Origin: a virus
Lineage: Duplodnaviria > Caudoviricetes
Direction: 5' to 3' (one strand)
Virus record (IMG/VR): IMGVR_UViG_3300018059_000029
Coordinates: 1-36,132 of that record
Length of the DNA: 36,132 nucleotides
A program made the position numbers and the translations under genes. The notes below the pieces were generated by a model. That model worked only from the letters and a program-made list of their open reading frames with translations. It was not told the origin of the DNA and made no database searches. Of the stretch, positions 1 through 36,132 are shown in pieces; position 1 is the stretch's first letter; every line of letters starts with the position of its first letter.

Positions 1-561
1 GAGTTGCCGACGGCCATTGAGCAGGTCAACAATGCGGTTGCCCCGCTGCTGCGCGGCGCGAACGCGCGCGGCTTTCTGAGCCTCGAGCTCCGCATCGGCA
101 AGTCAAAGCGGCCGTTCTTGTTGGATCCTTGCCTGCGCTGCGGTTCGCCACCGAGCGAAGCATACGCCGAGCTTTTTACGAACTGGGCAGACGTCATTTG
201 GGCTGGCGCGGCTGGGAACATGGTTGACCTCAAACCGGCGGCGAAGTACGCTGCACAGCTCATCCTCAAGAGTGACTGGGCCAAAGACAACTGGTTGGCG
301 ATTGACGTGCCGAAAGGCGTGCGCCGGTTTGTCAAACTTCACAACCATTGCCGACTCGAGGACATTGACTATGTGGTGCCGACTGGCATTGCGCAGATCG
401 GCGGCGTTATTGGCCTCGGAGACACGCTTGAAGAAGCGATCCGAGAGTGCCACGAAAACGCCGAAGCTGTCAAAGCCTATGAGCTCGACTACGCGGAAGA
501 TGCGTTCCAAGACTGCATGGAAGCGATCGAAGAAGGTACAAAGTACGGAATAGATTGGTAG
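1..561 (+). CDS. ATP-grasp ligase, PurD/GARS-like, C-terminal part (5' truncated by window edge)
   Basis: Frame open from base 1. FLSLELRI...FLLDPCLRCGSPP resembles the ATP-grasp metal-binding/EFNxRFGDPE region; GGVIGLGDTLEEA resembles the GARS C-domain end. Confidence 0.7.
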   Translation, partial: ELPTAIEQVNNAVAPLLRGANARGFLSLELRIGKSKRPFLLDPCLRCGSPPSEAYAELFTNWADVIWAGAAGNMVDLKPAAKYAAQLILKSDWAKDNWLAIDVPKGVRRFVKLHNHCRLEDIDYVVPTGIAQIGGVIGLGDTLEEAIRECHENAEAVKAYELDYAEDAFQDCMEAIEEGTKYGIDW

Positions 562-574
562 GAGGAACCAAGTT

Positions 575-1603
575 ATGGTAACAAAAGACCCACTTCCACT
601 TCCAGGTTTCGCAGCGTTGAATGCGGAAGAGAACGCCTTTTTCGCTTCGCGTGGTGAGGTAGGCGGCGAGCCCGCCACGTCGCCAGAACCAGAGCCGGAT
701 CTCACACCCGCGGAACCTGCCGAGCCGGTCGAAACAGGAGATGCCGTCGAGGCGCTTCCTGACGAAGCTGCGGGGATCGAAGGTGAGCAGCCGCCGCTGG
801 CGGCAGAAGAGCTTGAACCTGCCCGGCGGCAACCGCCGCGCAGTGCGCCGATTCCTGCGTTGCAAGCTGAGCGTGAGCGGCGTCAGCAAGCTGAGCAACG
901 CGCGCAGCAGCAAGAGGACGAGCTTCGCCAGCATCGTGAGTGGCGTGCGCGGATTGACGAACGCCTGCGGATGGTGAACGAGCAGCGCCAAGCAGCGATG
1001 CAGCAGGTGCCGCCGGACCCGAACGAAGACCCCGAAGGTTACCGCAACTACATCGATCAGCAACGCGAGACGAGGATTCAGCAGCTCGAGGCGCGGCTGG
1101 CGCAAACGGAGCAAGGTAGTCAGCAGAACGCGGTGCTGTCGAACGTCGCGTCGATGACGCAAAGCTTTGCAGCACGGACACCGGACTACTTCGAAGCCGC
1201 AGCCCAGCTCCGCGAGCGGCTTGATCAGGACTTGCAGCTTGGTGGCTACGATGACCCCAACGAGCGGCAGTTCATGATCAACCAGTGGAGCGAGCCGATC
1301 ATTCGGAAAGCGCTTTCGCGCGGCATGAATCCGGCAGAAGCGATTTACAGGATTGCGAAGTACCGCGTGGGCGGTGCGCCGCTTCCGACGCCGGCCACGC
1401 GCGCCGTCGCGCCGCCAGGAAACGTGAGCAAGGTTGCCGCGATTCGGCGGGGCCAGACGGCAACGCGGTCGCTGGGCCGCACGCCTGGCAAGGACATGAG
1501 CGAAGGTCTGACGCTCGACAGGCTGCTCAACGCTTCTGCCAACGAGTTTGCGCGACTGATGGCGGAGCAGCCAGACGCGGTCGCGGCGCTGATGGGGAAG
1601 TAG
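575..1603 (+). CDS. Probable capsid scaffolding protein
   Basis: AGGAGG RBS; acidic Pro-rich N-terminus, central coiled coil (PIPALQAERERRQ), DPEGY and TPDY motifs; directly upstream of MCP. Confidence 0.75.
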   Translation: MVTKDPLPLPGFAALNAEENAFFASRGEVGGEPATSPEPEPDLTPAEPAEPVETGDAVEALPDEAAGIEGEQPPLAAEELEPARRQPPRSAPIPALQAERERRQQAEQRAQQQEDELRQHREWRARIDERLRMVNEQRQAAMQQVPPDPNEDPEGYRNYIDQQRETRIQQLEARLAQTEQGSQQNAVLSNVASMTQSFAARTPDYFEAAAQLRERLDQDLQLGGYDDPNERQFMINQWSEPIIRKALSRGMNPAEAIYRIAKYRVGGAPLPTPATRAVAPPGNVSKVAAIRRGQTATRSLGRTPGKDMSEGLTLDRLLNASANEFARLMAEQPDAVAALMGK

Positions 1604-1634
1604 TGCAAGAACTTCAAAAAAACTTCAATGGAGT

Positions 1635-1835
1635 CGCCGTCCAGAAACGGGCGGGGCGCACATGCGCTCGACGGGGTCGCCTACCGCAAAGGGCGAGCTG
1701 TCGCGGGTCAACCCGGCGAACTGGGTTGCGAAGGGCCAGCCTTCGACAAAAGCTCTGGCCGTTGACCACGGACGTTGCCGTGGGTTTCGCCTTTGTCCTC
1801 GGCGTTAAGAGGGCCTTTTCCTTCGTTGACGGAGG
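1635..1835 (+). promoter_or_regulatory. Structured MCP leader / candidate ncRNA with about 8 consecutive stem-loops
   Basis: Inverted repeats read by eye at 1635-1653, 1654-1669, 1670-1702, 1709-1728, 1734-1760, 1766-1783, 1795-1814, 1820-1835; the last one pairs with the MCP GGAGG RBS. Confidence 0.65.
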
Positions 1836-1846
1836 CATAGGCCAAA

Positions 1847-2911
1847 ATGGCAGATACAAGTTACGGAGTGAATCACGCACTTGCCGTGAAGCTCTGGTCA
1901 AAGAAGCTCTTCGTGGAGGTGCTCCAAGAGTGCATCGCCGCGAAGTTCATCGGTGAGACGCCGGGATCGCTGTTTCAGATCAAAGACGAGATGTCGAAGA
2001 CGGCAGGTGACAAGGTCACCTTCGGTCTTCGCATGCAGCTGTCCGGGCGTGGCACTACCGGCGACAACACTCAGCAGGATCAAGAGGAGCAGCTGGTCAC
2101 TTACAGCGACTCGCTGATCATCGACCAGCAACGGAACGCGGTACGTTCGGGCGGCAAGATGTCCGAACAGCGCGTGACGTTCGACGTTCGCGAGGAAGCC
2201 AAGAGCGGCCTCGTGGACTGGTGGGCAGACCGCATCGACACCGCGCTGTTCAATCAGATCGGTGGCAACACCGCACAGAGCGACACTGCATACACCGGCA
2301 TGCAGGCTACCCTCGGGCCGGACAGCGATCACCACCTCATCGCTGGCGCGCAAGCGAACGAGCAGTCCCTCAACTCCGGCCACACATTCGACCTCGCGCT
2401 CATCGACACCGCTGTCGAGCGTGCACGGACCATCTCGCCTGGACTCAGACCGGTCAAAGCGGCTGGCGACGAGTACTGGGTGATGTTCATCCACCCCTAC
2501 GTCGTCACCGACATGCGGAAGAACACCAACACCGCACAGTGGTACGACATCCAGAAGGCCGCGCTGACTGGCGGGAACGGGAACAAGAACCCGATCTTCA
2601 CCGGTGCGCTCGGCATGTACAACAACACGATCCTTCACATGGACAAGCGCGTGCCGCTCGGCATCAACGCCTCGACCGGCCTCGCCATCGCGACCGTTCG
2701 CCGTGGGATCTTCTGCGGCGCGCAGTCTGGCGTCGTGGGCTTCGGCCGCGACTACAACAACGTCACCCAGTTCAAGTGGGTCGAGGAGCTCTTCGACTAC
2801 GAGAACAAGCTCGGTGTCTGCGCTGGCCTCGTGTGGGGAGCGAAGAAGACGCAGTTCAACTCCACAGACTTCGGCGCGATCACCGTCGCGACCTACGCCG
2901 CCGCGCACTAA
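1847..2911 (+). CDS. Major capsid protein, N4-gp56 / DUF4043 family
   Basis: AVKLWSKKLF, GDKVTFGLRMQLSG, IDQQRNAVRSGG.MSEQRV, NPIFTGALG, WVEELFDYEN, G.KKT.FN..DFG motifs; strong C/G third-position codon bias. Confidence 0.95.
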   Translation: MADTSYGVNHALAVKLWSKKLFVEVLQECIAAKFIGETPGSLFQIKDEMSKTAGDKVTFGLRMQLSGRGTTGDNTQQDQEEQLVTYSDSLIIDQQRNAVRSGGKMSEQRVTFDVREEAKSGLVDWWADRIDTALFNQIGGNTAQSDTAYTGMQATLGPDSDHHLIAGAQANEQSLNSGHTFDLALIDTAVERARTISPGLRPVKAAGDEYWVMFIHPYVVTDMRKNTNTAQWYDIQKAALTGGNGNKNPIFTGALGMYNNTILHMDKRVPLGINASTGLAIATVRRGIFCGAQSGVVGFGRDYNNVTQFKWVEELFDYENKLGVCAGLVWGAKKTQFNSTDFGAITVATYAAAH

Positions 2912-2936
2912 GCGGGCAGAAAGGAGAGAGACGTAA

Positions 2937-3392
2937 ATGGCAACAGCACTCAAAGGAACTGCGGCTGCCGCTGGAATCCCGGCGATGCAGTCGATTCGAG
3001 AGAACACCATCGCTGGCAAGTACGTGCTTGCGGCAGCACTGATCATCAACGACACGATCGATCTGTGTCAGCTGCCTGCAAACTCGTTCCTCACGAGCGT
3101 GTACATCTCCGTGCCGGATCTCGACTCGAGCACAGGCGTGCTTCTCGACCTACAGCTCAAGACCGCCACGACGAAGATCATCACGCAGGCGACCATCGGA
3201 CAGGCTGCCGGCGTCATCACGTGGCCGGCTGTCGTCGTCGCGGCGACCAACGGCACGATCGCAGGTCTGGGCCTCATCACCGCGGCGGACACGCTCCAGC
3301 TTCTCGTCCAGGCCGCGCCAAGCGGAACACCAGCGACGACAGGAACGTTCGTGTACGTCGTCAAGTTCTGCACCGATGTGCAATATCTCTAA
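2937..3392 (+). CDS. Probable capsid decoration / minor virion protein
   Basis: AGGAG RBS; 151-aa beta-rich Ala/Thr protein immediately after MCP with similar codon bias. Confidence 0.6.
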   Translation: MATALKGTAAAAGIPAMQSIRENTIAGKYVLAAALIINDTIDLCQLPANSFLTSVYISVPDLDSSTGVLLDLQLKTATTKIITQATIGQAAGVITWPAVVVAATNGTIAGLGLITAADTLQLLVQAAPSGTPATTGTFVYVVKFCTDVQYL

Positions 3393-3407
3393 GAAAGGAG
3401 GAGTCAA

Positions 3408-3608
3408 ATGGCGAGCAAAGAGACAGACAGCTTCGATGGAGCTATCAGCAAGACTGGCAACCAAACCGGCAAGATGGGCGCTGGCGAGGTGAAGGGTGGT
3501 GGCCGCGGCTTCGACAAGGGCAACAAGCCCAATCCTTACGGGCCGAACCCGCGTCAGGGAGACAGCTCTCACGGTGGCAAGCCGGCATCGAGCGAGGAGA
3601 ACTACTAA
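3408..3608 (+). CDS. Small Gly/Lys-rich disordered protein (66 aa) with NPYGP motif
   Basis: AAGGAGG RBS, MA start, packed in capsid operon. Confidence 0.75.
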   Translation: MASKETDSFDGAISKTGNQTGKMGAGEVKGGGRGFDKGNKPNPYGPNPRQGDSSHGGKPASSEENY

Positions 3609-3609
3609 C

Positions 3610-3846
3610 ATGGCCGCGCGGAAACGGAGCTACATGGGACAAGGTCTCGTCTACGGCAAGCTGACATCACCCGATCAAGGTGACACGCGCGAAGCAGACA
3701 GAGGCGAGTTCCCAACAAGGTCAATCAATTCACACCGTAGCTCAACCGCGCGGTTCGAACGCGGACCGGAAGGGAACGAAGGTTGCACAGTGCCTGCGAA
3801 CCCTTACGGTCCGCCAGGAGCCCACGGGCGGAAAGGAAGGTATTAG
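3610..3846 (+). CDS. Small Gly/Arg-rich disordered protein (78 aa) with NPYGP motif
   Basis: ATG 1 nt after previous stop, GAGGAG RBS; internal Met of track ORF 3496..3846. Confidence 0.7.
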   Translation: MAARKRSYMGQGLVYGKLTSPDQGDTREADRGEFPTRSINSHRSSTARFERGPEGNEGCTVPANPYGPPGAHGRKGRY

Positions 3847-3927
3847 TTGGCAGCAAAGAAGAAAGCGAAGAAGGTCAAGAAGAAGGGCAGCAAGAAGATG
3901 CCGATGATGGGCGGCACGTACTCTTAG
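3847..3927 (+). CDS. 26-aa Lys-rich micropeptide MAAKKKAKKVKKKGSKKMPMMGGTYS
   Basis: TTG start directly after previous TAG, AAGGAAGG upstream, ends just before terminator hairpin; below ORF-track cutoff. Confidence 0.6.
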   Translation: MAAKKKAKKVKKKGSKKMPMMGGTYS

Positions 3928-3938
3928 GCCGCGGGCGC

Positions 3939-3990
3939 AGGGGAGCAGGCGAGATTGGCTCTAGGGGAGCCTGCTCCCTTGATCCTTTTT
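3939..3990 (+). terminator. Probable intrinsic terminator of the capsid operon
   Basis: AGGGGAGCAGGC (3939-3950) pairs with GCCTGCTCCCTT (3969-3980), followed by GATCCTTTTT. Confidence 0.6.
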
Positions 3991-4005
3991 GCAAAGTGCA
4001 AAAAG
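3985..4005. promoter_or_regulatory. Palindrome CTTTTTGCA-aag-TGCAAAAAG (copy 1)
   Basis: Perfect 9-bp arms; intergenic; recurs at 28816, 34992 and, degenerate, 14846. Confidence 0.7.
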
Positions 4006-4023
4006 CTGGAGGGCAACTAGCGA

Positions 4024-5088
4024 GTGTCAGGTTTTAACCAACAAGCCTTAACGCCAGAGCAGCAGCGGCAGTTGGCGCTTCTTCAGGGCAGGCTTGGATC
4101 TACGGTGGGCTTGGCAGGAAGCGGGTATGGTTTGCTCGCACCTGGTCAATCGCCGGTCGGCCGAGGAATCGCTGGAGTGAACACGTTGAGTTCTGCGTCC
4201 AATCTCTCAGGATATCTCGGCGGACCGACGTTGCCATCGGCACTTGGAAACTTGGGGAAGTTAGGTGGCTACGCAGGCGCAGGTTATGGGATTTACAAAA
4301 TCGCAACGGATCCGAACCTGTCAACAAAGGAGAAGGTGGGTCAGTCAGCTCGTGCAGCGACTGACGTTGTACTATCGTCTTTGCCTGTGGTTGGACAGTT
4401 CTATGGCGCGGCCAGGGCGCTTGGATTAGTTGGACAGCATCTTGAGGGCTCGGGCTCGCCTCAAGTACGCGGCCTTGGACGCACGCTTGACTATGCAGCT
4501 GAGCCAGCTGGCGCTAAAGGCTTTTGGGACGTCGTAACAGGAAGTAGATCGCCCAAAGCGGCATTCAAAGCCCAGGGTGGCGCGGAAGGCTTGATGCTAG
4601 ACACCATGGGTCCGGTTGGACTCATCATGCGCGGACTTGGTGTGCACCTGCCTGGACTCTACCACGAGCCCACGAAAGGCACGCAGTTTCGCTCAGGCCT
4701 CCAACAGGCGTTCAAGCAGCTCAAGTTGCCGGACTTCAATCGCGCGGATAAGAACGTTTACAACATCTCAGAGGAGAAGATGAACAGTTTCTCCGCGGTT
4801 GACCGCTCGGCGGCGATGAGGATGGCAGAAATGCTGGCGCCGCAGATGCCGGGTTACAGTTCGAACCCAGAAGCGTATAAGGTGCAAGCCTTCGCCATCT
4901 TGCTCAACACTTTAGGTTCAGGTGTGGATGACAGCTTGAATCAACTCCTTCCACAGCTTCAGGGAGACGCGCAAGCTGCGCCAGCGCCAGCGCAGCCAAT
5001 GGAAGCAGCTGCTGCAGCTCCACGCAGTGGAGATCTAGCGACGGTGATGAGAGCAGGTCTGGCGCAGGCCGGCAACTTCACTTTGTAG
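4024..5088 (+). CDS. Gly-rich hypothetical protein, possibly internal virion/ejection-type
   Basis: GGAGG RBS plus GTG; 354 aa with glycine-zipper-like segments; function inferred from composition and position only. Confidence 0.5.
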   Translation: MSGFNQQALTPEQQRQLALLQGRLGSTVGLAGSGYGLLAPGQSPVGRGIAGVNTLSSASNLSGYLGGPTLPSALGNLGKLGGYAGAGYGIYKIATDPNLSTKEKVGQSARAATDVVLSSLPVVGQFYGAARALGLVGQHLEGSGSPQVRGLGRTLDYAAEPAGAKGFWDVVTGSRSPKAAFKAQGGAEGLMLDTMGPVGLIMRGLGVHLPGLYHEPTKGTQFRSGLQQAFKQLKLPDFNRADKNVYNISEEKMNSFSAVDRSAAMRMAEMLAPQMPGYSSNPEAYKVQAFAILLNTLGSGVDDSLNQLLPQLQGDAQAAPAPAQPMEAAAAAPRSGDLATVMRAGLAQAGNFTL

Positions 5089-5104
5089 CAAAACTGGACG
5101 AAAC

Positions 5105-5770
5105 ATGCCTGACACGCGAACACTTCAAGACATGCTTGACCGCATCGCGGACGAGATCAAGACGGATGACTTGCAAGGTGTTGCGCCTGGACAGGCGAAC
5201 ATTTACAACGCGATCTTAGGCGCGGTGATTCATTACCAGCGTGAGCATCTCTTTGCGAATGATGCTTTTGACAGAAGCATTGTGACGTCACAGGGTGTGG
5301 ACACGTACGCGGTGCCAGACACGCTAATTGCGATTACTGAGCTTAACCTGATTGTGCGTGGTCAACGCTATCCGTTGCGTGACGAGTCGATTCAGACGAT
5401 TCTGGACTACAAGACGCAGTACACTGTGCCAGAGCAAGGCCAGCCGTTCAAGTACGCTTTCTACAATACCGACACAGGCAATGGCGAAATCATGACGTGG
5501 CCGGCGCCTGACGCGGATGGGTACGTTTTTGAGTTCGTCATGCAAGCACGGATTCCATTTCCGCCGACGCTCTTAACATCAAACTTCTGGACTACCGTTG
5601 CCGAGTCGATGGTGCGCAACAGGGCAAAGTGGCTTCTCAACGTCGGTGTCACAAAGGACTATGACGCTGCGAAGGGTGACAAGCTACTTGAAGAAGATGC
5701 ATTTGCGAACTTGTTGGTTGAAAGCGTTCAGAAGCAGTCAACCGGAACGTTGAAGGCAACGAGGTTCTAG
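5105..5770 (+). CDS. Head-to-tail adaptor (tail tubular protein A-like)
   Basis: TLQDMLDRIADEI N-terminal helix, GQP..YA, TWPAPD, SNFWT motifs typical of podophage adaptors; position. Confidence 0.75.
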   Translation: MPDTRTLQDMLDRIADEIKTDDLQGVAPGQANIYNAILGAVIHYQREHLFANDAFDRSIVTSQGVDTYAVPDTLIAITELNLIVRGQRYPLRDESIQTILDYKTQYTVPEQGQPFKYAFYNTDTGNGEIMTWPAPDADGYVFEFVMQARIPFPPTLLTSNFWTTVAESMVRNRAKWLLNVGVTKDYDAAKGDKLLEEDAFANLLVESVQKQSTGTLKATRF

Positions 5771-6186
5771 GTGAGTGATGCGCGGGAAGCGATGGTCACG
5801 TTCATTGGGTTCGCGCCGGACTTGGATCCGGAGACGCCCGGGGGCTGGCTAGACTGCGATGGACTCATTGGGACGACGAAAGGTTTCCGACCAGAGCCAG
5901 GCGATGTGGCGATTTACGCACCGATTGGTGGGGTGTTTTTGCTCTATGACCGCGCGACTCCGACGGATATCTATGAGGTTCTCTTTTCAGACTATGTTAC
6001 GGTCAATGCTGCCTCTGGCCCCGCAACTGGAGGTATCTTGCTGAATGATGGATGGAGCTTCTACATCAACAATGGCATGGCTAACTACGATCAGATCCCT
6101 TTCGCGGACGTGTTGCCCTGGGACAACAGCCATCAGTTCTATGTTGACACGGCAACCTATGGCTACCCGGAGCTAATTTACATACC

Positions 6187-6190
<4 letters not shown>
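5771..6190 (+). CDS. N-terminal fragment of tail nozzle protein fused to an aromatic-rich C-terminal extension
   Basis: GFAPDLDPETPG...DC..LI.T.KGFRP matches my recollection of the N-terminus of this nozzle family; the remaining ~90 aa are unrecognised. Confidence 0.55.
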
Positions 6191-6788
<598 letters not shown>

Positions 6789-6792
<4 letters not shown>

Positions 6793-6989
6793 GGAAGATT
6801 ATTTGGATAGTTGTTGCGACATGGCTGCTTTGCCCGCGATCGACAACCGCGCTGATACGCGGCGGCGGTCCATGCTGCTGCACGCAACCATGTAACCCGC
6901 TCGCGGTGCTGGTGATTCATGATGACTTTGAAACGGAACTTTGCCCAACGCCGAATCTGCTCAAACATGATGACTTTGAAAACGCATAG
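6789..6989 (+). CDS. 66-aa signal-peptide-bearing Cys-rich protein with two HDDFE repeats
   Basis: ATG overlaps previous stop (ATGA); MRKIIWIVVATWLL...TTA signal-like; 16-bp direct repeat CATGATGACTTTGAAA at 6918 and 6966. Confidence 0.55.
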
Positions 6990-7707
6990 TCCCTCCCGAA
7001 CGCTTGTATTCTGCGCGATGCTTGCGCTCGTAGGCACATTCGCTGCGAGGAGCTTCGGAGGTTTCGCTGATTGGTCAGGGATTACGACAGGTGGCGGGAC
7101 CACGATGCAATGGGATTCTCTGATCCCGATTCAGGGGGCGCACTCTCTTGTGTGGGTCAATGGGAATGGCCAGACATATGCAACGTACTTATCTGCTGGA
7201 GTGAATGCCACGTGTGGTAGGCTCAGGGTTCTTCACAAACGGATCGACACGGCATCGAGCGACGTTACTCCGATCACTACATGGGGGCTCTACGCTCAGA
7301 TGCAGACGAGTGTCTCGTTCGGAAACAGCGCCTACGTCCTGACTTTCTTTCCCAGCGCATCGTCGACGCAGTTCGTATTGTCAAAAGAATCGCTCTCGAC
7401 GGCACTTACCGACACGACGGGTCTCGTGACTGGCTTCTGGCCAACTGGGATGAATCAGCCTTACGTCTACGCGGCGCAACTCAATTGGCAGACAGACCCG
7501 ATTTCTGGTTCGATCCTGCTCATCGGATCGGTCGACGGCCCCATCGCCGATCCGGCGACCTACGACTGGTCGACACTTCAAGCTGTCGTGACGTATACAG
7601 ATGGATCATCCCCATACCACACAGGAGTCAACGCGGGATGGTATGGAGTAAACATCGGGACGACACGGAAAGACTACTACGACCTTGTAGATATCTTCAC
7701 CAATTAG
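6967..7707 (+). CDS. Signal-peptide-bearing beta-sandwich (lectin/CBM-like) protein; start uncertain (6919/6967/6970)
   Basis: Hydrophobic LVFCAMLALVGTFAA then Thr/Ser/Trp/Tyr-rich beta protein ending YYDLVDIF. Confidence 0.55.
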   Translation: MMTLKTHSPSRTLVFCAMLALVGTFAARSFGGFADWSGITTGGGTTMQWDSLIPIQGAHSLVWVNGNGQTYATYLSAGVNATCGRLRVLHKRIDTASSDVTPITTWGLYAQMQTSVSFGNSAYVLTFFPSASSTQFVLSKESLSTALTDTTGLVTGFWPTGMNQPYVYAAQLNWQTDPISGSILLIGSVDGPIADPATYDWSTLQAVVTYTDGSSPYHTGVNAGWYGVNIGTTRKDYYDLVDIFTN

Positions 7708-7733
7708 TCATATTGATAGCAACAAGGTAGCAG

Positions 7734-9056
7734 ATGCCAGCTGTTGTAGGAAGTGCGTCAGTCCGCTTTCTGGACGGAACGCAGAACATTTACGCGGCCA
7801 CGGCGACAGCGCTTTTCAAGGGAGTTGCTGGGCTGTTCACCCCGATCGGTACGGGGTACAACGCTCCTTTTCGTTGGCGGTTTGCGCTGTTCGGCAATCA
7901 CCTCATCGCGACAGACTTTGCAGATCCGGTGCAGATGGCGAGTGGACCGAGTGGAGTGTTTGGTGATCTTGCTGGCAGTCCGCCGCGCGCACGGATCGTG
8001 GAAACAGCGAACAACTTTGTGTTTTTGTTCAACACCGAAAACGCAACGAATCAATGGTGGTGCTCAGGGTTAGGTGCGGATACAATTTGGGCAGCGGATG
8101 TCGCAACACAAGCAGCTAATGGAATCTTGACGGAAACAGAAGGTGAGATTACCGCCGGCAAGAAGCTTGGGGCAACAGTCGTTGCATACAAAGGCGGCTC
8201 GATGTATATTGGGCAGTACTTTGGACCGCCAATCATTTGGGGATTTCAGCTTGTGAGTGCGCAAGCAGGAACACCTGGCCAAGAGGCAGTTGTTTCGCTT
8301 GGAGACAGGCATGTTTTTCCTGGCTTTGCGGACTTCTGGGTGTTCGATGGCGGCACGCCTCGTCCATTGAACATGCCGTCGAGTGTGCGAGAGTTCTTCT
8401 TTGAGGACAGTCTTGACATCGAAAATGCGTTTAGAATCATCGGGAGGTGGGACAGGAAGTTCGACGTCGTGACGTGGCATTATCCTTCAAAGGCAGCACA
8501 GCCAGCAGGGCTGTTGGATCAAGAGATCAAATGGCACGTGCCATCGAATAAGTGGACGCTCAAGAAGCGTCCGATTGAGTACGTAATGCTTCCTGAGATG
8601 CCGGCACAAAGCGGCATAACTTACGATCAGTTTGGCTCGTACTTCGCAACGTACGGCCAGGACATTCCGCTTTCGTACGAGGATATTTTGTTCACTGGCT
8701 CTGCTGACTTTGTGCAGGCGGTCTTTTTGTTGGACCATCGGTTGTACATTATTCAGGGAACTCCTGGACACACCAGCTTCCTTACGGGCGACTTGGGTGA
8801 TGAGTCGATGTTCACGTACATTCGGCGGCTGAAGCCAAAGTTCTCGCAAGTTCCTTCGACGCCACCATTGTTGACGGAGTTCTACAAAACCAACCTCGGG
8901 GACGACGTGGTGCAAGGAGCGACGAAACCGCTTGCCGCGCAAAACTGGTTCAACTTGCGCCGGCGCGCGCGGTTTCATCGGTACTTGTATGAAGCAGACG
9001 GCGACTATGAGATTATTGGAATAGAGCCTGACGTGATTCCGGCAGGGAGACGTTAG
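7734..9056 (+). CDS. Tail nozzle / DNA-stabilisation beta-propeller protein lacking its usual N-terminus
   Basis: RWRFALFG, GSPPRARIV, WWCSGLG...W, VAYK..SMY.GQY.GPP.IW, FWVFDG, ARFHRY motifs; position after adaptor. Confidence 0.75.
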   Translation: MPAVVGSASVRFLDGTQNIYAATATALFKGVAGLFTPIGTGYNAPFRWRFALFGNHLIATDFADPVQMASGPSGVFGDLAGSPPRARIVETANNFVFLFNTENATNQWWCSGLGADTIWAADVATQAANGILTETEGEITAGKKLGATVVAYKGGSMYIGQYFGPPIIWGFQLVSAQAGTPGQEAVVSLGDRHVFPGFADFWVFDGGTPRPLNMPSSVREFFFEDSLDIENAFRIIGRWDRKFDVVTWHYPSKAAQPAGLLDQEIKWHVPSNKWTLKKRPIEYVMLPEMPAQSGITYDQFGSYFATYGQDIPLSYEDILFTGSADFVQAVFLLDHRLYIIQGTPGHTSFLTGDLGDESMFTYIRRLKPKFSQVPSTPPLLTEFYKTNLGDDVVQGATKPLAAQNWFNLRRRARFHRYLYEADGDYEIIGIEPDVIPAGRR

Positions 9057-9430
9057 TGTTTCGACGCTTGCCAGATCCAAACTTGTTGCCGTGGCGCGAA
9101 GACAACGCACGGGATTTCATCAAAGCGCTGCGGCAGTACTTGGCGTTGGTTGCGAATCAGCTCAACACGCAGATTCAAGATGTTGGACCGGACTTGGCAA
9201 GCGCAGCGGTTATGAAGCCGTCGAACGCGATACACTATGTTACAGGAGTCGCGGCAATCGACACAATTGTTGCGCCTGTCGGGTTTTCTGGCTTTATTCG
9301 TTTCGTGGTAGGTGGAGCGTGGTCAACAACAACTGCTGACAACATCGCCGCGGCAATCGCGCCGGTAGTTGGAACAGTCGTGGTTTTTGACTACATTCCA
9401 AAGTTGAGCAAATGGTTTCCAAACGCATGA
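9056..9430 (+). CDS. Tail-associated hypothetical protein
   Basis: GTG overlaps nozzle stop; helical N-terminus plus small beta domain. Confidence 0.55.
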   Translation: MFRRLPDPNLLPWREDNARDFIKALRQYLALVANQLNTQIQDVGPDLASAAVMKPSNAIHYVTGVAAIDTIVAPVGFSGFIRFVVGGAWSTTTADNIAAAIAPVVGTVVVFDYIPKLSKWFPNA

Positions 9431-9891
9431 ACAACGTTGCACCGAACGCTGCGCCAGTGTTTGTGCTCCGCGATGTCGAACCTGCCAACGTGCGGCGTTG
9501 GTGGTCGATTGTCCGGCATGGGCTCGAGAAAGTTGTTGATCGAACAGATCCAGATTGGATTCCAGAGGACGTTTACGTTGCGCTTCGAAGCGGCGAGGCA
9601 AGCTTGCTTCTTGGTTTCGAAGATGACCTTTATGTAGGTTTCGCGGTCGTCTTGAAGCGCGTGCACCCGTTTGACGGAACACCAGTTCTTTTCATCTGGG
9701 CTTTGTACATCCGTACCATCGGCAAGCTTGACGCACTCATGGATCTTGTTCTTGCCAACGCGAAACAGGATGGATTCAAAAGCTTGGTGTTTCAAAGTCC
9801 AAGAAAAGCCTGGCAGCGCCGCTTGTGGGCGCGAGGGTTTAAGCTTCGTGAGCACATCTTTGAGTGCAAGCTAGGGGAGAAAAATGGCTAA
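9427..9891 (+). CDS. GNAT-fold acetyltransferase-like protein
   Basis: ATGA coupling; W.PEDVY..L, VGFAVV, LFIWALY, AK..G...L.F.SPR.AW.R pattern seen in podophage tail regions. Confidence 0.6.
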   Translation: MNNVAPNAAPVFVLRDVEPANVRRWWSIVRHGLEKVVDRTDPDWIPEDVYVALRSGEASLLLGFEDDLYVGFAVVLKRVHPFDGTPVLFIWALYIRTIGKLDALMDLVLANAKQDGFKSLVFQSPRKAWQRRLWARGFKLREHIFECKLGEKNG

Positions 9892-10816
9892 CGGTCTGCC
9901 TGCTGACCCGAATCAGATGGTCAACATCGACCCAGAGCAGTTGTTCGGGCCGGAAAATCTGACAACGACAGCGATTACAGATCTTCCAGACTGGCTCAAG
10001 CCTTATGCAACAGGACTGCTCGAGCGTGCGCAGCAGCTTTCGACGCGCAGCTATCCGTACCCGGACCAACGCGTCGCGGCGTTCAATCCAGCGCAGCGCG
10101 CAGGGCAAGCAGCAACGCTTGGTTACGCGCAGGGCAGCGGGCCGATGGTGGACATGGCCGACCGGCTCGCGATGGCCACGATGGGCGGTGCGTATCTTTA
10201 CCCGGAAACGAATCCATACCTCGCGGAGACGTACAAGCAAGGCGCGCGAGCGATGACGGATGAGTACAAGTACGCCACCGCGCCAACGACGGCAGCGAAC
10301 TTCGCGCGTGCGGGAGCGTTTGGTGGCTCTGCTATGGATCAAGAGCAAGAGCAGGAGCAGTTTGGCCTGGGTGAAAATCTTGCTTCGCTCGCGAACGCGG
10401 TCTTTGGTGGCAATTACCAGACGGAGCGACAGCGCCAGTATGGACAGCAGACGCTCACACCGGGCATCCTCGAGCAGCGGTACATTGGACCGCAACAGAT
10501 GATGAATGTTGGTGGTCAGCAACAGAGCCAAACGCAGAGCATGCTCAACACCGCATATCAGAATGCATACAATCGTGCGGACTGGCCCTACAAGTCGTTG
10601 GGTGTTATGGAAGGCGCACTCAACCCTATGCTTGGGACAGCAGGTGGTTCGACCACAACGACGTCTCCGAATCCAAACTATTCGAGTCCATTTGCGGACT
10701 TGGTCGGGCTTGGATTGATCAATGCGAATGGCAGTTATGGGTATGGTGGCGGCAGTGCGTTCCCTGGTGTCCGTCCAGGTGCAGCACCTGGCTTCGGCAC
10801 GGGCTATGGCTTCTAA
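9884..10816 (+). CDS. Probable DNA ejection/pilot protein
   Basis: TTT...LPDWLKPY, YP.QRVA.F.P.Q, NPYL, AGAFGGS motifs; Gln/Gly-rich. Confidence 0.65.
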   Translation: MANGLPADPNQMVNIDPEQLFGPENLTTTAITDLPDWLKPYATGLLERAQQLSTRSYPYPDQRVAAFNPAQRAGQAATLGYAQGSGPMVDMADRLAMATMGGAYLYPETNPYLAETYKQGARAMTDEYKYATAPTTAANFARAGAFGGSAMDQEQEQEQFGLGENLASLANAVFGGNYQTERQRQYGQQTLTPGILEQRYIGPQQMMNVGGQQQSQTQSMLNTAYQNAYNRADWPYKSLGVMEGALNPMLGTAGGSTTTTSPNPNYSSPFADLVGLGLINANGSYGYGGGSAFPGVRPGAAPGFGTGYGF

Positions 10817-10828
10817 GGAGAAACAAGC

Positions 10829-11554
10829 ATGAGCGGAAATCAGTCTTACATGGGTGGTGGACGCGGAAGCACATTCGCAAATCCACCTTCGGGCGCGACA
10901 GGTTCGGTGTACGATGCGATGGGGTTCTACAATGACCCTATGGGAGCTGGAAACCAAGGTGCGCCGGGAACTGGATTCCTAAGTCCTGGTGATCCAAATG
11001 GGGCTGGTGGTGGTGCGCCTGGGTGGATGTCGAACCCGATGCTAGGTGCGTACGGCAACATGTCGCCTGATCCCTTCGCAGGCCGGAACGAGCAATCAAT
11101 CTACGACTGGATCGGCTCGATGTACAACCAAGGGAACACGTTGTACAACCAGGGCAAGACAGATCGTGCAACACAGTCGAAGAAAGCACACCAGCAGCCG
11201 TTTACAGGGTTCCCTGCAGGTGGATGGACGGGGCCTGGTTCAGGTGCAGGAGTGCCACAAGGGATCGGTGACAGAGTGTTGCCGCCAGTCGCGATGCCGC
11301 CGCCTGGCACGCCATCCGATCCACAGCGATTGCCGCCAGTGGCTGGAACACCGCCAGGCCGACACAGTGGCCAGCCAAACGTGATGCCACCGCCGGGCTT
11401 CGGCCCAAATAATCAGTACGGCAATTCGGTTGGTCTAGGTCCGCCCACAGCAGGTACAGCAGAGGAGACAGGCCCTGGCAGTCTGCTCTGGAGAGCGCGG
11501 CGCCCGACGATCGACAAGTTCCGGAACCGACCACACTTTCCCTTCGGCGTTTGA
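10829..11554 (+). CDS. Gly/Pro-rich low-complexity protein (possible internal virion protein)
   Basis: TAAGGAG RBS; fills gap in ejection cluster. Confidence 0.5.
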   Translation: MSGNQSYMGGGRGSTFANPPSGATGSVYDAMGFYNDPMGAGNQGAPGTGFLSPGDPNGAGGGAPGWMSNPMLGAYGNMSPDPFAGRNEQSIYDWIGSMYNQGNTLYNQGKTDRATQSKKAHQQPFTGFPAGGWTGPGSGAGVPQGIGDRVLPPVAMPPPGTPSDPQRLPPVAGTPPGRHSGQPNVMPPPGFGPNNQYGNSVGLGPPTAGTAEETGPGSLLWRARRPTIDKFRNRPHFPFGV

Positions 11555-11562
11555 GGTGACTC

Positions 11563-12141
11563 ATGGCAAATGAGGAAGGTGGTGGAAGCAATTCTACCAT
11601 CCAAGACATCCTAGCAACGTATCAGATGCTCAGCTCATTGACGCCGCTGATTACCGCGGCGGCGACAGGTGGCTTTGATTCTGGCGGTGGCGGGCCTTCG
11701 CAACCAAGCGTGCTGCAAAACATGGTTGTGCAGTCACTTATCAACCCGAAAAAGCCGATTCAGGTGTCGATGCGCGACCTGATGAATCCGAACATCTTGG
11801 GTCTGGGGTCGCCGCGCCGGCCGAACCAGGCGCTCCCCTACGCGGCGGCTTCGATGCAGGCGTTTCCAGCAGTCTTGAAGGGCATCGGCGGGTTGACGAA
11901 CTTGCTTGGACTTGGACAGAAGCCAGGGCCAGGGCAGCCTGGTGGCGGCGCACCGACACCGATGATAGATCCGAACTCGATGAATTTTGGGGGATCGCTC
12001 GACTTTGGGGGAGGCAGCGCCGGGCCAGGCTTTGATCTTGGCCTTGGCGCCTACAACGATCCAGGCTACGGTGTGCTTGCAGACCCGAATGCCGGCCAGG
12101 GTTTTGATCCGAGCATGTTCTTCACTGACGCCACTTACTGA
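11563..12141 (+). CDS. Gly-rich hypothetical protein (possible internal virion protein)
   Basis: GAGGTG RBS; position in ejection cluster. Confidence 0.5.
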   Translation: MANEEGGGSNSTIQDILATYQMLSSLTPLITAAATGGFDSGGGGPSQPSVLQNMVVQSLINPKKPIQVSMRDLMNPNILGLGSPRRPNQALPYAAASMQAFPAVLKGIGGLTNLLGLGQKPGPGQPGGGAPTPMIDPNSMNFGGSLDFGGGSAGPGFDLGLGAYNDPGYGVLADPNAGQGFDPSMFFTDATY

Positions 12142-12152
12142 TGGAGTGACGA

Positions 12153-13127
12153 ATGCCGTCGCTACAAGAAATCTTGGGTCTCGGTGCTGGCCTTACAGAG
12201 ATGGCAGGCCAGACCATCGCACCTGCGCTTATGGATGTGTACGAGCAGCAGGTGAACGCGCGGAACACGAACAGCCAAGCTATGCTCGCAACAGGGCTTG
12301 GTATCTTGGCCGGCAACAAAGGCAACTATGGCGCGGCGATGCCGGCGATTGGTGCAGGCATGGCGGCTGGCGAGGACACGTACCAAAATGCAGTCAAGCT
12401 TCAACAGACAGACGCGATGAAGCGGATGCAGTTGCAGGCGAATATACTCAAGGCAAGAGAGCTGGCTAACTACCGCCGCGCACATCTTGACGAACTGCGC
12501 CAAACGAGGGAGGAGGCAACTTCGCAGCGTGGGCAAGCCGCGCAGTGGCGGCATGAAGACACACTCACGGCAATCGAGCAGCGGAGAGACGCAGCACTTG
12601 AGCGTGCGCAGACAGCAACGGACGCAGCGGAGCAGCGGCGGTGGTACGAGCAGGCACAGATCGAAGAAAAGAAGCTTCAGCGTGAGCAGCAAATGCGTAT
12701 TGCGGAGATGCACTCAGAGGACCTCGCGGCAGGGCGAGACTTGCGCGCGGATCTCATGAGCAACAAGCCGGCGCAGGTGCGTGTGAACGCGAAGGGTGAG
12801 CAGATCGAACGCGATCCGGTAACTGGCAACTGGACACCGTCACTCACACCTGAAGGCAAGCCCGTCATGGCGAACGTGAAGCCTGGGCCAGATGACATGG
12901 ACCTCATGCGACGCGCGTACCATCAGTACGTGCTCGACCTCGCGCCAGGTGAGGTAAAGATACCATTCGAGGATTGGTCTTCTTCTCAAGCTGGCCGCGA
13001 CAAGCTTCAGGAGATTCGAAAAGCAAAAGGCGAAATCACGCCGGGTATGTTCAAGTCCGGCGAAGGTTTTGGAAACATCCAAATCACCCGTGGCACGGTG
13101 CAACAAGCGGGGATGCCTAGCGAATGA
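12153..13127 (+). CDS. Probable ejection protein (glycine zipper plus coiled coil)
   Basis: MLATGLGILAG...AIGAGMAAG followed by long Gln/Glu/Arg coiled coil. Confidence 0.6.
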   Translation: MPSLQEILGLGAGLTEMAGQTIAPALMDVYEQQVNARNTNSQAMLATGLGILAGNKGNYGAAMPAIGAGMAAGEDTYQNAVKLQQTDAMKRMQLQANILKARELANYRRAHLDELRQTREEATSQRGQAAQWRHEDTLTAIEQRRDAALERAQTATDAAEQRRWYEQAQIEEKKLQREQQMRIAEMHSEDLAAGRDLRADLMSNKPAQVRVNAKGEQIERDPVTGNWTPSLTPEGKPVMANVKPGPDDMDLMRRAYHQYVLDLAPGEVKIPFEDWSSSQAGRDKLQEIRKAKGEITPGMFKSGEGFGNIQITRGTVQQAGMPSE

Positions 13128-16100
13128 AGATCGCGTTCTCAGCTCCTGGTGGCGAAACGATAAGTTTCGACGCTCCAGAAGACGCGACCGCCGACGCGAT
13201 TCAGTCGGAGATCGACAGTCTTCAGAAGCAGTATCTTGAGCACTACTCGCCGTCACAGTTACGCCTGAAGACAGGAAAGCCGCTCGTCACAAGCGAACTC
13301 AAGTCACCGACAGCATACGAGGCAGGGAAGCAGGCATTGGTTGGAGGTGCAAAAGAGCTCATTTCTGGTGTCAAGGGCATCACACACATTTCAACGCCTG
13401 AAGAGCTCGCGCAGCCGCAAGAGCTTCTGCCTGAAGGAAGTCCCGCACGCAAGATTTTCGAAGGTGGCATGAGCATGGTGAACACCTTGCCGGCCGCAGC
13501 GGGCCAAGGAGCCATGAACGTGACCGGTTCGCCGTTGCTGGCGACTGGAGTTCAGCTTGCGACGCCGTTGTCACCACTGGGCGTTGCGAAAGGACTCGGA
13601 CGCGCAGCAACAGCCTATCGCGCGCGAGGCACGGCAGAGGTGGCAGGTGGCCTTGAGTCCGCGCTTTCAGAAATCACGCCACCAAAAAAAGCCTCGCCAC
13701 CGCCAGTGATGCCAGTACGGACGCCGGCTGAAATCGGTGCGTCGGCACTGGACTTGCCAGCGACAACGCTTCCGGTGCCGATTGCTGCAAAGGCGAAAGG
13801 CAAGAAACCTGCCGTCTCTGCACCGACGATTGAGCTTGAAGATTGGGTTGACCTGTCGCGGTCGATGTTTGACGAAGCACCACCGACGAAGGTACGAACA
13901 CAGTCTGGCCGGCGCGGCAAGGTTATTCGAGACGAAGCTGGTGGGCGCGCGGTTGTAGCTGGCGACGACGGCATCACGACAACAGAAGCAGCGCACACGC
14001 TGTCGTTGGATGAAATTGGTCCAACGGTGCCTGAGGCACGTGCGGCAGGGGGGAAGGTCGGAGCGAAGCTCGACGAAACGCAAGCACTCATCAATCGCTT
14101 GCTTGAGGGCGAGACGCCGCCAGCACGCCTAGGCGCGACAAGATTCAAGTCTCAAGCAGCGCAAGAAGCCGAGCTCGAGGTGGGTTTCAGGGCGCAGGTT
14201 GAGCGCTCTGATGTGCCGAGTGACAGAGCGTACGCGGAGCAGCTTTCAGCTGAAGTCAACGCGCAGAAGCCATCGCGGGCAGAGGCTTTGCACGCAACGG
14301 AGGCGGAGCAAGTCGGCTTGCGGCCGGCAATCAAAGTTGGTGGCAAAGTCATAGCCGGCGAAGTCGGCCAAGTGCACAATGACGTTCTCGAGAAAATGCC
14401 TGCGGTGCAGGAGGCGGTTGCAAAGGGCAAGCTACCAGAAGCAGACACGCATGGCTACGTTGACGCTAGTGGAAAGTTCCTTTCACGGAAGGAAGCGACG
14501 GACTTCGTTGGAACGTCAGAGGACGTGCTGGCCGCGCAAGGTGAGCAATTTGTGCCGGAGGCGGCGAAGGTCGCGCCTGCGAAGCCGGTCGCCCGGCGTC
14601 GAGCGGTTGCGCCGAAGGCGGTTCCTGTTCCTGAGCTTCCGAGCGATCCTGGCCTAGCGCCTGTTGCGACTTCGCATGCAGAGCTCCGTCAGCGATTCAA
14701 CGAGCTTGCGCGTGGCGGCAAACTTGACGAAGCTAAAGCCGTCGCTGCGCAACTCAAAGCACTCGGGCCAGAGCCGAAGGTTCCGACTCCAATCAAGCCG
14801 GCTGCGCTGGAAGCAAAACCTGTAGCTGCCGCGCCAGCCGCTGAACCTTTTGCACCTGGCAAAAAGCCTGCAAAACCGCGAACGAAGGTTGCCGCGCCCG
14901 TCCCACCCGCGATTCCAGAGCTCGCGCGTGCGTGGGAGTTCGAGAAGCGCCGCGACCCCAAAGTTGCACAGGCGGACTTTGTCTACAACATCGCGACAGG
15001 GCAGATTCCGTATGGGTTAGCTCCAGCCGAAGAGCTGATCTACCGCGAAGCGCACGAGGCGGTTAAGAGCAATCCAGCCTTTGCGCAAATCGCCAAAGCT
15101 GCGGCAACGATTGCTGGAACGAAGCCAGCTGTCGCGCCACCTTTGGTGAGGCCGTCCGCGGAAGTGCGCGCGATGCTGCCTGAGGCAAACAGAGTTGCCA
15201 GCGACGCAGTGAAAACAGCCCACGGCTTGACCAACGCTGTCGAGCCCAACATTGGTGATCGCGTTTCGACGGCCAAAGGAGAAGGGCTTGTTGAAGACCT
15301 TTCCATTGGAACTTCCGGTGAACTCATTGCCGAAGTGCGCTTGACCAATGGACAGTTGCACAAAACGCCTTATGTCTTCAAAGCGCTAACAAGTGAGAAG
15401 GGCGCATTTGTGCCGACCCTCGTACCTGACCTTGCCAAGGCGCTCGCGACTCGCGCGGTCAACGCGGCGCGAATCATTAGCCAAGAAGTTCGCCGCGGCA
15501 TCGCACCGGGGACAATTAGCAAGGAAGGCCAGCTTGGTTCGCGTATCCTTCGCCGCGCCCTTGGTGAAACCAATGCGTACCACTCGAAGCTCGAGCATCT
15601 GTTGACAGAAGTCGACACGTTCTACGATCGCTTCTCAAACGCAGAACTTGTCCACAGCTATCAGCGGATGCACAATGGAACGCCTCAAGTTGGACCACAC
15701 GCGAAGGAGTTGGACCAGCTTGCTGCAACGTTTCGTGGCTTGCTTGCACGCAAAGAGGCAGAGTACGCGAGGCACGGTTGGGGGCTTGACGTCAAGTCCA
15801 ACCTTGTCGCATCGCTTTTCAAGGACACCAAGCGGGCAAGCTTGTTTGCCGACATCGCTACCGCACGGAGCGCGTCGTTCGCACGGATCACGCGCGCACT
15901 CAACGGAATGATGCCACCAGAGCGGCAACAGTTTTTCCTCAACATGATGGGAGGTCACCCACAAGCGAGTGCATACCTGACTGGTATGTCAGACGAACGC
16001 CTTGGGCCTTTCTTCAAAACCTTCAAAGACCCCAACAACGCGCAGCGGACTTTCAATAGATTTTACGGTCCGAATGGTGTGGCGGGCTCAAAAAAGGCTC

Positions 16101-18208
16101 ACTACGATTTCTTCGCGGAAGGCTTGTTGAGTGAACTCGAGCCGCACAGCTACTCGCCGGCGCGGCTTGTTCAGAGTCGTTTGTACCAGATGGAAAAAGG
16201 GCTTATGCTGAATAAGCTCTTTGAGCTGCTGAAACCTGAAATGAAGCTTTCACGTCTTGCCGAGCGTAAACCGGATGGCTATGATGCGGTGAAGTTTCTT
16301 CCAGCACTGACTACACGTCAGGCAAAGAACTACAATGTACTCGGCCCCGCAGCTTGGTACGCACCATCAGACATCGCGCGGATCATCAACAACGAGTTGC
16401 AGCCCGGCTTGCGAGGAAATAAACTTTACGACCTGGCACGCGACACGACGATGCTTCAGACAATGAGTCGTTTAGGGGTGAGCTACTTCCATGCCGTCGA
16501 TATCACCTTGGGATCAGTACAGACAGCTGTTGGTGACGCAGTTCAGATGCTTGTGAATGATCATACGTTGCGCGGGTTCAAAGAGCTGCCAAAGACGCTC
16601 GTTCCTTACAACATCGGCAAGCGTGCACGAGAAGAGTTTTTCAAGAACTGGGACACAGGGAATCCGATCGACCAAACGTTGCAGTACTTGATTCAAAGCA
16701 ACGTGCGGACGGGTCATGATGAGCAGTACGCGCAGCATTTCATTCGTGCGTGGGACCGCGCCTTGGCACAGCACGACTATGGCAAAGCTACGTTGAACGC
16801 GTTCCCAGCGATGCTCCAGGCTATCTCGCGACCGATGTTCGAAACGCTTATTCCGAACATTAAGATCGGAGCGGACATCATCCGTGCACAGCGCGTTTTG
16901 GAGAAGTTGCCGCCTGGCGCGAAACTTGACACGATCCTAGAGAAGATGAGCTCTGTCGTCGACGAAGGTGACAACATCTTCGGCGCGGTCAACTATCAAA
17001 ACTACCACCTGCCAAAGTGGGCGAAGGATGCGTTGTTTGTGACGTTCCAAGCGCCTGGCTGGTTTCTTGGTTCCGCGCGGCAGTACTTTGGGGCAGGTGG
17101 CGAACTTGGCACAACAGCGAAAGACCTACTCTCTGGTCGTGGATTCAAGATCGGAAGCAAAACTGCTTTCTGGCTTGGGACAGGTTTGGTAGACGCAACA
17201 TTCAATTCGCTCATGCAGTTTGCGTTGACAGGAACATTTCCGGAGGTTGTGCGTCCAGAGAGCCCGAGTGATGTTCCGCAAGCGATGCTGCAGACGATCA
17301 AGAATTTCGTGACCTACAAGACTGGGCGTACGTTGGCAAACGGAGAGCCTGAGCGTGCGATTGCTCCAGGTTACACGAAGGAATTCGCGCACTTGACCCG
17401 CGCGTTGACACATGGAGTGCCGGGTGTCCTTGACTACATGTCAAGCAAGCTTGCGGCAACGTGGCAGGACGCTTACTATCAGGCATTCAATAGAGACTGG
17501 ACAGGAACGGAAATCGCGACACCAGCGAATTGGTTAGACGTCAAGGGACGTGCCAAGAATCTTAATGAGCGTGCGATGTACGAACTAAAAGCAAACACTC
17601 CAATCTCGTTGCAGATGATGGCGAAGAGCGCACGGAGTGTGGGGGAAATTCCTTTTCGTGCAAACCGGACAAAGTTAGACACAGCAAAAGACATCGTTGG
17701 TGCAGTCGTGCAGCCTACGCGGCCAGTGCACACAGCACGCAACCTTCTTGGCAGCCTCTTTGGTGCAGCGCAGGCACCGGCGTACATGACGCGCTCGAAG
17801 TTGACAAACTTCCTTTTTGAACAAAAGCGAACAACAGCAGGGCGTTCGGTTGAGAAAGCTGAGGCGGCCAGCCAAAAGTACGATCTTACGAACGCCATGC
17901 GCCGCGCGAAAACTGTCCAAGAGCGCGCACAGCTGCAACGCGAAGCGGCGAAGGATAAGCAGCTTAGTCAGCATGATATCACCGAAGCTACGAAGCACGC
18001 GAGCATGTCGTCGATTCAGCTTGCGACGGAACATGCGTCGCTCGAGGTTATGCTCAAAGGCATGGAGTACGCTTCGCCTGAGGAGCGGCGGGAGCTTCTC
18101 CCCATAATCATCAAACGCTGGAACAACGTCGCACAAAACTTGTCGCCGCAGAAGCGCCAGCAGCTTCAACAGCAGCTTTCGGCCTACATGCCTCAGAGGA
18201 GACAGTAA
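13124..18208 (+). CDS. Large internal virion / DNA-injection protein (1694 aa)
   Basis: Longest ORF, last of ejection cluster, ATGA coupled; Ala/Pro/Lys-rich N-half, helical C-half; no catalytic motif recognised. Confidence 0.65.
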   Translation: MKIAFSAPGGETISFDAPEDATADAIQSEIDSLQKQYLEHYSPSQLRLKTGKPLVTSELKSPTAYEAGKQALVGGAKELISGVKGITHISTPEELAQPQELLPEGSPARKIFEGGMSMVNTLPAAAGQGAMNVTGSPLLATGVQLATPLSPLGVAKGLGRAATAYRARGTAEVAGGLESALSEITPPKKASPPPVMPVRTPAEIGASALDLPATTLPVPIAAKAKGKKPAVSAPTIELEDWVDLSRSMFDEAPPTKVRTQSGRRGKVIRDEAGGRAVVAGDDGITTTEAAHTLSLDEIGPTVPEARAAGGKVGAKLDETQALINRLLEGETPPARLGATRFKSQAAQEAELEVGFRAQVERSDVPSDRAYAEQLSAEVNAQKPSRAEALHATEAEQVGLRPAIKVGGKVIAGEVGQVHNDVLEKMPAVQEAVAKGKLPEADTHGYVDASGKFLSRKEATDFVGTSEDVLAAQGEQFVPEAAKVAPAKPVARRRAVAPKAVPVPELPSDPGLAPVATSHAELRQRFNELARGGKLDEAKAVAAQLKALGPEPKVPTPIKPAALEAKPVAAAPAAEPFAPGKKPAKPRTKVAAPVPPAIPELARAWEFEKRRDPKVAQADFVYNIATGQIPYGLAPAEELIYREAHEAVKSNPAFAQIAKAAATIAGTKPAVAPPLVRPSAEVRAMLPEANRVASDAVKTAHGLTNAVEPNIGDRVSTAKGEGLVEDLSIGTSGELIAEVRLTNGQLHKTPYVFKALTSEKGAFVPTLVPDLAKALATRAVNAARIISQEVRRGIAPGTISKEGQLGSRILRRALGETNAYHSKLEHLLTEVDTFYDRFSNAELVHSYQRMHNGTPQVGPHAKELDQLAATFRGLLARKEAEYARHGWGLDVKSNLVASLFKDTKRASLFADIATARSASFARITRALNGMMPPERQQFFLNMMGGHPQASAYLTGMSDERLGPFFKTFKDPNNAQRTFNRFYGPNGVAGSKKAHYDFFAEGLLSELEPHSYSPARLVQSRLYQMEKGLMLNKLFELLKPEMKLSRLAERKPDGYDAVKFLPALTTRQAKNYNVLGPAAWYAPSDIARIINNELQPGLRGNKLYDLARDTTMLQTMSRLGVSYFHAVDITLGSVQTAVGDAVQMLVNDHTLRGFKELPKTLVPYNIGKRAREEFFKNWDTGNPIDQTLQYLIQSNVRTGHDEQYAQHFIRAWDRALAQHDYGKATLNAFPAMLQAISRPMFETLIPNIKIGADIIRAQRVLEKLPPGAKLDTILEKMSSVVDEGDNIFGAVNYQNYHLPKWAKDALFVTFQAPGWFLGSARQYFGAGGELGTTAKDLLSGRGFKIGSKTAFWLGTGLVDATFNSLMQFALTGTFPEVVRPESPSDVPQAMLQTIKNFVTYKTGRTLANGEPERAIAPGYTKEFAHLTRALTHGVPGVLDYMSSKLAATWQDAYYQAFNRDWTGTEIATPANWLDVKGRAKNLNERAMYELKANTPISLQMMAKSARSVGEIPFRANRTKLDTAKDIVGAVVQPTRPVHTARNLLGSLFGAAQAPAYMTRSKLTNFLFEQKRTTAGRSVEKAEAASQKYDLTNAMRRAKTVQERAQLQREAAKDKQLSQHDITEATKHASMSSIQLATEHASLEVMLKGMEYASPEERRELLPIIIKRWNNVAQNLSPQKRQQLQQQLSAYMPQRRQ
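14846..14866. promoter_or_regulatory. Degenerate palindrome copy CCTTTTGCA-cct-GGCAAAAAG
   Basis: 2 mismatches to consensus; inside a CDS. Confidence 0.35.
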
Positions 18209-19431
18209 TGCCTTTGCCGGACTCAAACATAACGCTGTGGACGCCTGGCTATCCAGGGGTTGACACGAACATCCCGCTTGGCTCGGACATCATCGGAACG
18301 AACCTTGACGATCAGTTTCGGGTGATTAAGAGTGTTGCTCGTGCAGAGTCCATCAACAAGAGCTGGGAGCGCTGGAAGGGTCTTTACGGGACGCTGACGT
18401 TTGTAGACACGACGCATTTCAGGTTTGCGGGAGACCAGGTGACTCCTCCTGGTCCGTGCATCGTTGGTCGGCGGATCAAAGCGACTGTCACGGCAGGAAC
18501 AGTCGAAGGCTACATCACCATTGCACTGTTCGACGGCGTCAACACGAACGTCACGGTGGTAATGGATGGAGCTTCTGTTCTCGACGCGGGACTTTCGGAG
18601 GTTCAGTTCGGCATCATGGTTGACGCACTGCCTCAAGGAGTGCTCAATCCGACGAACAATCCAAACTACGTTGTTGCAGCGGGCACGGATACGTACACTG
18701 CGGCGCTGTCACCGGCGATCACGGCGTACATTGCAGGTGTTCCATACTACGTTCAGTTCGTCAACCCCAACACTGGCGCGTCGACGTTGAATCTCAACGG
18801 CCTTGGTGCGATCGCAATCAAGAAGAACGTCTCTGTCGCACTCGTTTCAGGCGATCTTGTCGCTAACATCATCGGAATTTTGATCTACGACGGCACGAAC
18901 TTCCAGCTCGTGGGCGTCGCAACGTTCGGTGGCGCACCGTTGCCCTCGACGACGCAGGTCCAGATGGGCGTTGGAACAGGCTACGCGAACTTGGGCGGCG
19001 AGTTCAGCAAGCAGGTTGGCTCAGTTGGCAACCTGGCCGGCGGTGCAAACACGACACTTTTCACCGCGACGTTTCCTGCCAACTCGTTCGATGTGAACGG
19101 ACGGATGTTCCGCCTGACCGTCATGGGCACAGCAGCGCTCAATGGGGACTCGAAGCACGTGCGCATAAGTACCGCAGGCTTCAATCGGCAGCTTGGCCTT
19201 GACCCTGATGGTTCATGGTCGTTCATTGCGCTCGGTGTACGCGCCTCTGCTACATCAATTTGGCTGGACAGCTTCGGCAGCTCGTCTAGTGGAAGTGCCG
19301 GCGCGAACACGTTAGCGCTGATCGCTGTTCCAGACCTGGCTATCAACGCGCTGACAATTGGACTTGTTGGCGCAAGCAGCCAAGCGAACAATCTCGTTGC
19401 CAAAGTATTCATTTTGGAGTTCATCAACTAG
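18208..19431 (+). CDS. Tail fibre/spike-like protein
   Basis: NLDDQFRVIKS anchor helix; NTGASTLNLNGLGA.AI fibre module and YDGTNFQL; no signal peptide. Confidence 0.7.
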   Translation: MPLPDSNITLWTPGYPGVDTNIPLGSDIIGTNLDDQFRVIKSVARAESINKSWERWKGLYGTLTFVDTTHFRFAGDQVTPPGPCIVGRRIKATVTAGTVEGYITIALFDGVNTNVTVVMDGASVLDAGLSEVQFGIMVDALPQGVLNPTNNPNYVVAAGTDTYTAALSPAITAYIAGVPYYVQFVNPNTGASTLNLNGLGAIAIKKNVSVALVSGDLVANIIGILIYDGTNFQLVGVATFGGAPLPSTTQVQMGVGTGYANLGGEFSKQVGSVGNLAGGANTTLFTATFPANSFDVNGRMFRLTVMGTAALNGDSKHVRISTAGFNRQLGLDPDGSWSFIALGVRASATSIWLDSFGSSSSGSAGANTLALIAVPDLAINALTIGLVGASSQANNLVAKVFILEFIN

Positions 19432-19446
19432 ACGTAGGGAGGAAGT

Positions 19447-19791
19447 ATGCGAAGAAACATTCTGTACATAGCGCTAGCGCTGCTCTGGTTCGCTGGACCT
19501 CTCTACGCGAGGGGTTTTCGAACTGGTCAGGCTGACATCACAGTCGGCACGGCAGTCAAGGTCGGAGATGCTGGCGCACGTGCGGTGTTGACCATCGTCA
19601 ACCACGACGGAACGAATCCGATTTTCTGTGGAAGCGCGGCAGTTGCATCGACGACAGGCTTGCGACTCGCGGCCGGGGTGGGCTTTACGATCTCTGGCTC
19701 TAGCCAAATCGCACCGCCGGCGGAGTTCGATATTTACTGTGTCGCCACAGGCGGGACGGTTCGCGTGAGCTTTTGGGAGGACTTGCGATGA
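19447..19791 (+). CDS. Signal-peptide-bearing small beta-sandwich protein
   Basis: GGAGG RBS; MRRNILYIALALLWFAGPLYA signal; R..LTI.N....IF.G...V....G..L..G pattern; 2 Cys. Confidence 0.7.
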   Translation: MRRNILYIALALLWFAGPLYARGFRTGQADITVGTAVKVGDAGARAVLTIVNHDGTNPIFCGSAAVASTTGLRLAAGVGFTISGSSQIAPPAEFDIYCVATGGTVRVSFWEDLR

Positions 19792-22070
19792 ACGCACGTC
19801 GTTGCTTACTGCTTACGCCACTCCTTGCGCTGCTCGCTGGCTCTTATGCTTTCGGTGATGGGTTCTTTGGTGCAGGGGGTGGTGCAGGTTCCACAGGAGC
19901 GACCGGACCAGCAGGTCCAACAGGTACGGCCACGACTGGACCAACTGGACCAAGTGGCCCTTCTGGACCGACTGGGGCAGACACGACAGGACCAACTGGT
20001 CCGACTGGTGACACTGGCGTAGACGGCGGAAATGCAGGTCGGATCTACTATCCCGAGAACAGCGTCACGTCGGACGTGAGCGTCTACAAGGTCGCCTCGG
20101 CGCTTCCGTCCGCCAACTCCGAGAGCGACATTGCAATCACCGTTCCCACATTGAATGCCTACGTCTACGCGCAAGGCTTCATCACGGCGGCAGGTGAGCC
20201 GAACGTCTCCGCATTGCCAGCAGGAACGGCGTATCGGTACGTCTACGCGCACGTTTCAAGTGGCCCTCCCACAGGTCAGGTCAAAACCGACCTTTTCCGC
20301 TACCAGACAACTGGCGACGTGGCGACCGAGGGAGCAACTTCATTGACGTACAATGAGAGTGGCGCTGGTGTTGCCGACACGATCACTTGTGGAGCGTGTG
20401 ACTTCACTGTGGATGGCTTCACGAACGGTTCCCGAGTTACCGTGACCGGAACCGTGAGCAACAATGGCTCTTACACAGTTCAGACCGTCGCGGCGACAAC
20501 ACTCACGCTCATTTTGAGCGACGATCTTGCGGCGGAGACGGTTTCTTCTACTGTCACGACGAAAGAGCAGCTCCTTCGGACAGGCGCAAGTGCTGGCTTT
20601 ACCGACACGGGCTTCGCGCTCCAGACGTTCACTTTCTCAGATGCGAGTACACATCCTTTCGCGGTTGACGACCGTATCGTTTTCAAGTGGTGGGTACGCC
20701 GGATTCTCAATGGCAACTCTTCGAGCGTCGTCACGCTTTCGACCGAAGGCGTCACTCAGCAAAGCTACATTCAAACGACCATCTCAGCTGGTGCTGTGGG
20801 GCCTTCTGGTCCGTCTGGACCTTCTGGACCTTCTGGCCCGCCAGGAGGTCAGGGTCAACCTGGCGCGGATGGCTCATTCTTGATTGCAGGATGCGGTGTG
20901 GCCTGGTCGGGAACTGGCTATGTGTACAATGTTTCTGCTTGCACATACTCGATTCAAGGAGTGCAGTACACAAGTGCGGCTGTTGATGTGACCCTCGATG
21001 CCGCCGACGTGTCCGATGACCGGATCGACGACATTATCGTAGACACCGCGCCGCAGGCGACGAAGATCACTGGCATACCAGGTGGGCCGCCTACTGCGCC
21101 GTCGCTTGATCCGAGCACTCAACTCTTGCTCACGCACTCCTATGTGACAGCGAACACGGCGACTCCAGTGGGAGCAGCCAACGAAGACATCTATCTAGAA
21201 GATGCAGAGTGGACTTGCACTCCAGGAACGGGATGGGCTTGCGCTGACACTGGTAATCCACGAACGGGTACGAAGGACATCAAGGGAACAGCACTTGCAG
21301 CGAATAACTTTACCAAGTTGGTCCGTTCGAGCTCCATCGACCCAGCTGCTTATCAGCAACTCAACGTGTGGATCGCACCTGTTACATGGAACAGTGGACG
21401 CTCACTCGTACTCACGCTTAGATTGGCCGGGATCCAAAAAGGTAGTGCTGTAACGATTCAGAATGGATCCTATGGCTTCGTTCGAACGAGCACCTCGTAC
21501 CAACTAGTGGCAGTTCCGATCGTTCAATTCGCCATTCCTGTTGGTACGCTGATTGACGAACTGCGCATCAACCCTCAAGGATCGGGTGGAACATTCACGG
21601 CGTACGTAGATGACATTGTGCTTCAAAGTACGACTAATTCGCAGCCGATTCAGGGAATTACGTTAGCCGAGGCTGATGCACGTTATCAACAACTTCCAGA
21701 AGTTACGCCACTGCCTACGGCTACGCCGATGATTAACTTTACCTATAGCGGCACACTCAGCGTTACGGGCGTGTCCCCGATGAGCGCGAGCGCGACGCCA
21801 ATTCCGGGCAAGCGGATCTACGATTGCACGAGCGGCTCGAGCAGCGACTACACCGGCTACACGTTGCCCGCTGCTACTGGCTCCGGTGAGATCATCGACG
21901 TTTTCAAAGTGGATAGCGGGACCAAGCATTGCGTCACCGGTCGCGCTCCGACTCCGGGCACCGACGCGATCAACAGCGGAACGACCCGCACCCTTAGTAG
22001 CCAATTCCACCACGATACGTGCCGCGATCAAGCGAGCGGTCAGTGGATTTGCGTAGGGGACGGGACATGA
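19788..22070 (+). CDS. Signal-peptide-bearing collagen-like fibre/adhesin protein
   Basis: GGGAGG RBS, ATGA overlap; signal ending SYA; Gly-X-Y repeats; CBM-like domain ending YVDDIVL; C-terminal TLPAA.G...KVD fibre module; paired Cys. Confidence 0.75.
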   Translation: MNARRCLLLTPLLALLAGSYAFGDGFFGAGGGAGSTGATGPAGPTGTATTGPTGPSGPSGPTGADTTGPTGPTGDTGVDGGNAGRIYYPENSVTSDVSVYKVASALPSANSESDIAITVPTLNAYVYAQGFITAAGEPNVSALPAGTAYRYVYAHVSSGPPTGQVKTDLFRYQTTGDVATEGATSLTYNESGAGVADTITCGACDFTVDGFTNGSRVTVTGTVSNNGSYTVQTVAATTLTLILSDDLAAETVSSTVTTKEQLLRTGASAGFTDTGFALQTFTFSDASTHPFAVDDRIVFKWWVRRILNGNSSSVVTLSTEGVTQQSYIQTTISAGAVGPSGPSGPSGPSGPPGGQGQPGADGSFLIAGCGVAWSGTGYVYNVSACTYSIQGVQYTSAAVDVTLDAADVSDDRIDDIIVDTAPQATKITGIPGGPPTAPSLDPSTQLLLTHSYVTANTATPVGAANEDIYLEDAEWTCTPGTGWACADTGNPRTGTKDIKGTALAANNFTKLVRSSSIDPAAYQQLNVWIAPVTWNSGRSLVLTLRLAGIQKGSAVTIQNGSYGFVRTSTSYQLVAVPIVQFAIPVGTLIDELRINPQGSGGTFTAYVDDIVLQSTTNSQPIQGITLAEADARYQQLPEVTPLPTATPMINFTYSGTLSVTGVSPMSASATPIPGKRIYDCTSGSSSDYTGYTLPAATGSGEIIDVFKVDSGTKHCVTGRAPTPGTDAINSGTTRTLSSQFHHDTCRDQASGQWICVGDGT
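19887..20027 (+). repeat. Collagen-like Gly-X-Y repeat block 1
   Basis: GSTGATGPAGPTG...GPTGPSGPSGPTG...GDTGVDG. Confidence 0.9.
20790..20873 (+). repeat. Collagen-like Gly-X-Y repeat block 2
   Basis: GAVGPSGPSGPSGPSGPPGGQGQPGADG. Confidence 0.9.
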
Positions 22071-23014
22071 TGATTCGACTGCTTCTCGCGCTCGCGTTGC
22101 TGTTGCCATCGCTGGCGCGGGCCGATTATGAATCGGTCGTCGCTGCTGATGCTCCGTGCCAATGGTACAAGATGCAAGAAACAACTGGCACGACGCTCGC
22201 CTCGACAGCTGGCGGCGGTTGCGCCGCAAAAGACGTCACCACCACGGGATCACCATCACTTGACCAAGCCAGTACTGGGGTGCTGAATAAAAAATCCGTG
22301 AACTTCAACGGGAGTACGCAGTATGCTCGCTACGTCGAGGGGTTGGGAGGCTGCCCAATGGGCCTCGATAAAAACGATTGGACGTGGGAGGTGTGGGCCT
22401 TGGTTCACGGCAATGGAGGGGATGGTACTGCCGCTGGAATCGTATTGAACAGCACCGCTACGGGCGGCACGAAGCACGCATTCCGTCTATATGCGCTTGC
22501 GAAGGTTGGTGATCCAGCCGGGCAAATGTGCGTACAAAACACCGGCGGTGGGGCGTATATGAGTTGCACTAAAAGCACCCTGTCGCCCGGTGTGGTCGAC
22601 ACATGGTATTACCTGGCCGCTACTTGGAATTTGTCGACCACCACCTTGAAATTCTATCTCAATGGCGTGTTGGGAGATACAAACACTGCTACCTCGGGTG
22701 CTGCCGGATGTGGGGAAGACATTGACATTGCTCGCTTAAACAACGGCGGCAGTTCGTCAACACAACTGAACGGCAATTTGCAATATGCAGCCATTTACAA
22801 ATCTACACTCTCCGGGGCGCAAGCGCTCGCACACTACAACGCGGGCACTGTTCTCCCGGCCACTGGTCAATTCCCCTTCACCGTGAAGCGCGACATGGAG
22901 CGCGGCCTGTATCCTGTCTCCTTTGGCCTGGCGCTTCCCCACTGGATGAAACTACAGACCCTCGGAAACTGGACGCTACCGAAGTTCGAGGGGCAGTACG
23001 CGGTGAGCCAATGA
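22067..23014 (+). CDS. Signal-peptide-bearing LamG/concanavalin A-like lectin-domain protein
   Basis: MMIRLLLALALLLPSLARA signal; Y...V.AD.P..WY.M.ET.GT, WTWEVW, TWYYLAATW, KFYLNG, AIY...LS...AHY LamG pattern; 6 Cys. Confidence 0.85.
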   Translation: MMIRLLLALALLLPSLARADYESVVAADAPCQWYKMQETTGTTLASTAGGGCAAKDVTTTGSPSLDQASTGVLNKKSVNFNGSTQYARYVEGLGGCPMGLDKNDWTWEVWALVHGNGGDGTAAGIVLNSTATGGTKHAFRLYALAKVGDPAGQMCVQNTGGGAYMSCTKSTLSPGVVDTWYYLAATWNLSTTTLKFYLNGVLGDTNTATSGAAGCGEDIDIARLNNGGSSSTQLNGNLQYAAIYKSTLSGAQALAHYNAGTVLPATGQFPFTVKRDMERGLYPVSFGLALPHWMKLQTLGNWTLPKFEGQYAVSQ

Positions 23015-23405
23015 GCCCGCGAGGATGAAGGTCTACCCTGTGGCGAAGCCGTGATGCTGAAGACGCGTCATCTCCGCTCCCGCAAGCTAATCTCCGCAAC
23101 GCATCCGACTTGGCCCGTCAGCTTGCCAGCCAAGACCTTGATTCGCGCCATGGAACCGCAAGCGGCCTTGTAGTCGACGAGCTCGACCTCGGTGTTGTGG
23201 GTCAACTCGCCAAGCTGACCAGCCTCGCACGCTTCATGTCGGGCTGGCCGTTCACAGTCGACCGGGACGGTGAAGATCTCACAGCGATGCGATGACGCTC
23301 AGCCAGCGCATAGCCAGAGCTATATTGATTGGCAGCATGCTCAGCTTTGCGTGTTGTACGTTTTCGATGTGCTATTGGGGCCCTTTTTAGCAAGAAGGAG
23401 TTGTG

Positions 23406-23714
23406 ATGGATACCGTCCTGAAAATTCTCGCGGTTGTTCTGCCCTACCTGTTCCAGTTCCTCGTGGCATTCCTGAAGAACATGCAGACAGCGAAAGCTGA
23501 CGATCCAGCGTTCTTGGAGAGTGTTTACCTAGTCGTCAAAGGCATCCAAGAGGCGCACCCGACAGCTACTGGCGACGAAAAGTGGACTATGGCCGTCGAC
23601 GCTACGAAGGTTCTCGCAGCGGCGAAGGCAAAGGTGGTGAGTGGCTCACTCATCAACGCCTTGATCGAGGTAGCCTTGCAGCGGGTGAAGGCTGAGCAGG
23701 TGGTGGCGATGTGA
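23406..23714 (+). CDS. Holin-like membrane protein (LL-H type)
   Basis: AAGGAG RBS; N-terminal TM; G.EK...A and INALIE.A motifs. Confidence 0.55.
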   Translation: MDTVLKILAVVLPYLFQFLVAFLKNMQTAKADDPAFLESVYLVVKGIQEAHPTATGDEKWTMAVDATKVLAAAKAKVVSGSLINALIEVALQRVKAEQVVAM

Positions 23715-24136
23715 GCGAAGAGCGGAAGAAATTAGAGGAATTGTTCAAGCTGTCCTGGCTGGACGAGTGGAAGCTGAAACTTGCTTGGGGTGTCCTTACA
23801 AGAAAGGTGGTTCCCGTGATGGAAAAGATCCTCGGCGGCAACTGGCGAACGACGCTAGGTGGGATACTCGTCGCGGTCATGATCTACATTCAGACGAGCG
23901 GAGCTGAGTTCCCGAAGAATTGGAACGATGTGAGAAGCTTGATCCTCGGCGCGCTCCTGATCTGGTGGGGACGGGTGCAAAAGGACGGCGCGACCGGCTC
24001 GCAACCAGGCGACCCGCCGACCGCTTCCCGCATCGCTGCGGCCCGCAAGGCGGGCGATTTCGTTTCCGAGCACGATGTGAAAGTGGCTGCTGATGCGGTG
24101 AAATTGCTTGAGCTAGCGCGGCCGAAGTCAGGCTAA
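23711..24136 (+). CDS. Two-TM holin-like protein
   Basis: NWRTTLGGILVA... and LILGALLIWWG..KD segments. Confidence 0.55.
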   Translation: MSEERKKLEELFKLSWLDEWKLKLAWGVLTRKVVPVMEKILGGNWRTTLGGILVAVMIYIQTSGAEFPKNWNDVRSLILGALLIWWGRVQKDGATGSQPGDPPTASRIAAARKAGDFVSEHDVKVAADAVKLLELARPKSG

Positions 24137-24143
24137 CCAACTC

Positions 24144-24515
24144 GTGGCAACTAGGCAAAAACAGCAAAGCCACGTTGGCAACAGTGTCTCGGTCAAGGCT
24201 GCGCAAGGAATGAGCGCGGGCGCGATAATCCTTCTGCTTGCCAACTTGCTTAGTACTTACTACTTCAACGACCGGACCGAAGTCTCAAAGAAGCTCGACG
24301 GTTTACAGGTCGAGATGCAGCTTTCGCAAAAAGAAGCCAACATCCAGCGAGAAAAAGACCTTGCTGGTCTTCGACAAGAATCGAAAGCAGACAGTGACAG
24401 CTTGCACCAAGCGCAGTCAACTCTGTTAGCTGCGGTGGCCGAGATCAGGGCGCGGCTTGAAACGCTGCCTGCGGTGATCTATGAACAGACCCACCGAGAT
24501 GGGATAAAGAGATGA
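24144..24515 (+). CDS. Single-TM coiled-coil membrane protein
   Basis: AGAIILLLANLLSTYYF then coiled coil; lysis region. Confidence 0.5.
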   Translation: MATRQKQQSHVGNSVSVKAAQGMSAGAIILLLANLLSTYYFNDRTEVSKKLDGLQVEMQLSQKEANIQREKDLAGLRQESKADSDSLHQAQSTLLAAVAEIRARLETLPAVIYEQTHRDGIKR

Positions 24516-24850
24516 AAGACGACGCAGCCCGCGCGCACGCGTGGCTCATCGCCTGCTCAGTTGTTATCATTGCTATCTTGGCCTTAATGAGTTGGGACAT
24601 GAAGCATCTTATGAGTGCTGACGCTGAAATCATGGAGCGGCAGTCAGAGATGGTGAAGATTTTGGAGCAAGGCGCAGCGAACCGGGACAAAACACTCACG
24701 AAGCTGCTGGACAATATTAGCCAGAATCAGCGCCTCATCGTGGACGTGATGCAAAAGCAGCAAGAGGCGCAAGAGCTTGCTGCTGCGCGCTATGCGACAG
24801 TCGCGGACGCTTGCTTGTACGAGCGAGGTCAGGAAAAGAAACGAAGGTAA
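24512..24850 (+). CDS. Single-TM coiled-coil protein (i-spanin-like)
   Basis: WLIACSVVIIAILALM then coiled coil; ATGA overlap. Confidence 0.5.
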   Translation: MKDDAARAHAWLIACSVVIIAILALMSWDMKHLMSADAEIMERQSEMVKILEQGAANRDKTLTKLLDNISQNQRLIVDVMQKQQEAQELAAARYATVADACLYERGQEKKRR

Positions 24851-24851
24851 A

Positions 24852-25274
24852 GTGCCGCTTTCAGATCCTTACGCGCCAATGAATGCCAAACTGCAAGCAG
24901 TAAAGCGCATGGTTGCTCAGATTCATGTAGCTGGGCTTACAAGAAGGAGTGACACTGCCATGATTTCTGTTTCTGACAGAGAAAATGCGGAGTGCATGAC
25001 GCATGATGTGATGGACATCGTGAGTCGTCTTGTGCGCTCGTTCGGACCGCATGTGTTTGTTGTGCTACTGCTGCTTTGCTGTGCTTGCCCAGGCATGTGG
25101 CGGGAACCAGAAATCGGTTCATGCGAAGACCAGATGATCGGCTGGACCAGCGAAGGTGACTTTTGCTACGACGGGACCGTCGGTCCCTCAAAGCCAGTCA
25201 CTGGCGCTTGTTGTGACGCGATAAAGGCAACGATGGGGCAGCTTCGGCACTCAAGAAAGGAGGTCGCAAAGTGA
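24852..25274 (+). CDS. Cys-rich possible lipoprotein (o-spanin-like); start uncertain
   Basis: VFVVLLLLCCAC lipobox-like segment; fills gap between coupled genes. Confidence 0.35.
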   Translation: MPLSDPYAPMNAKLQAVKRMVAQIHVAGLTRRSDTAMISVSDRENAECMTHDVMDIVSRLVRSFGPHVFVVLLLLCCACPGMWREPEIGSCEDQMIGWTSEGDFCYDGTVGPSKPVTGACCDAIKATMGQLRHSRKEVAK

Positions 25275-25723
25275 ACTGGCTGCTTACCCTCTATCGCCTG
25301 CTTCAACAAGCGTACTGGAACTGGAAGGCTCGCGGGCACTGGGCTGCGCGGGGCTACTTTTTCATCGAAGGAAAACTCTACAACGGAGAAGGAGACGGGG
25401 ACATGGCGTATGTACTAGGTGACGACAAGAAGGTTCTGTGTGCAGTCGCGTGGGTGGACAAGAAGGGCAAGGCTGCGAAGGTGGACGGCGCTCCTACGTG
25501 GGGGTCGTCCGACGATGCTATCTGCGGGATCGTAGATGTGGCCGCGGATGGCATGTCTGCAATGCTCGTTGGAGGGGAACTCGGCGGCGCGCAGATCGCA
25601 GTGACCGCGGACGCAGATCTCGGCGCTGGCATCACGCCGGTCATCGCGCTGTTGGATGTGGTCGTGGAGCCAGGCACGGCTATCGCCGGCGTTCTTACGC
25701 CTGGTGAGCAGATCGACCAGTAG
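25271..25723 (+). CDS. Ig-like beta-sandwich protein; possible internal start at 25403
   Basis: D.KG..A.VDG.PTW.SSD..I, A.I.VTADADLG.G pattern; AAGGAG RBS precedes Met45. Confidence 0.6.
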   Translation: MNWLLTLYRLLQQAYWNWKARGHWAARGYFFIEGKLYNGEGDGDMAYVLGDDKKVLCAVAWVDKKGKAAKVDGAPTWGSSDDAICGIVDVAADGMSAMLVGGELGGAQIAVTADADLGAGITPVIALLDVVVEPGTAIAGVLTPGEQIDQ

Positions 25724-25725
25724 GG

Positions 25726-26082
25726 ATGAGGGGCGGGACGAAGTTGACTCTGGGCAGCCAGCAAGAACTCTTTGCCAGCTTCGTCCCAGCCCTAATCAAT
25801 CAGGCTTACGTACTTGAGTACAAGGTGCGAGGAGGTGAGTGGTGGAGATCAGCACACGAGGCAGCATGGGACGCACAGCAGCATCTAGGCATCAAGCGCT
25901 CCCTCCACACAATCCGCCTCGCGATTGACTTGCTGCTCTTTAAGGATGGCATGTACTTGACGAAGACTGAGGACTACACACCACTTGGTCTTTGGTGGGA
26001 ACAACAACACGTGCTTGCACGCTGGGGTGGGCGTTTCAGTGACGGGAATCACTTCAGCATGACATGGGAAGGTGTGCGCTAG
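25726..26082 (+). CDS. Endolysin, peptidase M15 family
   Basis: SLH...LAID Zn motif; WGGRFSDGNHFS. Confidence 0.9.
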   Translation: MRGGTKLTLGSQQELFASFVPALINQAYVLEYKVRGGEWWRSAHEAAWDAQQHLGIKRSLHTIRLAIDLLLFKDGMYLTKTEDYTPLGLWWEQQHVLARWGGRFSDGNHFSMTWEGVR

Positions 26083-27272
26083 GAAGTTGGCTCTTTCAGC
26101 AGTTGGTAAATAACAATTCCGTTTCTTGCAGTCTCCGCAATAAATCCTGCCGCTTTCAACGTCTGTAAGGCCAACGTCAACTCGTTGATGTCGATGCGGC
26201 GCCAAGTGGCGCGAGAGAGTTCACGCAAGGTGAGCTCGCCGCCATGCCGCGCGAAGAGTTGAAGCAGTCGCCCCTGCTCTCGTGCGACCGTAGTTGTCCC
26301 AATCTGGGCAAAAGCATCCGGCATTCCGGTTTCGACAGCTTGGAGTAAGTTCTCCGCGACTTGCACGTCGATCTCGTCGACGGCGTAGGGTGAGCCACGA
26401 CCAATTGCGACGGTCATAGCCGTGCGGAGTAAGTGGTCCGCTCGCCGGCCGTAGTAGCCATCTTGTTGGGCGACAGGTGTCTCCATGTATTTGTTGTACC
26501 ACTCGATGAACATCTTTGAGGCCGCTGGCGTCATCACCGCCTCGCCAGAGTAAGTCGCAATTTCCTTGAGCGCGGCAATGATTTCTTCTTCGAGAGCGCG
26601 TTCGAAGTCTCGCTTCTCTGGCATCGGATTGCGCCGCGTTGTGGACTCTTGATAGACGAAGATAATACGCGACATAAAGCCGCCACCGAAAGCGTTCTGA
26701 GGAATCGCTTCCGCGAGCCAGTCAGGTGTCGTTGCGCCGAGGAACGCGATGCACACGTTGCGCAGCGCAATTTCGCCCTTGCCGCGCGTTTTGAAGGACC
26801 AGGCTTCGGGTGCATCTGACAAGTCAGTCAAGATCGGCAGTAGCGCCTCGGTGTAGGCCTGCTTTGAAAGAAATGAGCTCAGCTCCGGCGCGAACACGAT
26901 CACATGACTGTCACGCGGCTGGACTTTGTGGGTCCGCGGGTCCACCGTAGTTCCTAAGCTCAGCGAGTCCAAGAACGCCTCCGGACTTGCTTTGCCTGTC
27001 AAGATTTCGACAGATTCAGCTTCCTTCAAAAGATTCATTCCGATGCGCGCAGCAGTTGACTTCCTCACGATCGCCGAACCGCCAACGAGGATAACCATCG
27101 TCTGGCCGGCGTAGAGACGGTAGAAGCCGCGGTTCATGAACACCTTGCGGCCTGCTGACGCACCGATGCAGGTGATGATAGTCCATGCGTGAAACGCTTC
27201 AGGCGCCTCATGCTTCTTCGTGTAAAGAAGGTACTTTTGGATCAGATTCAAATTCTGGCCGCTCGTTGGCAT
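26079..27272 (-). CDS. DUF3987-type P-loop helicase-like replication protein
   Basis: AAGGAGG RBS; E.P..FH.W, LVGGSAIVRKST Walker A-like, ELSSFL, GATTP.W, GGF.SR.IFV; C-terminal wHTH-like. Confidence 0.8.
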   Translation of the reverse strand: MPTSGQNLNLIQKYLLYTKKHEAPEAFHAWTIITCIGASAGRKVFMNRGFYRLYAGQTMVILVGGSAIVRKSTAARIGMNLLKEAESVEILTGKASPEAFLDSLSLGTTVDPRTHKVQPRDSHVIVFAPELSSFLSKQAYTEALLPILTDLSDAPEAWSFKTRGKGEIALRNVCIAFLGATTPDWLAEAIPQNAFGGGFMSRIIFVYQESTTRRNPMPEKRDFERALEEEIIAALKEIATYSGEAVMTPAASKMFIEWYNKYMETPVAQQDGYYGRRADHLLRTAMTVAIGRGSPYAVDEIDVQVAENLLQAVETGMPDAFAQIGTTTVAREQGRLLQLFARHGGELTLRELSRATWRRIDINELTLALQTLKAAGFIAETARNGIVIYQLLKEPTS

Positions 27273-29592
27273 CGAAATGTGCCTCCTTCATCCCATCTGC
27301 CCAAAACTTGCCAACCTTGAGTTCGACAGGAATTGTAAGTGTCCGTCCGTGAATCTGAATTGGAAGAGTCAAACAGTTGACCATGAGCTGACCAACAGCT
27401 TCCCACTTGTCCTCATCACTCTCGACAAGAACTTCATCATGCACCTGTAGCACAACACGCGCATGGGGTGGCAAGCGTGCATAGAGTTTGATGATGCCCA
27501 TGTTGGTGATTTCTGCGATTGTCGCTTGGGGGTTTTGAGCCAAAGCGTCGCGCATCATCTTGTCGTCGTACAAACCAAGGAAAACCCGGCGACGACCAAG
27601 CGGTGAGGTCAACGTCTTGGTTGTGCGAACCTGTTCACCGATGCGTTGCTGCCAGGTTTGAACAGAAGGACACGCCTGGAAATAGGACTTCTGGCAGCGC
27701 CGCGCTTCTGCTTCGGAGATGTAGAAGCCATCCTTCGCAAGCACGGAGATGACACGACGTGGACCCATGCCATAATCGAATCCATGGACGATTCGTTTGG
27801 CGATCCAGCGCTCAAGATAGTTGACTTGTGTTTGAGGCTTCTTAAAAAGATTCGCCGCGTTGAATTTGTGAATGTCTTGACCAGAAGAGAAGATCTCCAT
27901 CATGAGTGCATCTTGCGCGTCGAAAGCCACAAACATCGCCTCGGCTTGTTTGAGGTCGGCGGACAAGAGCGTTTTGCCGTCGGCGGCAGAAAAGACTCCA
28001 CGGCACGGAAGTGGAATGTTTTGCATCTGCGGCCCAAGTGGGTTGTCATCTGCGTCACGTGGCGCGCGGCTCGCAAGCCGGCCGGTTCGAGTGCCATGAA
28101 CAAGTAGGGAGAAATGATACATGTCCGCATTGTCAGTCTCGATGTCAACGAAGTTGGAGAGCAGCGTGCGTTTCTCTCGAATGTCAAGCGCTTCGTCGCC
28201 TACGGTCACGTCGCGTCCACGATTAGCCGCGGCTTGGCGGCAATACTCCCTGATGCTTTCTTCGTCCAGCTTTGGTCCGCCGGTTGGAGTCGTTTTGGTG
28301 ATTTTGATGCCGTTCTCAGTCAAAAGGCGAACCATGTCGTTCTTACCCTTGACGTTGACAGGGAAGCCCGCCTTGACGTCAAGCTCCGCTTGGCGAAACG
28401 TGACCTCTGCCTCAAGCCATTCCTTGAATCGCGCGAGACGCTCTTTGTCCACATGAATGCCGGCTCGCTTCATCTCCATGAGAGGCCAGGTCAGAGGCAT
28501 GATGTAGTTGTGAAAGTAGTCAAACATCTTGGCCTCACGCAGCTCATCATCAAGCGCGTGGCCAGACTCAAGAGTGACGCAGACGTCTTTGCAGTTGTAC
28601 GTCCAAAGCTGGCGAATGTCCATGCGGTGGGACCAGGTCTTGCCTTCCTCCTTGTAGTAGGGTTCTAGGGTGTAGAGAGAACTGATGAAGTCCAACCCAT
28701 GTGGCAACTCAGGGTAGAGGAGGTGGTGTGACAGCATTGTGTCGTGGTAGAAGTTTGTCACCTTGACAAAGTGCTCGTTCAAGATGTCGATGTCGAACAT
28801 TCCGTTTTGGAAGAACTTTTTGCATGGTGCAAAAAGCACCCGACTTATTGCGCGCCAGATCTGGAGCTCTTGTTCTTTTGTCCAGTACGGGGCGCGACCG
28901 TTGGTCATGATGGGGATGCAATAGGCAGAGGTGGGCGTGGGAGCAAAACCTATGCAGGCAACGAATGTGTTGCCAAGGCCCCAGCCAAAGGTCTCAATAT
29001 CGACAGCAAGCTCGTCCGCGAACTCGAGGTGATGGAGCCACTCGATCGCGTCAGCGTAGGTGGGTTCTATGTAGAAGGTCCGTTGGGGCAGGCGCAGCTC
29101 AGGAAACTTGCTTTGCTCGAGCACGCGCTGAAGGTCGGAGAAGATAACCGCCTTGAGTTTGAAGTCGTGGTTGTGGAGATAGTACGCAGGGTGGTACGTG
29201 GGAATGACTTTTGCACCAAAGAATGTCTCTAGCACCGAGCCGCGCCAGTGGGTGATGCCTTGGTGCTTCCAGGCAGTTAGGGTCTCCAACGCAATGCCAC
29301 CGAGGGCGACAATGACGTTGAGGTTCGGCATCCGCTCAAACTCACGAACGAGGTCAACCGCGCATTGAATCTGGCGTGCATGGTCTGGCTTGGTCAGGGT
29401 AGTCTTTTCGACGTTAGTGAGGTAGATCTCTGAGCGTGCGATGCCGAGGGGAAGAAGCAAACTGTCAATTTCGCGGCCAGTGTCGCCAACGAACGGGCGG
29501 CGTTTGAGAAGTTCCTCTCGACCAGGCCCTTCGCCAACGAAGGCGATCGTGGCCTCAAGCGAGCCTTCAGGTGGGACGAAAACGGTGCTCAC
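27208..29592 (-). CDS. polA: Family A DNA polymerase with N-terminal uracil-DNA glycosylase-like domain and 3'-5' exonuclease
   Basis: UDG: GEGPG, PFVG..G, YLTN, TYHPA; Exo: DIET, QN..FD, YN..D; Pol: TGRL, DLKQAE, R..AK.IVHG..YG, VHDE. Confidence 0.95.
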   Translation of the reverse strand: MSTVFVPPEGSLEATIAFVGEGPGREELLKRRPFVGDTGREIDSLLLPLGIARSEIYLTNVEKTTLTKPDHARQIQCAVDLVREFERMPNLNVIVALGGIALETLTAWKHQGITHWRGSVLETFFGAKVIPTYHPAYYLHNHDFKLKAVIFSDLQRVLEQSKFPELRLPQRTFYIEPTYADAIEWLHHLEFADELAVDIETFGWGLGNTFVACIGFAPTPTSAYCIPIMTNGRAPYWTKEQELQIWRAISRVLFAPCKKFFQNGMFDIDILNEHFVKVTNFYHDTMLSHHLLYPELPHGLDFISSLYTLEPYYKEEGKTWSHRMDIRQLWTYNCKDVCVTLESGHALDDELREAKMFDYFHNYIMPLTWPLMEMKRAGIHVDKERLARFKEWLEAEVTFRQAELDVKAGFPVNVKGKNDMVRLLTENGIKITKTTPTGGPKLDEESIREYCRQAAANRGRDVTVGDEALDIREKRTLLSNFVDIETDNADMYHFSLLVHGTRTGRLASRAPRDADDNPLGPQMQNIPLPCRGVFSAADGKTLLSADLKQAEAMFVAFDAQDALMMEIFSSGQDIHKFNAANLFKKPQTQVNYLERWIAKRIVHGFDYGMGPRRVISVLAKDGFYISEAEARRCQKSYFQACPSVQTWQQRIGEQVRTTKTLTSPLGRRRVFLGLYDDKMMRDALAQNPQATIAEITNMGIIKLYARLPPHARVVLQVHDEVLVESDEDKWEAVGQLMVNCLTLPIQIHGRTLTIPVELKVGKFWADGMKEAHFDANERPEFESDPKVPSLHEEA
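28816..28836. promoter_or_regulatory. Palindrome CTTTTTGCA-tgg-TGCAAAAAG (copy inside polA)
   Basis: Perfect 9-bp arms; bases 28817-28835 are the exact reverse complement of 34993-35011. Confidence 0.65.
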
Positions 29593-29972
29593 AGCGACTC
29601 GATTTCTTCTTCGTAGTCGAGCCAGTCGACTTTCAGTTGTTGAGCCAAAAGGCGCTCGATGCCAGAGGCGAATTGATGCTGCTCGTAGTACGGAGCCGCA
29701 GCGTTGTCACCAGCTTCGTCCTCTGGCTCGTGATTTCCAAGCAAGCGATCGACTTCGAACTTTTTGTCAAAAGCGTCCACATCAGCCTGAAGCACGCCAG
29801 CACGTTTGCAGAGCAGTGCCTCGATGAGCTCGTGCACCGCGATGCAGGACTCACGCCAGCGCGTAGCTAGCTTGCTCACGCGAACGTGGAGATCCTCGCC
29901 GTCGAACCACCAGTCACCTGCGGTCGGGTAGCGTTGCTCCTCGTGTGGAATGACCTTAATGATTATGTTCAT
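29589..29972 (-). CDS. Small HExxE zincin-like protein
   Basis: IPH..QRYPT.GDW, IAVHELIEA, PYYEQHQFA; 4-nt overlaps with both neighbours. Confidence 0.6.
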   Translation of the reverse strand: MNIIIKVIPHEEQRYPTAGDWWFDGEDLHVRVSKLATRWRESCIAVHELIEALLCKRAGVLQADVDAFDKKFEVDRLLGNHEPEDEAGDNAAAPYYEQHQFASGIERLLAQQLKVDWLDYEEEIESL

Positions 29973-30589
29973 TTTTTGTGCTCCAGCTGGAGACGCGCCC
30001 GCGTCTCGAGTTTGGCGAAGGTTTCTTGAAGTTTCGCGGCGTTGTTGGCGTAGATGAAAATGCCGCCGGTGAGCTCCGCGATTTGTCGCAGGAGGTCGAG
30101 TCCCTCCGCGCCGATGCCGACGGTGTCGATGCGGATGTGACGATCGCGGCAGATGCGTGCCATAGCGAGAGCGTCGGTCTTGTCACCAGCCTCGCCGTCG
30201 GAGAGCAAAATGATCCGATTTGGCTCGCTTTGAAGCGCAAGTTTTAGCGCGGTTCCGTAGTAGGTTGCTCCATGCGGCTCGAGAGAAAGTGTGGCGACCT
30301 TGACCATGCTGAAATGGTCGGTGATTTGGCAGCGCAAGCTCGGCGAAGAGTTGAAGCTGATGAGGCCAAGTTCTGTAATCGCGCGGCTGGACGAGTCGAT
30401 GATGAGGTGCAAAGCGTCCACAACCGCAGCGATACGCGAGGTGTGGTCAGCTGCCTCGAAAGTGTTTTCCATCGAGAACGACGTGTCGATGACACACATG
30501 ACGCGCTCGACGCCAACTTTCTTGACCAGCGCTTTTGACGGCTTTGCGACCTCCTGGTTTCGGACGCTAAGGCTGCTCTGAATTTTCAC
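29969..30589 (-). CDS. von Willebrand factor A (VWA) domain protein
   Basis: AAGGAGG RBS plus GTG at 30589; MIDAS DTSFS, GAT, LSDG; IDTVGIG, L..IA..TGG. Confidence 0.9.
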   Translation of the reverse strand: MKIQSSLSVRNQEVAKPSKALVKKVGVERVMCVIDTSFSMENTFEAADHTSRIAAVVDALHLIIDSSSRAITELGLISFNSSPSLRCQITDHFSMVKVATLSLEPHGATYYGTALKLALQSEPNRIILLSDGEAGDKTDALAMARICRDRHIRIDTVGIGAEGLDLLRQIAELTGGIFIYANNAAKLQETFAKLETRARLQLEHKK

Positions 30590-31740
30590 AACGCCTCCTT
30601 TATCTGTTTCCACAGAACGTTCAACTCTGCCATCTGTTTGTCGTTGCCGCCGCGGTCGCTGTGGAAGCGAAGCGCCGCGTCTCTGTACGCCTTTGTCATC
30701 GCTTCGACGCCGACGAGCTTCGCGAACTTGCCGAAGGCGTCTGTTGGCGCGGCAAGGACAACTTTTGGCCCGGCTGCTGGTCCGGTGAAGTGGCAAGTAC
30801 CAAAGATCGCCTTGATCTTGTCCCTCACCTGGTCGACAACCTGCGGCGCGATGTACCAGATCTTTGCTTCGCCGTCCCAGTTTTTGTGCTGTCTCTCGAC
30901 GAGCTTGAGCCACTCGACGAACTGGATGTTGTAAGGCGTGGCGACAGCGTAGGTACCAGTGGGTTCGTCCCACCAAATGCGGGGTGCGGTTACTCTGGGC
31001 ATGTTCTGAGCCTCCTCTCTAAGTAAGTGGTCACAAACTGCAACCGTCAAGCTGCAGCGACGAGCAAAGTGGTCGATGTCGTCGTAGTTCAGGTACTCGT
31101 AGCCGAAGCAAAGAAAAACACGACTGTCAACGCGGCCGGCCTGCGAACTAGACCAAGTATCTAGGTTGATGTTGTCAACAAACAAAGCTGCGCGAAGTCT
31201 GTGCTCCATTGGATGCGCGCGCTGCGCGTCCGCGGTGCTGTCAGTTATGATGATCGTTGGACCATTTCGTCGGCCTACAACAGCATAAGCTACGTAGTCA
31301 TCATAAGGGCCAGCTACTAAGTCTGAGATCTCCTTCGTTGCAGTTCCATTGAAGATCGCGTAAGCAAGCGCGTCAATGATGTCACCAACACCAAAGCCGA
31401 GACTCTTGGCAAAGTCTTGAAGCTTGGCAGGGTTGAATCGGATGCTTTGTGGATGAATCTTGGCCATGTCAATGCCCGTAAACTGATTTATTAACCCATC
31501 GCTCCACCACTGTGCTAGATTCTTAAGCGCAGCTGAGCGATAGTCATTGCGCACACGTTGCGCGTTGAGAAGATCTGCAGCGATTGTAGGCTGAAGTATA
31601 TCTACAAAAATCTTCTGTGACCACAACCTTACCGCATCCGCGTTGGCTGAAGTGCTAGAGCTCGGCGGCGGTGGTGACGTCCTCGCCTTCGCCTTCGCTC
31701 TCTTCTGCTTCCGTCTCCTCCGCGCTCGCTTGCTCGGCAT
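30586..31740 (-). CDS. Composite protein: basic arm, MCP-like fragment, unknown domain, HARP-like domain, J-domain-like C-terminus; probable second start at 31002
   Basis: Residues 36-89 align to this phage's MCP; PYN..FVE.LK......WD...K.W; KAYRDAALRFHSDRGG...MAELN; GAGGAGG RBS before Met247. Confidence 0.7.
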   Translation of the reverse strand: MPSKRARRRRKQKRAKAKARTSPPPPSSSTSANADAVRLWSQKIFVDILQPTIAADLLNAQRVRNDYRSAALKNLAQWWSDGLINQFTGIDMAKIHPQSIRFNPAKLQDFAKSLGFGVGDIIDALAYAIFNGTATKEISDLVAGPYDDYVAYAVVGRRNGPTIIITDSTADAQRAHPMEHRLRAALFVDNINLDTWSSSQAGRVDSRVFLCFGYEYLNYDDIDHFARRCSLTVAVCDHLLREEAQNMPRVTAPRIWWDEPTGTYAVATPYNIQFVEWLKLVERQHKNWDGEAKIWYIAPQVVDQVRDKIKAIFGTCHFTGPAAGPKVVLAAPTDAFGKFAKLVGVEAMTKAYRDAALRFHSDRGGNDKQMAELNVLWKQIKEAL

Positions 31741-33142
31741 AGACCGCCCTCAATCTCTGTTCCGCGGACTTCGCGTAATCCTCAAAAAGATCAATCCCAA
31801 TGAACTCACGCCCGTTAAGTACAGCAGCAACACCACACGAACCAGACCCAACGAATGGATCCAAAACAATGTCACCAAGTTCAGAGCCAGCCAATATGCA
31901 AACACGCGGCAACTCCTCTGGGAACGCGGCGATGTGTTGACTATCCCCTGTCGGTGCGAGGTCGATTGGCCACACGGAGCGAAGCTTTCTTTTCATTGGG
32001 TCGGCGTTTAGCCAGTCTTGGTTGTTGAATTTGTATACATCCGCCTTGCTGAACATGAAAATGTACTCGTGAATGTTCACGGGGCGGTCCGTCGTTCCCT
32101 CCGGTGTCGAGGAGGACTTGTACCAGATGACGCAAGATCGGAGCCACCAGCCACGCTTCCGCATCTCGAAAGCAAACATCCACGGAATGCCCACGAGGTC
32201 CTTCTTTTTCATCCCAGCAGACAACGTCAACTTCATCGAATCCATCTGGACAGACGCTCCGTAGGCCGTAGCGTACACGAACCCCGTTGGAGCGCCACCT
32301 TTGCTCTCGTCCGCGTACGTGTCGTCGATGTTGACCCATGCTACGCCGTCCTTTCTGAGAACGCGGAACACTTCATCAAAGATGTCCACGAGCTTCTTCA
32401 CGTAGAGTTCTGGATCGGGCTCGAGTCCAAGCTGGTCGACGTGACCATAGTCGCGCTGAGCCCAGTAAGGCGGCGAGGTGACGCAGCACTGCACGCTGTC
32501 GGCTGGGAGGGACCGAAGAACCTTAAGTGCCTCGCCATGGTGAATTTTGAAGGGCAAGTCTTCGGCCGGAAGGCGCATGGTTTGCCGCGCGAGAAGCTCT
32601 CTCTCAATGAGGCGTGAGAGTCGCTTGAGCTTCCGGAAAGCCATGACCTTGCTCTCCTCGCTGGCAAGCTCAGGAAGCACACCAATCGCGCGGGCAAGTT
32701 GAAGGTCCCGACTCACATTGCCGGGCGTCTCATGGAGCTCCTTCGCGGTGTCCACGATACCCCACTTACCTTCGCCCTTTTGCTCTCCTTGCGCTTTGCT
32801 GCCATGGAGTTCGCGTTTGACCTTGTCGATTCGAGACTTGAGCTCGATTTCCTCTTGCCAAGAAAGCTCCTTGCGCTGGAGGTTTTCTTCGAGTTCGACT
32901 TCAAGGCGCTCAAGCAGGCCGAGGTCTTTGAGAAGTCGAACTGGAACAAGCTTCCAGCCGAGCTCTTTAACTGCCTCGTAGCGACGGCCGCCGGCGACGA
33001 GGTTGCCTAGATCGTCAACAACGAGTGGATGGAACAGCCCATTGCGGGCGATGGAATTCTTCAAATCATTCAAGTCCCCGTAGTCCTTTCGTGCACGCTC
33101 GCCAACTTTGATCTGCTCGAAGGGAAGCTCAAAGAAGTTCAT
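31655..33142 (-). CDS. ParB/Srx-like domain plus HTH fused to N4C/N6A DNA methyltransferase
   Basis: R.RKD.GD...L..SI...G...P, LVAGGRR..A, ELEENLQRK.L.W.E; TSPPYW, H.A.FP..L, VLDPFVGSGS; AAGGA RBS before 33142. Confidence 0.9.
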   Translation of the reverse strand: MNFFELPFEQIKVGERARKDYGDLNDLKNSIARNGLFHPLVVDDLGNLVAGGRRYEAVKELGWKLVPVRLLKDLGLLERLEVELEENLQRKELSWQEEIELKSRIDKVKRELHGSKAQGEQKGEGKWGIVDTAKELHETPGNVSRDLQLARAIGVLPELASEESKVMAFRKLKRLSRLIERELLARQTMRLPAEDLPFKIHHGEALKVLRSLPADSVQCCVTSPPYWAQRDYGHVDQLGLEPDPELYVKKLVDIFDEVFRVLRKDGVAWVNIDDTYADESKGGAPTGFVYATAYGASVQMDSMKLTLSAGMKKKDLVGIPWMFAFEMRKRGWWLRSCVIWYKSSSTPEGTTDRPVNIHEYIFMFSKADVYKFNNQDWLNADPMKRKLRSVWPIDLAPTGDSQHIAAFPEELPRVCILAGSELGDIVLDPFVGSGSCGVAAVLNGREFIGIDLFEDYAKSAEQRLRAVYAEQASAEETEAEESEGEGEDVTTAAEL

Positions 33143-33356
33143 TTTTTGTGTCCTTTCGGGTCGCGAGAATTTGGCGAAGCGCGTCGAATTCGGCTTCGAG
33201 GAGCTCAATTGTGAAAAACTTGTAGTTGCACGCAAGACAAAGTCGCCGCCGCCTCATGATACCGAGGTTGCGAAGCTCGCCGGGCAGGAGGCGCCCTCGC
33301 GCCCCTTGCGTCCGGCGAACGGTGGTTGTGAGCTGGTTGCACTTGGGGCAGATCAT
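33129..33356 (-). CDS. NrdR-like N-terminal zinc-ribbon protein without ATP cone
   Basis: MICPKC.....V..T ... RRRRLCLAC..KF.TIE. Confidence 0.75.
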   Translation of the reverse strand: MICPKCNQLTTTVRRTQGARGRLLPGELRNLGIMRRRRLCLACNYKFFTIELLEAEFDALRQILATRKDTKNELL

Positions 33357-33381
33357 GGCAGCTTCTCTACGCGCGTTTTTT

Positions 33382-33837
33382 TCATGCTGCCCTCTTTGAC
33401 TTGTTTCGTAGAATTGTAAGTTGTGTTGAACTGACAAGCAAGCCAGCGCACTCTTGTGCTGTCCAAGTTAGGAACTTTTTCTTGCTCAACTTCCGCGCGA
33501 ATGCTTCAAGCTCCTTCAGCTTGCGAAAAGCGACACCTTTGGAATCGAAGCTTGCGAGCTGAGGAATGTGCAGCAGCGCAGTTGCTAGCTGAATGTCGCG
33601 GCTCACGTTGCCGGCGGTCTCGGACAAGGCCTTTGCGGTATCGACGATGCCCCACTTCTTGGAACTAAGTAGGCCCGGCTGCTCACCTTGTGTCTTGCCG
33701 CCATGCCGCTCACGCATCAGCACATCAAAAGCGGCTTTCAAGTGAACCTCAGTTGGCCAGCCAATGCTTGCCCAGTCCTTGCGCGTGGCAACGAACCAGC
33801 TAAGCTCTTTGGGCAAACCGATGACTTTGTTCTTCAT
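33382..33837 (-). CDS. Stand-alone HTH protein paralogous to the HTH region of the ParB-methyltransferase
   Basis: 34 of 48 residues identical over KWGIVDTAK...AFRKLK by manual alignment; GAGG RBS. Confidence 0.8.
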   Translation of the reverse strand: MKNKVIGLPKELSWFVATRKDWASIGWPTEVHLKAAFDVLMRERHGGKTQGEQPGLLSSKKWGIVDTAKALSETAGNVSRDIQLATALLHIPQLASFDSKGVAFRKLKELEAFARKLSKKKFLTWTAQECAGLLVSSTQLTILRNKSKRAA

Positions 33838-33847
33838 CTGCGACCTC

Positions 33848-34294
33848 TTAGTGCTTCGCCCCGATCGCCATCATCGCGCGGCAGAAGACGCGGTCGAGGT
33901 TCTCCTCGACGACGAGGTCGTCCACGCCGGCGCCGCCGAGCTTGTCCATCTGCTCCAGCGCATTTGCCGCGTGGAAGAGCAAGTGGTTAAGATGGTCGCG
34001 TCTCGAAATGAGGCGCCAGTTGCCAACGCCACGCTTGACCGCGCCACGACTGAGTACATGAGCGAGTCTATGGAACGCGTTCCAGTCGATGAGATCGTAC
34101 TTCCCTTCGACCTTGCTCTGCCGGCCGCCGAGCGGGTTGATCTCAATGCCGCGCGCAAGTGGATCGGCATGGCTGACGATCTCAGGTGCTGTAGGCGCGG
34201 CTGGCCTGTCCAGGAGGTCGTGCGCGGCTTGCAGTCCGTCTGAATGGCCCTCGTCGTAGGCGCGGTTGATGAGTTCACGTTCTTTCTTTGTCAT
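33848..34294 (-). CDS. DUF5664-like dATP/dGTP diphosphohydrolase-domain protein
   Basis: GGRQSK...YDLI...A..RLA.VL..GA.K.G..NWR...HLNH...H; AAGGAGG RBS. Confidence 0.65.
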   Translation of the reverse strand: MTKKERELINRAYDEGHSDGLQAAHDLLDRPAAPTAPEIVSHADPLARGIEINPLGGRQSKVEGKYDLIDWNAFHRLAHVLSRGAVKRGVGNWRLISRRDHLNHLLFHAANALEQMDKLGGAGVDDLVVEENLDRVFCRAMMAIGAKH

Positions 34295-34390
34295 GCTTTT
34301 CCTCCTTTTGAAGGCAAGTCCCCACCTACTTGCCTACTGTCCCTAGCCGTTTGAACACGCTGTTCTCCCCTAAGGACACCCATCGAATCG

Positions 34391-34960
34391 TTAGCGCCGA
34401 ATCGGCGCGTAGTGCTCGACGCGGTTGTACATCTTCGGCTGCCCGTCAGAGTCGACGTCGCCCGGCTTGTTGGACTTCTCCGCGATGATGAGAATCATGC
34501 ACCGCCAGTTCAAGATGCCAGTCTTCCCATCGGCGTCCTGCCGAACGACACCCACGTCATCGACCGGACCCGCGTTCCAGGTCGTCTGACCCTGGCCGCT
34601 GCAGTTCGGGCAGGCAACGCCAGCCTTGTTGATTTTGCTGGTCTCCTTCGACACCTTGCGACCCTCGGTGAAAGTGTTGCCGCAGGAGAGACACTGACGC
34701 TCCACGCGGCATGCGTCGAGGACTTCGTCGAGAAAGCCGGCGGCCTTGGTCGAGAGGGAGATGGTGTCGAATTGAATCTTCCGCCCGGCCCAGTCGCCTT
34801 CGTCGATTTCCCAGGTCACGGTGAACATCTTCTCTGGCGACCCGCGCTGGATGGACGCCTTGGAGTCACCGTACGTGGCCTCGACCGGGTGCGCGGGGTA
34901 CCACTCTTTGGGAATGAGTTCGAAGCCTTGAACATCCGCCAAATTGTGTTGAATCTTCAT
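34391..34960 (-). CDS. DUF669-like ssDNA-binding protein with inserted Zn ribbon
   Basis: GGAGGAG RBS; FELIP..WY, W.I.EG...GRK.QFD, YNRV; CLSC...CPNC insert; follows AAA_24 gene. Confidence 0.7.
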   Translation of the reverse strand: MKIQHNLADVQGFELIPKEWYPAHPVEATYGDSKASIQRGSPEKMFTVTWEIDEGDWAGRKIQFDTISLSTKAAGFLDEVLDACRVERQCLSCGNTFTEGRKVSKETSKINKAGVACPNCSGQGQTTWNAGPVDDVGVVRQDADGKTGILNWRCMILIIAEKSNKPGDVDSDGQPKMYNRVEHYAPIRR

Positions 34961-34991
34961 CTCGTTTCTCCTCCGTTGGGTGAAGTTAAAC

Positions 34992-35012
34992 CTTTTTGCA
35001 CCATGCAAAAAA
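34992..35012. promoter_or_regulatory. Palindrome CTTTTTGCA-cca-TGCAAAAAA upstream of the SSB-like gene
   Basis: 8-bp perfect arms, 1 mismatch to consensus; intergenic. Confidence 0.7.
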
Positions 35013-35067
35013 GCTACTGCGGGGGACTTCGATTGTGCACCTTTGAGCCTCCTTATTAGAGTTCCAT

Positions 35068-35844
35068 CTATTTCTCCATTTTGGGAGGAAACAAAATAGA
35101 CCAGTCAGCTGGAATGAGTCGAGGGGTTTCCCGGTCTCGCACGCCTGCGCTCTTGATGAATCCGTCCGGCACGGTCAGCCACATGGTGGACGTTTTCTGG
35201 GTTTTCGGGTCCAACTCCTTTCGTGCCCAGACTGTCGCGTCGAACATCCCGCCAAGCTGGCCGGCGAGCTTGCCGATGGTGTCAGGGATGGTTGTGATCT
35301 TCCCGAGCAACTCGTCCCGCTCCGTCGCCTCGTGTGCGTTGAGGACGAAGTTCGTGAAGGGCAGCCCAACGCAGGCTTCACAAATTTCGCGAATCTTCGC
35401 CATTGCCTGGCCCCAGTCCTGGTAGACGGGCTCTTTGCGGTTGTTGAGCGCGAGGACGAACTCCATGCACTTCATGCCAAGCACGTCAAGCGAGTCGATG
35501 GCGAGGGTGCCTGGTGCCTTGTCGGCCGGCATGTCGTAGATGCCATTCACCCAGTCGATGAACGTCAGAATGAGATTTGACTCCTGCGGCCGGTGCTGCT
35601 CACGAGTGATCTTGGCTGAGCCCTTCGATTCGAAGCGGAAGATAAGAATCTCACCCTTAGGTGAGTCCCCGAGAGCGCCGGAATTTTGATCGAAATCTCC
35701 GATCCACACGGGCTTCGGGCAGGTACGGAGAGCTCGAGTTTTGCCCACGAGAGGAGCCCCGATCTGAAATAGGCTCCGCTTCTTCGAGCGCGTCTCGCTG
35801 GCGTCGAACATCTGAGGTGGGGAAGAAAGCTGTGCTAAGGCCAT
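35068..35844 (-). CDS. AAA_24 / Sak4-like P-loop ATPase
   Basis: AAGGAG RBS; GAPLVGKT, LAIDSL, QDWG, LNAHE, GKL...L.GMFD. Confidence 0.85.
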   Translation of the reverse strand: MALAQLSSPPQMFDASETRSKKRSLFQIGAPLVGKTRALRTCPKPVWIGDFDQNSGALGDSPKGEILIFRFESKGSAKITREQHRPQESNLILTFIDWVNGIYDMPADKAPGTLAIDSLDVLGMKCMEFVLALNNRKEPVYQDWGQAMAKIREICEACVGLPFTNFVLNAHEATERDELLGKITTIPDTIGKLAGQLGGMFDATVWARKELDPKTQKTSTMWLTVPDGFIKSAGVRDRETPRLIPADWSILFPPKMEK

Positions 35845-35912
35845 GGAGCGTCTCCTTTGCTTCGGCTGCCGCTGGACGGCGCCATTTGAGGAAGGTAACT
35901 TCGTTGTCCATG

Positions 35913-36132
35913 CTAGTCTCCTGAAGTGAAGTGGAATCCTTTCGGCCCACGGTGAGGAAACAGATTGATCGTATTGGGATTCATGTGGCCAGTGCAGATT
36001 TTCCGGAAAGGGCACTCGCCGTAGGCGGTGCACTGGTTGGTTGACTTGGGGTAGAACTTGTCAGCCCGAGTCTGTCGAAGCTGGGTGATCCACCAGAACG
36101 TTTCTGCCTCGAACTCGTCGATGTCGAGCTGC
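35913..36132 (-). CDS. Cas4-like / PD-(D/E)xK exonuclease, C-terminal part (truncated by window edge)
   Basis: Manual translation from 36131 gives ...FYPKSTNQCTAYGECPFRKIC..., an Fe-S-type Cys motif; upstream of AAA_24 and SSB. Confidence 0.7.
   Translation of the reverse strand, partial: QLDIDEFEAETFWWITQLRQTRADKFYPKSTNQCTAYGECPFRKICTGHMNPNTINLFPHRGPKGFHFTSGD

Follow-up and report, generated by a model that had tools for sequence, protein, structure and literature searches.

The N-terminal part of an open reading frame in the replication arm of an uncultured podophage-like genome (ORF 30586..31740) is derived, by sequence comparison, from two helices of the same phage's major capsid protein (MCP). 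Both helices trace to the MCP lineage of this phage; their divergence shows constraint at the protein level, and they are in frame with a conserved 290-residue core. The explanation tentatively favoured, with a likelihood just under even, is that the MCP-derived piece is an early-made bait for a candidate host sensor of unassembled head proteins.

The stretch of DNA that was analysed (36,132 nucleotides, hereafter the window) covers part of the genome. Its plus strand carries the genes for the scaffold, an MCP of the N4-gp56 family (TIGR04387, PF13252), the adaptor and the nozzle. The minus strand carries those for the primase, a UDG-fused polymerase A, a VWA-domain protein, the product of ORF 30586..31740, a ParB-methyltransferase and Sak4. 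The features considered below are the following.

30586-31740, minus strand: ORF of 384 aa, consisting of a basic leader, two MCP-derived helices, a conserved middle, a HARP-like domain and a J-like hairpin.
31738-31751, minus strand: candidate start of the long form, a GAGG site and an ATG within the 3' end of the methyltransferase gene.
31655-31740, minus strand: Arg/Lys-rich leader (residues 1-29), an other-frame reading of the acidic tail of the methyltransferase.
31567-31644, minus strand: block 1, copy of the MCP N-arm helix, with ORF residues 33-58 corresponding to MCP 10-35 and a core of 36-55 corresponding to 13-32 (13/20).
31474-31560, minus strand: block 2, copied from where the P-domain spine helix starts, with ORF residues 61-89 corresponding to MCP 108-140 and four residues lost; also found in P0008/P0157.
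31003-31467, minus strand: conserved middle region from Met92, predicted as three helices followed by a small Rossmann/receiver-like alpha/beta domain, without family match.
31000-31017, minus strand: internal ribosome site GAGGAGG and Met247, the predicted start of a 138-aa short form resembling many stand-alone relatives.
30778-31002, minus strand: HARP/DUF5710-like alpha/beta domain, weakly matched (Pfam DUF5710, E = 0.03; VIA Z = 5.4-5.5 to the N-terminal domains of XPB and UvsW).
30589-30744, minus strand: J-domain-like helical hairpin, in which HSD (30655-30663) replaces HPD.
1847-2911, plus strand: cognate MCP of the N4-gp56 family; the source segments of the copy are 1883-1942 and 2168-2266.
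575-1603, plus strand: predicted scaffolding protein, from its position before the MCP gene and a C-terminal motif at about 1508-1561.
31655-33142, minus strand: upstream gene for a ParB-fused DNA methyltransferase, overlapping the first 29 codons of ORF 30586..31740.
29969-30589, minus strand: downstream VWA-domain gene with a strong ribosome site, its start overlapping the stop of ORF 30586..31740.

Two records overlap the window, one of 43 kb (G001) that is 99.8% identical to it and one of 12.7 kb (G044) that is 99.97% identical, and a 56,447-bp contig carries the ORF product together with the MCP cluster. Neither GTDB genomes nor a prophage search yielded a close prophage or a hint of the host. 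With the VWA and polymerase genes as queries for close relatives, nothing but this phage was recovered, and the VWA gene had no relative in the viral contigs searched.

Some other features of the genome were recorded. The DNA polymerase A encoded at 27208-29592 (minus strand) is fused to an N-terminal uracil-DNA glycosylase domain. A 415-aa gene between the portal and scaffold genes (window 4-561, plus strand; L162 5605-6852) has, by eye, the look of an ATP-grasp-type enzyme. A dATP/dGTP diphosphohydrolase-like gene at 33848-34294 (minus strand) contains a dGTP_diPhyd_N domain (PF18909, E = 4e-6), a family associated with modified-base phages. Together, the ATP-grasp-like and diphosphohydrolase-like genes may hint at DNA or protein modification. 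The 151-aa ORF at 33382-33837 (minus strand) shares a stretch (KWGIVDTAK...GNVSRD.QLA) with the ParB/HTH part of the methyltransferase and is apparently a partial paralogue. Most of the 60 differences between the window and G001 cluster at 5890-6273, 6756-6761 and 10042-10091, and they include a 6-nt change within the Thr-Ala repeat and, in the gene at 9884-10816, a gap of some 30 nt.

The similarity between the ORF and the MCP had been proposed in a sequence-only reading, which counted 13 identities over 20 residues (ORF 36-55, MCP 13-32), with nine of the 13 identical residues on other codons, and 10 over 21 (ORF 61-81, MCP 108-128). These counts were reproduced. The adjoining pairing of LINQFTG with LFNQIGG was recovered by BLASTP with a four-residue gap ahead of it. 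Pairwise BLASTP aligned ORF residues 33-58 with MCP 10-35 (E = 4e-6) and residues 58-89 with MCP 105-140 (E = 6e-4). Scored jointly, with one long gap allowed free between them, the two blocks reach 102, versus 51 for the best of 2000 shuffles, and the score of block 1 alone (73) was reached in none of 3000 shuffles; a chance match is thereby ruled out. When 13 structural proteins were compared by tblastn with the whole phage (the window, the left part of G001 and G044), the MCP-ORF match was the sole non-self match at E ≤ 0.05. An assembly chimera is ruled out by the locus, which is unbroken in the second assembly (L001/G001) and is also spanned, with three differences and no gap, by a 232-nt contig from another study (X6). 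A recent DNA duplication is ruled out by the saturation of synonymous sites and the absence of a blastn self-match.

The copy extends over residues 33-89, about 57 of the 354 MCP residues (16%), and counterparts of MCP 36-104 and 141-354 are absent from the ORF. A 5-residue linker had been described in place of MCP 33-107. An MCP stretch is indeed missing, but its limits may differ: the BLAST segments abut at Leu58 and the loss may correspond to about MCP 36-104. Since the segments meet there, the linker may itself be diverged MCP flanking a clean loss. An AF2 model of the MCP places helices at residues 16-34 and 112-139 and, separating them, strands and the E-loop. In the solved relative from Ralstonia phage GP4 (PDB 8h89), the N-arm comprises residues 2-47, the E-loop 48-91 and the P-domain begins at 92 (PMC9698820); in PHROG, the family is phrog_334. 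From these helix positions and domain limits, the copy joins the N-arm helix to the first part of the spine helix and omits the E-loop, as had been suggested. To speak of a miniaturised capsid protein, as the earlier reading did, is an overstatement, as only two helices are present. In the model of ORF residues 33-384, the MCP-derived part is helical with pLDDT below 50 and has no confident fold. The ORF thus resembles N4-gp56 MCPs (TIGR04387, PF13252) in the N-arm helix and spine helix start from which its blocks derive; unlike them, it is devoid of E-loop, P-sheet and A-domain and is fused to an unrelated replication-arm core. Neither the ORF nor the piece was matched by the MCP families of Pfam, PHROG or NCBIfam, and a custom HMM matched the short piece only (E = 2e-5).

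Over the 41 aligned codons, identity at positions 1, 2 and 3 amounts to 27, 28 and 12, with pN of 0.34 and pS of 0.85, the latter indicating saturated synonymous sites between copy and MCP. The 23 identical residues were reached by 5 of 100,000 neutral simulations. The protein-level conservation proposed earlier is borne out by these values. The contrast between pN and pS is inflated because the blocks were picked by amino-acid similarity, a choice that also favours the simulation result, and some of the constraint may date from a donor MCP.

The copy tracks its cognate MCP. Block 1 is identical to the phage's own MCP at 13 of 20 positions and to other related MCPs at 11 of 20 at most (66 distinct sequences from 79 loci, two rows being without block 1). 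The own MCP has 11 residues that few other family members share, and 4 of these are kept in the copy (P = 0.007). Block 2 does not discriminate, with 10/21 for the own MCP and up to 10/21 for the others. The copy looks old because the Thr at MCP position 29, which is the family state, persists in it and has been lost from the own MCP. It is no longer part of a working coat, since the family-invariant D124 and A127 and the RID stretch that follows are gone. Five of the seven changes in block 1 are conservative, some of them at near-invariant MCP positions; many changes in block 2 are non-conservative. The kept residues form hydrophobic helix faces. Strain variation is too sparse for dN/dS and within the blocks consists of one synonymous change (Gly82) and one Tyr67His substitution, in a contig of depth 3.8.

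A phmmer search against 1.84 billion representatives gave 191 matches at E ≤ 0.001. Among the best 150 of these, which were examined for coverage, P0007, P0008 and P0009 cover the core from about residue 86-98 and the others only the 138-residue C-terminal module. P0002 is a fourth full-length homologue, and the identity of the four clusters is 43-49%. In all five long proteins, the middle region and the C-terminal module share one reading frame. The large family of HARP-like plus J-domain phage proteins (window 30589-31002, minus strand, and P0010-P0156) counts 191 representatives at that threshold, many with long, variable, often Cys- or Gln-rich N-terminal extensions.

The N-terminus of P0008/P0157 (46% identical) opens with the MCP spine-helix motif. 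Residues 7-37 of P0008 matched an HMM of 66 MCPs, from which the own MCP had been left out, with E = 1.6e-6 among 160 proteins, a score reached in 0 of 1000 shuffles; the spine-helix block is therefore retained in a diverged homologue. Both spine copies keep Q108, R109, R115, A118, L122, W125 and W126. P0008 has the family-typical PFSVR, and the window copy has the Asp that it shares with the own MCP. After the spine motif, residues 59-78 of P0008 (65-84 of P0157) carry a second motif, first seen by eye and then tested, that matched an HMM of scaffold C-terminal tails with E = 1.6e-5 (0 of 1000 shuffles), and with E = 1.3e-5 when the own scaffold was removed from the HMM. This HMM was built from 37 of 55 upstream C-termini, 18 having been removed by eye as non-scaffolds, and it had no match at E ≤ 0.5 among 6796 unrelated six-frame segments. 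The scaffold-tail motif, seen inside P0008/P0157, is absent from the window ORF. The order in P0008, MCP piece then scaffold piece, reverses the gene order, so the arrangement is not a simple deletion. As P0008 holds significant spine-helix and scaffold-tail motifs, the gene family carries differing sets of coat-scaffold interface elements ahead of a conserved core.

Retention of both blocks in homologues, one of the checks named in the earlier reading, was seen in none of the four clusters in the proteins as called: block 1 is found in 0/4 and any MCP piece is absent in 3/4. The N-termini of P0158 and P0007 have no significant MCP or scaffold score. The DNA of the four homologue clusters was not found in viral contigs, JGI metagenomes or GTDB genomes. 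Of 43 loci from JGI metagenomes, two are this phage; the other 41 fall in a distant subfamily of the J family, in which neither MCP nor scaffold pieces occur. The HARP-J profile had matches in 4 of 43 records, three of them in the J part only. Used as a query among proteins of 211-672 aa, residues 31-92 retrieved only themselves (1 of 13 candidates). A second MCP piece was sought in 44 of 81 candidate records, chosen for their length and including two of this phage; it was found in 0 of the other 42 related-MCP records, which are mostly incomplete (3/42 at least 90% complete). The two MCP matches of G032 proved to be a single gene split across the record ends. In cultured phages, no second spine-helix piece was found in 63 matching records, the piece itself giving only matches with E ≥ 1. 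No head-protein family was detected in a PHROG scan of 30 homologues. The ESM Atlas gave no usable match for the middle region, and only matches under 0.9 for the N-terminus of P0157.

In the model, the core has a three-helix portion followed by a small Rossmann/receiver-like domain, then a HARP/eIF1-like domain and lastly a J-like hairpin. The HARP/eIF1-like domain has Z-scores of 5.4-6.1, a range rated by the tool as possibly only a common arrangement, and Foldseek with the whole ORF model returned nothing at E ≤ 0.001. The hairpin is helical in the model and matches Pfam DnaJ with E = 0.09, below the cut-off, and Tim14 with VIA Z = 4.8. The HPD motif of J-domain co-chaperones, kept in 144 of the best 150 of 191 family matches, is replaced by HSD at residues 360-362 of the ORF. 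Among the five long forms it is found only in P0007, with HSD also in P0002, HTD in P0008 and HGD in P0009. The suggestion that the protein is an adaptor tying chaperone activity to capsid assembly is weakened by this replacement.

The strongest predicted ribosome site of the ORF (GAGGAGG, -12.0 kcal/mol) precedes Met247, which aligns with Met in 3/4 homologues and with Val in P0007; a 138-aa short product is likely for these two reasons. The site at ATG 31740 is moderate (-6.7 kcal/mol) and that at Met92, the start of the core (31467), is weak (-2.5 kcal/mol). ATG 31740 and its ribosome site are made by the only AGG codon of the methyltransferase gene and one of its two TAT codons. In nine replication-arm genes, AGG encodes 5 of 173 Arg and TAT 11 of 65 Tyr; the use of rare codons to form this start hints, post hoc, at selection for the long form. 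By eye, a Tat-type export signal in the leader was rejected, as there is no hydrophobic stretch.

In the favoured bait reading, the long form would start at ATG 31740, coupled to the methyltransferase gene, and would be a minor product beside the short Met247 form. From its position in the replication arm, it would be made before the coat protein. The piece would display the inward-facing surface of the coat-scaffold contact, which is presumably exposed only before assembly. It would occupy the sensor and not trigger it; activation of known sensors requires the E-loop, P-sheet and A-domain, none of which is present in the piece. The reading is supported by the protein-level constraint, the origin from the own MCP lineage, the loss of residues that a working MCP keeps, and the independent retention of the spine-helix piece in P0008 together with a scaffold-tail piece. 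The differing content among relatives may reflect a changing host sensor, and an arms-race accessory fits better than a core assembly part because the content is mix-and-match and absent, as called, from three of the four clusters.

Several defence systems sense MCPs, as in the capsid-related triggers of CapRel-SJ46 (Gp57), Lit (Gol), Thoeris ThsB (Mhp) and Avs7/8/10 and in the escape mutants of CBASS. CapRel-SJ46 is modelled as touching its MCP trigger at the spine helix and P-sheet, together with A-domain loops (PMC9712102), and activation of staphylococcal Thoeris depends on E-loop and P-loop residues, where escape residues also lie (PMC12578639). Likewise, Avs7 is described as enveloping the entire HK97 fold, chiefly the A-domain (10.64898/2026.01.04.697583), and CBASS escape as mapping to capsid genes (10.1101/2022.03.30.486325; PMC13728456). 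The copy would thus resemble a sensor-bound surface through the spine helix of the modelled CapRel interface, whereas Avs7 and Thoeris use parts that are absent from it; two helices would be a poor bait for Avs7 because that sensor envelops the whole fold. The phage replies described for these systems are escape mutations or unrelated inhibitors, unlike a self-copied fragment. Several points count against the bait reading: the ribosome sites, predicted as strongest at Met247, moderate at ATG 31740 and weak at Met92; the lack of block 1 in all four clusters and of any MCP piece in three, in proteins as called; the pLDDT below 50 of the modelled piece; the non-conservative changes of block 2; and, by analogy, the short MCP peptide Gol, which can trigger rather than block a sensor, as it activates Lit (PMC9712102).

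Alternatively, the long form would bind the scaffold, and in P0008 also the coat through the scaffold tail, and bring the core into or onto procapsids as a tether or modulator of head assembly. Variants of the same explanation are packaging as an internal protein, help from a chaperone, or poisoning of the heads of co-infecting relatives. Binding to the scaffold would be expected because the patch through which the coat binds scaffold is made up of the N-arm and spine helices. In P22, the coat N-arm is the binding site for the C-terminal helix-turn-helix of the scaffold, whose binding is influenced by the first part of the spine helix as well; the same work cites comparable contacts in T7, SPP1 and phi29 (10.1101/2022.12.13.520362). 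The ORF carries an element of this interface, as judged by sequence alone, and the pieces of the ORF and P0008 are exactly the three elements of the contact. They resemble a P22-like interface in this, but have been copied into a non-structural gene. The tracking of the cognate MCP is also in keeping with a tether, as is the engagement of DnaK by the phage J-protein Rki of RB43 (PMC3486835). Against it, HPD is nearly lost from the long forms, a tether needs one half of the interface while P0008 has both, most homologues as called are without pieces, and the head genes are located elsewhere in the genome. A role in head assembly is thus considered unlikely, though it is the best placed of the alternatives.

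Still less probable is an inert remnant, whereby recombination dropped MCP DNA of a near relative between the methyltransferase gene and a gene truly starting at Met92, leaving an untranslated or tolerated appendage. P0002 is called from the Met92 equivalent and P0007 and P0009 from close to it, gene callers disagree on the start of the ORF (residue 39 or 63), and 19% of the neutral simulations remain stop-free, all of which would suit a remnant. So would the lack of a second MCP piece in the other related-MCP records. Residues 30-92 also have a low GC3 (0.48) and low codon adaptation, but the low GC3 is not limited to the piece and continues through the conserved middle region. A sigma-70-like promoter match at 31595-31623 (minus strand), overlapping block 1, would favour a remnant as well, and was rejected as not above chance (1 found versus 0.6 expected). 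A remnant is difficult to reconcile with a spine-helix piece in frame at the front of the 46%-identical P0008, joined there by a second head-protein motif, with a Met92 nearly devoid of ribosome site when rare codons build one at ATG 31740, or with the conservative changes of block 1, some at near-invariant positions. Finally, it is improbable that the exposed hydrophobic helix faces, kept in a chain that ends in a J-like hairpin, mimic a coat folding intermediate and titrate or recruit DnaK, GroEL or a protease before coat synthesis, since any amphipathic helix would serve, the cognate-MCP tracking and the scaffold-tail copy of P0008 would go unexplained, and HPD is lost.

A full-text literature search on capsid decoys, truncated MCPs and mimicry, with subscription papers mostly outside its scope, found no published description of phage genes built from pieces of the own MCP or of MCP fragments as bait. 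Among known systems, CpmB of SaPIs is a competing scaffold and Ccm of cos-SaPIs a capsid-redirecting mimic. Both are similar in that mimicry of a scaffold or coat surface acts on head assembly; they differ in being parasite genes aimed at the helper, whereas here a phage copies its own coat as short helices in a larger protein. Rki of RB43 (PMC3486835) and the HARP-like plus J-domain phage family likewise have a C-terminal J-like hairpin in a non-structural gene, but the ORF has HSD for HPD and long N-terminal additions, and neither Rki nor the HARP-J family is known to have a link to the capsid. What the locus adds is that the copy is fused to a HARP-J core and tracks its cognate MCP, and that one relative combines a coat piece with a scaffold piece.

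Beyond this locus, and a little more tentatively than for the bait reading itself, it is proposed that phages copy the conserved coat-scaffold contact motifs of their own head proteins, in combinations that change, into the front of non-structural genes, where they would be self-mimicking baits for a putative class of host sensors of the inner, pre-assembly procapsid surface. Were the piece an assembly tether instead, it would be a natural procapsid-targeting tag. Capsid proteins are a common trigger of bacterial immunity; if the bait reading is true, a phage that encodes a copy of the surface by which it triggers immunity would follow a new logic of counter-defence. The residues copied would then indicate what the candidate sensor reads, namely the N-arm helix, the spine helix and the scaffold tail. 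If self-mimicking baits are indeed made in this way, the copied pieces would be a direct map of the epitope that is sensed.
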